Source of the DNA: Savitreella phatthalungensis
Taxonomy: Eukaryota
Length of the DNA stretch: 64,000 nucleotides
Assembly: GCA_051599415.1 (NCBI GenBank)
Contig: AP039697.1
Span: 434,001 to 498,000 of the forward strand
Direction: 5' to 3'
This document shows, piece by piece, positions 1-64,000 of this stretch. Under the pieces are notes generated by a model, which saw nothing but the letters and a program-made list of their open reading frames with translations, did not search any database and was not told where the DNA came from. The position numbers were made by a program, and so were the translations under genes. Positions within the stretch are counted from its first letter, which is position 1. Every line of letters begins with the position of its first letter.

Positions 1-924
1 AAGTCCCCAGTCCTGCATAGTGATCCCTGCTGAACTCGAAGACGATAGATCTGCCGGAAGGTGGTCTCTTGGGAAGAACCAAACACGGATTCCATTGGTA
101 CGCCAGTCGAGGGCGTATACACCTCCTTTGCGCTTGTTGAATGCAGCTCCGAATGACGTTGCATTCTGACTGCGAGTGCCACATCCGACGTTTGTTATTT
201 TGGAGAAACACATGTCACTTAGAGCTTCGCCGGTCTGATTGCGGTTTTGAATGTTCCAGGTATTGCAGTTCGTGCCGGTATGCAGGGAGACCACGTTTCG
301 AGATTGCAGGTTGACCCCCTCGATCACATCAATCTCGCCATGATCAGGCCAGTGAGTCCCATCAGTGAGCCAGAATGCGGGCCATGCGCCACAACCTGTC
401 GGCATCTTCTCAATGTCGAGAAGGAAAAGGCCGCCAGTGTACCGGTCTGTCGACTCGATTCTGATGGAAGGAATACCGCGGGAGTTGGCGGTCACACCAG
501 GACGTATCTCCACGTGGATCTCATTTGCTGAAATGAGATTTGATGCTTGACTCTTGGATTGGTAGTCCACAAACCCGTGCGTCGGGTCATTACGAGAGAA
601 GAAGTCGAAACCATCAAAGAAGGATTCACCTGCATGAGTGCGTACGAGATTATATGCCTGTGAGGGATAGACAGTTGTGTGCTGAATGCTTTGTCTATGA
701 GCTAGACTCGCGCCGAGAATGAGGACGATGACAAGCGCTGCCACGAGGTAGATGAACAATCTAGCACGCCCATCACAACCCATTCCACGCCGTCGTGACC
801 TGCCATTCCGTGTAGGCCTTGCACTCTCTGCTCCCAGACTGTCATCGACATCGTGATCTGCCTCGAAGCTTTCAGCTAGAAGCTTGTCCTTGCCAGAAGA
901 CTTGTCTTTCAGCTCGAAATCCAT
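1..924 (-). CDS. GH16 endo-1,3(4)-beta-glucanase-like, type II membrane anchor; 3' end runs off the window
   Basis: Not in the ORF track because there is no stop inside the window. Manual translation from ATG at 924: MDFELKDK...LFIYLVAALVIVLILGASLA (TM)...FFDGFDFFSRNDPTHGFVDY...MPTGCGAWPAFWL...WPDHGEIDVIEGVN (ExDxxE catalytic motif)...GGVYALDWRTNGIRVWFFPR. Confidence 0.9.
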   Translation of the reverse strand, partial: MDFELKDKSSGKDKLLAESFEADHDVDDSLGAESARPTRNGRSRRRGMGCDGRARLFIYLVAALVIVLILGASLAHRQSIQHTTVYPSQAYNLVRTHAGESFFDGFDFFSRNDPTHGFVDYQSKSQASNLISANEIHVEIRPGVTANSRGIPSIRIESTDRYTGGLFLLDIEKMPTGCGAWPAFWLTDGTHWPDHGEIDVIEGVNLQSRNVVSLHTGTNCNTWNIQNRNQTGEALSDMCFSKITNVGCGTRSQNATSFGAAFNKRKGGVYALDWRTNGIRVWFFPRDHLPADLSSSSSAGITMQDWGL

Positions 925-2020
925 ACGTCAGCCCTCTGCTCCATCGACCATGTGGTGCATCGACCTGATGAAAGGTATGATCACATGGACGAACAAATCC
1001 AGATTGGGAAATGTTGCAATCATATGCAATCATTGATTCAATTGCTTTCGAGATGCATATAACCAGCTGATATGTGTTACCACACATGTACAGTACAGAA
1101 ACCATTTGATGAATGCCCTAATCACGCACTGCATGGATTATTCTGCATCACAATTAATTAACGTCAAAGCTGCTTGCTTGATTGACTGAATAAATGAACG
1201 ATCATGATTCGAATACACGTGCGAATGCACGCAGAAGTGGCAAGCCTGGAACCTACTACTATTTTAATCAAGTGACAGCACGATTCGCCACGCTATGCAG
1301 CGCAGCACCGTCTCCATGTATATACTCGCTTATGCTCATACTCTCACTTGCGTTGATAGCTTGCAACGAGCCGAGCCGGATTCCTTGCGCAAGGATCTTT
1401 GCTTGTGCGTCGAAGCGTTGTGTCTACTGACAGGTTGCCGGCGCATGTCGTGTGCTTACTGTAGACCACAGCTTGGGAGGGACGAAACGTGTCTGTTGCG
1501 TAACAGTATGATTGCCAAGAGAGCGCGGGATCAAGCATGTGGCACTAGACTTCCGAGGGACATTAAGTAGAAGGTCATTTTGGAAGACTCTAAATGCGAC
1601 GGTCACGGGACAAGACACGTAGGTAGGGAGGCGAAGCGCGTAACAGAACCAAAAATAGATATCTTCCATATCCACCGTCATACCCTGCCCCGTTCGCCCA
1701 CAGTCCAATCTAATCTTGCCCTCATACCAAAGCTCATTCACACGGCTGTGCGATTACCCGCAGAGTAGTTCCGCTATTGCATTCGCATCGCATACTTGAC
1801 ACGGTCGTGCTTGCACAGCCTGCGAGCCTGTCCGAAACGTGGTCGGAATGGTTGCGACGGGCTGCAGGGGCGTTGGAGAGGCGGATATAAAGAGGGGTCT
1901 GTGTCTTCCAAGTCGATAGAAAAGTATCACCCAAGCAACCTTTCTCGATATTCCGGTTTCCTTACTGTTGCCCGCATACCAGCACCTCCAAATACTCTCA
2001 ACTTGACCAAATTCACTAGA

Positions 2021-2482
2021 ATGCAGATCATCACCCTTATCCTCGCTGCCGCAGGCGCAGCCCAGGCAAACGGACTCTTCCGCCGTGCAGAGTCTACCGG
2101 TGAGGCTTCGTCCGCTGGTGCTGCTGGCAGTCTGTCAGCGAGCTCGACGCCTACTCCTGCTGCGGGTGCTGGAGTGTCCAGTTCTGTTGCGTCTAGCGGT
2201 GCTGGTGCGAAGTCTACGTCGTCGGCCTCTAGCTCCGGCTCGAGCTACAACACCAGCCCTTCATCGCCCTCGAGCTCCTCGTCCGCTGGAAGCTCAGCGA
2301 AGGCATCGTCATCGTCGACCGCATCGTCGTCCTCGTCTAGCTCCGCTTCAGGGTCTGCCAAGTCATCGTCGTCCGCCTCAGCCTCAGCATCGGGATCCGT
2401 TCCAGCAAACTCTGGAGCAGAGTCCTTCTACGGGCACATCTCTGTCGGTCTCGTCGCCGCAGCCGTCCTCCTCAACCTCTAA
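2021..2482 (+). CDS. Small secreted Ser/Ala-rich, probably GPI-anchored cell-wall protein
   Basis: ATG 2021 gives signal peptide MQIITLILAAAGAAQA, a Ser/Ala-rich body, an NSG omega-like site and a hydrophobic C-terminus (ISVGLVAAAVLLNL). TATAAA at 1886-1891. Confidence 0.8.
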   Translation: MQIITLILAAAGAAQANGLFRRAESTGEASSAGAAGSLSASSTPTPAAGAGVSSSVASSGAGAKSTSSASSSGSSYNTSPSSPSSSSSAGSSAKASSSSTASSSSSSSASGSAKSSSSASASASGSVPANSGAESFYGHISVGLVAAAVLLNL

Positions 2483-4625
2483 GCGAGAAAGGTACGCAGG
2501 TCGTAGCTGAACCTCAACAGTCCAGACTCGATCTTTCGATTTCTCAAATCAAGTACACGACAGCACTGTCAAATCCACCTTCTCTTTTTTCAGCCCATTT
2601 TGGCCTTTCCACTGCTAGACAATGCTTAATACATTTCGTTCTCGTTCTTCAGGTTATCGCTCGTTCGTGTGCGTGCATCATGGTTTGACACGGGACAAGA
2701 AGGTATGCTTATAACTCGCGACGAATGAGTGTGTGTGGCTCAGCTGAAGAAGATATGGTAGAAGGTCAGACGAATGGAAGTGGTGCTCCATCAGGGGGAT
2801 ACCAATTGTGAGACATCCGAGATTTACTCGATTCTGCCACCGCCGTTGTGAAACGGTCCGTGAAAACAGCTGGGCGTGTGCGCTCTCAAGCAAAGCAAGG
2901 CAAGGTCTACAGGAAATCGAGTGATTCCGCCAGCTGCATGGTTCGGAAGTGTTGGGGAGGTTGGCTACATGGCATCGATGCATCATATATCACCTGCATA
3001 TGCGCAGGATTGGCATCGGGGGGGGGGGGGAAGTCTCTCGAGATCTCGATCGTTTGAATCGACGCGCCTCATGAATTCAATTCGGGACGCGACGCGAATC
3101 TTCGGGACCTTTTGAGAGAGATGTTTAGTAGATGCAGCTAGGCGATTGATGAGTTTGAGCTCAACTCTAGATTCAACTCTAGATTGTCCACTACACTTCA
3201 GAGGTCAGACCGAGGTCGATTGAATGGTACATAGACAGACGGTCGGAATTCTTGCCTGTGTAGGCGTTTAAGCGGCAGACATCATTCAAACTCAGTTCCT
3301 CGAGATATTGGTGAATTGGAAAAAAAGGTTAAGGGAAAAAATCCAGGAGAATGTAGGTGGACGAGGCGAGTGTATACAGGCTATGAATTTATTCAATCAT
3401 TCGAACGGTCGACGAGGAAATAAGTGGATATAGCCAATCGACCTTTCATATTTGATGTTGTGCTGCTTGCGTTGTAACTCATTCAAGCGGACTTCCGTCG
3501 ATGGAGATAGATCCGCATTCGGCAACATGTGCCAAGGCTTTGACTTTGAAGTATTACACATCGTGTACATAGACTCAGTCAGAACTGCAATCTGCGGGAG
3601 TTGACTTGCCTGCCGCTCTAATGCACATGTTCGATTGAATGGATGGAGTATCTGAGAAGGATGAAATTTCGGAATCGGCTAGAACGAGGTCCATCAGTAG
3701 ATCTGAAGATTCGAATTTTCAATCAGTTAATCTCAATCAGGTCAAACAAAGGAAACCCAGAATAATCATCGGGAATGTTCATCTACGCTCTGAAAGCAGA
3801 TGCAGGTCATATCATAGGTTGTACCTGCTCAGCCTTGACCTTTATCCGACAACAGGAAGAGAACCGCCACAATGGCAAGGAGGGTTCTGATCAAGGTAAA
3901 AGAGCATTCTACATAACCGAAATGTGTGTAAAACGCCTTCACGTTCGGTTACAAAGATGAAATCCATCTTCATACTCTGGTCAGCTTCAGTATGAATTAG
4001 AGCTGGGTGTCCAGACTGATCTGAAAATACAATTTCCACCTCATCCTCACTTCCAATTCTGGCGACCCAGAGATCTGGTTCTCCTTCCATCTGACAGTCT
4101 TCAACTTGAACAATGTCAATGTCCATATCCACAACAACAACAACAAGATGGTTTCAACGATATCTGGCTGTACTTGAATCACGAGCAGAGAGGTGAGTAG
4201 CTAAGAGGGTTGAAGTAGATGAGTGGGCCTCTCCTGCTCTATCCTGTCGAGCTGGAATAGTCAAGCGTCTACTCTATTTCACTTTACTCTGCTCTTTCCT
4301 TACACAGGATGAGTTCTGGAGTGGTCAAATGAGTACGAGTGAGCGAGTGAGTGTACCTGTGGAGGATCCTCAGATCCTCTAGCGCCTCTAAGGAGTCCTC
4401 CAATGCTCGCCTCACCATCTCTCTCTGTCTCTTGCATGGAACGCGAATAGCTTCCCGCTCGACCGTCCCGCTAGAGCACTTCCATTCACTCTACCACGCC
4501 CGTTGCACCTCATTGAAAGGCGACATGGAGGAATAAAAAGACCTCGACCGCCCACCTCACGCTCTCTACGCTCTCTCTTTCTTGTACATCCGTCCTTCCC
4601 CAACCACTCCACCTTCTCTTTAGTC

Positions 4626-7600
4626 ATGAAGGCGGCATTGCTGCTCGCCGCGGCCGCACTCTCCGGCGCGCAGGCACTCACTTCAGCCGCCATCATATCT
4701 TCATCGGCCGCTTCCTCCTCCTCCTCTTCTTCCTCCTCCTCGTCGTCGTCCTCTTCCGCGACCACGACATCGACAAAGCCTTTATCGAGCTCGACGCCAG
4801 CAATCATCGCTCCTTCCTCAGTAAACACACTCGTACTTGCGTCGTCCTCTCCACGGCCTGTCGTCCAGAGCTCCAGCGCTCCTGCTTCCAGCTCACCTGC
4901 CTTCAGTGCGCCTGCTTCAAGCTCGCCCGCCGCTGCCGTCTTTACGCCTCTTGCGTTTGTCCAGCAAGTGACCACTTCCGCATCGTCATCCTCGATTCGG
5001 ACCTCCTCCACAACTGTCCAAGGCGGACGGGTCTTCCGCACGTTACCAGTCGGCACCAATTCGCCAGCGATCAGCAGCAGCACTACCAGTACTAAGCTTT
5101 CGTCCTCGACACAGACCTCGACTCGTTCTTCTTCCACGACAGCGTCGTCTTCCTTGACCAGCGCCACCCCTAGCTCTGCTGCAAAGTCCTCCTCATCCGC
5201 TAGCTCGAGATCGTCCAGCACTGCCGCAGCTCCCTCTGCTGGGACGCTCGCCACGAGCACTGGAAACTGTTATGCGGACACCAACAACGCCATGTCAGGA
5301 CCGAAGTGGACCAGCTCCACCATGACCAACCAGGTGTGTGCACAGTACTGCACAAATCTCGGCTACGCTTACTCCGGCACCGAGTACTACTTCGACTGTC
5401 ACTGCAGCAATTCCCTGCCGACCAGCGCGAAAGTCAACAACTGTAACACACCTTGTGGAGGAGACAACTCGCAGATGTGTGGTGGATCGTACGCCATGAG
5501 TGTCACGTACACGGCTCCGACCGCTAACTCGGGCAACTGTTACGCAGACCCGAATGGTCTCGCGCTCTCCGGACCGAAGGTGACGATGAACGGCATGACA
5601 AATCAGGTCTGCGCAAAGTACTGCCAGAACCTCGGATACGCATACTCCGGCACGGAGTACTACTTTGACTGTCACTGTGGCAATTCGCTCCCGTCGACGG
5701 CAAAATCCGGATCCTGCAGCACCCCCTGTGGTGGAGACAACAACCAGATCTGCGGCGGTGCATATGCGATCCTCGTCACCTATACAGCTCCTACTGCAAC
5801 CACGGGCAACTGCTACCTCGACCCACAAGGCACCGCACTCCCGGGCCCGAAGCTGACCTCTGGCTCGATGACGCCGCAGATGTGCGCAAAGTGGTGCTCC
5901 GGACAAGGATATGCATACTCTGGCACGGAGTACTACTTTGACTGCCACTGTGGCAACTCGCTCCCATCGACGGCAAAATCCGGGTCCTGCAACACGCCTT
6001 GCGGAGGAGACAACTCGCAGTACTGTGGAGGCGCCAGCGTGATCTCCGTCCTCTACACGGCGCCTGTGACGACTGGCAACTGTTATGCGGACCCAACGGG
6101 AGCCGCGATGTCCGGCCCAAAGCTGACGTCCGGCTCGATGACCGGTGCAGTATGCAGCGCGTGGTGCACGAAGCAAGGATACCCGTACTCCGGCACAGAG
6201 TACTACTTCGACTGCCACTGCTCGATGACGATGCCAACGACGCCACGCGTCGGGTACTGCGACACTCCTTGTGGCGGAGACAACTCGCAGACTTGCGGCG
6301 GCTCCTACGCCATGAGCGTCACCTACACTGCGCCCGTCACCCAGACCAACTGCTACGCCGACCCGAACGGTCTCGCCCTCCCAGGACCGAAGCTGACCTC
6401 GGGCTCGATGACACCGCAGATGTGTGCGAAGTGGTGCACATCACAGGGATACTCCTATTCTGGCGTCGAGTACTACTTTGACTGCCACTGCGGCAATTCA
6501 CTCCCTTCGACCTCACAGATCAACACGTGCAACACGCCGTGCGGCGGAGACAACTCGCAGACGTGCGGTGGCAACTATGCGCTCTCGGTCACCTACACCG
6601 CACCTTTCTCGCTCTGCTATGTAGACTCGTCATCAGCCCGGCAGATGAACGGCGCATCGACCTCGTCATCAAGCATGACGCCTAGCGCATGCGCGACCTT
6701 CTGCCTCGATGGCGGGTACGCCTACTCCGGCACAGAAGCCGGCAACCAGTGCTACTGCTCGAACGCTCTTCCGACCTCCTCCTACACGTCCTGCAGCTCC
6801 GCCTGCTCGGGCGACAGCAAGCAGATCTGTGGTGGACCATCCGCCCTGTCAGTCATGTACACTGGCGGCCCGTCGATGACGACTTCCACAAAGCGCGGTC
6901 TCTCGTGGCCGTACGACCAGCCTGGAAGCTACTTCAACTACTTCTCGCCGTCGCGGGAGACGTGGGTGTACAACTGGGAGATGTGGACGCCGAACGGGAT
7001 GACAGCCAACTACGCAGGTGCAGAGTACGTCGGCCTCGTCCACGACCCATCACGTCTAGAGCCGACAAACCAGATCGCCTGGTACTTCACCGGCGCCTCC
7101 ACCCAGCCCAAAATCCTCCTAGGCCTGAACGAGCCGGACCTCGGAGGCGTCAACATCTCCTACGCAGTCAAGCTATGGACGACCTACATGCAGCCGCTCA
7201 AGGCGCAGTACGGGACGAAGCTCGGTCTGCCTGCTGTGACGAACGGTGTTGGGACGCTGTGGGGATACGATTGGTTGCAGCAGTTTACGAACGCGTGCGG
7301 GTCTTCGTGCACGTTCGATGTGCTGCCGATCCACTGGTACGGTAACAGTCTGTCGGACTTCAAGGCTCATGTCACTCAGGCACACACACTCTACCCGAAC
7401 TTGCCCATCTGGGTGACCGAGTTCCAATTCACGGGCAAGGATGTCACTCAGACTCAGGTCCTCGTCAGGCAGGCTCTCGCCTGGCTCGATAATCAGTCCT
7501 GGGTTCAGAGGTACTGTATGTTTGGACCGATGCAGCAGTCTAGGATGGCAGGTATCAATAACGGTGCCATGCTTGTGGATGATGGTTCAGCACTCAATAC

Positions 7601-7631
7601 CCTCGGTCAGATCTACCATGGAACTGCCTAG
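4626..7631 (+). CDS. Secreted protein: signal peptide, Ser/Thr linker, six WSC domains, C-terminal GH128 beta-1,3-glucanase
   Basis: MKAALLLAAAALSGAQA; six repeats of CY.D...C...C...GY.YSGTE...C.C...C...C.GD....CGG; C-terminal KRGLSW, WVYNW, LGLNEPD, IHWY and IWVTEF motifs typical of GH128. Confidence 0.9.
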   Translation: MKAALLLAAAALSGAQALTSAAIISSSAASSSSSSSSSSSSSSSATTTSTKPLSSSTPAIIAPSSVNTLVLASSSPRPVVQSSSAPASSSPAFSAPASSSPAAAVFTPLAFVQQVTTSASSSSIRTSSTTVQGGRVFRTLPVGTNSPAISSSTTSTKLSSSTQTSTRSSSTTASSSLTSATPSSAAKSSSSASSRSSSTAAAPSAGTLATSTGNCYADTNNAMSGPKWTSSTMTNQVCAQYCTNLGYAYSGTEYYFDCHCSNSLPTSAKVNNCNTPCGGDNSQMCGGSYAMSVTYTAPTANSGNCYADPNGLALSGPKVTMNGMTNQVCAKYCQNLGYAYSGTEYYFDCHCGNSLPSTAKSGSCSTPCGGDNNQICGGAYAILVTYTAPTATTGNCYLDPQGTALPGPKLTSGSMTPQMCAKWCSGQGYAYSGTEYYFDCHCGNSLPSTAKSGSCNTPCGGDNSQYCGGASVISVLYTAPVTTGNCYADPTGAAMSGPKLTSGSMTGAVCSAWCTKQGYPYSGTEYYFDCHCSMTMPTTPRVGYCDTPCGGDNSQTCGGSYAMSVTYTAPVTQTNCYADPNGLALPGPKLTSGSMTPQMCAKWCTSQGYSYSGVEYYFDCHCGNSLPSTSQINTCNTPCGGDNSQTCGGNYALSVTYTAPFSLCYVDSSSARQMNGASTSSSSMTPSACATFCLDGGYAYSGTEAGNQCYCSNALPTSSYTSCSSACSGDSKQICGGPSALSVMYTGGPSMTTSTKRGLSWPYDQPGSYFNYFSPSRETWVYNWEMWTPNGMTANYAGAEYVGLVHDPSRLEPTNQIAWYFTGASTQPKILLGLNEPDLGGVNISYAVKLWTTYMQPLKAQYGTKLGLPAVTNGVGTLWGYDWLQQFTNACGSSCTFDVLPIHWYGNSLSDFKAHVTQAHTLYPNLPIWVTEFQFTGKDVTQTQVLVRQALAWLDNQSWVQRYCMFGPMQQSRMAGINNGAMLVDDGSALNTLGQIYHGTA

Positions 7632-7736
7632 TCCAACGACATTATAATCTTTTCTCATCTTCTTTTGTTTTTCGTGTAAATAGTATACAGAATCGATGAG
7701 TATAACGCTTTCATTGATAACGTCCTTCTCTCCAGA

Positions 7737-9203
7737 TCATGTCTCACAATAGGCTGGAGCCTTGTCACGAGCGTATGTTGGTGCTAGCGGGGTTGAGTAA
7801 CGACGCGAGGGGCCTGGCACCGTGTTGGAGGAGGAGTGGGAGGGGGAGTCTGGACGGCGGAGTGAAGACTCCGTCATGCGTCGGGTGGTGCGTTGAGCTG
7901 CCTCGTGGCCTGCCAGACTGGCACGGACCATACAGCAGATGAGCCAGTCTGTGATGGCCGCAAAGCACCGCTCTGCCGCATCGTTTGTAGCGCGGTTGAG
8001 CGGATCGATGAAGGTCGTATCGTACAGCTGGCCCTTTGTAAGGCTGGTCGAAGCCGATAGGGTGTTGTCGATCGTTCGAGCTGCACGGCGTGGGCTGGCG
8101 AGCACGCACGTTGCAAGACGCCAGAAATCACGTACCGGAGGCCACTTCCGCGTCTCACCATTCACACACGCCTCAAACTCGTGGCGAAGGGCATTGATGG
8201 CGGTGAAGGACGAATGGGCTTCACACAGCATAAGCTGCTTGTGTCTGTTGGCAATGGCAAACTCGTTTGCAGCTGCGGCGGACGACGATGCGGATGATGA
8301 TGCCCGGCGGACCCTGGCAAAGACGCTCGTGTACTCCTGTTTGTCCGGACGAGGATCAATGTTGGCTAGATACGCCTGCTTCTGCGTCTCTGCAGCATCC
8401 ATCAGGTTCTCCCACGAGACACGCATTCGAGAGCGACAGGCGTCGGCAATCTGCTCGAATCGCGACGCGAGCTTATGGCCTAGGTCGGAGTCGCAGATCT
8501 GACGGGCGATGTATTTGGCGCGCTTCTCGAGCCGGGCGTAGTCATCAACACCCATCAGCTCAGGGTCATGCCGTGTGCCGGTGTTCTCAGACAGTTGTGC
8601 CTTGCCCAGACTGCCAAAAACGCGATGGTACTCTGACTCTGCCAGAAACTCGCCGTGGTGACGACGCTCTGTCGTTCTGATCTCCTGTTTGAGTGCCTCG
8701 AGTGGCTGCTCGACCTGGGGCGCGCGCCTGAGGATTGATCTGCGCTCATCCATTGCGGGCACGACAACCTCGCCGATAACCTGATTAACAGATGAGCGGA
8801 GTCTCGCATATGCATTCCAGTCCCCATGCTCGATCTGCAGGAGCTGCGCACATAGACAGTCGCTCAGCTCCGTCCGATAGACTCGGACGAGTTCACCCAT
8901 GGTCATGTGCACATCGCGCTTCAAGACTGCGCGGAAATAGGATTCTGCAGCGTAGCGGCGCAGCGATGGTACGCGTGATGTATAGCTTGGCGGCGATGGC
9001 GGTAAAGCGCATGTAGCGGAGGTGTGCAAAGTGGTCTGTACTGCGCGTGATGTGGTTGTGGGACTCGCAGAAGTGATTGCGTACGCACTGTTGTGTCTCG
9101 CCAAGCCGAAAGGATCCGGCGCATGAGTCGGCTGAATCTGTGATGACGCGACAAGGGTGCTCTGGCGATGTCTGCCATAGGTCGGTGGCCTGACGCTGTC
9201 CAT
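7737..9203 (-). CDS. Hypothetical 488-aa protein with a helical core and PPxY-like motifs
   Basis: Long ATG-started ORF with a TATA-like element about 55 bp upstream. No family recognised. Confidence 0.65.
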   Translation of the reverse strand: MDSVRPPTYGRHRQSTLVASSQIQPTHAPDPFGLARHNSAYAITSASPTTTSRAVQTTLHTSATCALPPSPPSYTSRVPSLRRYAAESYFRAVLKRDVHMTMGELVRVYRTELSDCLCAQLLQIEHGDWNAYARLRSSVNQVIGEVVVPAMDERRSILRRAPQVEQPLEALKQEIRTTERRHHGEFLAESEYHRVFGSLGKAQLSENTGTRHDPELMGVDDYARLEKRAKYIARQICDSDLGHKLASRFEQIADACRSRMRVSWENLMDAAETQKQAYLANIDPRPDKQEYTSVFARVRRASSSASSSAAAANEFAIANRHKQLMLCEAHSSFTAINALRHEFEACVNGETRKWPPVRDFWRLATCVLASPRRAARTIDNTLSASTSLTKGQLYDTTFIDPLNRATNDAAERCFAAITDWLICCMVRASLAGHEAAQRTTRRMTESSLRRPDSPSHSSSNTVPGPSRRYSTPLAPTYARDKAPAYCET

Positions 9204-9793
9204 CGCGCCGTATGCTCAATGGCAAAGCTAGCACGGCGAATGAACGGCCAGTGGCCTATATACAACCTTTTTGTTCTCTGTGATGTTGTGGTTTAGATAG
9301 AGTACGTGAAGGCGCAGCGATGACGACGCCGGCTACGATCGGAAGCCAGAGGTCACTCCCGGAGACTGGACGGATGACTAGTTGCAAGCGTGGCAGGCGA
9401 GACGGGATGTGGTGATGTAGACGAAACGGAGTTATAGACTATACGGAGTATACAGTGATCAGTTCAGTTTGATTCAAGTACGGCTATAATGGACTGATCC
9501 GTGCACGCGGTATTCCGTAGATATTCCTCCCACTTTCTCTTCACCCTCAGTGACTCTGACTCTCTCTATCTCCCTTCTTCTTCCTCTTTCATTGTACCGT
9601 TACAATATCCAGCTTTATACAGCTCAGGTTAAATCACGAGTCACGATCAATGCTCGGTAGATTTCCTGGAGAAATGGGTTGGAAGAGTAGCTGCACTGAC
9701 CGTTAGAAATAAGATATCTCGATCTCCAGCAGCTTCCGCCTATTCCGCCAGATGGAAATCATTTCAACTTCCACTCTGGCTTTAGCTTACATC

Positions 9794-9836
9794 AATCACC
9801 CTAGTCAGTAATCACCCTAGCCAGTAATCACCCTAG
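9794..9836. repeat. 16-bp tandem repeat (AATCACCCTAGYCAGT), about 2.7 copies
   Basis: aatcaccctag occurs at 9794, 9810 and 9826. Confidence 0.85.
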
Positions 9837-12612
9837 TTATCTATCTCATCTTCTTGACCAAGGTTACATCAATCCTTCCCAGAATTGCCGCGGCTTATGC
9901 CGTCCAGCCAACCAGATGCATCATAACAGATCTTGGTCAGGAAATCACTTCCACACATGAACTAGTCACTCCAGTCGTGACCATCTCCTATCCGTCAGAG
10001 AGACATTCACAGTGCTGGCACGGATCGTTGATTGGTGGGCTGAGCAGTCGATACAAGGGCGCATCACTCGGTCAGTGTGTCGCGTAGATTGTTTTCTGCC
10101 AAAGCTCAAGTAGCATGATACCACGACTTGATGTGCGAAATTTCACTACTGCGATATGTAGAACTTCGTTCCACATTTGCACGCGCACATACTTGTCTCA
10201 TCGCATAGCGAGTCAGATGGTTACATAGTCCTAGTGGTCTGCTGCATTTGATATCGAGCAGCAGCATGCTCACCAGCAGAAGTGATGACTGTGAAGGCGA
10301 CAACGATCACGTGACTTGGTTCAAGATGGCTCGAGCAGTGAGTTACCCTGACTGCCGTAGGACATATTTGTCCTGATTTTCGCTGGGGCAACCGCTCTGA
10401 CTGGCTTCTTGTCCCTGTCCACACGAGGAGATCAGGTACTCTGGTGGTACCGACGATTGGCTCAAGATAGATCGACGCGAGCCGCTCTTGCAGACCGCGG
10501 AATACTAAGTGGACTTTCAGTAAATACATCTACTGATCAGCTACCAGAAACGGAATTTCTCCTACAACTCAAAAAGATCGAAACTATTCCGGTCGATCAT
10601 CACGCGAGATGGGATTGTCTCCGATACACCCCGCTAGATCGATACTGTAGATCCTAGATCTGATGTCTCTGACCTAACTGAGCTGTCACATCAACCGATG
10701 GGTTCTACCAAGACACTGATGAATCCGCGGAAGATCGACCAGTGGCGGGCATGCTATCGTCCAGGCAGCGTGATATTTCACATGGACGACGAGTATTTGA
10801 GACTGTCCTGGACATCGAGTAGGCATGCGTGACATTGTTACGATCTTATCCGCTCCAATGGCGACATCGTCCACCAATCCGGCACCTATCGCGCCGTGCA
10901 TGATCGCCAGGCGAAGCTGGGCAGTCGAGCATACAGTCCAGAACACTTCAAACGCCGGCAATCTGCTTATGGAGTCAAGCTCGTTACATAATTGCAAAGC
11001 TTGATAATAATGACCTTCGTAGCCTATATGGATCCCGTCGACTGCGAATTATAGTGACCGACTGACAAACGAAGCGTCACGTGCAGTGTTCGGGTTATTC
11101 GCCTCGAGGTCCAAGCTCAGTATCGGGAGTCCAGCGGTCTCGTGCTGATGATCTGTGGAGCCTCGTTTACGTGACAGGCCTCGGCTACGAGGATGCAGTC
11201 GAGCACCCGTCATCATCATTATGCGTGGCGCTATGACTGTGCTCAGATTTCCTTCAAGCTTACGAAATTTTGGATCTGAATCAGATCTATCGGGAGAAAT
11301 AATGTCGAGCCCAGTTCCGATACGCTAATTTTGTTTCTCGTTTGAAAGATGTGTTGGCGACGTCAGAGACATATTACATGGCTGCCAATCACCATCTGCA
11401 AAGTCAATCGATCGATTGCCTCCAGTCTACAAAGGGCGGATTAGGACACTGAAGTAGGACTACTCCTCGTCCAACTTCATATCTCATCCAGGAGTAATCC
11501 ATGTCGATCCATTGTAACGGACATAAGCAAAATGACCATGCATCTGGTGCCGAACAAAATTTCACGAAACGCACGAAAGTGAATGTGGGCTTGCCTGAGC
11601 GCAAGAATTTTGTGTCTCAGATTGGTGAGAGCGGCAATCTCCAGCACGTACAGAATCATCTCTTCTTATGTTGCCCACTGGGAACGCTACGCTGGGAGGA
11701 TGGAAATGCGCTCATAGACTGCCCAATCGTCTTGTCTCTGTGAGCAGATAGGTCGATCCACAAATTGATATTGTCAGAGCAGTCAGCTTGGTGGTGGTGA
11801 TTTGTGAATCTGGCTGATTGATGAGTAGACTTGGACTGAAATTGGTCGCGTGTGCACAGCCGTCAAGCGGCTTTTCCTCGGGCAAGTCTGTGAAGTGCTT
11901 ACTCCCCTCCATTTCACACTTGTTAACTTACCTCTTCCTCTTCATCTTCATAATCCATTCCAATTTTCATACTCAGCCAGGCCATTCCTCCCAAATTAGC
12001 TTGGAAAGGCGGTCTCTCCCAAAAGTGTCCGTTCATCTGCCCGTCCGTCTGACCGAGCGTCCTATTAGCAGGTAGCTTGTCAGAGTCTATATCATCTCTG
12101 GGGTCTACCCTTTCAAACACACATCATACGCTCGAACGTCGCGCGACACATTGCTCCCCAAAGTCCCTACATCGGAGTTTCCCAAAGACTTAATCTGTCT
12201 TGCTGATTCCGCTTGTCGACTGAACGATATTATCTTCTCCTTTTGAGTGAGATTTCAACAGCTAATTAGACGCGAGCAAGGGTCACAGGAGTGATCTGCA
12301 CATTTTCCTAATCTGCACAAGACCGCGAGCGCAACCTTCAACCTGTAACAGGCGGCCATCTGCGACGTTTGCCATCCTCCAAGTGCGCACTCGAGTCTTC
12401 CACCAGAGCGTTTGAATTGCCAAGCGCGCTCTCCATCGCCCTCACAGTTCGATCACGTTCCTTTGCCAGGGCACCAGAGCACGCGCATCCTCAATTGGTC
12501 GTCCTCGTGATCTAGGCCAGACATCCAACCACCTTCCTTTACAGCTTTGCCAATTGTCAGCAAGCTCGGCGACTTATCCTATCAAGGCAAGAAAGCGCAG
12601 GCGAGCTCATTC

Positions 12613-13323
12613 ATGACAATGCTTACAAGCACGACAAATTCTCCTTATTGTAATGCAGGCAGTGGCCACGCGACACCTGTGTCAATGGCTTCCAGCGTCG
12701 GCGTCGGCGCAGGCACAAATACCGGCGGTGTGATGGAAAGAAGTACGCTAAGTCGTCACTCAAGTATGTCCAAGACACCTAGATCGACAACGATTTCCGT
12801 GCCAGCGTCTCCGGCGTCGCAATTCTCATCAGATCTCTCAGAATCAGAAGCGGACCTAGAAGCCCGGGAGCGCGAGGACGCGGTGAGCTTTGCAAGTCTG
12901 CGATACTACACAACGACCACCTCACGCCGCGCCTCACAACCTTCCATCTGCGCAATCAGCTCGACCACCCCGCCGACCACATCCTCAGGCGCAACCACCC
13001 CATCATACACTCCTTCATCCCCCACCACCAGCTCTACCTCGACATCGAGAACACCGAGCATGCGTCAGCGCCAGCGATCCCTCTCGACCGATGCACGACC
13101 TCTTCATTGCTCAGAGGATATCGGTGAGCTCGAGTTTATCGTAGGTTTGCGGAGTTTGTCACAGCTGAAACAGGCGTGCCGGCGGCAGTGTCCAAGAGAC
13201 CCTCGTCGTGCACTTGTCATGTTCTCACTCCTGAAGGACGACTTTGACAGCTACAGAGACAAACCACTCGACCATATCCCACCACGATACAGACCCTTCT
13301 TCAACGATCTTCGTCGCGAGTGA
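12613..13323 (+). CDS. Hypothetical Ser/Thr-rich protein with a small C-terminal helical domain
   Basis: First in-frame ATG at 12613. Low-complexity N-terminus, ordered-looking C-terminus (LEFIVGLRSLSQLKQACRRQCPRDPRRALVMFSLL). Confidence 0.6.
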   Translation: MTMLTSTTNSPYCNAGSGHATPVSMASSVGVGAGTNTGGVMERSTLSRHSSMSKTPRSTTISVPASPASQFSSDLSESEADLEAREREDAVSFASLRYYTTTTSRRASQPSICAISSTTPPTTSSGATTPSYTPSSPTTSSTSTSRTPSMRQRQRSLSTDARPLHCSEDIGELEFIVGLRSLSQLKQACRRQCPRDPRRALVMFSLLKDDFDSYRDKPLDHIPPRYRPFFNDLRRE

Positions 13324-13575
13324 CCTCGTCAAGAACACTAAACTCTTATTCCCCTCTCCTCTCTCTCTTCAAGCGATGGCAATTCATAACCTCTTTCTTC
13401 TTAGATCAATCGAATCATCCTTCTCATCTCATGCACGCCACGATGTTTTGTGAGTGACTGACTGAATCTTTCACTACTGATCTCGTATGGGGTACTAAAC
13501 TGTACTGTGCATTTGCATTGGATGGACTCTAGTGATACGTACATTCGTGTGTGTGTATAAGGAGTGGGAAGTTGA

Positions 13576-14691
13576 TTAATCCGCCTTTGCAAGGATCAAG
13601 GTGGTTCCAAAGACCTTGTCCCAGAACTTTGACGAGACGCCGTAACCGAGTTCGTAGTTCTGGTAGTGGTGAGCGAGGTGGTACGACTTGAGTTCCTTCC
13701 AGAGGGACGGCAGGTTCTTGTGGTGGAGGAAGTAGTGGGTAAGGTCGTAGATGACGTAGCCGAGGATGCCGCCGCTGAAGATGGCCATGGCGTAGTAGCG
13801 CGGGAAGAGTGCCAGTGCGAGTCTCCAGAACGGCGTCGCCAGGATGAGGAACAAGGTAGGTGGCATCACGAGACGGAGGCGGTCCATCGGTAGGTAGTGG
13901 TGGACGCCGTGGAGGAGGAAGTGGAGAGTGCAGGCGGCAGGGTGATCAGGCATGTACTCGTCCACGTGGAAGAGGAACCGGTGCATCGCGTACTCGACCA
14001 GCGTCCAAATCGCCAAACCGAGCGGGAAGCACTGTAGCGTTGCGAGTGTGCCGATGTGCGACCAGGCGGTGTACGTACCGAATGCGATACATGGCAGCCA
14101 GACGATCGGAATCACGTACCACGGTGTCTTCGACAGAGGCTCGAGGAAGTTGCCAAACAGCGGAGCACTTGCGCCACCTTTGTAGTGACGTGGTCTGTGT
14201 ACTTGCTCGAGGTAGAACTGCTTCGAGAATCCGCCCCGCCAGACCTGCATCAACATCGGCTTGTTGAGGTCGATGAACTTGTGGGTTTTGTGGTCGAGGT
14301 CATAGTCCGTGTCCTTTGACAGGTCGGCAGCGCATGAAAGACCTGTCAACTCAAATACTTCCCGAGCATGCTCAGACTCCTCCATCGTCTGCAGCTTCCC
14401 ATCTGCGACCTCAGACGGCACTGCCTTGTGCGCTGTCGGCAGCACACCGATACAGTACTCTTCTAGAATATCGAATGCGCCGTCGCTGTGTGAGTGTGAG
14501 ACTGGATCTTCCATTGGACCCCGAATGTCCTTTCCAGCGTATTCTAGAATCAATTCACCACCGCCTGGATGGTCGTCTAGGAACTCTGTCACATCATATA
14601 CCCGATCTGTCGAGTCCATTGTGACCCAACATGATTTGGCGGTATTGTGCTTGTTGAGCTCGTCGCGGGTGATGGTGCGCAAGCTCGTCAT
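13576..14691 (-). CDS. SCS7: Sphingolipid fatty acid 2-hydroxylase (cytochrome b5 domain plus hydroxylase domain)
   Basis: HPGG b5 heme motif; His boxes HRFLFH, HGVHH, HYFLHH, HLAHH; QVHRPRHY and LEPLSKTPWY motifs. Confidence 0.95.
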   Translation of the reverse strand: MTSLRTITRDELNKHNTAKSCWVTMDSTDRVYDVTEFLDDHPGGGELILEYAGKDIRGPMEDPVSHSHSDGAFDILEEYCIGVLPTAHKAVPSEVADGKLQTMEESEHAREVFELTGLSCAADLSKDTDYDLDHKTHKFIDLNKPMLMQVWRGGFSKQFYLEQVHRPRHYKGGASAPLFGNFLEPLSKTPWYVIPIVWLPCIAFGTYTAWSHIGTLATLQCFPLGLAIWTLVEYAMHRFLFHVDEYMPDHPAACTLHFLLHGVHHYLPMDRLRLVMPPTLFLILATPFWRLALALFPRYYAMAIFSGGILGYVIYDLTHYFLHHKNLPSLWKELKSYHLAHHYQNYELGYGVSSKFWDKVFGTTLILAKAD

Positions 14692-15602
14692 CGCGCTCTA
14701 GGACTGTGGCTTGCGAGCGGGATAGAGACTCGGAAGATTATAAGACGCGCGCGCTTGTGCTAATCGACGCGGGTGTGGTGATTCTAACGTGAAGCTTTGG
14801 ACCAGGGGTTGATGAGGAGGAGGGAGGGATGAAGATATATTGTTTTTGTATGACAAAGGTGAAGATCGTGTTAAGGGAATATGTGTGATTTTGATGTGCT
14901 GAGGAATCTCCCTTCCGGATCGTACGTATGCACATGCACAAAGGCGCTCAATGATCGAATGAGGTTCATTAGCTATAAGAAAAAATGACCTTTCTACTCC
15001 GAATCAAAATATTTCAAGAATTTCCATTTCTGTTTCAATTAGAAGTTCAATCAAATAAGATCAAGAGTCTGTGAGATCATTCACCCGGGTCACTACGTCA
15101 AATTCAGTTCCATCACGAGTGGTCTGCAATTGCAGCAGTAATCAACCGCGATAGATGATTACGAATATCATATTCTGATGTTACGATCAATGTGGCATTA
15201 ATTCTATACCAATTTCCATCCCCTTCACACATGTTCTACTCTGCCCAGGCCAAGCACCTAGATATATGTATGCAACTATGCTCACATATGTGCATGTGTG
15301 TGTGTGTGTCTCTCTCTAGCTCTTTCTTCGGTCATTCTTATTAAATTTTGCTCAATGGAGTTGTTTCTATAGATCCAGAAAGTATTAAATCAATCGATCA
15401 GAAGGCCTTGGTTGCTCTTCGTGAGATCCGCGGATAAAATGGAAGTCCCGAGGACATTGATCATGGGCGGAAGAACGTCATTCCTTCCATTTCCACCCGG
15501 ACAGCCACTCAGATGGTCGGCGACAATCATGTGTATATGCTCCCTATGCAGACTATCTTGCAAGCCATATGCAGATTCTGGAGAATTCCCGCTACCTTAC
15601 AT

Positions 15603-17457
15603 CTATAGCACAGCCTTCTCCGTCGAGGCGTTCTCACTCCCACTCTCCTTCTCCGACTCGGTCGAGTGTTCTTTTGCTTGATCTTTAGAGACACGTAGTT
15701 CGCCAAGACCGTACCAGGCGATGGCGAGCATGCCGATGACCGCACACAGGGCGTTGAAGAACAAGGCGACGATACCCTTCCTCGTGATACCATCTGGAAT
15801 CGGACCTGCCGGAACTGCCTGTCCCGTGAGATCCAAGAGATTCGTCTTCCCCGCAGCATTGCCGTAAACGTTCACACCCTGAGCCATGCAATTAGCAAAT
15901 TGAGCAGCCGGTACATCCTGCCCAGCAATCAGATCAGGCGCTGTGATGATAGTGCTGACAAAGCCGGAGATCTGGTGGAACTGTTTTGGGAAGCGTTAGT
16001 ATTCTGAGTGACAGGAGGGAGATTTTTGAAAGGCTTACGGAAATGTGGCAGTGGAAAGAGGCGACACCGACATTGTCAGCCACATAGCGAATCACCGCGT
16101 GACCGTTACCAGGCACCTGCACAACGTCACGCCGCATCGGGTTCGCAGGCTCCTCCCAGGTCTCGGAAGCGTTGAACGGACCAAGTCCACGCTTGACGAC
16201 CTGGAAGGTGTAGTGGTGATGGTGGATCGGATGCATATTCGCGTCTTCGTTGTTGATGACGATCTGGACATGAGCATTGTACTTGACCACGTCCGTGATC
16301 GTGTAGTCGCCGTAGATCGTCGTATCGAACGGTAAAGAGCTGTTGCCGGAGTTGCCAGCCGCCATGGCCGTGTACATGGTCGGTGTCTTTGGCATCACAT
16401 ACGTCTTACCGTTGAAAAAGGCATAGTTGATACCGTCTGCCAAGTTGTCAAAGGTGAAGTTCCGGTCGAGGAAGGTATCTGCCTTGATCGGTGCGAGCTC
16501 CACCACAGGCTCGAAATTGAAGTCGTCAGCATCGTCGTATTCCTGACGAATTTTTGGGGTCGGTAGGCTCTTGCTCTTGTCGTACACTAGATAGCCAGTG
16601 ACATTGTTATTGAGTGCCGCCGGAACGGTGTCGAACATGCTCGTGTCCATGGATCCGACCATGGCAAAATTCGAAGTCGTGTCGTCCTTGGTAGTGACGA
16701 GGAGAGAGTATCGCTGGGCCGCACCCAGGGCGATGGCGCTTGCTGCGTAAGGCTTTGTGTCAACTCCGTCGACCTCGATGACCTGCATGTCGTGACCTTC
16801 GATCCAAAAGTGAAACATGGCGAATGCTGCGACGTTGAGGACGCGAATGCGGTAGGTCTTTCCTGGCTGCACGCTGAATGTCGTGTTCTGCTGGTCATTC
16901 ATCAGTGCTGCATCCGGCACGGGCTCTGCGCCAGTCGGATTCCTGTAGGATACAAACTTGGGCAGGAGAGATTGGACGGGCTGATGGTACCAGTCGCTGA
17001 GATAGACTGTAATGTCCTCATCATAGCTGTACGTCTCCGAAGGCGAGTTGATGATAAATGGAGTTCTCAGCCCGTCTGGCCATTGTCCTGCTGTGTGTGA
17101 ATGGATCCAGTATGTGCCGTTCTGCTCAAGGGTGTAGTTGTACAGCATGCTGCCACCCACCGGAATGGGACATTGCGTCATGCCAGGGACACCGTCCGCC
17201 CAGGATCTACCGTGCTGGAAGAATCCGTGGGCGTGCATTGATGTTGGCTGATCGCCGAGCTGATTGTTGACGGTGAGCTCGACCTGATCGCCATAGTCGT
17301 AGGCGAGCTGTGGGATCGGCCAAGCATTGTTGACGCCGATGACTGTACGTGGATTTCCTGACTTGTCTGGGTCTACGCCATGGACGTATGTGATATTCCA
17401 GTCGAGCTTGTGTGTCGCAGCAAGTGCACCTGTAGCAAATAGACCTGCAATGAGCAT
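15603..17457 (-). CDS. FET3: Multicopper ferroxidase; exons 16039-17457 and 15603-15980, about 598 aa
   Basis: Copper motifs HAHG, WIHSH, HPIHHH and HCHISFH (the last joined across a 58-nt intron, 15981-16038: GTAAGC...TACTAAC...CAG). Fe-binding GAEPVP and NYAFFN; C-terminal TM helix; divergent from FTR1. Confidence 0.93.
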
Positions 17458-17920
17458 GGCTATCGTTGAGCCTTGGACGAGAGGAGAGAGTGACCAGGAA
17501 GAAGGAAGAATGAGTATCTTTGAAGAACAAGGTCAAAGGCACATATACAGTTCGCGAGCGACGACCAGACTGGTGGATGACCGTCTGAGTTGATGCTGAT
17601 ATCGATGTCGAGCAAGGATGATGGTAGATGGAAAGTTACCTTTCGAGAGCGTGAGAGTGGGAGTGAAAAGATCTCGATCGAGAGTGAGAACAGGCGACTA
17701 GTTGAAGCGGGAGAGATACCCGTCAGAGGTAGGCAGAGGAGATCAAGAGAGAGGGAGAGAGAGAGAGAGAGATTGTGATAGAAAGAGATGGTGAAGTAGT
17801 GATTTAGACGACTGACTGACTGGCTGATTGAAGGAACTCACTACCTGGTAGAAAGTTTGAATGACTTCTTTTGACTCTTGTGCTTTTTACACGTTTAAAC
17901 TCTTCACCGTGGTTAGGAGA

Positions 17921-18442
17921 ATCAGATTAAGCGGAAGAGGCTGCACATGGCAAGAGTGGTAAAACTGCTCCACTGCTTCCTCTTCTTTTCTTCTCTCCGG
18001 GTTAGAACAATCGTTGAGTTGACCCAGATCAGACCGATGTTCATGTTTTTCGTCAATGAAAGGCGAGCAAATTGAATTGAAATAAAAAATCAGGATCAGA
18101 TAATCGGCAAAATGATTCATTCAAGAGGTCGGAACTCTAGATCCGCAGTATCTGATTGAATGAGCTTAAATCTGGTATAACTAAACAGGAAAATCGATCG
18201 ACCATCCTCAAACTTGTGCAGCCCAATAGCTTCCCAAGTCTGAAGTAGCTTTCCAATTAATTCTGCTGCTGCCGCTCCTGTTGCTACTACTACTCATGCT
18301 GGTTGTCTCCAGCTCCAAAGTTCAAATTGTTTATCTGATCTACTCCTCCGTCTACACTTTCCCCTCCTGACCTTTTCTTCTTCCTCTTCCTTCCGAACAG
18401 ACCATGCCAGTTCGATTCTGAGTGTGGATCTGGATCTGATAT
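17921..18442. promoter_or_regulatory. Iron-responsive GATA (SreA/Fep1-type ATCWGATAA) sites in the bidirectional FET3-FTR1 promoter
   Basis: Exact ATCAGATAA at 18095-18103 and its reverse complement TTATCTGAT at 18331-18339. One-mismatch copies at 17921, 18148 and 18434. Confidence 0.75.
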
Positions 18443-18905
18443 AGTCAGGTAGTCTATCAAAATTCTACTCCAGCACTAGTCATCTGAACCGGTCATCCAT
18501 CGCGTATTATACACTTGATGAGAAGAGAAAGCGAGTGAGGAAGAGCGTGAGCAGGGGCAAGTGTCCGTATAGCCGAAAGCTCATCAATCTATACTATAGC
18601 CAGCAGCAAGTCATACACTACGTTCGAACAGAACGTACGCTACAACGTACAGTCAATCACAATCACAAGTGAAGAAATCTTCAAACCTCGTCTGACGAGT
18701 CTTCAAAATCACCCAGGCCGTCAATCAGGTCACTCGCTCGTTACTCAATCACTCATACACTCACCCACGTCCACCTCTCCGATCATCCGTCCTTCTCAGG
18801 CACTGCCCAAAAAGTCTGCTTGCATCCTCGACTCGTCGTCCAGCATCCCCTCTATCGATTCGAAAGTCTTTGGCGGCATTCCAAAGACACGCAACACGCC
18901 TAGTC

Positions 18906-20354
18906 ATGGGCTCCGCAGACGTCTTCAGCGTGCCCGTCTTCTTCATCGTCTTCCGAGAATGTCTAGAGGCGTCCATCATCGTTGCAGTCCTGCTAGCCTT
19001 CGTCGACCGAGCAGTAGCAACTCTCGCTCCGAATGACAGGGCAGCAGTCCAACGAACACACGCATGCCGCAAGTGCAATATTGACCCGGTCGCCCGTCTA
19101 CGCCGTCGCTTTGTTCGTCAAATTTGGCTCGGAGCAGGCATCGGTCTCGCAATCTGTCTCGTACTTGGCGGTGCCTTCATTGGGGCCTTCTATTCTCTTC
19201 AGAAGGATATCTGGGGCAAGTCAGAGGATCTCTGGGAGGGCATCTTCTCCATGATTGCCGCAGTCCTCATCACAATCATGGGTCTGGCCATGCTCCGGAT
19301 CAATCGACTGCGTGGCAAGTGGCAGGCGAAACTCGCAGCCTCCTTCGACGCCCGCATGGAAGAGGTCGAGGCAGCCAAACGCGAGGCCAGACAGGCACGT
19401 CTAGCCGAGATGTCCCCATATAAGCGTTTCACCCACCGCATCGGCCACTTCACCAAATCTCATGCGATGTTCATCCTCCCTTTCGTCACCGTCCTTCGCG
19501 AGGGTCTAGAATGCGTCGTCTTCGTCGGCGGCATCGGTCTTTCTACGCCGGCAAAGGCATTCCCTCTGCCAGTCTTCTGTGGTCTTCTGACGGGTTTCTT
19601 TGTCGGCTACCTGATTTACAGGGGCAACCGGTATGTGTCGATCGAGATCTTCCTCGTTCTATCGACCTGGATCCTCTACCTCGTCGCCGCCGGTCTGTTC
19701 TCCAAGTCAATTGGTTTCTTTGAGGCTAACCAATGGAACAAGCTTGTCGGTGGTGGGGATGTGGATGAGGCAGGCTCTGGCCCCGGGTCATATAACATCA
19801 AATGGACAATCTGGCACGTGAATTACGGCAATCCGGAAATCAAGACGTCTGGGTATGGCTGGCAAGTCTTCAATGCCGTCCTAGGCTGGAACAATACAGG
19901 CACATACGGCACCACTATCGGATACTGTCTCTACTGGGTTGCAATCACGCTTGCGATCGTTTGGATGCGAATGGGCGAGCGCCATCCTACGCACCCGGTG
20001 TTTGTGGCCGCCCGAAAGGCCAAGGCGAGTCTGCAAAAGCTGAAGCCATGGCACAGGAGCAAGGCAGCGACTGTATCCTCCAGCGACGTGATTGCCTCGT
20101 CCACTGATAGAGAAGCGGCGATCATTGAGGAGAAGTTTGCCGAGATCGACTACACAATTCCTGCGGCGAAGAAGGTGAGCGAGAGTCAAGGCGGATGTTG
20201 TGGTGGGGGCAGATGTGGGGAGAAAAACGTCAAGGACAATCACAGCCAATCAGCTACGAATAATCACGTGCCCGGAACAACAACTACACTGAGCACCTAC
20301 GAAGTTGAACCTACACCCACAGAAGAGATTACACCGGCCATCAATCGTGTATGA
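18906..20354 (+). CDS. FTR1: High-affinity iron permease
   Basis: Two RExxE motifs (FRECLE, LREGLE), EDLWEGIF and FNAVLGW motifs, multiple TM helices; ATG at 18906. Confidence 0.95.
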   Translation: MGSADVFSVPVFFIVFRECLEASIIVAVLLAFVDRAVATLAPNDRAAVQRTHACRKCNIDPVARLRRRFVRQIWLGAGIGLAICLVLGGAFIGAFYSLQKDIWGKSEDLWEGIFSMIAAVLITIMGLAMLRINRLRGKWQAKLAASFDARMEEVEAAKREARQARLAEMSPYKRFTHRIGHFTKSHAMFILPFVTVLREGLECVVFVGGIGLSTPAKAFPLPVFCGLLTGFFVGYLIYRGNRYVSIEIFLVLSTWILYLVAAGLFSKSIGFFEANQWNKLVGGGDVDEAGSGPGSYNIKWTIWHVNYGNPEIKTSGYGWQVFNAVLGWNNTGTYGTTIGYCLYWVAITLAIVWMRMGERHPTHPVFVAARKAKASLQKLKPWHRSKAATVSSSDVIASSTDREAAIIEEKFAEIDYTIPAAKKVSESQGGCCGGGRCGEKNVKDNHSQSATNNHVPGTTTTLSTYEVEPTPTEEITPAINRV

Positions 20355-21571
20355 GCAGACACAGACACATCTCGAGTGAGAGTGAGAGTGTGAGGGAGAG
20401 TGAGATCGAGCTGGTTGAAGATCAGGATATACTACTGCACATGATATGATAATATCTGAGCACGCTCTACATATCTACGCGTCAATTCCGATCGAATTCC
20501 CTTTGACAAAGATTGATGGGCATAACCTTGGACATGGAAGCTGTGACCTAGTCGTGAAGAGCTATTGAGCTTCTTGTCACGACTACGTCTTTCATCTGTC
20601 TCTGTCCCCACTCCAGCCCCTAGATCATGGATTCTTGGTATAGCTCCAATTGTGCCTTTGGGGTCCCGCGCACAAGCATGACTTTACCTATTTTTTCCTT
20701 TTTTGGGGTGGGCTGAAGTGGTTGTAGATTGATGGAAGAATTTCAAAATTTTGAAAGATATCTCTTTTGGCCTTTGTCAGATTGAAAAACGGAGCTATGA
20801 CGCACTTTGTCCATATGCCATCGACATGACTTAAGATATCCTCTAAGCTGCTAAGGCCAAAACCATATCAGTACCAAAAATGACCAGAAGTGAAAGGGAT
20901 CAGATCAGAAAGTCAGGTAGTCGTAGTACTGCCGCTAAACCAAGACCCGAAAGAACTTCATATCCTCCTACCTTCTTCCTCCCTTCTCTACCTGTGCTTC
21001 TCTCTGCTTCGCTGCCTCTTGGATGGCATTGCGCGCGATCGCAACAACTACATCATATCCTTGACAAGACGCAATCGACACACTTGACCTACAATACCAG
21101 AAGACATCAATCGATCGGCACGCAGATATATACAGACACGCTCGCGCACACTTGTGTACAAGAACGCGCGCTTGCAATTACCTCATACAGTCCAAACACG
21201 AGACGACAGGATCGCGCGAGCCTTTGATCGTCCAACGGAACTTCCATTCAGAATCTACGCGGAACATGGTCCAGAGTCTAGTCTCAAACCACTAAGCAGT
21301 CCTACCTTATTCCGCTCTTGACAGCCGAAACTCAGGACTTTCTGACTTCCGCCGTTACACAAGCCCGACCGCGAGAGCTCGACAGCTCGGACACCCCGGA
21401 TTTCGTAACAGTGACGTATCCGCACACTTGACAGGATACACAAATACTTACGTCTACGACCTCCTACGCGTGAACACTTCCTCCAACCATCCTTCACAAC
21501 CACCAAATCGATCTGGCCAGTCCAAAGGAGGGGTTCACCGTACAGCACAGGCAAATCGAGTAAATCAAGTC

Positions 21572-23338
21572 ATGGACGACTTTCTCAACTTGGACGAAGC
21601 TGCAGACTGTATGCCCCAGTTTTCAAGGCAGCATCCGCACGGACCTCAACTACGTCATGGGTTGGATATTGACAGTGGCTTTGGCTCGATCGCGAGTGAT
21701 GAAAATGATTCCGACATGCAGCGAGCGCTCCGAAATGGAAGCTGGCAGAATATGAGCGATAACTTCTCCAACATGCATGTCGTCAAGCAGGAGCACGGCA
21801 ACGATGGCTTTCTGCTCAATACAGCTTGGCCTGGTGCGATGCCCAACGCTGGTCATGGCCCTGAGTCCGGCATGAATATAGGGCCCATGGACCAGGACAC
21901 CATGCGCGCGTTCATGGCACAGATGCAGCAGAGACCGATGAATGCTGCCGACTCGTTTTGCCTTTCACAGATCGTACCACCATCGTTGCCGAACGAAACT
22001 TCCACTGATAGCGCCATTTCCATGAGTTCCGCCTCGATGCCGCCGCCTCCGACTGTCCCTTACGCAGCGACGCCACCAGGAATGACGCACGATATGACTC
22101 ACCCAGCCTCGAAACGTCGTGCGAGTAATGCACGGAAAGACGCCATGGCCGCTGGTGTCGCCACAACACCCATGCGAGGACCTACTAGTCAAAAGCGCAG
22201 TGCCAGCTCAAATGGTCTTACGCCTACTGCATTACCAGACATGTCCCCGATCAACATCGATCTCGGTCTCGATCCAGCAGGCGCAAAGAGGCAGGATCGC
22301 TTGATGCGCAATCGCGCTGCTGCGCTAGCTTCACGCGAACGAAAGCGAGAGCATGTGTCCAAGCTCGAGGGCACCGTGAATGGCCTCGAGCAGGACAGAT
22401 TCGAGCTTCAGAAACAGGTCATCACACTGCTCGGCGAAATCGATCGGCTCAAGAATCGCTTTGCCCTGATGGGTATTCACGAGATCGAGCGGCCAGATGT
22501 GGCAGCTATTCGACATTCGACCAGACTGGAAGATCCGAAGAGACATGGCAAGAAGGTCATTCCGACCGGCTTCTCGCCGCGTGGTGCACTAAAGAAGGAC
22601 GAGATCATTGCGAATCAGCTTGCTGCCGAGCAGCATCTACGCGACGTCACTCAGCTCATGGGTCAACAATCGAACGACATGTCAGCTACATCTTCATTGA
22701 AGCACGAGTCATCGAATGACTCGAGTATCTCAACATCGTCCTTCAACTCGGCCAACACGTCCCCTCCATCATCTGCACCTAGCCAGAGAGTTAACAGCGA
22801 TTCTCCAGCCAACGTTGGAGCAGCAAGTGCGATGGCAATCATGGTTCTGGCCTACGGCGTCGCTCTGTCAGCCTCTGTGACACCACAGCAGCTGGCAACG
22901 CTGAATATCGGTGGAATGAAGGCAGAACAGACAGTCGGAAGCTCGCCGCGTGACATCGTCGCCAACCTCTGCAGACAAGGCTTCATGCCCACCGATCACA
23001 TGGACGAAAGCCGCGCCGCGGCCATGCTCTCTTCAGACCAGTCTCGTCAAATGGCCATGACTGAAGCTGCTCAGCCACTGCGAGATTGGCTAGTGGTCGG
23101 TAACAGTGTCAGTCGAGGGCTGCAGATCCAGCTCGCTTCACGTCAGGCTAATGGACAACCTGCAAGCTTCAACCTGATCTCCGTCGATGACCACGCCACT
23201 GCTACGACAGCGGCGACAGGCCAGAGAAAGAGCAAAGCAAATCTTGCAGGCTCAACGTCTCCATCACCAAGCTGGACAGTCCTCGAATGTCAGGTGAAAT
23301 CTGCACGAAAAGTGTCAGCACCTCCCTTGCGATACTGA
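21572..23338 (+). CDS. bZIP transcription factor (Hac1/ATF6/CREB3-like basic region) with a downstream hydrophobic segment
   Basis: KRQDRLMRNRAAALASRERKREHVSKLE plus leucine heptads; TM-like VGAASAMAIMVLAYGVALSASV; first ATG at 21572. Confidence 0.85.
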   Translation: MDDFLNLDEAADCMPQFSRQHPHGPQLRHGLDIDSGFGSIASDENDSDMQRALRNGSWQNMSDNFSNMHVVKQEHGNDGFLLNTAWPGAMPNAGHGPESGMNIGPMDQDTMRAFMAQMQQRPMNAADSFCLSQIVPPSLPNETSTDSAISMSSASMPPPPTVPYAATPPGMTHDMTHPASKRRASNARKDAMAAGVATTPMRGPTSQKRSASSNGLTPTALPDMSPINIDLGLDPAGAKRQDRLMRNRAAALASRERKREHVSKLEGTVNGLEQDRFELQKQVITLLGEIDRLKNRFALMGIHEIERPDVAAIRHSTRLEDPKRHGKKVIPTGFSPRGALKKDEIIANQLAAEQHLRDVTQLMGQQSNDMSATSSLKHESSNDSSISTSSFNSANTSPPSSAPSQRVNSDSPANVGAASAMAIMVLAYGVALSASVTPQQLATLNIGGMKAEQTVGSSPRDIVANLCRQGFMPTDHMDESRAAAMLSSDQSRQMAMTEAAQPLRDWLVVGNSVSRGLQIQLASRQANGQPASFNLISVDDHATATTAATGQRKSKANLAGSTSPSPSWTVLECQVKSARKVSAPPLRY

Positions 23339-23821
23339 TCCGGTGTAAATAGCTCATCCTCCATCTTCTGCTTTCAACTGCGACGGCCCTGCTGCTTTTT
23401 GCTCTTATTTCGCGAAGCTTCAGCTTGATGAAGCCTATGTATTCATCGATCCAGCTCTAGCTAGTTCGCTCTCTCTGTACGTAGTCCATAAGTCACATCC
23501 TGAATCATAATGGCCACCCGCTTCTGGCTCTCAATCATTTACCTGAATTACTCCAGCGCAGTGCAGTGCAGCGGCTATAAAAGTCAGTAGCACAACAACA
23601 AAACATGACACTCAGTCTGCATCACTATACTCTTCCATCGAAGTACAAGGATGACAGTTGTTCCCTCCCTTTCTGAATTTTCTATCGCTCAACCGAGACG
23701 CGCTCTTGTCAAACGTAGGAGAATCGGTCTCTTTCGTTTCGCTTGTTTCTCGAAGCCTAGCTCTTCCTCCATCTTCTCGATCGACTCAACATCAGACAAC
23801 CACTCAACTCAATCAGTTGAC

Positions 23822-25899
23822 ATGTTTGACAACAAGAGTGACACTGATTCAGACGGTTAGTCTCTTGCCAAGCGATATTGTAACAAGAATGAATCACTGA
23901 CAGGTTGACAGACGACTTCTACGATCAAGTGCCCCAGTCAGGTCCTTTAGGCAGTGCCATTCGAGAAGATGCTGTCAAAGCCCTTCACACCATTATCGAG
24001 GAGCATGAAGAAGAGGAAAGAGCTGTCAGACCTCCTCTACGCCGTGTCAATGCATCACAGCAGGTGACAAGGCTGGTGCCCCGGAGCCCAATCATCACAC
24101 CTCTGTCGAGCACACACTCTCTTGGTCAAATGCAGCGAAACATGCCTTATGACTGGCCAGTCACGTCTCACTTGGCAGCGCTTTCTGCTGTCAGCTCTGA
24201 ACCAGAAGCTAGTGACACCTCAACCGTCATTCTCGCTACGGCTTGCTCGAGTCAGCGCACAGTTTTGGCCCCGCGCTCGGACGCGCACGTCCAAGAGGTA
24301 AGTCGATCAACGCGCGCGCGCACGCACCCCCAAAGAGCGACTTACTGATCGTAGAGCCACATGCCTCGTCGCCCACCACGAGCGACGCTGCGATGGTCAA
24401 GCTCCGGTGGTCGGCTCGGTCGCTGGTGGCCGCGGCGCTCGAAAGCCTTGGTCACAGCAGCAGACACAGCAGAACTTGCGGCGAGAGCAGCAACGCATGC
24501 TCCATCGCGATCGAAGATTCTGCCTCGTCGCTTATCAATCGACTCCGCGTCGCGCTTGCCCCGAGTGCCAGTAGCCAGACCAGCACTGATCCGCCGGGTG
24601 CTGACGGACACGCTTACTCCTCTGTCCGTTTCTTCATCGCCGACTCGCGAGACTCCTTCCACACCACGCGAGAAATTCGGCAAAGCGAGTCAGGCCATGC
24701 CGTCGCTACTGTCCCGGACAGGCGCGTCCGATCAGTCACGAGACTCGATGTGGCAGCATCAATTGCTCGCTTCGACGCCGCTCTTCGACATCGTCCAGTC
24801 GGGATCATGGCCCGCGAGTCTTGCTCTTCTGCCAGAGGAACGTGAGCCCATGCTCGCGGTCCTTTATCCTGGTGGTCTCGCCAAATATGCAGCCGGTCTG
24901 CTGAAAAGCCCAGAGATCATCAGCATCCGAGTGACTCCGTCGCCCTGTGACTCTCGCCTTTCCTACGTTGATACCCACAACCATTGCTCTTTTCCTTCTT
25001 GTCTCAATTCTTTTGAAGCCTCACCTGGACGCTGTCCATCACTAATCTTGCCCTCTCCACCAACCAAACAAATCATCCAGCATGATCATGCCACTGGCGA
25101 CCAGTTTCGCACAGCACCGAGCGATCATGGTTCACAGCCACGTCCTGGAATACACGAGGATGAACTACTCTGGCGACAAGTCGCGGCACGACGTGGTGAA
25201 GTCATCAAGCCTCAAATGCGTCACCTGAGTGCCCACGTTGAGGATCCTTTCGAAGACGACAATCATTGTGCAGCTGCCGAAGATCTATCAGCCGACGAGG
25301 AAGTCGCCCTGCGGAATTCGCAACTTCAGGTAGCCACACTGGCAGTTCGATCGCATCTATCTTCTGCTTCAGCTAGCATTCGTTCTGACACTCTATCCAT
25401 TCACAGTCTTCCGCATCTCCGCACGCCCAAGTTGTCGCCACTCCCCGCAGCCGACACGCCTCTCGCGGTCGGTGTCGATCGACTGATTGTCGCTGCAGCC
25501 GGACTTGCAGCGACCAGACGCACCCCTCCGATGCCACCAGCGCCATGCAACCCACCGGAAATACAGGCTCGTCGTCCATCTCGTGAGATCGTTCAGCTCG
25601 CAACCTCAGCTCCACCAGTATCGCCCACAACCACCTCGCTTTACTCGCCAGTTGAGTCTCAAGCTACCGCTGGTGTGACCACATTGTCAGCGCCTGCCGT
25701 CACCGGGGACAATGCAGATGCTGAAGCTTACTTGCGCGACCTGCTGGTTGTCGATGCCGGTCTCGAGGCCTTCAGCCGCCGCCAGCATCAGCACTCGCCG
25801 AGACGACAATCGCAAACAAACAATCACATCGGTACCGCCATTGACGAGTGGTGGCAAGTTGTCCCACCGCGTACCACTCCTGGGGATCACTTCTTGTAG
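23822..25899 (+). CDS. Hypothetical low-complexity protein, three exons (23822-23855, 23912-24297, 24355-25899), about 654 aa
   Basis: Introns GTTAGT...CACTGAC...CAG (23856-23911) and GTAAGT...TACTGAT...TAG (24298-24354) join three ORF-track segments in frame. Confidence 0.65.
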
Positions 25900-26482
25900 T
25901 CAAAATACTTCGAATCACACACCGTTGTCACAATTCTTCTCCTCTCGAATGCTCCCCGATCATACAATGACGATCGATTGATCGCTACGACACAGTATAC
26001 ACAGTCTATGTCACGGCATAAGATCCCTCATGAGAAACTGACGGTCTGTTACACAGCCAGGCCAGTATGGACTTTTCGGTGGAACTTGATCGAAAGTCGC
26101 ACTTTGAAGATCCCTCAATGTTTATGGTAACGGTGTATGGCTCGCGTCAAAAATGCAACTTTTCTCTGTCTTCTTCTTCTCCCTCCATTCTTCTTATGTC
26201 TTCGTCTATAACCAGCCCACTGATTCACTCGCCCTCGGACGGTCTCCCTCAGATGGTATCTCGGACGCGTAATGCGATCCTTTCTCCTTTTCGCCCCCTT
26301 TCTTTCTCTTCTTTTCTCTTCGGTCATTATACCCTGTAATCCCAAACCCCATGTAAGTGATCCCCAAATCCCCCCCTGAAAGGAAAAAAGAGCCCTCGGT
26401 GTTCAGTTTTTCGAAAGTTGGAAGATGGCGGTAAGAAAATGGATGGGTCGATTAGATTAACTGGACCGGTGGTATCGAATGC

Positions 26483-27958
26483 TTAGTCGAAGGAGACCTT
26501 GGTACCCTTGAACTCCTGGGCACCACCGTGCTGGCGAGCTCCGCCGGACATGCGACCTCCACGGTCGTTACCACCGAATCCACCACGGCCTCCACCGCGA
26601 CCACCGCCACGACCACCGCCGAAACCGCCTCCGCGGCCTCCACCACGACCGCCACCGAAACCACCTCCACGGCCACCACCGCGACCGCCGCCAAATCCAC
26701 CGCGGCCGCCGCCACGACCGCCCTGCTGGGAGTCGTCACGCGGCTGGGAGTAGTCTAGACGGACTGGACGACCGTTGAGGTAGTGTCCCTGGCACTCGGT
26801 CACCATCTTGGTTGCGCCTGCGACGTCGGTGAACTGAATGTAGCCGAAGCCCTTGGCCTGGCCGGTCTCACGGTCAGTCGGCAATCGGACAGAGACGATC
26901 TCGCCGCAAGTGCCAAACTCGCCGCGCACATCGTCCTCCGTCGTCTCGAAGCTCAAGTTGCCGCAGAATACGACGGGTGTCGGGTTGCTCTGAACGTCAC
27001 CGTACTTCTGCGCGCGGTCCTGGCCGGCGTTCTGCTGCGGTCGAGGGGTCGAGATGTCGAGGTTGACAGGCCGGCCGTCGATTTCCTTGCCCTGGAAGTT
27101 CTCGACGCACTTCTTTGCCTCCTCGGCGGACGAGAACTCGACGTAGCCGAAGCCCTTGGATCGACCGGTCGCACGGTCAGTCACGACTCGCGCAGACAAA
27201 ACGTTTCCGGCCTCCGAAAACTCCTGGCCGAGCCACGCGTCGTCGACGTTCCACGAGAGACGGCCGACAAAGACGTTGGCGGATTCTCCCTCGGCAGCCT
27301 GCTTCTTTGCAGCGGGCTCCTCAGCAGAGTCGTCAGCTTTGCGCTTCTTGTCGGCAGCTGGCTTTGTCTCTTCCTCCTCCTCATCATCGGAAGATGAGTC
27401 AGAGTCGGAGTCGGAGTCAGAATCACTGCTTGATTCGGCATCTGCTTTTGCTGCAGTATCGGCCTCTTCCTCGGAAGAATCAGAGTCAGAGTCAGAGTCG
27501 CTGTCGGAATCAGACTCAGACTCAGACTCGGCGTCCTTCTTGGCGGCAACAGCCTTCTTTGCCGCTGCTGCAGGGGCAGACTTGGCGGCGGTCGGCTCGT
27601 CGTCCTCGTCGTCAGAGGAGTCGCTGTCATCGGAATCGGAAGAGTCGCTGTCAGACTCGGGCGCTGCCTTTGCGGGAGTCTCATCGTCAGACGAGTCTGA
27701 GTCGGATTCGCTCTCTGACTCTGACTCTGACTCTGACTCTGACTCCGACTCGCTCTCTGGTTCAGGAGTCGGCTCCTTCTTCTGCTTCTTGGAAGACTTC
27801 TTGTCCGCCTTCTTGTCGCCGGCGACCTTCTTCGCTAGCTCCTTCTTTGCAGGGGTAGCTTTAGCGTCGGTCTTGCTGACTCCAGCAGCCTTCTTGGGGG
27901 TGGCTACAGCGGCAGGCGCTGCCTTTTTCGAGTCCTTTTTTGACGTTGATTTGGCCAT
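26483..27958 (-). CDS. NSR1: Nucleolin-like protein Nsr1/Gar2
   Basis: Basic and acidic Ser-rich N-terminus, two RRMs (VFVGRLSWNV, KGFGYVEF, KGFGYIQF), RGG tail ending FKGTKVSFD. Confidence 0.95.
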   Translation of the reverse strand: MAKSTSKKDSKKAAPAAVATPKKAAGVSKTDAKATPAKKELAKKVAGDKKADKKSSKKQKKEPTPEPESESESESESESESESESDSDSSDDETPAKAAPESDSDSSDSDDSDSSDDEDDEPTAAKSAPAAAAKKAVAAKKDAESESESDSDSDSDSDSDSSEEEADTAAKADAESSSDSDSDSDSDSSSDDEEEEETKPAADKKRKADDSAEEPAAKKQAAEGESANVFVGRLSWNVDDAWLGQEFSEAGNVLSARVVTDRATGRSKGFGYVEFSSAEEAKKCVENFQGKEIDGRPVNLDISTPRPQQNAGQDRAQKYGDVQSNPTPVVFCGNLSFETTEDDVRGEFGTCGEIVSVRLPTDRETGQAKGFGYIQFTDVAGATKMVTECQGHYLNGRPVRLDYSQPRDDSQQGGRGGGRGGFGGGRGGGRGGGFGGGRGGGRGGGFGGGRGGGRGGGRGGFGGNDRGGRMSGGARQHGGAQEFKGTKVSFD

Positions 27959-28654
27959 ATTATTGATGGACTACGATTATCGAGCTATCTCGTGTGACCA
28001 GTGGCTTAAGTAGTTGTAGCGCGTGTGCCTGGGAGGGTATCGGTGTGCGTGTGTGTGTGCCTGTGGTGAGAGGTTTAGTGACCGAGAGAGGAGCTCTCTG
28101 TACCTTGAATCATGAATTGATCTCTCTAGCTATGATCTCGTATGTATGAATTTGACCTCGATCAGATATGAAGAATTTATTTTTTCTTTCAATAGCTGTG
28201 ATCTACTACAGTCTCATTCATGTCCTGTGCCTGCATCTGCTTCTGCTTCTGCTTCTGGCTTTGCTGATTGTGCTTCTGCTTCTATTTCTGATTGTGCTGA
28301 TACTTGTTGTACTGTGACTAACTATGCCTGCGTGTAGCCAATATACAGTCACAATTTCGGTATAATTTACTAGAGTAGAGTCATTTGATCAACCAATGAT
28401 TCTTATTTTTCGAATTCCACAGACTACATACTTGACATAATGTTAATTAAATTTACATGCAAATATGCATAACAATTTTGAAGGACTGCACGTGTTTGTT
28501 ATGGAATCTCATCTGGCCTGGCTGCTGCAGAACGACCAAGACTGGACTGGCTTGCCACTGACATCGGACCTGAGCTACAGATCTGACTTCTGCACGAAGA
28601 CGACGGTGATTGCTTGAATAACACCGAATCAGAAATCACACCGATCACGCAGAA

Positions 28655-28699
28655 GGTGATGAAGTTCGGTGATGAAGTTCGGTGATGAAGTTCGGTGAT
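28655..28699. repeat. 13-bp tandem repeat GGTGATGAAGTTC, about 3.5 copies
   Basis: Units start at 28655, 28668 and 28681, with a partial unit at 28694. Confidence 0.9.
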
Positions 28700-29499
28700 T
28701 GATGTCAGCGGTTGCTCCATCCTGACAACTAGCAACTCAATACATTCCACCGCCTCATTGCCTGCTCAATACTGACTCAGGGTTACCAAATACGCCTTTC
28801 TGACTATTCATCACCACACACACTACCAGTGACAGGTGAATAGGACACAGGGGGACTGCAAACCTGAGCTGGCTCGCAACCAAACGCCGTTCTGCTCGCC
28901 TGTGAATGTCTTCGCGATTGATTGCGAAGGTTCTTCACATCCAGTGTTCGTGCATCCTTGCCCATATGGATGGCAGAAGGTCCATCTCCACCTCACCCTA
29001 TGCCGGTCCGCTTCTTCTGGCTAATCATACGCCGTAAATTTGCCGGAAAACTTGCCCTCATCGATCCTGCTCCACGCCAAAACTGAGATGAGGTTCCCAC
29101 GATGCACGCCCAAAAAGGATCTTACTAGAAGAAACCACCTACCTGGTGACCAATCCCCATATCACTGCTGTCCAGCGCTGATCGCACCTTGTCCTATCTC
29201 AGTACGACAGATGTAGACAGGTTACTACAGTCTCCGGCGACGACAGGCGACTATCACATAGCGACTTTGAAGGACTACAGCCGGCCGAGTGCGTCAGGCA
29301 ACATCAAGCTACTTCAGGCCACAAGCGAACACAGATCACAGTGAACTGCATGTCAACATAGTGTTTGACTGGGTCCTCGACCGCAGGAAAAAGAAGCCGC
29401 TCGATACAGCGTGGGCAGTCAATGTCCTGCCCGTTCACCGAGCGACCTCCTCTTCTAGCTTGCTTCTCAGGTGAGCTCAGCAGACGCCTGTGAGGAAGC

Positions 29500-29966
29500 G
29501 TCTTCAAAGCCCATCGCTATACCGCGACTTCTGACAAGTTTGCCATCAACCGATGCCAGAATAACCAAAATGAATCGAAAGTAGCGCGGAGGCAAATGAG
29601 CTCTCAGGGATCGAACTTGCTGTCGTAGGGTCGCTCTACAAGGCATGAGCCCCAGCGCTGATGAGAGCTGTTCTGCGCCTACGGGACTGTCAGATTGACC
29701 TTACCGATGTTCATAGTCCTCAAATCTGCAACACTTTCATACTCACCGTTCTGGAAGATGCGCCCGATAAACTAGAAATGGATCATGATCAACCGGAACA
29801 TGCGTGCCGATAGACAAGTCTCTCGGTCTTCGCCTTTGTAAGTTGAAGCGAGGTTAACACTGAGAAAACCCGACACGAGACCAACGACACAACTTATCAA
29901 TAGCACGATAACATACGCGAGAGCCATGATTATGACCCTGACTGGATTTGAAGCGGGCTTCGACAT
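29500..29966 (-). pseudogene. Decayed paralogue of the orphan membrane-protein gene at 32855
   Basis: A TM segment followed by ETCLSARMF matches DCPCLTVRLI. A downstream shifted frame reads FDP*ELICLRATFDSFWLFWHRLMANLSEV, matching FDFIEVECVQMSSASPTTFWYLLRSKLSAI. Contains stops and a frameshift; ends approximate. Confidence 0.45.
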
Positions 29967-31040
29967 TGGGTCGCTATCCGCTTCTTTAGAAGGTATTCGA
30001 GGTCATGTAATCTCGGCTCAATCGCCGCCTCTGTCCATATGCATTGCAGTTGGACGACGATATGATTTCACAGTCGATCGATCTCATGAGTTCTGGTGCA
30101 TCATACAAGAGATCTGCTCAGACCGTCACGTGCCACAGAAAGACTATCAGTGCTCCAGATGTGTGAATTTATACAGATCATCTCGAGGCGCAACATCCTG
30201 GTCACTGTCGGCCTCCAAACACTAGCCATCTCGACGGAAAGGCATGGAATTACCGTGCAGGGTATCGAGCGGTTTTCGAGCCGAACGATAACCTGATCAA
30301 GAGCCGCTGAGTGTGCGCTCGTGACTTCACTCGCTTGTCAAGCTCATGTAGCACATTCACAATCTGGAAGTCAGGAAAGACAGAAAAGGGCTTCAGTCGC
30401 ACCAGGAAGATCGACATCCCATACTCGGTTCAGCTCGGCTGGCAGTAGTCCGCTGTACTGCCGTTTGACGGATTCTTAGAACCCATCCAGATGTTGCATC
30501 TTGCTCTGGACGAGCACATGCAGCCACGGCTGGGTTGTTTGCTTGCCTGTGAGTCTTTCGACCATGGACCATGGTACGTTTAGGCCACGTGCGCCAGCAT
30601 AGGCGTGATATACTTGTGAGGCGCTAGCAGTGGTTCAGACCCGACCATGGCTTGCTTCCATGAAAGTCGTCAATCGTTCTCTTACTGGCGGCGTGAGCGA
30701 TGTCTCAGGACTGCCTCAGCAATAGGCACCTCACAGTACTCCGCCAGGTCGATAGGACTTGGCTCATCTATCTTCTCGTCCGCAAGGCGCAGACATGCAC
30801 GCTTATTTTCGCCAAAGGTAAAGCTTGACGAGCACATCCGTCGAGACCCTGCCGTGCGGAAAAGCTGATACCTATAGTCGAGGATCAGAACCACAAGAAA
30901 TTATCCGCGATCACAGACTAAGGAGATTCGATTTTTTGTACGTTGACATCAGATGGTATGAATATTGCAAGTCCCGGCAAGAGATACTGCTAAAGATGAC
31001 CGAGCTGGAACGTGGAGGTCAAGCAGACAGGGAAAATCGC

Positions 31041-32174
31041 TCAGGTAAAGTCGGTGGCGACGCGAGAGATATCGCTCGTACCTTCCACATTGGCGACCAC
31101 GAGATGTGGTCCAGCAGGATGAATATCGGACCACGACCAGAGCCGATCGTCGTAGGGCTTTCTTCGCACTGCACCGCGAAATATTTCGTTCGACCTGACA
31201 GGCTGACCAAAATAGAAGAACTCTTGAGATTTTGCTTTCGGTGTGCTTCTTCTGTCGCTTCGACACAGTTCAGAAGAGCGCCCGATCCTCTCGCTATACG
31301 GAGGCGGTAGCTCATCGATAGCTTTGCTAGCCAGGAATACAAGCACATCATCATATTGATCGACCCAGTTACCTGTGAAGCCGACCTTGACCATTTGCGC
31401 TGCAAAATCTTGGTACGACCCCGTGATATCAGGAAAATGCTCGGAGGCCTTCTTGAGCTTGGACGTCTCCAAACAGATGCATGTGTCCGGACACATGCTT
31501 GACGATACACTGACTCGCACCACCACAAACGGCTTGACCATTGTCGATGGCGGCAGAGTGATACCGATCAGCTGAGCGAGCCACGAAGAGCTCGATGCGT
31601 CGTCATGGAACGGCTGATTAACAGGATTGAGCCGATCTTGCTCGGCCGACGATGACGGAGGAACGGGTTCGCTTCGCAGAATAAAGCTGTCATAGCCGAT
31701 GATCGCTGTTAGACGTCGACCTCGATCCTGAAAGAGACAGACTTCGTGGCTGCCCTGAGTGAGGGCCTCGGATGCACGCGTTGGTTGTGAGTATCGTAAA
31801 ACTTGCTTGCGCTCGGGTCCGCGATAACTACGTCTGTCGCAGATGAGCTCGGGCGTGTGTCGGTCCACCAAACGAGAGTTGATATCGATGGTCCCGATAT
31901 CTAGAGGCGAGCCGATGAGATGGCTGTCAGCATCGAGGACTTGTCCATGTTGAACGCAAACGCCTCCATCATCAGTTTGCGACCCATCCGGATTGGCTTG
32001 GGCAAGGCTGATGCGGAGCTCACAGGTGTGCATGGTGGGATCGAGTAAGATTGGTCCAAGCATCGCCGATATCGAGAAATGACAAGAAATCGCTTGTAGA
32101 GGGAAAGGTACAGCTCCGCCCGTACCCAACTCGACTCCATTCGCTTCGCAGAACTGAACGTTCAGCCTGCCCAT
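31041..32174 (-). CDS. Hypothetical orphan protein (about 377 aa) with a PPPY motif
   Basis: Within the 476-aa ORF. The ATG at 32174 (MGRLNVQFC) lies about 70 bp downstream of a minus-strand TATAAATA. Confidence 0.55.
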   Translation of the reverse strand: MGRLNVQFCEANGVELGTGGAVPFPLQAISCHFSISAMLGPILLDPTMHTCELRISLAQANPDGSQTDDGGVCVQHGQVLDADSHLIGSPLDIGTIDINSRLVDRHTPELICDRRSYRGPERKQVLRYSQPTRASEALTQGSHEVCLFQDRGRRLTAIIGYDSFILRSEPVPPSSSAEQDRLNPVNQPFHDDASSSSWLAQLIGITLPPSTMVKPFVVVRVSVSSSMCPDTCICLETSKLKKASEHFPDITGSYQDFAAQMVKVGFTGNWVDQYDDVLVFLASKAIDELPPPYSERIGRSSELCRSDRRSTPKAKSQEFFYFGQPVRSNEIFRGAVRRKPYDDRLWSWSDIHPAGPHLVVANVEGTSDISRVATDFT

Positions 32175-32619
32175 GATGAAAGTGTCTCCAAAGACAAGTG
32201 CAGGAAAAGACGTTTGCTGTTTGTGTAGCGAAACAAGGGTACCCGTATATTTATAACAGGTAGATCGGTGAGGGGAATGGTTTTGCACGCGTGCGTTAGA
32301 TCCTACTGAACTGAGAAACAAGGTCAGACGCTTCAGTCGAACGGGGAACTTGGGCTGATTCAAAGGGCCTTTTCGGAACACATGCATATGCATGCATTTG
32401 CCAAATGGCTTGCTTGAGTGGAAGCACTCAACTAATTTATTTTTAGCGCGGCAGAAGCTCAAGTGTGGCACCCGTTTACGTGTGATTCTCTCTTGAACTA
32501 ATTTGAGAGCTGGATAAGGAGCAAGCTCGGTAGAGGGAAAGAGAGGTGCGTATGTGCCTAAACCCGCACACTCACATCATACGCTCACTGTGCTCGTTCA
32601 CAGTCAAACACACTTCCAC

Positions 32620-32720
32620 CACACGCAGACTCACACACAGACATAGACTCACACACAGACACAGACTCACACACAGACACAGAGTCACACACAGACACAG
32701 ATCTAGACATAGACATAGAC
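32620..32720. repeat. 18-bp CA-rich minisatellite (CACACACAGACAYAGAST-like), about 4-5 copies
   Basis: Visible tandem array; translates to THRHRL repeats in a spurious ORF. Confidence 0.8.
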
Positions 32721-32854
32721 AGTGTTCGTCAGACGCTCACTGTCACAGAACTCACTGTCACGGAAGCACAGTCTTACGCCTACAGTCAACTGTGTTTGAA
32801 TTGCCAAATAAACGACTTGGCAATACTCACAAACCTCTAGAGACACTCAGCAAA

Positions 32855-34151
32855 ATGAATGACATTGCCGAACAAGTACGTTCCTCCTACCACGTCAGGT
32901 GACCTTGACCACTGACACAACACAGAGCTCAAGCCAGGTCGTCAACAACCAAGGCCTGCGAAAGGTCTCCAACCCGGAAACCCAAAGGGTATGAGCAGAC
33001 TCAGTCAAGTGAAGATGATCATGAACGCTGACTCGTGACAGTCTTCCAATCCTCCTGACGCCGGCATCGTCGAGCAACCAAAGAATGTATGAACCTGAGA
33101 TACCTCAGTCAATCAACGATGATCTTGATCACTGACTCAATGCCAGAGTAATGCCAAAGGCAAAACGCCAGAGCCAGCTGGTCGCAACCACAAATCTGAT
33201 GATGATCTCGAAAAACAAGCTCTCCAAACTGAGACCATGCCTCGACGACGGGGATTGGCAACTTTCGGCAATTATGCCGGGATTCTGCTCATACTCGTCT
33301 ACCTGGTCGCGACCACATGCATGCTGCTTGTGGCATCACTCTTCGACGTAATGTGCACTATCCTCTGGACCACCAGCAAGGACTGCCCATGTCTCACTGT
33401 GAGACTCATTTACATTCTAAGGCTGTACGGCCGTCTTCTTCTACATCGCGGTTGGCAACATACATCTGTCCCACAAATGTTTTCAGGTCAAACGAGCACT
33501 CGTATCGCCAAGATTGGCTCATTTGAGCTAATTCTCTCATCTGCGGCTGATACAATCGTTCAAAGGTATGATACATCGTCCTTCGACTTCATAGAAGTCG
33601 AATGCGTACAAATGAGCTCGGCTTCGCCGACGACTTTTTGGTATCTATTGAGATCAAAACTTTCAGCAATTGTGAGGACCATGGGCCGTGTCGAAATTGA
33701 AGACTTACAACAACGGAGTAGCTTGAGACGCCGTCGACAAGAAAGGCAGGACGGCGCGAGCCAACGACAAGAGGCTCAGTTGTCCATTACGCGAGCAGAG
33801 CAGATCAAGCTTGTTGCCGAAAAAAGTTCAGACTCGGAGGTCACCGAGCATCTGCAGTACAGAGAGATCGGATATCTCCGCGGGCAAGCTGCGGTGGGCG
33901 GCGGATCCACGACAACAGACACCATTTTTTTTCTACAATCGACGAACACACTCGGGTCACAGCACTCCACGAATCTCGTGAAGTTCAGCAAGCGCCATTT
34001 CGCCGCGCTTGCGGGGGACCTGCCCGTCTATGTGCAGATCAAAGCGCATTATAGGTCTGAGAAGGGGTATCCAGTGACTCGCACGGAGCTTGCGATCGTA
34101 CCCGCGAGGTTCTTCCGAACCTGGCGGGATCTTGTTGCTGCGGACTCGTAG
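32855..34151 (+). CDS. Orphan membrane protein with three 5' micro-exons (32855-32875, 32926-32988, 33042-33086, 33147-34151), about 377 aa
   Basis: Three phase-0 introns of 50, 53 and 60 nt (GTACGT or GTATGA...CTGAC...CAG) splice ATG 32855 in frame into the 304-aa ORF. Hydrophobic segment YAGILLILVYLVATTCMLLVASLFDVMCTILW. Confidence 0.75.
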
Positions 34152-34354
34152 TAGATTCCGTCCTCTTTGTAGTGAGCGCAGTAGCAAGCGCAGAGAATTG
34201 ATTGTTCGCTCTTACGAATTGCTGGAATTTTCTGTGTGCATTCTATGCAGGGTCTCGGAACCCAGCTTGCTGCTGCGACGGCGATATTCGTCTCCGTTTG
34301 ACCCTCAGAAGTTTGACTTCGCATACTCACACACTCACAAACTTACTAAGCAAA

Positions 34355-36138
34355 ACGAACTGCCTTGCTGAACAAGTACGTTCTCCTACCACGCCAAGTG
34401 ACCTTGACCACTGACACAAGACAGAATTCAGCACACGTCTTGAACGACCTCGGCATCCGTCAATGAGTATGAGCAGACTCAGTCAAGCGAAGATGATCCT
34501 GAACGCTGACTCATGACAGTCTCCCAATACTACTGGTGCCGACATCGCCGGTGAATCGTTATTTCCTACGGCGCCAGTGGCTGCCACAAACGAAGTATGA
34601 AACTGAAATACCTCAGTCAATCGACGATGATCTTATTCACTGACTCAATGCCAGAGTAATGCTAATGGCAAAACGCCAGCTAGTCGACGCGAGCCAACGA
34701 TCGCAGCTGGAATTCGATGTTGCTGGAGATGCACATGCCCATGTCCTCCATGAAGAAAGCACAGAGTGCGAAGTCACCGAGCATTTTCAAGATCGAGAGA
34801 ACAGATATCTAGATGGGTAAGCTGCGAGCAGCGGCGGATCGACGACGACGGACAACATACTTGTCTTTACAACTGATGGACACCCTGGGCAGTCAGCAAA
34901 CATGATCAAGTTCAAGCTTGGTAAGTCCGTGTCTGTCCCACGAATGTTTTCAGCTCAGAAGGACACCACTATTGCCGAAATCGGCCAATTCCAGGTCTTC
35001 TTCTCATCTGCGAGGAACAACGACGAACTCGAGGCAGTATTACAAGGTTTCAACATATTGTCCTTCGACTCCATGGAGGTCGAATGCGTACGGGTGAGCT
35101 CGGCTTCGCTATCAACCTTCTGGCACTATTGAGGTCAACAACGGAATACTTTGCGACGCCGTCGACAAGAAAGGCAAGACGCGGCGAGCCAACGACGGCA
35201 GCTTGGGGTAGAAGCTGCAGGAGATATACATGCCCGACTCCTCACAGAAACAAACACAGACTCGGAGGTCACCGAGGAACTCGAATATCTGGAGCCGAGA
35301 TATCTTCGCGGGCAAGCTGCGGTGAGCGGCGAATCTACGACAACAGACACCATATTTTTTTTACAATCGACGAACACCGATTGATCTGCACATAGACGGG
35401 CAGGTCCGTCGCAAGCGCGGCGAAATGCCACTTGCTGAACTTCACGAGATTCGTGGAGTGCTGTGACCCGAGTGTGTTCGTCGATTGTAAAAAAAATATG
35501 GTGTCTGTTGTCGTAGATTCGCCGCTCACCGCAGCTTGCCCGCGAAGATATCTCGGCTCCAGATATTCGAGTTCCTCGGTGACCTCCGAGTCTGTGTTTG
35601 TTTCTGTGAGGAGTCGGGCATGTATATCTCCTGCAGCTTCTACCCCAAGCTGCCGTCGTTGGCTCGCCGCGTCTTGCCTTTCTTGTCGACGGCGTCGCAA
35701 AGTACTCCGTTGTTGACCTCAATAGTGCCAGAAGGTTGACCGCTTAGGGTGTCCATTGATTGTAGAAAGAATATGTTTTCGGTTGTCATAGACCCGCCGC
35801 TTATCGCCGCTTGTCCGTGCAGGTCTGCGTTCTCTGAATATCAAATGTTTCCGGCGACTTCGGCGTCTGTGCTTCTTTCAGCAAGGAGATGGGAATATGC
35901 ATCTTCAACACCCTCGAATTCCAGCTGCCGTCGTTGGTTCGCGCCGACTAGCTAGAAGATTCCGTCCTCTTTGTAGTAAGCGCAGAAGTGAGCGCGATAG
36001 CAAGCACAGAGAATTGATTGTTCACTCTCACGAGTCGCTGGACTCCTTCTGTGTGCCTTTCAAGCAGAGTCTCCGAACCTGGAACTCAGCTTGCTGCTGC
36101 GACGGCGATATTCGTCTATGTTTGACCCTCAGAAGTTT
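34355..36138 (+). pseudogene. Scrambled tandem copy of the 32855 gene
   Basis: Start codon changed ATG to ACG (34355). The three introns are recognisable (about 34376-34655), internal modules are reshuffled or inverted, and the 3' flank 34153-34314 is repeated at 35957-36138. Confidence 0.8.
35112..35739. repeat. Near-perfect inverted repeat: 266-bp arms (35112-35377 and 35474-35739), 96-bp spacer
   Basis: The arms are reverse complements with one mismatch seen (cggaatac vs cggagtac). The ORF track shows mirror-image peptides on both strands. Confidence 0.95.
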
Positions 36139-37254
36139 CGTTCTCAGACTTAACAACGCAAGCACACGCTCAGATGCCCATCTTTCGACTCATCCAGGTC
36201 TGATCGACTTCATGAATGCATCTATCAAAAGCATCCAAGCACCTTCAATGGCGGCCGTACACAGACATTTGAGTTCTCGCAGCTTGATAGCGAACACGAC
36301 CCCTCTTTCCTCGCCCATCCGCCTTCCCGAGACCTATATCAAGAAAAAAATCAGTTGCTGAGGCGAAATTGGCAGGGGGAGGAGGCGGCGACGACTGAAT
36401 AGACCAGGAGCTTGCGCGTACATAGTCGCACAGTGAACAGACGAGGCCTAGGCGAGGACGTCACCTGCACGGAACACACGCGATCCAGTGGCCAAACATT
36501 GGCGAATAGGTCTTCTTCTTGCGCTCAGTCATGCGCTTCATATCAGGGAGATGAGACTACGGCAATGTTCCGAGAGCAATTTCTCAAGGTTTCTAAGATG
36601 ATGGGAAGGTCGGGTCGAAGTGGAAGACCGGGGTTTCCCTAGCAACCCTTTCGGTGTTTATTAGCATTGGAAAGAAATGCTCGGAAAGTCCCTGTGCGAA
36701 TCTGGAAAGTACTCCTTGCTGTGTGCTTGCTTAGCATCCCATGCGTCCGAGTTGACGGCAGCCGCGACAATACGAACCCAGCGTCACATTTTCGGATCTC
36801 TGTACAATCGAATCTCAACCTCTCATGTCGTGTCTACTGTCGACAAGCTCCGTGCGCGCCTCTCGCAAGGAATTGTCGAGTGTGGACGGACGCCCTCGTT
36901 CATCTCCCACTCAGCAATAACAAAGCCTTTGAGCATTCTGAATTTCCTTTGCCAGTGGTGCTCGAACGTTATCCCCAGACCCACTGGATGGCATATTGTA
37001 GCGGTCGCGTCATGCTTACACGAGTCTTTATCACGAACCGCGCAGCAGCGCATGATGTCGGGACTTGGCCGCAGTCCTCGCATGATCCGACTCTCACGAA
37101 TTGTCCTTGACGCTGCCGTGGGACCACGAAGTTCACGATGTGCGTCGTCGTTAGGGTGGCCGTTTCTTTGAAGCGCCACCAAGCATGCTGAAGCAAGTTT
37201 CTGAAAATGAGCCGTGCGTGCATGAAAAGAAACAAAATTCAAAAAAGAATTTCG

Positions 37255-37333
37255 TGAAGTTGACGAGACTCGAACTCGCGCTCTTTCGAACCAGTGCCTT
37301 AAACTGGCGCCTTAACCGCTCGGCCACAACTCC
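37255..37333 (-). tRNA. tRNA-Leu(AAG)
   Basis: GGAGTTG/CAACTTC acceptor stem, TGGCCGAGCGG A-box, CCAGT-TT-AAG-GC-ACTGG anticodon arm, variable arm, GTTCGAG T-loop, and a T6 terminator downstream. Confidence 0.93.
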
Positions 37334-39131
37334 TGTTGAATGATTTCCTCGCAAGCAGATAGTATATATACCACAAATTTATCTGCGTGACCTTTTTTTA
37401 TTTTTTTGACACCGTCGCCCTCTTGATACAGGGGCTCTGTGCGACTGCTTCGATGCTGCTGCCAGACTTGGAAAGCCTAAAACAACGCTGAGCAGGGGAA
37501 TACGGCTGTGTTGACCAGTCTAGCTCTCTGACGTTCCGTGAAGACCCCCTGGAGCATCCGGCCATATGAGCATAGCGTCTTGTCCACGGCTGCAAGGTCC
37601 TCGGCTCGAATTGTATCGCGGCAATAAACTGGTTCGTCCGGTCCCAAGTCCATAGAAAGTGATATCAGTGACGCCAGCCGCAAATGACAGTGAGCCCTGA
37701 AGCATGTGTTTGAGTATGCCGTCGGCACAAGAACTCCTGCTGTAGTTCTCTGCACTTGTCGGATGTGCGTCAAGAGCCCATGCTGATCGTCGTCCTCTCC
37801 GCTCTCTTCCGTGGCAGGTTCAATTGACAATCCACGTCATTCAATTGCATGCTTCATCTAGCCGAAGTCCTTCAAATTAAGCCTCGGCACTACCGCGATC
37901 TTAAAGGCCAGCGTGGAGCTGAGGATGATTTCGAGCATACGTGAGACACACCATGGTGGCAGTGCTGTGAGGTGGACCTGAGAAGCCATTCCCGTGACCA
38001 GCCGTCATCAATCGAAGTCACTTGCGTTTTGCGAGACCATGGGATGGTGCATTGTACCGGCATATGTTGCGAGCTCTGCATAAGGATGGATAGGTCCATG
38101 CTGTCTGCAGTGCATCGCATTGCTCCGTTCTTGTGAAATAACGTCCGATATGCGACGAGCACTAGAGTCGAAAGTCGTAGCAAATCATTGGCGAGCTCAA
38201 GATGATATGTCCAGCATGATTGTAGTGCAAATAGTCGCAGAGCTGGAGTGTTTGGCTCTGTCAGAGCATAAGCGGACTCTTATCGATCGAATTGGCAGCT
38301 GGATCGATGCGCCAACAAGACAGTCATGAAGTTGACGGCGCGCTCGCGCTTCCGTGCAGATGACGGGATCGTGCAAGCCAGAGCCAATAAATGTGAGATT
38401 GTATGTCGGAGACTGGCGCAGATAGACGCGGTTGAGAAGACAAGCGAGTGAATGGCTGGCCTACGTTAACTCTTGCCGAAAGAGCGGGATTCGGAATCAT
38501 GATCCAGTGCCCGGGAAAAGCGCGGCGATATTGACGACAGTCATAGTATTCCTCTTCGAGCTGTAGGCAGTAGACAGTGGCTGTAGCGTCCACTCAAAGA
38601 TGTTCCACCAAGACAGTTTCGACGAAATCAGACTAATGGCGAGTTTTGGCGGCATCAGAATAATGCCTGCGACCGATCTTCGAGTATCAAAGGCTTGCTT
38701 CTCTGGTGCCTACCGAATATTGGGAACGTCGATGTGGGACGGATGATTGGCCAAAAATCGACTTGACGCACCTCGTTGAGCTGATGATGCCTTGGCTGCG
38801 ACCTTCACAGCTTGTGGAGTAGATTTCATGTCAAATGGCGCAATGCAGGCTTCGCATAGCCAGAATCGATGCTTTCATACCCATGTATAGATCGAGTCAA
38901 GCGTCTGCATGTGCTCGACCTAGCCATGACGCTCCACTATATGTACGCGATGATGCGATCGATCAATGCCGATGTCACAGCGCCTGCTCTGAGTATCACA
39001 ACATTACTTCTGTACTGTTCATGACGTGAACTGCTTGTTGTAGCATAACATCGAGTTCTCTTCGATATAACATATTGAGAGGATCGCGATTCATGGATCA
39101 TATACTATCAAATTCGGAAATTCAATCTGAC

Positions 39132-39222
39132 GGCGGTGTGCCCGAGTGGTTATGGGGCCAGTTTTAGGTTTGTTTTGAAACACTGGTGCTTCGGCGCGCG
39201 AGTTCGAACCTCGTCACCGTCA
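39132..39222 (+). tRNA. tRNA-Leu(TAG) with a 12-nt intron (39169-39180)
   Basis: GGCGGTG/CACCGTC acceptor stem, CCAGT-TT-TAG-G[intron]C-ACTGG, TGC-TTCG-GCG variable arm, GTTCGAAC T-loop, and a poly-T terminator immediately after. Confidence 0.92.
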
Positions 39223-39382
39223 TTTTTTTTTTCTTTTCTGTTTTGCTCGATTGATCCTGCACACGAATTCGGAGAACATTCCTTGATTCGGTACATGGTG
39301 GTACGTCACCGGCTTGTCCATAAAAAGTTTAAGTGCCACAAGCAAGTCGACGAGCAAATTCTCGGATCGTCCTGTCCAGGGT

Positions 39383-40921
39383 ATGCTCTTGCTGCCGGCT
39401 GATGAGGCTGTATCCGGCACTGACAAAGTACGACTACCCGAGGAAATCTTGCGTGGATTGCCAGAGGAAGTCCAGTATCCGCTGATCTTCAAATTAAGCT
39501 GCCGCGCAGGGTATGTTCACGTCGGAGTGCGCGAGTTTACTGCGCCGAACGGCACGATAGCATTGCCAGTCGGCATAAGGGAAAATCTACATAGCGGTAT
39601 CGACGAGCGCATTACGATTGAGCGTGTTGCGTTACCGAAAGGTACCGATGTCGCGTTACGACCTCTGGACAAGTATGATATGGCGATCGATTGGAAGGCG
39701 CAACTTGAAGAGTCATTTCGCTCTTATACAGCGCTGACGAAAGGCCAGACCGTGTCGCTCGCGGGTACGCGCTTCGTGGTCGAGAAGTTGTCGCCAGCTG
39801 ATGCGGTCTGCATCATCGATACGGATATGGAGCTCGAAATGGTCGACCATCATGCAGAAGACCGCTCGATCCAGGTAGGCCAGCAGACTAGGGGAGGCGT
39901 CTTGGTTGGTTACGACCGCAGTAAGCCTATTCACTTGATTGTGCGGGGTGAGACAACAGGCGTGAGCGTGGGTACACAGACGCACTTCGCAGCTCGGAAG
40001 GTGAAGTTATTGACCATGGAGGACCCCGACCTCGAGATTGTCGTTCATGGTCCCGGCTCGGTGGAGGCCTCTCAGGATGACCTGCAGGAATGCCCGACAT
40101 GCGGTTTGCCAGTGCAGGCGCTTGCTCTACATGCAGCCCGCTGTCGATGGAGGGCCGACTGGACGTGCGCCAAGTGCGACGAGCAGGGTGTTGGATCGAT
40201 CGAGTGGCATAATCAAGTCAAGCACGTCACAATAGCCTGCACCTGCGGTAAGATGGGTGACTACGTGGCTCTCCTGACGCATCGTGCTAGTGACTGTCCT
40301 GATAGACTCGTCATTTGCCGCTTCTGTAAGTTGCGGCAGCGTCAGGGCGTTCAAGATGCGGCAGACAGGCTGTCTGGTATGAGCCACCATGAGGCCGAGT
40401 GTGGAGGACGGACTTCTGACTGCGACATCTGCAAGCGACCCGTGAAACTTCGGAACTTGGAAGCACACGCGAGAATACACGAGCAGGAAAGGTTACAAAA
40501 GCCGACACCTCGAATTTGCGCAAACATCAACTGTGTCCATCTCGCCAAGGACGCGTTGTGTAGCGAGTGCGCCGGACCTTTGTACTCGACGCAGCATGAT
40601 CCCGACGGCTCGAAGCTGAGATCTCGAATTCGTAGGAGACATCTCGCTCAACTCGTCACGGGCTGTGGCAATGCTTGGTGCCGTAATGTCAAGTGTGCAA
40701 CGGCAAGCGGTGAGACAATGAGCATTGCCACCGCTGCTAAACACCTGCCAGAAGGATTCGCCTTCTGTGTATCCGAGCAGATGCAACGAAAGCGCAATTT
40801 GGCCGATCGCCTTGAGTGTCAAGGTGAGTATGATATAGCATGGTGCTGTAGAGCTGCGGACATCGCCCCGGAGAACCCCTCGGCTTGGTTGTCTCGCGAG
40901 GCGCGGCGGAAAAATGATTGA
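39383..40921 (+). CDS. UFD1-domain protein with C-terminal zinc fingers
   Basis: DKVRLP, HVGVREFTAP, LPKGT...LRP and VCIIDTDME motifs of the UFD1 fold; many CxxC/H fingers. Confidence 0.85.
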   Translation: MLLLPADEAVSGTDKVRLPEEILRGLPEEVQYPLIFKLSCRAGYVHVGVREFTAPNGTIALPVGIRENLHSGIDERITIERVALPKGTDVALRPLDKYDMAIDWKAQLEESFRSYTALTKGQTVSLAGTRFVVEKLSPADAVCIIDTDMELEMVDHHAEDRSIQVGQQTRGGVLVGYDRSKPIHLIVRGETTGVSVGTQTHFAARKVKLLTMEDPDLEIVVHGPGSVEASQDDLQECPTCGLPVQALALHAARCRWRADWTCAKCDEQGVGSIEWHNQVKHVTIACTCGKMGDYVALLTHRASDCPDRLVICRFCKLRQRQGVQDAADRLSGMSHHEAECGGRTSDCDICKRPVKLRNLEAHARIHEQERLQKPTPRICANINCVHLAKDALCSECAGPLYSTQHDPDGSKLRSRIRRRHLAQLVTGCGNAWCRNVKCATASGETMSIATAAKHLPEGFAFCVSEQMQRKRNLADRLECQGEYDIAWCCRAADIAPENPSAWLSREARRKND

Positions 40922-41066
40922 AAAAGGTCTCAGAGACGATTTTCGTAGCTAAATTTAGACCTTCGATGGGAAGAAAAGTTCATGTCCACGTGCATGCATT
41001 ACGTCGACATAATTTCATGTGCGACTTAAATGATGAGGTAGTCTTTTCCATCCCGGATAACTAGAG

Positions 41067-41861
41067 ATGTACAGGAGTGTGCTTCGAAGCTTGCCAGTAC
41101 TGCTTCCTGCAGTGGCTGTGGGCCATTCACTCAGGCCGACATTGAGATGCGATGGGATTACCGAAACGCTGAAGGAAAAAGCCCATGAGCTCAAGGAAGG
41201 TCTGGAGGCGAGAAGTCCCCTGAAGCCGCAGTCGCCTGCAGGGATCGCTGGAGCGAGGACATCCCACAACCCTTCGACGAGCATGAACCACGGTCAGACC
41301 GCGGGAGAATCTGACAGACATCCTGATCCCGTGATCCTCGCGCAGAAAAAGGCAAGCAAGAGCGCCAACGACAAAGAAACGTCCGCCCATATCGGCCAAA
41401 GTCCGACAGCCAAGATCAAGGCTGGCCATGATCTCGACAGCGAGGGCAAGCGTGTGCCGCGCGATGACATCAAGAGCAAAAGCAAGAGCCAAGCACAGGC
41501 CGCTGGCGCCTCCGCTGGTGCTGCCGCTGCCGCTGCCGCTGCATCTGCGAAAGCGCCCTCTGAGACCGTCACTGACGGCCTGCAGGAAAAGCAGGCAGAA
41601 GCTCAGTCTGAGGAGGCCTTCAACGAGGAGACCGGAGAGATCAACTGGGACTGCCCGTGCCTTGGCGGCATGGCTCATGGCCCGTGTGGTGAGGACTTCA
41701 AGGCTGCATTCTCATGTTTCGTATACTCGAAGGAGGAGCCGAAGGGCGCAGATTGCCTCGACAAGTTCAAAGGCATGCAGGAGTGCTTCAAGCAGCACCC
41801 GGAGATCTACGGCGAGCTCACAAAAGATGACGAAACCCCAGAGGGCAAGCTGGTAGAGTAA
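41067..41861 (+). CDS. MIA40: Mitochondrial intermembrane-space oxidoreductase Mia40
   Basis: [35 protein letters not shown]...C...C: CPC motif plus twin CX9C. Confidence 0.95.
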
Positions 41862-41895
41862 ACAGGATCGTGTCATAGTCATTAATACCACCTCT

Positions 41896-43725
41896 CTACA
41901 TGCGTCTGAAGACGTTGCCACTTGCGCTTCGACGGTCTGTTCTTGTGCCTTTTCGCTTGCGAGTGGGATGGAACGTCATCTCGCGCTCACCATTGCCAAC
42001 ATCGCGAACATCATTAGGCTTGTCCTTCGCGTCCATCTCTGCTAACCTGGTCCCGAAGTCCAGGTTCTTGTCGATTTGTTCAACTGTCGTCCGATGCTCG
42101 TAAGCCGGCTCTGCTGGTCTCATTCGTGGCCGTTTCTCTTTTCGCCTCGGCGGCGAAAGTGTCCGAATTGGTAACTCGCGTGCTGGACGTAGCACTGGTT
42201 CGTCTTCATCAGCGGCGCTTGCGTCACTTTCTAGATCGTCTTCTTTTTCACTTGCTCGGTCCACCTCATTGCCATCAAGTTCATCCTCGCTCTCCTCTAG
42301 GCGCTTGCTTCTGGTCGGGTTGAGCATCGCAAATTCGTGAGAGGCCTCATCCACTCGGTAGTCGTCATCAGTGAACGCGGATGCAAAGCGATCATCAACC
42401 TGCGGTAGCTTCTTCGCGAGCCTATTGTTGACTTTTGTCCGGATGCGCGAGGATGCCTCCTTTTCAATGCGCTTCGCTACTTGCTTCTCGCGATGATCTC
42501 TGTAAGCGAATGGATCGGCAATCAGCCGAGCCTTCTCGTAAAGCCTGAAATCGATGAAGAATCCGTGCATATACGGTCGAACAACGTTCGTGCCAACCAG
42601 GTGACCCAGGGCGAGATCTGCGAGCTCTTTCCGGGTAACAAACTTATAGTTCGCATATACCGATTGTTCGGTCTCTTCGAGCTCTTCGGTCAGATTGTCG
42701 AGGAATGAGCACCATCGAGGCGCCGGTCCGAGCGCCGGAACGTAGAAGGTGTGCATCGGAATGCCCTCGTTTGCCACGAAGATGAGACCAGATTGAGTCT
42801 GGACGTCATTTATGTCATTCGGAGGTTCAATCGAGGTGAACGGCTTTCCTGATCGCTCCCAGAGCTTGATGATCTTCGAATCGGCTGAGAGAATGCGCGA
42901 GTCGATCCAATGCAGTACCTTGATTGGGAGACCATAGCCCTGGTCCTTGGCTAGAAGCGGTCGTGGTGATCGAAGATCATAAAGCGTGGTTATTCCTGCT
43001 GATGATCCAACAGCGAAGGAAAGGCCGTCATTGGCAAAAGAGAGAGCCGTTGCAGACGCATCGATATCAAGTAGGCCAATACGGGAACGATATCGGGGAT
43101 CCCAGAACTCGACCGTGCCATTCTGTGTGCCGAATCCCAGGAGACCATGCGCCGGTGAGATGGCTGTTGTGTTGACGCCTTCCGTAGCGCTCTCTACATT
43201 CAAGCTGTTCATAAATCTGCCTTGGTCCAGATTGAGCCGGTAGACGTCAGAGGAGGCTGCGGCGATGATGACCTCAGCTGAGGGATAGTGCACGGACATG
43301 GCTCTTCCAAATGTAGGTATCCGGGTGGAGTAATGGATTCCTCCAGCAGTGTGAAGATCGATAGAGCGATCTGACTGAAGATGCACACTCTTTGTCCAGT
43401 CATCGCTGAGCAGCTCGAAAGAAATGTTTTCAGCTGTTGAATGTCGTTCAAATTTGAGTGAGAGTTGGGAAAGCTCGTACAGTCGAATGTGCGGCTTATA
43501 GGTACCTGTAGCCATGATGTACTGACCATCTCGTGACACTCGCAGACAATTGCTGGCTTCGGGAAATTCAAAGTCCTGCAAGAGCTCGATTCTCTGCCTG
43601 TAATCTGCATCCTTTCTGAGCTGACGCTTGTTGCGTCTGGCTAGCCAATCAGGTATACTCTTTGAGCCTGCGCCAGAGACTGTGTAGACGGCAACATCAT
43701 TGGTCGTCGACTTGCGCAGAGACAT
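41896..43725 (-). CDS. ENP2: WD40 ribosome biogenesis factor Enp2/NOL10
   Basis: RIELLQDFEFPEAS, ATGTYKP, LGPAPRWCSFLDNLTEELEE motifs; C-terminal RRSASGNVFR. Confidence 0.95.
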   Translation of the reverse strand: MSLRKSTTNDVAVYTVSGAGSKSIPDWLARRNKRQLRKDADYRQRIELLQDFEFPEASNCLRVSRDGQYIMATGTYKPHIRLYELSQLSLKFERHSTAENISFELLSDDWTKSVHLQSDRSIDLHTAGGIHYSTRIPTFGRAMSVHYPSAEVIIAAASSDVYRLNLDQGRFMNSLNVESATEGVNTTAISPAHGLLGFGTQNGTVEFWDPRYRSRIGLLDIDASATALSFANDGLSFAVGSSAGITTLYDLRSPRPLLAKDQGYGLPIKVLHWIDSRILSADSKIIKLWERSGKPFTSIEPPNDINDVQTQSGLIFVANEGIPMHTFYVPALGPAPRWCSFLDNLTEELEETEQSVYANYKFVTRKELADLALGHLVGTNVVRPYMHGFFIDFRLYEKARLIADPFAYRDHREKQVAKRIEKEASSRIRTKVNNRLAKKLPQVDDRFASAFTDDDYRVDEASHEFAMLNPTRSKRLEESEDELDGNEVDRASEKEDDLESDASAADEDEPVLRPARELPIRTLSPPRRKEKRPRMRPAEPAYEHRTTVEQIDKNLDFGTRLAEMDAKDKPNDVRDVGNGEREMTFHPTRKRKGTRTDRRSASGNVFRRM

Positions 43726-44438
43726 GAAGACGCCGTAGAGGCAATGGTACCTGTTTTATGTGGATAAGGAGGATACCTGTGCCTGCGAGTGTTGCAATTG
43801 ATGCATGGTGAACTGTGATCAAATATTGATTTGATCTGGTGGCTAAGATCAATAAATCAATTTGATTCTCAACTGTAAAATACAGATGACATTTTCAGAA
43901 TGCAAGAGTCAACTGAATTCATCATATGCAGTCTCTTCTCAGTCTCTCGACTGACTCTCCACTGTCTCTCCTCCATCTGGACCTTAATCTATTGATCATC
44001 CATTTTCAGATGAAGTTACATGCAGTCAAAGCCTATCGCGATCCTTCTCATACGTCTACAGTGTACTTGACTATAGCTGTCTATCGTGCATTTGATCATG
44101 AGATATCTACACCGAATTGCTGCATCATCCACAACTAAGTGTACATCTGCGATCTGCGATGTATGAGGCATGCATCTGAACACATATGCACATATGGGTC
44201 TGCACACAATTAAGCAATTTTAAACCAAACCCTGACGCGAGACTGAACTGGACTCCAAAAGTTAAGCATTAGCCACCGCCACTTAAGACCACCTCAAACT
44301 CTTACCTGTCACTGTCTCGCACCTCAATCTCTGTCTCTGGATCTCATCCATCGACATGACGAAAAGGATAGTGCATTATAACGAGAAAGATCGATAGACT
44401 GACAAAGCCTTGTCAGTAAGTAGGAAATCCCCAATCCA

Positions 44439-45191
44439 ATGATGCGACCACGCCTCTCACTGGCACGGTCGCTCTGTACTTCCAGGATCGTTCGTAATGA
44501 GCAGCTTCTGAAAGTGCCAGTCGTCAATCCAGCAGACAAGTACAAAGAGGTTTCAGACGATATCCATGCATACGGTCAGTATGTAATCTCCGCCCTACCA
44601 AAGTTTGTCCAGCGTTTCAGCGTGTGGAAGGACGAGTTGACACTCTACTGTGCTCCAACTGCTGTTCTCCCAATCGCAGTCTTCCTCAAGGATCATACAC
44701 AGGCGCAGTTCAAGGCGTGCATGGACGTCTGCGGCGTCGACTTTCCAACGCGTGACAACCGCTTTGAAGTGGTCTACAACTTTTTGAGCGTCCGCCACAA
44801 CGCTCGCATTCGTCTCAAGACCTATGCAGGGGAGACCACACCCGTGCCGTCTATCAGCGAGATTTTCAAGGGAGCCAACTGGTACGAGCGCGAAGCGTAC
44901 GACATGTTTGGTATCTTCTTCACAGGTCACCCAGACTTGCGCCGTATTTTGACAGACTATGGCTTTGAGGGACATCCACTGCGCAAGGACTTCCCTTTGA
45001 CCGGTTACACAGAGGTCGAGTACGATAATGAAAAGCGCCGCGTCGTTCACCGGCAGCTCTCCCTGGCACAAGCTTTCCGAAACTTCGATATCAATTCCGC
45101 ATGGGAGTCGTCTGGCGAAGGAGTAGACTATACCCCAGATAGGTTCCAATTGCCAACGCCCAAGCCGGAAGATGAGACGGAGAAGAAGTAG
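44439..45191 (+). CDS. NDUFS3: NADH:ubiquinone oxidoreductase 30-kDa subunit
   Basis: ANWYEREAYDMFGIFFTGHPDLRRILTDYGFEGHPLRKDFPLTGY signature. Confidence 0.97.
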   Translation: MMRPRLSLARSLCTSRIVRNEQLLKVPVVNPADKYKEVSDDIHAYGQYVISALPKFVQRFSVWKDELTLYCAPTAVLPIAVFLKDHTQAQFKACMDVCGVDFPTRDNRFEVVYNFLSVRHNARIRLKTYAGETTPVPSISEIFKGANWYEREAYDMFGIFFTGHPDLRRILTDYGFEGHPLRKDFPLTGYTEVEYDNEKRRVVHRQLSLAQAFRNFDINSAWESSGEGVDYTPDRFQLPTPKPEDETEKK

Positions 45192-45323
45192 CTGTTCTGT
45201 AGAAAGAAACATTCATTGAACCACCTTGCATTCGATGCATTTACTTTCGGCCATCTAATCTTCTATATCACATCAAAGCAAATAAACAAAGCCGCTCGCG
45301 AGAAAGGCGCTCTACAGGACACC

Positions 45324-46103
45324 ATGGCGTCCCCGATCACACAGGTCCAGGCCGGTTCCGCCTTGGCATTTGAGACTGGAGCCTTGATACATCTCGATGT
45401 GAGAGGCACGCCCTTCGAGCTTCGCCGGGAGGAGCTCACAGCCCTGCCTGAGTCCATTCTGCTATGCCTTTTCCCTGTAGGATTGATGGCGGATGACGAC
45501 GAAGCTGTGCGCGTAGACTTCTCGCCTGATGCGCTCCGCTACGTGCTCGACTTCTTCAAGGATGCCACAGAGAACCCACCAGCAATCAGCAACGTTCCGT
45601 CGCTCGTTGGCGGCAAAGCAGCAATCATTGTATTGAAAGAGGATCTGGACTTCTACATCATACCGCCGGCCGGCACGACCGACACAGACGCTCGCGCTTT
45701 GAGACACGCGGCAGGGCGCTTCCTCGTTAGCGATAGTGGAATCTTCGGCGGCCTGCGAAAGTCCACGCAGGGCAATCAAGTCGGAGCAGCAGAACAACAC
45801 CTGATCGACATGCTTTGCGCATCAGGATTCGACAGACACGATGACTGGGCAAAGCGGTTTGTCGAGCCAAAGCGAGCGTGCGTGACATCGATCGCCCTGG
45901 CCATGTTGAAACCCACTGGGGAGCAGGACGGCGAGGCGACATCGCAAAAGTTACTTCTATTCTGGCGAAAACCCGCTCGCAAGTGCTGGTGGGACGCGTG
46001 CACGCCTGCAAGCCTTCACGATTCCCACGGCGTCGAACGGCAAGTCAAGGTTTGGGCTCGACGCGTCTGGACACTTGAGCTGAGCATCACGGGAGGCATC
46101 TAG
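45324..46103 (+). CDS. WHI2: Whi2-like BTB-fold protein
   Basis: LDVRGTPFEL...LPESILLCLFP, IIVLKEDLDFY, AEQHLIDMLC, KLLLFWRKPARKCWW and RVWTLEL motifs. Confidence 0.92.
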   Translation: MASPITQVQAGSALAFETGALIHLDVRGTPFELRREELTALPESILLCLFPVGLMADDDEAVRVDFSPDALRYVLDFFKDATENPPAISNVPSLVGGKAAIIVLKEDLDFYIIPPAGTTDTDARALRHAAGRFLVSDSGIFGGLRKSTQGNQVGAAEQHLIDMLCASGFDRHDDWAKRFVEPKRACVTSIALAMLKPTGEQDGEATSQKLLLFWRKPARKCWWDACTPASLHDSHGVERQVKVWARRVWTLELSITGGI

Positions 46104-46124
46104 AGCATACCATATTTAATGAAG

Positions 46125-46664
46125 TCATGAGTCATACAGAGCCAGGTTGACCGCGCCCACTGGCAGATCCAGCACACCATTGGTGCCTCGTGCCCAATCC
46201 TGTGGCTCGGCGATATGTGCGCTTGAGTCTGTCACCGTTCGCATGTCGTGTAGCGGAAGCGTCAATCGCTGCGTGTTGTAGCACGCAAGCGCAACATACG
46301 TATAGGCGAGGCAGACGACAAGCCAAGCGGGAATCGAGCGCGACCACCATTCGCTGGGCAGCGAGAAGGCGCGTGCGAGCTGTGAACCAAAGACGCCCCA
46401 CGCAAGGTACAGGATGAAGAGGATCGTGGAAGAGAGATATAGGGCGAAGCCATAGTACTCATACGTCGGCACGATGCTAGGTCTCAAAGATTCCACCGTC
46501 GCTGCCAGACCGGCATCACTTTCATCACTCGTCTGTTCAGGTGTTCCGCGCCTGGATGAGCCCGTTGCTGGCCTCAAGATGGATGCCAAAGCCGGCGTCT
46601 GGACTGCATTTGTGGGTCGATTGTAGTGTGGAGGAAGATGACGTCGTGGTGTAGGCGCAAGCAT
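46125..46664 (-). CDS. GPI19: GPI-GlcNAc transferase subunit PIG-P/Gpi19
   Basis: PTYEYYGFALY...YLAW, P..WWSRSIP, VTD and GVLDLPVGAVNLALY motifs. Confidence 0.88.
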   Translation of the reverse strand: MLAPTPRRHLPPHYNRPTNAVQTPALASILRPATGSSRRGTPEQTSDESDAGLAATVESLRPSIVPTYEYYGFALYLSSTILFILYLAWGVFGSQLARAFSLPSEWWSRSIPAWLVVCLAYTYVALACYNTQRLTLPLHDMRTVTDSSAHIAEPQDWARGTNGVLDLPVGAVNLALYDS

Positions 46665-46714
46665 ATGTTTGTGATAAGTACAGGATTTGTTCAAATGACT
46701 CCATAGCCAGGTCA

Positions 46715-47314
46715 ATGGACGAATGGGTGGGTAGGGATGGAACGCTGCAAGGATCAGGCAAACGCAAACGGGCGGAGCGCCTTCACGGCGCCTTTACTGG
46801 CGGCTTCAGTGCTGGCTTTCACAACACTGTGGGATCCAAAGCTGGTTTCCAGCCCGCAACCTTTGTTTCGCGCAGAGGTAGACGCGAGCGCTTGAGCAAC
46901 ACTGCCCTAAGGTATATGGATCAGGAAGATAAGGATGACATCCTTGATCCGCGAAGAGAGGAGCTAGACGTGAAACACGATTCTCGTCGTGCCGGCGGAG
47001 AGAGAGCAGTGGAAGCATTCAAAGACGACGAGGATGGAGAAGACCCGCTGGTGTTTAAGAAGACGATCTTGAAGCACACGTTCAAAGCACGAACGGCTGA
47101 AGATACTCCCCAGCTTGTCGCATATCCTCAGTTCGTCTCGGCGGGACACACAAGCACGACAGCAGAGAGTCCAATGGAAAAAGCAGCTCGGCAAGGTAAG
47201 TACGGCCACGCTACGAGGACGACAGAAGCCTGGCTCCCATCACGTCTACTCTACAAACGTTGGGTTCAGCCGGAAGCCACAGCAGTCCATGGTAAGCGAG
47301 AAAGCACCCGATGA
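46715..47314 (+). CDS. Short GPATCH1-like protein (DUF1604 N-terminal domain)
   Basis: RLHGAFTGGFSAGFHNTVGSKAGFQPATFVSRR and YMDQED; C-terminal TRTTEAWLPSRLLYKRW. Confidence 0.8.
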   Translation: MDEWVGRDGTLQGSGKRKRAERLHGAFTGGFSAGFHNTVGSKAGFQPATFVSRRGRRERLSNTALRYMDQEDKDDILDPRREELDVKHDSRRAGGERAVEAFKDDEDGEDPLVFKKTILKHTFKARTAEDTPQLVAYPQFVSAGHTSTTAESPMEKAARQGKYGHATRTTEAWLPSRLLYKRWVQPEATAVHGKRESTR

Positions 47315-49833
47315 GCGCGGTCAACGGCAGCTACGTGCCGTGGCAAATACTCGCCGTTTTCAAGCTCGCCAAAGAGGGCGGAGAGATCTCTCCAAGATTG
47401 GATGAGGTCGTCGACGTCGTTGCAAAGCTTGAGAGCATGCCAGAGGACAGTCCTTGGCTGCAGGCTTCTGTCGAATGAAACGAGATATGCGGAAGCACTG
47501 GACGGTGGTCCATCGGCACATGGTTGGTATCGTGACAATTTCAGAGCTAGGAAAGGCGGCGACAGTGGCTTAGTCATCCTCAGTCGTACGTCCTCCTCCC
47601 GCAGCTCTTTCTGCAGTTGTAGACCTGGCTCAAGGTTCACCGTCGTCACCGACAGGATGCACTTGACACCGCTCTTGTCGAGTTTGACCATTTGCTGCCA
47701 AGCTTCGAGCTCGTCCTCAGTCATGCTTCCGACCTTGCAAACGACCACATGCCAGACGACAGGATAGACTGAACAGAGCCGCATCGTTGTACGCCACATA
47801 TCGACGAGCGTCGCGGCCATCGAGCGGCCCCGCTGCGAGGCGAATTCACGATGACAGAATACTCTAGCAGCCCCGTCCTGCCACGCCGAGGTAACCCAAT
47901 CGGAATCTGAGCGGTACGCCAGATGCATTTTGGTGTGCTCATCGGGCAACGACGGCAACTCTTCTGCGGTAACGACGAAGGATCCCACTTCAGCCATGAC
48001 TGGAGGACAAAGTCGCACGGACAGTGCAGACAGACATGTAGGGTCGATCGATGCGTCCACAGATACCGTGCGATCATATATACGCCTAGCGAGGCGAAGT
48101 AAATCCACTGAAGACATGACCACAAGCTTGCCTGGATCCGCAATAGATGCAGCGTGAACGATCGACAAGGCGATATGATGTACATTACCTCGACGCTGCA
48201 GGGTCGAGCGAACTTGCCGTACGACATCCAAAAGTCTGGTGAAGCGTGGATCGCCCTCATCAAAAACATTGACGACGAGAACGAGGACGCTGCACAGTTG
48301 GCGCTCGGTGCGTCGTAGTATGGCCGCGGAAAGGCGCGGCATTTCTGAGGACAGTTCTGGAGGATACGCTACCATTCCGTTATCGGTAGCGTCCCACGTG
48401 AGAGAGCCAAAGGAGCTGTACGATCCTGCCAGGTCATCAAGCAAGCGCAGCGTCGCCGTCCGCATGAGCTCCCCATCAGGATATAGAGCTACAGTTGTGA
48501 TGTCTTTCTTCGTTGGCGGCTGCAGACCGAGCTCCTCCCAGTAACTCAACGCCGCGAGATCGATGTCCTGCTCGCCGTCCTGTGTCCTGACCGTCACTTG
48601 CCGCGAACTCCAACCCTCCGCCTTTCTGGGCTTGCTGCGGCGGTCTTCGTATAATGCATTGAAATCGTCGATTCCCATTGGTGTTGAACGGAGTCCTAGA
48701 AGTGCTTCAAGCGACGATACCAAGGAAGCTTCAGTGTAACGACTCGAGCATCGGCTAGAACTGAAGGCAAGCTCCTCTGCAAGCATGTTGGCGTTCTGAT
48801 GCAGAGACTGTAAATCATACGCCATGCTCAAAGATGAGGTCGGTCGCGCGACCGTTTCGCCTGGCAGCAACACATTAGCGACTGTGAAGGATGGTGGCTG
48901 CTCCAACGTCAATTCAGGCTCCGGGCTGCTCTCGCTTGAAGATATTTCATCGACAAAGAATTTGCCTCCTGGGGCGTATGGATCAGCCGCTGGAGACGTT
49001 TCTGGGGAATTGTAGCCGAGGATCTCTTCAGCGCTTTTCTCGTCAAAGAAGGTGAAGTCTCCGTCCGCAATTTTGGACGATCTGGAACTGCTTGGTGAGG
49101 CAAAGTTGAACTCCGACGGCCCAGCGACATCTGCCATGATGTCCGGGTCGGCAGCATGGTCCTCAAGTGGGATCGGGTCGGGCGCGTAGAACCATTGATC
49201 CGGCGATTCGCCGTGTAGTACTTCGACGAAGACCAGAGTCTCTGGCCAGACGAGCAACTCACCTGTATCCAGTAGTCTCAGCAGAAGGAACGTGTCATCG
49301 TTCACGAGCAACTGATCGCACAAAGTCTGCTGGTATGCCTTTGGCGCTTCGTACTGACGAATAACTTGAGCTTTCCGGCCGCTTGGACTTATCAGAACTA
49401 TCCCTTCTCCTTGTTGTACGAATGTCCGCTCACTTCTCGACGTATGAAATAGAAGGTCGCCAGCTACAGTCACTTGCAGTTCGAGCTGGAGTGTCTGAGC
49501 GTCTTTCAGGACGTAGTTGCCCAATAATGGCCAGCCGCGCTGCTGGGAATCCCGCTGCACAGCGCCAACAAGAGCCCTCCTCAGCATATGCCATCTCTTG
49601 GTGACCGAGGGGTCATCTGTGAAGGCGATGTCGCCGAGATTGAGCGTGAAGTCTTCGGGGCGATCGTCTGCTTCAGTCCTACCATGAATGCCAAAGGTCC
49701 AAACTTGTCCATCTGCACACGTAGCTAGAACATTGCGATCACGCAGTCTCAATACATCTTCTTCGGCCGTCTCAGAGGCTCTGAGCGACCCCTCGACGAT
49801 AAACCTGGCGAACCGGCTCGCCGAGGTACGCAT
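47266..49833 (-). CDS. MED13: Mediator kinase-module subunit Med13 (Ssn2/Srb9)
   Basis: ALSYWEELGLQP..KKDI, HLAY...WVTSAWQDG, WHVVVCKVGSM...E...W and LPRHV motifs. First in-frame ATG at 49833, with TATATAAA about 50 bp upstream. Confidence 0.85.
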   Translation of the reverse strand: MRTSASRFARFIVEGSLRASETAEEDVLRLRDRNVLATCADGQVWTFGIHGRTEADDRPEDFTLNLGDIAFTDDPSVTKRWHMLRRALVGAVQRDSQQRGWPLLGNYVLKDAQTLQLELQVTVAGDLLFHTSRSERTFVQQGEGIVLISPSGRKAQVIRQYEAPKAYQQTLCDQLLVNDDTFLLLRLLDTGELLVWPETLVFVEVLHGESPDQWFYAPDPIPLEDHAADPDIMADVAGPSEFNFASPSSSRSSKIADGDFTFFDEKSAEEILGYNSPETSPAADPYAPGGKFFVDEISSSESSPEPELTLEQPPSFTVANVLLPGETVARPTSSLSMAYDLQSLHQNANMLAEELAFSSSRCSSRYTEASLVSSLEALLGLRSTPMGIDDFNALYEDRRSKPRKAEGWSSRQVTVRTQDGEQDIDLAALSYWEELGLQPPTKKDITTVALYPDGELMRTATLRLLDDLAGSYSSFGSLTWDATDNGMVAYPPELSSEMPRLSAAILRRTERQLCSVLVLVVNVFDEGDPRFTRLLDVVRQVRSTLQRRGNVHHIALSIVHAASIADPGKLVVMSSVDLLRLARRIYDRTVSVDASIDPTCLSALSVRLCPPVMAEVGSFVVTAEELPSLPDEHTKMHLAYRSDSDWVTSAWQDGAARVFCHREFASQRGRSMAATLVDMWRTTMRLCSVYPVVWHVVVCKVGSMTEDELEAWQQMVKLDKSGVKCILSVTTVNLEPGLQLQKELREEDVRLRMTKPLSPPFLALKLSRYQPCADGPPSSASAYLVSFDRSLQPRTVLWHALKLCNDVDDLIQSWRDLSALFGELENGEYLPRHVAAVDRAHRVLSRLPWTAVASG

Positions 49834-49964
49834 CGCCCGTGCATCTAACGCGCACGGTTCGGTGGAGCCGGTTGGCACAGTTTTATATATCGCATCTTGA
49901 CATGACGAGAATGAAAGGATAGAAGCAGACACACGACACGAAACAGTACAACCACCTCGGTGAC

Positions 49965-51122
49965 ATGACCGATGAATATCTCTCCGAGGAGGAGGATCTC
50001 GAATGCCCGCTGTGCATGGAGGAATTTGACATCAGCGATCGTACATTCAAGCCATGTCCTTGCGGCTACCAGATTTGTCGCTTTTGCTACAACCGCATTG
50101 TCAACTCGGACACGGCTGCAAATGGCTGTCCAGCGTGCAGACGACCGTACTCAGAAGCTACCGTTGAGTTCAAGCCCTTGAGTGCAGAAGAATGGAAGCG
50201 TGACCAGCAGCGCATTCAGACGCGTAAGAATAAAGAGAAGGAGAGACGAGAACTCGAAGCTGCTAGTCGCCGACACCTGAGCAACATGCGCGTCGTTCAG
50301 AAGAATCTGGTCTACGTCATTGGTTTCTCGCCAAAGAGCGCCGACGCGGACCTGGCTGCGACTCTGAGAGGGAACGACTATTTTGGCCAATATGGCAAGA
50401 TCAACAAAATCGTCGTCAACAAGAAGACCCACCCGAATGGTCAACCCACTGTCGGAGTTTACATCACATACGCGCGAAAGGAGGATGCAGCTCGTGCGAT
50501 CGCAGCCGTCGATGGCTCCGTGAACGACGGTCGCGTTTTGCGGGCATCATACGGCACGACAAAATATTGCTCTGCTTATCTACGTCAGCAGACTTGTCAA
50601 AATCCCAGTTGCATGTATCTACATGAGCCGGGCGAAGACGTTGACTCGTACACCCGCGAGGATATGTCGACGATTCAGCATGCTGCAAAATCTGCAGAAG
50701 GTGTCAACGCGAATGCCCTGGGCATGCGTCGGCAGATATCTACGACCTCGGAAGAGCAGCCTGGTCTGCCGCAGCATGCTTCCTGGGCATCGAGGCCGTC
50801 TCAACTAGCAATGTCTGTCCAGACAACATCAGAAGTCGAGCCGAAACCTCCGCAGCCTGTCAAGGAGACTGTGGCAAGACCTCCTATGCCAGCAGTCTAC
50901 TCCGACCCTATTCTCGGCAAGTTGTTCCGCAAGCTCACAGAGGGGCGATATTCCTGGAAGATCGAGGGCGAAGAATTTCCTGCATTGTTCTCATGGTCAC
51001 CCGAGGCGGCGCGCAAGAAGCATACGCGCGCGAATTCTAGATACGCGTTTGCTGAGGCACGCACGACACCACCTCCGCCGGGGCTTGCAAGCGGCATCCA
51101 ACCACCGGGATTCTCCGCATGA
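49965..51122 (+). CDS. NOT4: CCR4-NOT E3 ubiquitin ligase Not4 (RING, RRM, CCCH), 385 aa to the first stop
   Basis: CPLCMEEFDISD..FKPCPCGYQICRFC RING; RVVQKNLVYVIG; YFGQYGKI; GTTKYCSAYLR...C...CMYLHEPG. Confidence 0.96.
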   Translation: MTDEYLSEEEDLECPLCMEEFDISDRTFKPCPCGYQICRFCYNRIVNSDTAANGCPACRRPYSEATVEFKPLSAEEWKRDQQRIQTRKNKEKERRELEAASRRHLSNMRVVQKNLVYVIGFSPKSADADLAATLRGNDYFGQYGKINKIVVNKKTHPNGQPTVGVYITYARKEDAARAIAAVDGSVNDGRVLRASYGTTKYCSAYLRQQTCQNPSCMYLHEPGEDVDSYTREDMSTIQHAAKSAEGVNANALGMRRQISTTSEEQPGLPQHASWASRPSQLAMSVQTTSEVEPKPPQPVKETVARPPMPAVYSDPILGKLFRKLTEGRYSWKIEGEEFPALFSWSPEAARKKHTRANSRYAFAEARTTPPPPGLASGIQPPGFSA

Positions 51123-51584
51123 CAACCAGCTGGATCTCAGGCCGTCTCTTCTCCGGCGCCTTCACGTAATACTACCGTTGTCACGCATCACATGGCCAAA
51201 TGGGAACCATCATCGACGCCACCGATAGAAGAGCCCAAGACGATGGCTTCACCACTGAAGAAGGAGAAGGAAAAGAAGACGCCCTGGGAGCCTCAGCCGA
51301 AAACTCCAAAGATCAGAGGAAAGGACATCTTGCTTGCTCTTGCCAAGGACATGGACCTTTCCCGCTTCAGCTTCTTCCAGCAACCAATTTCAAAGTGGAC
51401 ATTCTCAGAAGAAGAGTTACAAGCTGGCGAGAGCCGGTTCAAGGTGCAAGAATCGATGATCACTCCGATGAGTGACGATGAGCTCGAACGGACGCTCAAG
51501 GAAGCACAAGCCTCGTTGGATTCTGTGACGGGTAAATTCCTACGGACACAGAGAAAGAATGTAGCTTTAGCTGGCCTACGATAG
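51123..51584 (+). other. In-frame open extension directly after the NOT4 stop (candidate readthrough segment; alternatively a 130-aa gene from ATG 51192)
   Basis: Same frame as NOT4, with no stop between TGA 51120-51122 and TAG 51582-51584. Ends in a coiled-coil-like helix. Confidence 0.7.
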
Positions 51585-52289
51585 GCATTGCGAAAGTAGG
51601 ATGTCTCTGTAGACCAGTCCCTCATGAATGCCCGTTTCCTGTGTACCATTATGCGGATCGTGCTCTGGCTCGCTCCCCTTTTTGAGGATACCAAAGTGAT
51701 ACTGACCGCCACCGGTGAGATCATTCGCGTAGGATACCCGGGGCTCGTCGTTGTACGATACACGAAGGACATTGAGATCAAAATCGAGTTCAATTGCCCA
51801 CTTGTGCCATCCGGCCGTAAAGTCGACAGTCTTGAGCAAAGGTCCACCCTTTGACAGGTTACCGTAGAGCTCAAGGCTGCCTTTGTTGACCTTGAGAACG
51901 AATTGATTAGTGGAATAGTCAGCCGTCTCGAGCCAGACAAGCTGGTACTCGTGCCTCTGGCTATCGAGATCCTTTGAAAGATCTCGCTGAATCTCAAATC
52001 CCATATAGACAGTGCCATTTACAGGGTTCATCTTCGGAAGAAGTTCAGCACGACGGAAGCCCGTCTGGACGTTGCCAGGAGAGGGCGAGAAGATCGACCT
52101 ATCATCAATCTCGATCTCGATCATCCGGTCAGACAACTGGCGCGATGCATCGGACCAGGTCAAGCCTTGACCAAGAACAAACTTTGGGTCAAAAAAATCT
52201 AGCGATGTTCCATTGACAGGGAAAGAGCATGTGGAACGCTTGCAGGGACTGGCCAGAGCCGCTGAGACAAGGAAGAAGAGAGTGAACAT
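51576..52289 (-). CDS. Secreted GH131 beta-glucanase
   Basis: Signal peptide; IDDRSIF, QTGFRRAEL, HEYQLVWLE and QYHFGILK motifs. Confidence 0.85.
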   Translation of the reverse strand: MFTLFFLVSAALASPCKRSTCSFPVNGTSLDFFDPKFVLGQGLTWSDASRQLSDRMIEIEIDDRSIFSPSPGNVQTGFRRAELLPKMNPVNGTVYMGFEIQRDLSKDLDSQRHEYQLVWLETADYSTNQFVLKVNKGSLELYGNLSKGGPLLKTVDFTAGWHKWAIELDFDLNVLRVSYNDEPRVSYANDLTGGGQYHFGILKKGSEPEHDPHNGTQETGIHEGLVYRDILLSQCLS

Positions 52290-53345
52290 TGAGTTGGTCG
52301 TACATGATGGTGAACAGCCACTTTCGGACTACTTATACATTGCGGAAAAGCTTTCGAGACGTGTATCGAATAGATAGGATATCTTGCAAACCGTGCATCA
52401 TTGAAGAACGTAACTTGTTCTTCGGTAAGCTTGAGTGGATCAAACAGCCTGTTTTCACATATTGATAAGTTGCCTACAGATGATATCTTCTAAGGATCAA
52501 GTCATGTGTAAGGCGTTCAGGTGATCGAAGGTGGCTAGTTTATCCACGCGTCATACCACACATATCCAGGTATGTATCTAAATTACCTGTAACGTAAACT
52601 CCGAGATCGATCATAATTCAAAATTAATTGATTCTAACTTCCCATCCGCCGTGGGTTATCTTAATACGTACAATGTAAAATATTCGAATGATATAGCTGA
52701 AAGTCCATCTGGGACTGACAGGCCGTCTGAGACTGATGGACACTCCAGCAATCGTTGCACACGTCCTATAAGCTGCATACAAATAATCTATCTGGAACCG
52801 AGACTAGACGAGGTCAGTCAAGTGCATTGATCGACCCAGTCGGTTAAGTGAGTGAGTGAGCGAATGAGCCAGAAAGTAGACCTCTGCCAGAGAAAAGGCA
52901 AGACCAACGGCCTGTTACTCATCATTGACTCGATCAAATACAATCAATATCATACATATGTGAGGAATACAAGCGAGCGTAGCCGAGATCAGAATCAGAT
53001 GGGGGTAAAGTATGGATTCATTGGATTGGATATACAAATAGCAAGATGTCGATTTTTGATATCTGATACGGCGGGATCGTAATGCAATGGCTGAATATAT
53101 CAGCACCTTTCTCAGATACGCAGTATTTCAACCTTCCTCTCAGGCCGATTTGATTGGCTCAACTCCACAACTGACCTAAACGGTCTGAGTGAGTCCGTTC
53201 ATTCACCAGCCTGGTCGCCAGATCTACATGGTGACAGAGTCCAGGCAGGAAGAGCGAGCATACGCAACCGTTGCGTCGACCATAACCTACCTCACAAGAC
53301 ATCGATTGAAGTTTCTACACTTCTTGAGCTACACATCCTACACAG

Positions 53346-54809
53346 ATGCTCATCAAATCACTCGTCTTTGTCAGCGCTGCGCTGGCCGCAGCTACCCAGC
53401 AAACTTTCCATAAATCAACTAAATCTCCAAAGATCAAGGTCGAGCACTCAGACTTCTCAATTGCGAGCGATGAATCGTTCCCAGCATACGCGCTCCGTCA
53501 CAAGTCCCCAGGAGATCTCGGTCTTGACAAAGTCAAGCAGCAGGTCGGTTATCTCGACACCGACAAGGACAAGCACTTCTTCTACTGGTTCTTCGAGTCA
53601 CGTAATGACCCTAAGAAGGATCCTGTCGTGCTCTGGCTGAACGGTGGACCTGGATGCTCATCCCTCACCGGACTCTTCTTTGAACTCGGACCGTCTAGTG
53701 TCAACGAGGATGGCGAGACTCTCACTTACAACCCGCATGCTTGGAACCAGAATGCAAGCGTCATTTTCCTAGATCAGCCTATGAACGTCGGCTATTCGTA
53801 CGGCAGTGGTGTTTCCGACACCGTCGCTGCAGGCAAGGATGTCTACGCATTCCTGAGCCTGTTCTTCAAGACGTTCCCGGAATATTCAGACCTTGACTTC
53901 CACATTGCAGGAGAGTCATATGCTGGACACTACATCCCGCAATTCGCCAAGGAGGTAGTCGAGCACCAGTCCGGAAAATCGACCGAGTTCTTTGTCAACG
54001 CTGCACCCAAGCAGAAGATCAACCTGAAGACCGTGCTGATCGGCAACGGCCTCATCGACCCTCTCGTGCAATATCCGCAGTATCGACCGATGGCCTGCGG
54101 CGAGGGCGGCTACGAGGCGGTCCTTTCACCTTCCGAGTGCTCAAGCATGGAATCCGCTGAATCCCGTTGCTCCGCTCTGATTCAGTCTTGCTATTCATCT
54201 GGTTCTCGCTGGTCGTGTGTGCCAGCGGCTCTTTACTGCAACTCGCAACTGATCGGTCCTTACCAGCGCACAGGTCGCAACGTTTACGACATTCGCGGCG
54301 ACTGTGAGGGTGGTAATTTGTGCTACCCGCAGCTCGACTGGATCCAGAAGTACCTCAACCGCCCAGAAGTCATGAAGGCTGTTGGCGCAGAGGTCGACCA
54401 GTATGCATCGTGTAATATGGACATCAACAAGAACTTCCTGTTCGCTGGTGACTGGATGCGTCCATACTACACGGGTGTCCAGACCATCCTCGAGGCCGGC
54501 ATTCAGGTCTTGGTGTACGCTGGAGACACGGATTTCATTTGCAACTGGCTTGGCTCAAAGGCTTTCATTGAGTCTGTAGAGTATGCCGATCACGAGGGAA
54601 TGACCGCTGACAAGCCGTTGAAGAAGTGGAAGATGTCTCAGAGCATCGGCAACCTGAAGAAGGGCACGACAGTCGGAGAGACAAAGAACTCTGGCAACTT
54701 GACCTTCCTACGAGTGTACGAGGCAGGCCACATGGTGCCTTACGACCAACCCGAATCAGCCCTCGAGATGCTCAACAGGTGGATCTCTGGTCACGTCGCA
54801 TTCGCTTAA
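53346..54809 (+). CDS. PRC1: Carboxypeptidase Y (S10 serine carboxypeptidase)
   Basis: [37 protein letters not shown] and [10 protein letters not shown] motifs. Confidence 0.96.
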
Positions 54810-54849
54810 GCTTATGTAGGGGCTTCTCTTTACTATACCTTTCTTCCCA

Positions 54850-56631
54850 TCATATCAACTCAGATCGTTCGCCCAGTTTTGCCGCCGCTTGCATGAGTTT
54901 AGAGTTGAGCATCTCGTCATCCGACTCGAGCCGGCCTGAGTTGACAAGTGCCAGCCTGGCGGCGACTTGATGGGCTTCATCCTCGCCATCAGAATCTTCC
55001 TCGTCGTCGGAGCCTCCTGAGTCCTCAGGAGAGACGTGCTCGAGCCGCTCGAATTCTTCAACTTGAAACTTATTATCGAATCTGACCTTCTTTTCACCCC
55101 GAGAAAGATCAACGAGGGCATCGTCCTCACCCTTGATTGTCGTATGTTCGTGCACAGAATATGGAATGCTTGCACGAATGACGTCTTTCGCGTGTTCGAT
55201 AGGCGGCAGGTCAGGGTCCTCATTGAGGGGCAACTCTCGGCCTGCAGCGTTGGCGAATCGCGCGAGGCGCTGATGAATTTCATACGCCGATGGCCGATCG
55301 CGCGGTTGTTGGACCAGAACCTGTCGCACGATGTCCATCAGCTCCAATCGGAGCTTCTCGTCATTTGCATCGTTCATGGCTGGCAAGTCGTCGAGCTTTT
55401 TATTCAGCTCCGATTGCGGCAATGCAGCGACCATGTAGCCAAATGCCGCCGCATCCCGAATCGGTCGGTGGTGTTGCTCCGAGGCAGACTCTTGCTCTGC
55501 TAGGCCGTAAAGCAGCTCCAACAGTGTAACTCCTAACATCCAGATATCCGTACCTCGCCGCGATACGTCTACCTTCTGCTCCGGAGCGGTGTAGAAAAGA
55601 TCTGTCTGGATTGTGAGATGCGACATTGTAGAGACAGATGTCGGATGCGCCAGACGACCTGCCAACGGATCGCCGCTCTTGGCCATCGATAGTGAAGGCG
55701 TGACCATGCCGTCGCCGACGTCGTCCTCGACATAGATGCGGGATGTGCTGAGATCTGACAGGTAAATACCGCCTTGCTCGGTCAATAGAATGTTTCTCGG
55801 ATTGATGTTGACGTGCTTGACGCCGTGGCAGTGAATGTGGTACAGCAGACTGCCAAGACAATAGCCAACACGTAGCACCAGATCTAGGCCATAGGCTCCT
55901 GCTGCAATCACGTCCTCCAGACGGTAATCGCACCATGGCTCCATCGCCATCTTTTGAACCACTTTGCCGGTCCTCGTCGTACGATATGTACAGATCGTGC
56001 GAAGCGCATTCGGGTGTGGCAGCATGAGGTTCTGAATCATGATGTCGAATGACACGTCAATCTCCGGCGAATACTCCTTGAGGGCGACTCTGCGTATATC
56101 ATTGTCTGTCGTCATTGCACTCCGAACAATGGCAAAGGGTCCGCGAAGGTAGGATTTGGCAGAATAAGTGAACGGCTCTTCCTGGTGAGGTCTCAGAATA
56201 GGGTTAGTGCCTTTGTCGACGCGGGTCGGATGCATCGATTCTCGCCATGTCGCCGGCTCTCCGTGCACGAAGAACTTGATGAGCTTTGTCTTAATCGGCC
56301 GTTCACAAGGCAGAATTTGCAGCTTGTCAATGTCAAGCCCATGCTCGTCGTCCTTGGTAAATCGCTCGTAGAAGCTAGGGACCGTGTATAATCCTAGCTT
56401 ATCCTCCAGGTATGTCACCAAGTCATCAGTGTCCTTACGACGCTTGCCTTCGGACCACTTAGGAAAGGAGTCAATGATCTGTGTGACAAAGTCGCGCAAG
56501 TCGGGCTCGAGGAGCTGACCATTCTCTTCTCCCGACATTCCTCCGGTGACTTCTTCTTCCAGCAACGGCAGGCTCGCGATGGAGGAAGCGCGTGGCAGCG
56601 GTCGCCGTGCAGCCTGCCCTGAGCCGGACAT
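54850..56631 (-). CDS. Protein kinase-fold protein, probable pseudokinase
   Basis: VALK, HVNINPRNILL (catalytic Asp replaced by Asn), DLS in place of DFG, YTAPE, DIWMLG and RPSA. Confidence 0.8.
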   Translation of the reverse strand: MSGSGQAARRPLPRASSIASLPLLEEEVTGGMSGEENGQLLEPDLRDFVTQIIDSFPKWSEGKRRKDTDDLVTYLEDKLGLYTVPSFYERFTKDDEHGLDIDKLQILPCERPIKTKLIKFFVHGEPATWRESMHPTRVDKGTNPILRPHQEEPFTYSAKSYLRGPFAIVRSAMTTDNDIRRVALKEYSPEIDVSFDIMIQNLMLPHPNALRTICTYRTTRTGKVVQKMAMEPWCDYRLEDVIAAGAYGLDLVLRVGYCLGSLLYHIHCHGVKHVNINPRNILLTEQGGIYLSDLSTSRIYVEDDVGDGMVTPSLSMAKSGDPLAGRLAHPTSVSTMSHLTIQTDLFYTAPEQKVDVSRRGTDIWMLGVTLLELLYGLAEQESASEQHHRPIRDAAAFGYMVAALPQSELNKKLDDLPAMNDANDEKLRLELMDIVRQVLVQQPRDRPSAYEIHQRLARFANAAGRELPLNEDPDLPPIEHAKDVIRASIPYSVHEHTTIKGEDDALVDLSRGEKKVRFDNKFQVEEFERLEHVSPEDSGGSDDEEDSDGEDEAHQVAARLALVNSGRLESDDEMLNSKLMQAAAKLGERSELI

Positions 56632-56686
56632 GTGCACGCGACAATGTCAAAACGCGACGATCACAGATTTACTTGGACCTGGTGTA

Positions 56687-57493
56687 ATGACGCGCATTTT
56701 AGTCAACGGCGTCTCACACGAATCTATAGGCAGGTTTGCCTGCAAAACGCTTGCAGCGCACGACACAGATGTCGAGCTCGTCATCTTGCAGCGCGATCCC
56801 GAGACAGACTCATCCAAGCAGGCTATCGCAGATCTGGCAAATGTCAAGCATACGGTCTACAAATTCGACCTTCTGGAAGAAGACGAGGTCGCAATCGAAG
56901 GACCGCCATTCGATGTTGTCATTCTAGTCGCTGCTACCATGTCTCAGCAGGCGCTCAAGGTGAATGTGCTTGGCAGCCATCGTCTGATCAATCTGATGGA
57001 GCGTAGAGGCTTGCTGTCGAACTCGTGTCGTATCGTGGTTGTCTCTAGCAGCCTGCACACTAAAGCAGACCTAAATACCTCGCTTGATCTGCTTGACAGT
57101 GACGAGCTCGAGCCCAGCCTGCAATCTTACGGTCAGACAAAGCTTTTACAGGCAATTGACGCTCAGTATTGGCATGCGCATTTTAAGAATTCTGGGAGAC
57201 GAGTGGTTCTAGTCTCACCAGGATTCATTCCTACTTCAGGGCTCTCGCGTGACGTTTCCGCAGCGAAGCGATTGGCGATGCGCTGGATCTTGCATTACAT
57301 GCCCTTCGCACGTACTCTGTCGCAGGGAGGAAATTCCGTTGCATACGCAGCCGTGCTTGACCCTCTGCCAGAGTCCGACATCGTCATTTATCTTTCACCG
57401 AACATGGAACAGATTCCTACACATCCAGGAGTCAGAGATGCAGCAGCCGTGCAGAAGGTCGAGACGTGGTGCCGGGAACAGCTCACGCGCTAA
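56687..57493 (+). CDS. Short-chain dehydrogenase/reductase
   Basis: ILVNGVSHESIG nucleotide-binding variant, VNVLG, RIVVVSS, YGQTK (YxxxK) and VSPGFIPT. Confidence 0.85.
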   Translation: MTRILVNGVSHESIGRFACKTLAAHDTDVELVILQRDPETDSSKQAIADLANVKHTVYKFDLLEEDEVAIEGPPFDVVILVAATMSQQALKVNVLGSHRLINLMERRGLLSNSCRIVVVSSSLHTKADLNTSLDLLDSDELEPSLQSYGQTKLLQAIDAQYWHAHFKNSGRRVVLVSPGFIPTSGLSRDVSAAKRLAMRWILHYMPFARTLSQGGNSVAYAAVLDPLPESDIVIYLSPNMEQIPTHPGVRDAAAVQKVETWCREQLTR

Positions 57494-58622
57494 AGCGCTT
57501 GTCGTAAGTTTCTTGCTCCAGCGCTTCAGCGACGATGGAACGGCCACCGAAGAGTCGGCCATGCAAACCTGTCAAGGCTTTACGAGCGCCATCGGCGTGC
57601 TCGAAGCACATGTAAATGTGCCCGACAGAATCCTTGTCAACATGGCACCCTCGAACAATGCCATATTTCTCTTCGCACTCAGCAGTCACATCCTCCTCTA
57701 GTTCTTTCTGCCAAGAGTCTCCGCTTTCTTCGCGTGGGTCGAACATATTTCTGAGCAACAAGCAAGTCTGCGCGTCAGCCTGTCTCGCCTGTGCTGCGCT
57801 TGGGGACGACGTGTCTTGCGGCTCCGGTGTTTCCGCGCTGCCCAGGCCAACGCGAATAGGCCTACCCACAAGCTCGTGACCATTCATCTGCTCGAGCGCC
57901 TGTTTAGCATGGTCAGCATCTTGAAAGTGGATGAATCCGTAACCCCGTGATCGACCCGTTTCCTGATCTCTTGTTAGCGTTACACTCACAAGCGGTCCAA
58001 ATCCTTCAAAGATAGCCCGAATGTCATCTTCGCCGATAGAGAAGTGTATGTTGCCCACGTACAAGCGATGAAAAGGCTTGCCGTGGCTGCGCGGAAGCGT
58101 AGCTCGGCCGACCCGCTGCGCCTCCTGCTTAGCGAGACGATTCTTCTCTGCTTCGGTCAGCTGAGCAATGACTGGAATGCCAAGTAACCTCTGTCCTGTT
58201 AGCGCAAGTCCAAGCGGCACAGACTCAGGTTGCTCAAATTCGACGTATCCAACACCTTTGGACCTGCCGGAAACACGATCCTTTACGATCTGCGCATCAC
58301 GCACCCGCCCAGCCTGCTCGAAGAATGCAATTAGCTCTTTCGTCCGCAGTCTCGCGGCTAGCTGCTGCACAAAGATTGTGCGCGCGTCCCTGGCACCATC
58401 ATCCTCGGGCGTCACGGCCCGATGCTGGTGAGTCACTGAAGTCCTGTGATAAGGTGATGCGTGTCTCCGCCGCGGCGATCTTGATCTGTACCTCGGCCTG
58501 TCGTTTCTTCTGTAGTCCCTATTGTCACGCAAATCGTCCTGTCGCTCACTGTCAGAAAATCGATGCGAATGCGCATTGGGACTGGCGCTACCCTTAATCC
58601 GACGGCCAGACCCTGATGCCAT
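57483..58622 (-). CDS. RBM39/Rsd1/PAD-1-like splicing factor (RS region, two RRMs, UHM)
   Basis: RDARTIFVQQLAARLR, KGVGYVEF, RLYVGNIHFSI and LLRNMFDP.EE motifs. Confidence 0.92.
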   Translation of the reverse strand: MASGSGRRIKGSASPNAHSHRFSDSERQDDLRDNRDYRRNDRPRYRSRSPRRRHASPYHRTSVTHQHRAVTPEDDGARDARTIFVQQLAARLRTKELIAFFEQAGRVRDAQIVKDRVSGRSKGVGYVEFEQPESVPLGLALTGQRLLGIPVIAQLTEAEKNRLAKQEAQRVGRATLPRSHGKPFHRLYVGNIHFSIGEDDIRAIFEGFGPLVSVTLTRDQETGRSRGYGFIHFQDADHAKQALEQMNGHELVGRPIRVGLGSAETPEPQDTSSPSAAQARQADAQTCLLLRNMFDPREESGDSWQKELEEDVTAECEEKYGIVRGCHVDKDSVGHIYMCFEHADGARKALTGLHGRLFGGRSIVAEALEQETYDKRFSA

Positions 58623-59964
58623 GGTCCACTGGATTGTGTGTATTGAACGCTGTCAGCAACCTGGTCGATCCGGGAAGCCAAACATTTGTGCACCCTTCAA
58701 CGGGTTTCGATCAGGATCCGAGTGTGGAGAGAGAAAACGAGCATACGCATTTTGAGCAAGACAATACCAACTGATTCACAATCCAACTTAAATGCACGAG
58801 TCCACAGTTATCATTCCGTGTACCACGATCGATGATGTAGAGGTATCGATGTTTGGAGCGCAGGACAGGTAAATTACTGCGGCACAGCTTGCTACAATGC
58901 CTTCCGGGCAATTGTCAGTGCCGGGATCTTGTAGCTTCCATCGAACCTAGCCTGTTGTCACTTGAAGAGTATCTCAATCGATCTCGTTCTCAAGTCTACA
59001 TATGCCGCCAGCGGCTTGCATCCAGGGACTGGCGCTGCAGCAGTACAGTGGTGTCGCTTGACTGTTCAACGCAGATTGACCTCGAATCGAATACACACGG
59101 TCTCTTGTAGTGCATCTTACAGCAACACTGAGTTGCCAATCTTCGTTGAGGCTTTAAGTGCAATTGCTCAAGTTCTGCTGAATGACTATGCAGGTCATCA
59201 CATCGAAATAAAGATGAGTGTCATAACAAATGGTCAATGAGTTGTTCTGCAGAATCTGAAACTGCAGTGATGCGAATGCTGGAGCGACGACCGCCATTTG
59301 CAGCATCATACATGCTCTGGGGCTTTGCCAGGGCGATGCTCATGCGACTCAATTTAGAGAGCGTTTAAGCCGCCGAGCTTCAACATGAATTGCCATGTCG
59401 CATTGCTCAAGGATCCTCGCATCGATCATGTTGAATCCCTTTGAGGCCCAGGATTAGTCAAGATTCGACGGTCGTCTTCAATCCCGGCCAGTTCTCATCT
59501 TATCATGCGCTCAGGGCGAAAAGCATAGGATACCATTATTCTGCGTGTAACACTGTCCCGAATCTCTTCCGAGTGGCGAGTGGTGCCCACTGTATTGGCA
59601 TCACCGGAGGGATTGCCCGAAGTTCTTCTATATCCACCTGATCGGTATCTTTGAGCTAGCGTCTCGGATATCGAAATACAAAATCGTTTTTGCTTTCGTT
59701 TAGGTCCAGGCTGTTGTCACTGTTGGTGCACAAGGAGCTCCGGCGGTAAAAGTTGGATTTCAAATCGATTGTTTGGCTCATCACTGCGTCGGAAAGACGC
59801 CTGTAACGTGGCTAAGTGGCTGACAAGCTCAATACAAAGTGACTCGTAATGGACTGTATGCTCTGGCACCTGATTACGCTACAGCATGCTAGCCTGATCT
59901 TGATCCGGGCCAGGTTGTCTCAAAGCTTAACATCTTGCCTCGATCTGCACCACGAAGACGTTTC

Positions 59965-60564
59965 TCATCGATGTCGTGCAGCTGAAGGCGTTGGCGTCGG
60001 CGTCAGAACTGGAGTTGATCTGACGGCTGCGCTCTTACTCACAGTCGAAGAGCCCTTCGATGGCCGTCGATGATTTGTAGGCTCTGTTGCAACAAAATGA
60101 CCACCGTCATCAGAAGGACGGCCATGGTAAGTCGATTGAGACGAGGCGGAAGGTGTTACAGCTACCCGACTTTGACTTCTCGTAGCTCCTGTGTGCTTGC
60201 CACAAGCGAGCCATTCTCGTTTGCCATCAACTTTGTTGATCTCGTTCACACTGAAACTCTCGGTGCAAATGAAAAAGGAAGTCCGATTATTGCTCAGCTG
60301 GCCGACAACTCGGTATCGGGTGTCACTCGGGCTCTCGTCTGCACAGTAGAGCAGATGTGCGGGCTTGTATGTGTCTGAGGCTTTCGTCGTACAATCACCT
60401 ATATCTCCTGGCTCCGCGATCTTATGGGTGTAGAAGCAGCGCCGCTCTGCCCAATCCTCATCGATCGCCACATCGCCACACTGAGCGTATCCTGAGCTTT
60501 TGGGATTATCGATCGTGATCCGCGCTGCAGCAAACGACGCGAGTACGAACCAATAAGTCAGCAT
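59965..60564 (-). CDS. Small secreted cysteine-containing protein (effector-like)
   Basis: Signal peptide MLTYWFVLASFAAA, six Cys within about 110 aa, S/T/P-rich tail. Confidence 0.7.
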   Translation of the reverse strand: MLTYWFVLASFAAARITIDNPKSSGYAQCGDVAIDEDWAERRCFYTHKIAEPGDIGDCTTKASDTYKPAHLLYCADESPSDTRYRVVGQLSNNRTSFFICTESFSVNEINKVDGKREWLACGKHTGATRSQSRVAVTPSASSQSTYHGRPSDDGGHFVATEPTNHRRPSKGSSTVSKSAAVRSTPVLTPTPTPSAARHR

Positions 60565-61123
60565 GTCGTGTCATTTGGGAGAGATTCCCAAAGGTTCTTT
60601 AAATTGCTCCGAGAGGATTCTCGTCAGCTGATGCGTGACCACATACCACGCTCGAGAACAATCCTCGCGTGCACCCTTCCCCGAACCTCTGCATCACGTG
60701 CTACAAACGGGTATAGTATGCTCCTTCACCAACTCAGAGGATATTTGAGTCGACTCAATAAAACTGTAAATTTATCAAACATTCAATTCAGATCCGCCAG
60801 CGTATACGTACGTATAAATGACACAAATAATAATGCGTAATCAAGTGGAAATGCTTTTCAATCATTAAAATTCAATGATCATTTCATCGATTATCATGCA
60901 TGCATGCTATATCAATCGACCGAGCATTCGAATATGATCAAAGTCGTAACGCGCTTGCTTGAAAGTATCAGCCATTTTGTATTGATATCCCGCATGCACA
61001 AACTGCAAGATTGATCACTCCCCCAATCGCCATATAGTCAGTCATGTTCAAGTCTGGCTTATCTATTCCGGATCTCTCGTCATAGTGGTCGAAAGCGCAC
61101 CGGAGTCACCGCGGACGAGCTCC

Positions 61124-62359
61124 ATGTCAGATTTACTGACTAGGGTTGATCAGACTCCGGTCGATGAGTTGCCTGTTCTTATCGATGAAGTCGTTGAGCG
61201 GGCCGCATCACTACCCCGAATAACTTCCGTTCCACTTCTGACTCAATTGATACAGCGTATCAAGGACGACGAATCGCTGCTGCAGAGATGTCTGGAAAAG
61301 CTGACTCCTCATGCCAGCACTTTCGAAGAGCAGGTTTCACAGGTGAGAGAGACCCTGGCGACAAAGCTTGAGGCCGAGCAAGCATACCTCGAAGCCGCTA
61401 GAGTATTGCAGGGCTTATCTCTCGAGTCTGGCCAGAGACAGATTTCCGACGATTACAAGCTGAGAACCTATATTCGGATTGTACGCTGTCTGCTCGAGGA
61501 GGATGAAGCCGTCGATGCAGACACCTACTTATCAAGGGCGACCGCCCTGATGCATACACAGGCCGGCAAGGAGGATCCTGAACTACAGCTTCACTTCAAG
61601 CTATCGCAGGCACGTGTGCTCGATGCGAAGCGCAAGTTTCAAGAAGCATCGCAGCGATACATTGAGCTGGCGGATAATGATCTCGTTGCGCCTGAGGAAC
61701 AACTCAAGTGTATCGAAGCCGCCATCGCTTGCGCCGTGCTTGCGCCGGCCGGCAAACAGCGATCTCGAACCCTCCGAACACTCTTCCGCGATGCTCGCCA
61801 CGCACGGACGAATCCGGTGTCAGCCAAGGTGTTGGAGAAGATGCATCTGCAGAGGCTCATTACACAGGCAGATGTGTCGGAATTCGAGCAGACCCTGCGA
61901 CCACAGCAAAGCGCCCTTGTGCCCGATGCTGCCGGTAGCATGACAACCTTGCTGGCTCGTGCAGTCACTGAGCACAACATCATCGCGCTCTCTCATGTAT
62001 ACGAGAATATACTTCTCTCAAGACTGCCGCAGCTACTTGGTGTACCACACGCTGAGCGCATTGTGCGAGAGATGATCGTGGCTGGTAGACTGCGCGCTGT
62101 GATTGATCAGGTCGACGGAGTGCTGTTTCTGCTAGATCAGAGCGATGCGGCCGACGACGGGGCTGAGGATGAGGAATTGACAGCCGAAGCTGGCACAACA
62201 ATGCTCCAGGCCGACTCCGGCGTCGTCGAGGACAACGCAGCAACCAAGCTAGCAACGACAAACGCACGCAGACCTGCTGAAGCCTTTGACACGCGGGTGA
62301 CAACGATAATCCAGGCTGTAGAGCAATTGTCGACGGATCTTCGGCTCGTAATGACATGA
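61124..62359 (+). CDS. CSN4: COP9 signalosome subunit 4 (PCI domain)
   Basis: FEEQV...RETLA, AARVLQG..LESGQR, ARVLDAKRKF.EA, LAPAGKQRSR and RAVTEHNI motifs. Confidence 0.92.
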   Translation: MSDLLTRVDQTPVDELPVLIDEVVERAASLPRITSVPLLTQLIQRIKDDESLLQRCLEKLTPHASTFEEQVSQVRETLATKLEAEQAYLEAARVLQGLSLESGQRQISDDYKLRTYIRIVRCLLEEDEAVDADTYLSRATALMHTQAGKEDPELQLHFKLSQARVLDAKRKFQEASQRYIELADNDLVAPEEQLKCIEAAIACAVLAPAGKQRSRTLRTLFRDARHARTNPVSAKVLEKMHLQRLITQADVSEFEQTLRPQQSALVPDAAGSMTTLLARAVTEHNIIALSHVYENILLSRLPQLLGVPHAERIVREMIVAGRLRAVIDQVDGVLFLLDQSDAADDGAEDEELTAEAGTTMLQADSGVVEDNAATKLATTNARRPAEAFDTRVTTIIQAVEQLSTDLRLVMT

Positions 62360-62386
62360 ATGAATGAGTATTCTAGATCCTTCTGT

Positions 62387-64000
62387 CTAGCGCGACCTCC
62401 TTGAACCCAATCCAATCTTGCCGCTGTACAGGTGCTTCGGCTTCGTCTCTGCGATGTGTCTGTCGGACTCTGATGCACGAGCCATGCGGTTACGCTCGCG
62501 TTGCTGTACTTTGAGCAAACGTTCCGCTTTAGAGCGCATGATTTCCGTAGCGAAGCCAGCGCGAGAGCGGTCGCGAGTCGGTGCACGGGAGACAGACCGA
62601 ATGCGAGAGACTGATCTTGCAGCGGCCTCTGAGTCGACCATGTCAATATCTGCCGCGGGCCGAGCGCGGCCACGACTCGCCCGTTCTTCGATCGCCCTGG
62701 TTGGCAGGTTATTGGATTGCAATGTATCGCGAAGGTCTGAGAACTTTTGCAATCCAGCTGTGCGTGGGATTTGCGGTCGATTTTTCAGGACCTTTTTCGA
62801 TCTGGCCAACTTCTTCAACTTCTCGTTCTTTTGACGGATGAGCTGAGCTTTTGTCAGAATCTCCTCGTCGGCGTCATCCACCATCTCATCTTCCTCGTCG
62901 TAGAAGCCCTCTTTCTCAAGCGTTTCTTCTTCAGCCTCCAGCGCTGCAAGCTTGGCATCAATGTCGGGGTCAATGTAATCAGCAATGTTGCGTCCATTGA
63001 TAAGTTCTGGAGCCTTGTCAGCTTTCCATTCATCATTCTCCAGATCCCACTTCTTCTTGAGATCGTAATTGTATGTTCCTGCGCCGCCATGTTCGGCTTC
63101 GAGGTCTCGCTCGAGTCGTCGTCGATCCGGTGCGTTCCAGTCATAGTGTGCTCCTACCACAGCGCCGTCGGGAATGTGGGGCAACCTGGGATTGTCATCT
63201 CTGGCGGCTGGATTGGACAGATGTATCCGATTGAGCACATCGTTGATCTTATTACCGCGCAACTTTGATTCGACGCGCGCGGCCAGGAGCTTGTCGCAAG
63301 CAACATTACGAACGGCCATGACGCCCTCATCGTTGAAGCATGAAGATGTGACCATTTGCACACCAGACTCGACGATCCCCTGCAGGAGAGCAGCATTCTC
63401 CGGGTCAAGATCTTCCGGCCGCACGATGTCTATTTTGTTGACCACCAAAACGACGGGCTTATTTGCAAACAGCGGCTTGATTGAATGGAAGAGTTGCACC
63501 TGTGCTGCGATCGTATAACCGCACTGTTCCGACAGATCCATGAAATACATCACGCAGGCACGGAGATGCGCCATAGCTGTAATGCTTTGCATCTCGATCG
63601 TGTTCATTTCCTCCAGCGGATGGTCAAGAATGCCTGGTGTATCAATCACCTGCCAGCGAAGGTATCGATAGTCCATATGCCCAACGAAAAGCGACTTCGT
63701 CGTGAACGCGTATGGTTGTACATCGACATCAGCCCTTGTAATCTTATTGATGAACGATGACTTCCCGACATTCGGATAGCCGCAGAGAATCAGAGTCCGG
63801 GTATTGGTATCAATCGCTGGCAAACGACCGAGATGCTGTCTGACTTGTTCGAGATACACAAGAGAGTCCTTTGCGCGGCCTCTGAGGATTGTTGCCATGC
63901 GGCCGAGAGCAGCGCGCTTGAGCTGTTTGCATCGATACAGCGAGTCTCCGTATTTAATGAGGCGAACATAGTCCCTGGAAACCTGCTCAATCAGATGCTT
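62387..64000 (-). CDS. NOG1: Nucleolar GTP-binding protein Nog1; 5' end lies outside the window
   Basis: [33 protein letters not shown] and KPKHLYSGK motifs. The frame stays open to the window edge. Confidence 0.96.

Follow-up and report, generated by a model that had tools for sequence, protein, structure and literature searches.

A possible leaky stop codon between Not4 and a conserved C-terminal module in the leaf yeast Savitreella phatthalungensis

Among the described ways of extending a protein at its C-terminus, TMV-type (type I) readthrough is one of those closest to the case presented here. It combines a leaky stop codon and a six-base context with a long in-frame extension that adds a domain, without any need for RNA structure, and the Not4 gene of Savitreella phatthalungensis would share all of these features, although the classic example is a UAG in a viral RNA, whereas here the stop is a UGA in a cellular yeast gene known from its sequence. 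According to excerpts of PMC4132726, the hexamers that promote readthrough are a stop followed by CARYYA, the TMV type found in plant viruses, or by CARNBA in yeast, and in a mammalian reporter CARYYA was about equally effective with UGA and UAG. A further parallel is offered by the fungal glycolytic enzymes, since the extension of PGK is produced by alternative splicing in A. nidulans and by readthrough in U. maydis, where TPI is extended as well (Freitag et al. 2012, as tabulated in PMC3798809). In the same way, the Not4 extension would be reached by splicing in one lineage, represented by the metagenomic locus L001, and by a leaky stop in the other, with a major short and a minor long form in both systems. 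Unlike the glycolytic enzymes, which gain a short peroxisomal targeting signal, Not4, a regulatory E3 ligase, would gain 153 residues made up of a linker and a helical module, and for Not4 both routes are deduced from sequence.

Not4 connects the decay of mRNA with quality control during translation and with ubiquitylation, acts on translating ribosomes, and depends on its C-terminus for the way in which it sits in Ccr4-Not. The binding motifs described for this C-terminus include, in the relevant excerpts, a CAF40-binding motif in metazoan NOT4 (PMC6362812) and the Not1-binding region of yeast Not4C, formed by a helix with L430, L434 and L437 and then by L463, F464 and W466 (PMC4431670). The module described below has in common with them the presence of short helical or extended motifs in a disordered C-terminus, although the resemblance is weak. 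Within the titles and abstract openings of the literature searched, no description of a conserved alternative C-terminal module of Not4 was found.

The locus lies in a window of 64,000 nt (contig AP039697.1, positions 434,001 to 498,000) from S. phatthalungensis, a leaf yeast of the Taphrinales, and its features are collected in Table 1. An earlier note on this DNA had described the Not4 ORF, its TGA, the hexamer CAACCA, an in-frame stretch of 153 codons behind the stop (QPAGSQAVSS...ALAGLR) and a 9-nt overlap with the convergent GH131 gene; all of them are present in the sequence, and the lengths that it gave for the two isoforms, 385 and 539 aa, are correct. The leaky context that it had claimed is borne out too, as CAACCA matches both CARYYA and CARNBA as defined in the excerpts of PMC4132726. 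When the stop-to-stop ORFs of at least 200 codons were collected window-wide (44 ORFs, some of them spurious), Not4 alone was followed by either hexamer (1/44), and only one other ORF had a longer in-frame stretch after its stop, which proved to be a separate gene. No RNA structure was detected 3' of the TGA (z 0.54), and no Rfam match was found in 50900-51700. Selenocysteine or a reassigned UGA was set aside, with TGA being the terminator of 26 of these 44 ORFs; Dikarya are not known to possess the Sec machinery. The 'tRNA-Stop (tta)' called by ARAGORN was also discarded as a reader of UGA: it has a long arm and an intron, is probably Leu(UAA), and would not read this codon in any case.

Table 1. 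Features of the Not4 locus and its downstream extension, in window coordinates.
Feature	Position	Strand	Basis
Not4 (Mot2/CNOT4-type E3 ligase) short ORF, ATG 49965 to TGA 51120-51122, 385 codons	49965..51122	+	zf-RING_4, RRM, Taphrinales homology
Not1-binding-type segment DPILGKLFRKL...RYSWKI...PALFSW, inside the short form	50904..50996	+	motif match
TGA and hexamer CAACCA, fitting CARYYA and CARNBA	51120..51128	+	sequence; 1/44 long ORFs
Linker, 53 codons, P/S/T/K-rich	51123..51281	+	open in frame
Conserved module, 100 codons: PWEPQPKTPKIRGKD, helix ILLALAKDMD, RFSFF...KWTFSEEELQ, terminal helix DELERTLKEAQASLDSVTGKFLRTQRKNVALAGLR	51282..51581	+	homology
Predicted long C-terminal alpha-helix, model residues 65-96	51474..51569	+	AlphaFold2
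Second stop (TAG), end of the putative 539-aa form	51582..51584	+	sequence
Convergent GH131 gene, its end overlapping the end of the extension by 9 nt	51576..52328	-	Pfam GH131_N 9.2e-30

Judged by its domains and homologues, the N-terminal ORF is a Not4/Mot2/CNOT4 E3 ubiquitin ligase. It carries a zf-RING_4 domain (PF14570) at residues 14-63 (E 3.5e-19), matched by the Not4 RING chains 1e4u and 5aie of the PDB at 1.7e-20 and 4e-16, and an RRM (RRM_1, 4.7e-07) with which the CNOT4 RRM chain 2cpi aligns over residues 106-203 (1e-24), as well as the C3H1 zinc-finger block KYCSAYLR..C.NP.CMYLHE, which is invariant or nearly so across 20 fungal Not4 proteins. The Not1-binding-type segment aligns with the LxxL...FxFxFS...PPLFxF block of the 20 fungal Not4 proteins, and PILGKLFRKL and PALFSW would be, by motif only, the counterparts of the helix and the LFxW residues of yeast Not4C. 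The PDB sequence search returned matches to the RING and the RRM only; a profile of 20 sequences still did not bring up the Not1-bound Not4C chain at E 0.01. Identity to the Taphrinales Not4 proteins P0005-P0008 is 66-74%; their homology to the window protein ends exactly at PPGF and is followed by a different tail of 45-60 aa, to which the linker of the window has no similarity.

Homology also indicates that the last ~100 codons of the extension are a real protein module, associated with Not4 and conserved. The module is 70% identical to P0003, a 101-aa ORF of a relative, and has the same C-terminal end; together with the two differences between strains that fall in the extension (51392 A>C and 51548 A>T), both of which are synonymous, this makes it look constrained. 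A profile restricted to the window, P0003 and L001 sequences matches 9 of 121 Not4 homologues (E 3e-11 to 9e-9), all of which are long Lipomyces Not4 models matched at their last ~95 residues, and hhalign aligns the module (alignment A1) with the Lipomyces and L001 tails (A7) at a probability of 87% and an E of 4.1e-6. The same nine Lipomyces fusions are the only longer proteins found in the database search with the module profile. The terminal module keeps its order and its end in Lipomyces and L001 (...FF...(H/W)FTFS(Q/E)xE...ELExxL...K(R/K)NRKL), and the terminal helix '...KKNRRL', which the earlier note had given as the end of long filamentous-fungal Not4 models, finds its counterpart in the KRNRKL of the Lipomyces Not4 models and the KRNRRL of L001. 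The previous view of the extension as a genuine C-terminal part linked to Not4 holds, thus, for its last ~100 codons, while the first 23 codons are ambiguous.

The AlphaFold2 model of the module (alignment A6) is not compact (mean pLDDT 73.9, pTM 0.34), with pLDDT values of 94-95 in blocks 71-90, and Foldseek returned nothing for it at E <= 0.001. Pfam had no match for the extension and gave weak coiled-coil families only for the L001 tail, the ESM Atlas gave no usable match, and a first metagenome scan with the extension as the query produced 81 pattern matches, 0 of them confirmed. In protein searches with the window sequences, one search recovered the window's own 385-aa protein only, and another gave three matches, none of them a fusion. 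Secondary matches place positions 18-47 of the A4 module profile on the Not1-binding region of all nine long Lipomyces Not4 models, each of which the profile had also matched at its C-terminal module; none of the 112 Not4 proteins that lack the module is matched by this profile at E <= 0.01. The LFxW segment, which is key to the Not1-binding region, is absent from the extension. A loose and weak resemblance to the helix plus FxFxFS of that region is seen in ILLALAKDMD...RFSFF...WTFSEEEL, the first half of the extension.

The arrangement of the module in other ascomycetes differs from that of the window. A second metagenome scan, for which a Taphrinales Not4 was the query, yielded six loci, and in L001 and L002 (metagenomic ascomycete sequences that differ by 1 nt) the module follows Not4 directly and has the same orientation (E 1.1e-14). 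No module was found in L003-L006, of which three contain too little downstream DNA to judge and L006 contains about 2.2 kb. In L001, Not4 and the module occupy different frames, with a good donor (AAG|GTGCGT at 4739, 14 codons before the canonical stop) ahead of the module, so that splicing would have to connect the two. A pyrimidine-rich acceptor, ...TTTAG, ending at 4977 would join the two frames exactly, and other donor and acceptor pairs fit too; the GC contents of the putative intron and the exons are not clearly separated. In Lipomyces, the long Not4 models reach 894-949 aa (e.g. P0025, P0026 and P0029) and coexist with short ones, from which they part just before the canonical ...VYY end, and ~300 low-complexity residues lie between the canonical end of Not4 and the module. 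Judging from these protein models alone, splicing past the stop apparently attaches the module in Lipomyces. In the window, by contrast, both the canonical tail and an intron are missing, and a stop codon takes their place.

The TGA itself is not an assembly slip. A contig from run X1, the possible source run, shows 0 differences to the window at the site with a word depth of 56.5, and the read-level check that the earlier note had proposed recovers the TGA also in an independent run, X3, from another study and another year, in which a 231-nt contig (depth 2.8) spans 50970-51200 with 0 differences. TGA and CAACCA are unchanged in the X1 and X3 contigs, both of which are near-identical to the window. 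Contigs from X4 and X8 overlap parts of the extension only, outside the stop, and among the runs recorded as RNA none matched 50600-51900.

No plausible intron spans the TGA in the window, in agreement with the earlier note, which had seen no convincing GT-AG intron. Of 322 GT/GC-AG candidates across the TGA that are in frame and free of stops, none has a GTRNGT donor (0/322), and 50850-51420 contains no CTRAY branch motif. The last GT before the TGA is 73 nt upstream, within codons conserved in relatives, and all the candidates with a decent donor would delete Not4 residues that are conserved in relatives. The in-frame GC-AG candidates include GCAAGC 51087 to AG 51140 (54 nt) and GCAAGT 50917 to AG 51228. 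Putative intron-like elements elsewhere in the window, of 49-57 nt, have GTAAGT or GTACGT donors and CTGAC or CTGAT branch motifs; these serve as examples only, given that the crude regex for intron signals found 28 matches window-wide vs 60 in shuffles and provides no usable statistic.

Coding signal after the stop is uneven. The codon log-likelihood is +17.4 for the module (51282-51581) and +10.8 for 51192-51281, vs an ambiguous -0.5 for 51123-51191, so that the 23 codons from the TGA to ATG 51192 fit a coding and a non-coding model about equally. The composition of these 69 nt is coding-like, with a GC content of 0.565, higher than in all 16 other post-stop segments examined (0.30-0.55); for comparison, a true intergenic stretch that is open in frame by chance has 0.435. 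Two in-frame ATGs are found in the linker, at 51192 and at 51243, the latter in a good context (A at -3, G at +4), and a lysine patch, KKEKEKK, which may act as a nuclear signal, occupies 51258-51278.

Context-driven UGA readthrough that yields a 385-aa and a 539-aa isoform of Not4 has, in our assessment, about an even chance of being the correct reading. The combination of a conserved module, the lack of a usable intron and the fit to a leaky context makes it the most economical junction of the two ORFs in this window. A single Not4 gene would thereby encode two proteins. Termination at UGA 51120 would be the usual outcome and release the 385-aa form, which contains the RING and RRM domains, the zinc finger and the Not1-binding-type segment. 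On a smaller share of ribosomes, a near-cognate tRNA would decode the UGA owing to its context (UGA-C, with CAA CCA behind the stop), with no RNA structure needed; in yeast, Trp, Cys or Arg is usually inserted at a UGA. These ribosomes would read on for 153 codons and produce the 539-aa Not4, to which the P/S/T/K-rich linker and the helical module, ending in the ...RKNVALAGLR helix, would be added. The module may represent a long-standing second option for the C-terminus of fungal Not4. In L001, and presumably in Lipomyces, it would be attached by splicing out the canonical stop within an intron; Savitreella would have lost both that intron and the canonical tail and would rely on the leaky stop instead. 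Unlike the anatomy of the locus, the homology, the absence of an intron and the context, the occurrence and level of readthrough and the role of the module are what we infer. The two isoforms proposed earlier are partly supported, through the module, the lack of an intron and the context, and are weakened by the unclear coding signal of the first 23 codons and the annotation of a separate gene.

This annotation leads to a rival explanation, gene fission, in which the old extension exon is now an independent gene of ~113-130 aa, starting at ATG 51192 or 51243, and Not4 has 385 aa only; it is possible but rather unlikely. Its promoter would sit inside the 3' coding region of Not4. The deposited annotation has the extension as a separate 116-aa hypothetical protein (P0002), but gene calls are automatic, and this model closes with an intron of 22 nt, which is implausible. 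P0003 of the relative likewise begins at a Met of its own, just ahead of the conserved block, whereas in other lineages gene models fuse the module to Not4 (nine in Lipomyces) or it can be spliced on (L001). Fission would account for a clear coding signal that starts only at ATG 51192 and for the good context of ATG 51243, and short spacers between tandem genes are tolerated in this genome, as with the NADH-dehydrogenase 30-kDa gene, whose neighbour lies ~140 nt further on and is in frame by chance. Yet the spacer to ATG 51192 would measure only 69 nt and be richer in GC than any of the 16 other post-stop regions, and the shared frame and the lack of a stop in 23 codons would have to be a coincidence (together roughly 0.1 by simple odds), as would the CARYYA hexamer, expected at 1/512 in random sequence and seen in 1/44 long ORFs.

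The same leaky hexamer would be a coincidence if the TGA were a recent nonsense allele, that is, a point mutation at 51120 in an intron-less ancestral Not4 that was always long, leaving an extension that is untranslated and will decay. The homology of the relatives, which stops exactly at PPGF, fits a cDNA-like long form that later gained a stop, and conservation of the stop is seen in near-identical strains only. The explanation is nevertheless distinctly improbable: the TGA is also present in the contig from another study and year, the 153 codons contain neither a stop nor a frameshift, the only two strain differences are synonymous, and no contiguous protein of Not4 plus extension was matched with the window sequences in the databases searched. 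Least probable is the removal of the stop at the RNA level, with the long form translated from an mRNA processed through a non-canonical (e.g. GC-AG) intron or editing. The homologous L001 module would have to be joined by splicing and in-frame GC-AG candidates are present here, but none of the 322 candidates has a GTRNGT donor and no CTRAY lies in 50850-51420, in contrast to the signals of the other intron-like elements, and the candidates with decent donors cut conserved Not4 residues. The DNA contigs contain no such joint, although they are silent on RNA.

Returning to readthrough, its consequences extend to the annotation and the evolution of Not4. Automatic annotation splits or truncates this gene, into a 385-aa protein and a 116-aa 'hypothetical' one here and into short and long models in Lipomyces. 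A broader proposal, which we regard as quite unlikely, is that of an ancient and undescribed second C-terminus of fungal Not4, in which the lysine patch is combined with a helix plus FxFS motif reminiscent of the Not1-binding region and, at the end, with a helix of the KRNRKL type. This C-terminus would be spliced on in most ascomycetes, placed behind a leaky UGA in Savitreella and used as a termination-sensing autoregulatory switch. Since Not4 acts on translating ribosomes, the ratio of short to long form would feed back on Ccr4-Not function. The module, if real, represents an unstudied isoform of a much-studied regulator, and if Savitreella reads through where others splice, Not4 would provide the second clear swap from splicing to a leaky stop, after the peroxisomal glycolytic enzymes.

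The Not4 gene of Savitreella phatthalungensis (Taphrinales) ends in a TGA that is followed by the hexamer CAACCA and by an open frame of 153 codons, which runs to a TAG (51582-51584) overlapping the end of the convergent GH131 gene by 9 nt. The earlier note had described this arrangement from the sequence, correctly in all details. UGA-C with CAACCA fits both the CARYYA and the yeast CARNBA leaky-stop consensus, as defined in an excerpt of PMC4132726, and among the 44 window ORFs of at least 200 codons, a context of this type occurs at Not4 alone. The suspicion that the TGA might be a base-call error was not borne out. A possible source run shows 0 differences from the whole stretch, and a run from a different study yields a 231-nt contig over 50970-51200, stop included, also with 0 differences (depth 2.8). 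This second run is not simply the same data, because its other contigs depart from the window in other places (near the 5' end, 8 differences over 278 nt). The TGA therefore did not arise in assembly and is not confined to a single data set, all sequences compared being from near-identical strains. No RNA structure was found 3' of the stop (z 0.54), and an Rfam scan around it gave no match.

In the Not4 product, Pfam recognises zf-RING_4 (residues 14-63, 3.5e-19) and also RRM_1, the PDB yields sequence matches to CNOT4 and yeast Not4 chains (1e-24 to 4e-16), and the closest proteins are Taphrinales Not4s (66-74% identity). The 385-aa form carries PILGKLFRKL...PALFSW, which corresponds in alignment, as a motif match, to the Not1-binding region of yeast Not4 (reference from an excerpt of PMC4431670). 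Like the Schizosaccharomyces Not4s, it ends right after PPGF; unlike those of its nearest relatives, it has no D-F-F-x-x-F-L-K tail, to which the linker past the stop (51123-51281) shows no resemblance. In an alignment of fungal Not4 proteins, many ascomycete members have a short near-terminal motif after PPPGL/F (S-Q-E-L-L-A-H-L-M in Saccharomycotina, D-F-F-x-x-F-L-K in the Taphrinales proteins P0005-P0008) and terminate in an aromatic residue (...GRW, ...GVY, ...SEY); the Schizosaccharomyces proteins and the window short form lack this motif and the aromatic-ending tail.

Features of the window discussed in the text
Feature	Position	Strand	Evidence or size
Intron-like element	32876-32925	+	49-50 nt
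Intron-like element	34376-34424	+	49-50 nt
tRNA	39132-39222	+	Rfam tRNA, 43.6 bits
NADH-dehydrogenase 30-kDa subunit gene and continuation	44424-46103	+	Pfam Complex1_30kDa, 4.9e-49
ORF with Mediator Med13 C-terminal domain (1.4e-18)	47266-50031	-	921 codons
Not4/Mot2-type E3 ligase ORF	ATG 49965 to TGA 51120-51122	+	385 codons

The 69 nt past the Not4 stop have a GC content of 0.565. All 16 other listed post-stop segments lie below this value (0.30-0.55), and of 494 windows taken outside long ORFs, 11% attain it. The NADH-dehydrogenase gene is a control for the extension: past its TAG (45189-45191) the frame stays open for 303 further codons, and readthrough was rejected there, an AT-rich spacer of ~140 nt (GC 0.435) leading to a separate gene (starting MASPITQVQ...) with no Pfam match. 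Chance in-frame neighbours and short spacers, as this case shows, do occur in the window. The stop-to-stop frame of the Med13 ORF, divergent from Not4, overlaps the Not4 start region, so a very short promoter region serves both genes. The tRNA, called 'tRNA-Stop, anticodon tta' by ARAGORN, has a long variable arm, and its anticodon loop carries 15 inserted nt; a suppressor reading was rejected, the most likely identity being a tRNA-Leu(UAA) that contains an intron and was read out of register.

No usable intron across the TGA was found in the window, in agreement with the earlier statement that no convincing GT-AG intron removes the stop. There are 322 in-frame, stop-free GT/GC-AG candidates, 60 of them with GT donors (8 distinct sites), none of which is GTRNGT; CTRAY is absent from 50850-51420, and the last GT before the TGA lies 73 nt upstream, within an NSRYAFA...PPGL...PPGF block conserved in relatives. 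Candidate intron-like elements elsewhere in the window measure 49-57 nt, with GTAAGT/GTACGT donors and CTGAC/CTGAT branch motifs. The two tabulated ones, 1.5 kb apart, are nearly identical (GTACGTTC...CCACTGACACAA.ACAG) and have similar upstream flanks (...GCCGAACAA and ...GCTGAACAA), which points to two related genes in tandem whose first exons are very short.

By codon statistics trained on 15 long window ORFs, the last 100 codons of the extension score +17.4 and 51192-51281 scores +10.8, the first 23 codons past the stop being uninformative (-0.5); the only two strain differences within the extension are synonymous third-position changes. Among 1.84 billion representatives, a HMMER search returned three matches: the genome's own annotated 116-aa 'hypothetical protein' (P0002), a 101-aa ORF on a 962-nt contig of a relative (P0003; 70% identity across the final 100 codons, same end residue), and a repeat protein, dismissed as irrelevant. 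No Pfam family covers the extension. Its last ~100 codons (51282-51581), hereafter the module, are predicted to be helical (AlphaFold2 mean pLDDT 73.9, pTM 0.34; the terminal helix, 32 residues long, is modelled confidently), and the model gave no fold match. A weak echo of a Not1-binding helix and FxFS motif may be present in the extension, not significant alone. Compared with window 51192-51584, the deposited P0002 model ends ...SVTERM instead of ...SVTGKFLRTQRKNVALAGLR, which requires a 22-nt 'intron' near 51533-51554 that takes out the best-conserved stretch of the module and is probably an artefact avoiding the GH131 overlap.

Long Lipomyces Not4 models (894-944 aa) end in a sequence (...FF...HFTFSQxE...ELEKEW...KKLLKLIKRNRKL) that is colinear with the last ~95 residues of the window's extension. 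A module profile search among longer proteins found nine, all Lipomyces fusions with the Not4 RING; a profile built only from the window, P0003 and the ascomycete metagenomic contig L001 matches the extreme C-termini of those 9 among 121 Not4 homologues (E 3e-11 to 9e-9) and leaves the other 112 unmatched. Savitreella rows aligned with Lipomyces plus L001 rows by hhalign at 87% probability (E 4.1e-6, 75 columns). Taphrinales Not4s retrieved six metagenomic loci. In L001 and L002, which differ by a single nucleotide and have 66% identity to residues 3-236 of Not4, the Not4 ORF ends ...GNDAGGRW-TAA, and directly downstream on the same strand lies an ORF ending ...FNFTEQEISQAH...ELEKELNDAKKVVETNEKRLEKLVKRNRRLVGFVV that matches the module profile (E 1.1e-14); the module was not found in the other four, three of which have too little downstream DNA to tell. 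From these matches, the module stands at, or immediately past, the Not4 end in three separate ascomycete lineages. The '...KKNRRL' terminal helix named in the earlier note is confirmed by the Lipomyces and L001/L002 endings, and HMM searches with the extension, of the kind it proposed, reached P0003, the Lipomyces fusions and the L001/L002 ORF. L001 also has a Complex1_30kDa-like gene adjoining Not4, so some synteny may be old.

Not4 and module share a frame in the window. Their frames differ in L001, and plain readthrough therefore cannot join them there. Splicing from a consensus donor at 4739 (AAG|GTGCGT), 14 codons ahead of the Not4 stop, to a pyrimidine-rich acceptor whose last base is 4977 (...TTATATTTAG) would bring the two frames into exact register, other pairs fitting too; this splice would swap the canonical ...GAYSVRGNDAGGRW tail for the extension. 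The short Lipomyces model P0015 stops at ...PQGVYY, at a point where long models go on with ...PQG|SSP...; judged from protein models, this is the pattern that a stop-skipping intron would give.

For the window, readthrough of UGA 51120, to which we give an even chance, would account at once for the frame that Not4 and module share, a linker that is open and GC-rich, the CAACCA hexamer, the lack of a usable intron and the module's Not4 ancestry. The main rival, a separate small gene downstream of Not4, draws on the automatic gene calls, the in-frame ATGs (ATG 51243 in good context) and the uninformative first 23 codons; it is rather unlikely, as shared frame and hexamer must then both be coincidences. 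Less probable still is a recent nonsense allele, since the extension is intact and the TGA also occurs in the second data set, and unusual splicing, with the splice signals missing, is the least credible; a small share of the probability goes to none of these readings.

Readthrough, by an ordinary context-type mechanism, would extend the 385-aa Not4 by the helical module and, ahead of it, a linker rich in P/S/T/K that bears a KKEKEKK patch. An ancestral stop-skipping intron may have been lost by copying of the spliced long form, which would delete the canonical tail, and the short form would then have been regained through a leaky stop where the junction had been. Such a swap between splicing and readthrough has fungal precedent in PGK and TPI (excerpt of PMC3798809). 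Among the papers retrieved, unrelated by title and abstract opening, none dealt with readthrough in Not4 or with an alternative C-terminus of the fungal protein, and those found on Savitreella were all taxonomic. The more useful lead may be less the readthrough itself than the conserved hidden module at the C-terminus of fungal Not4.
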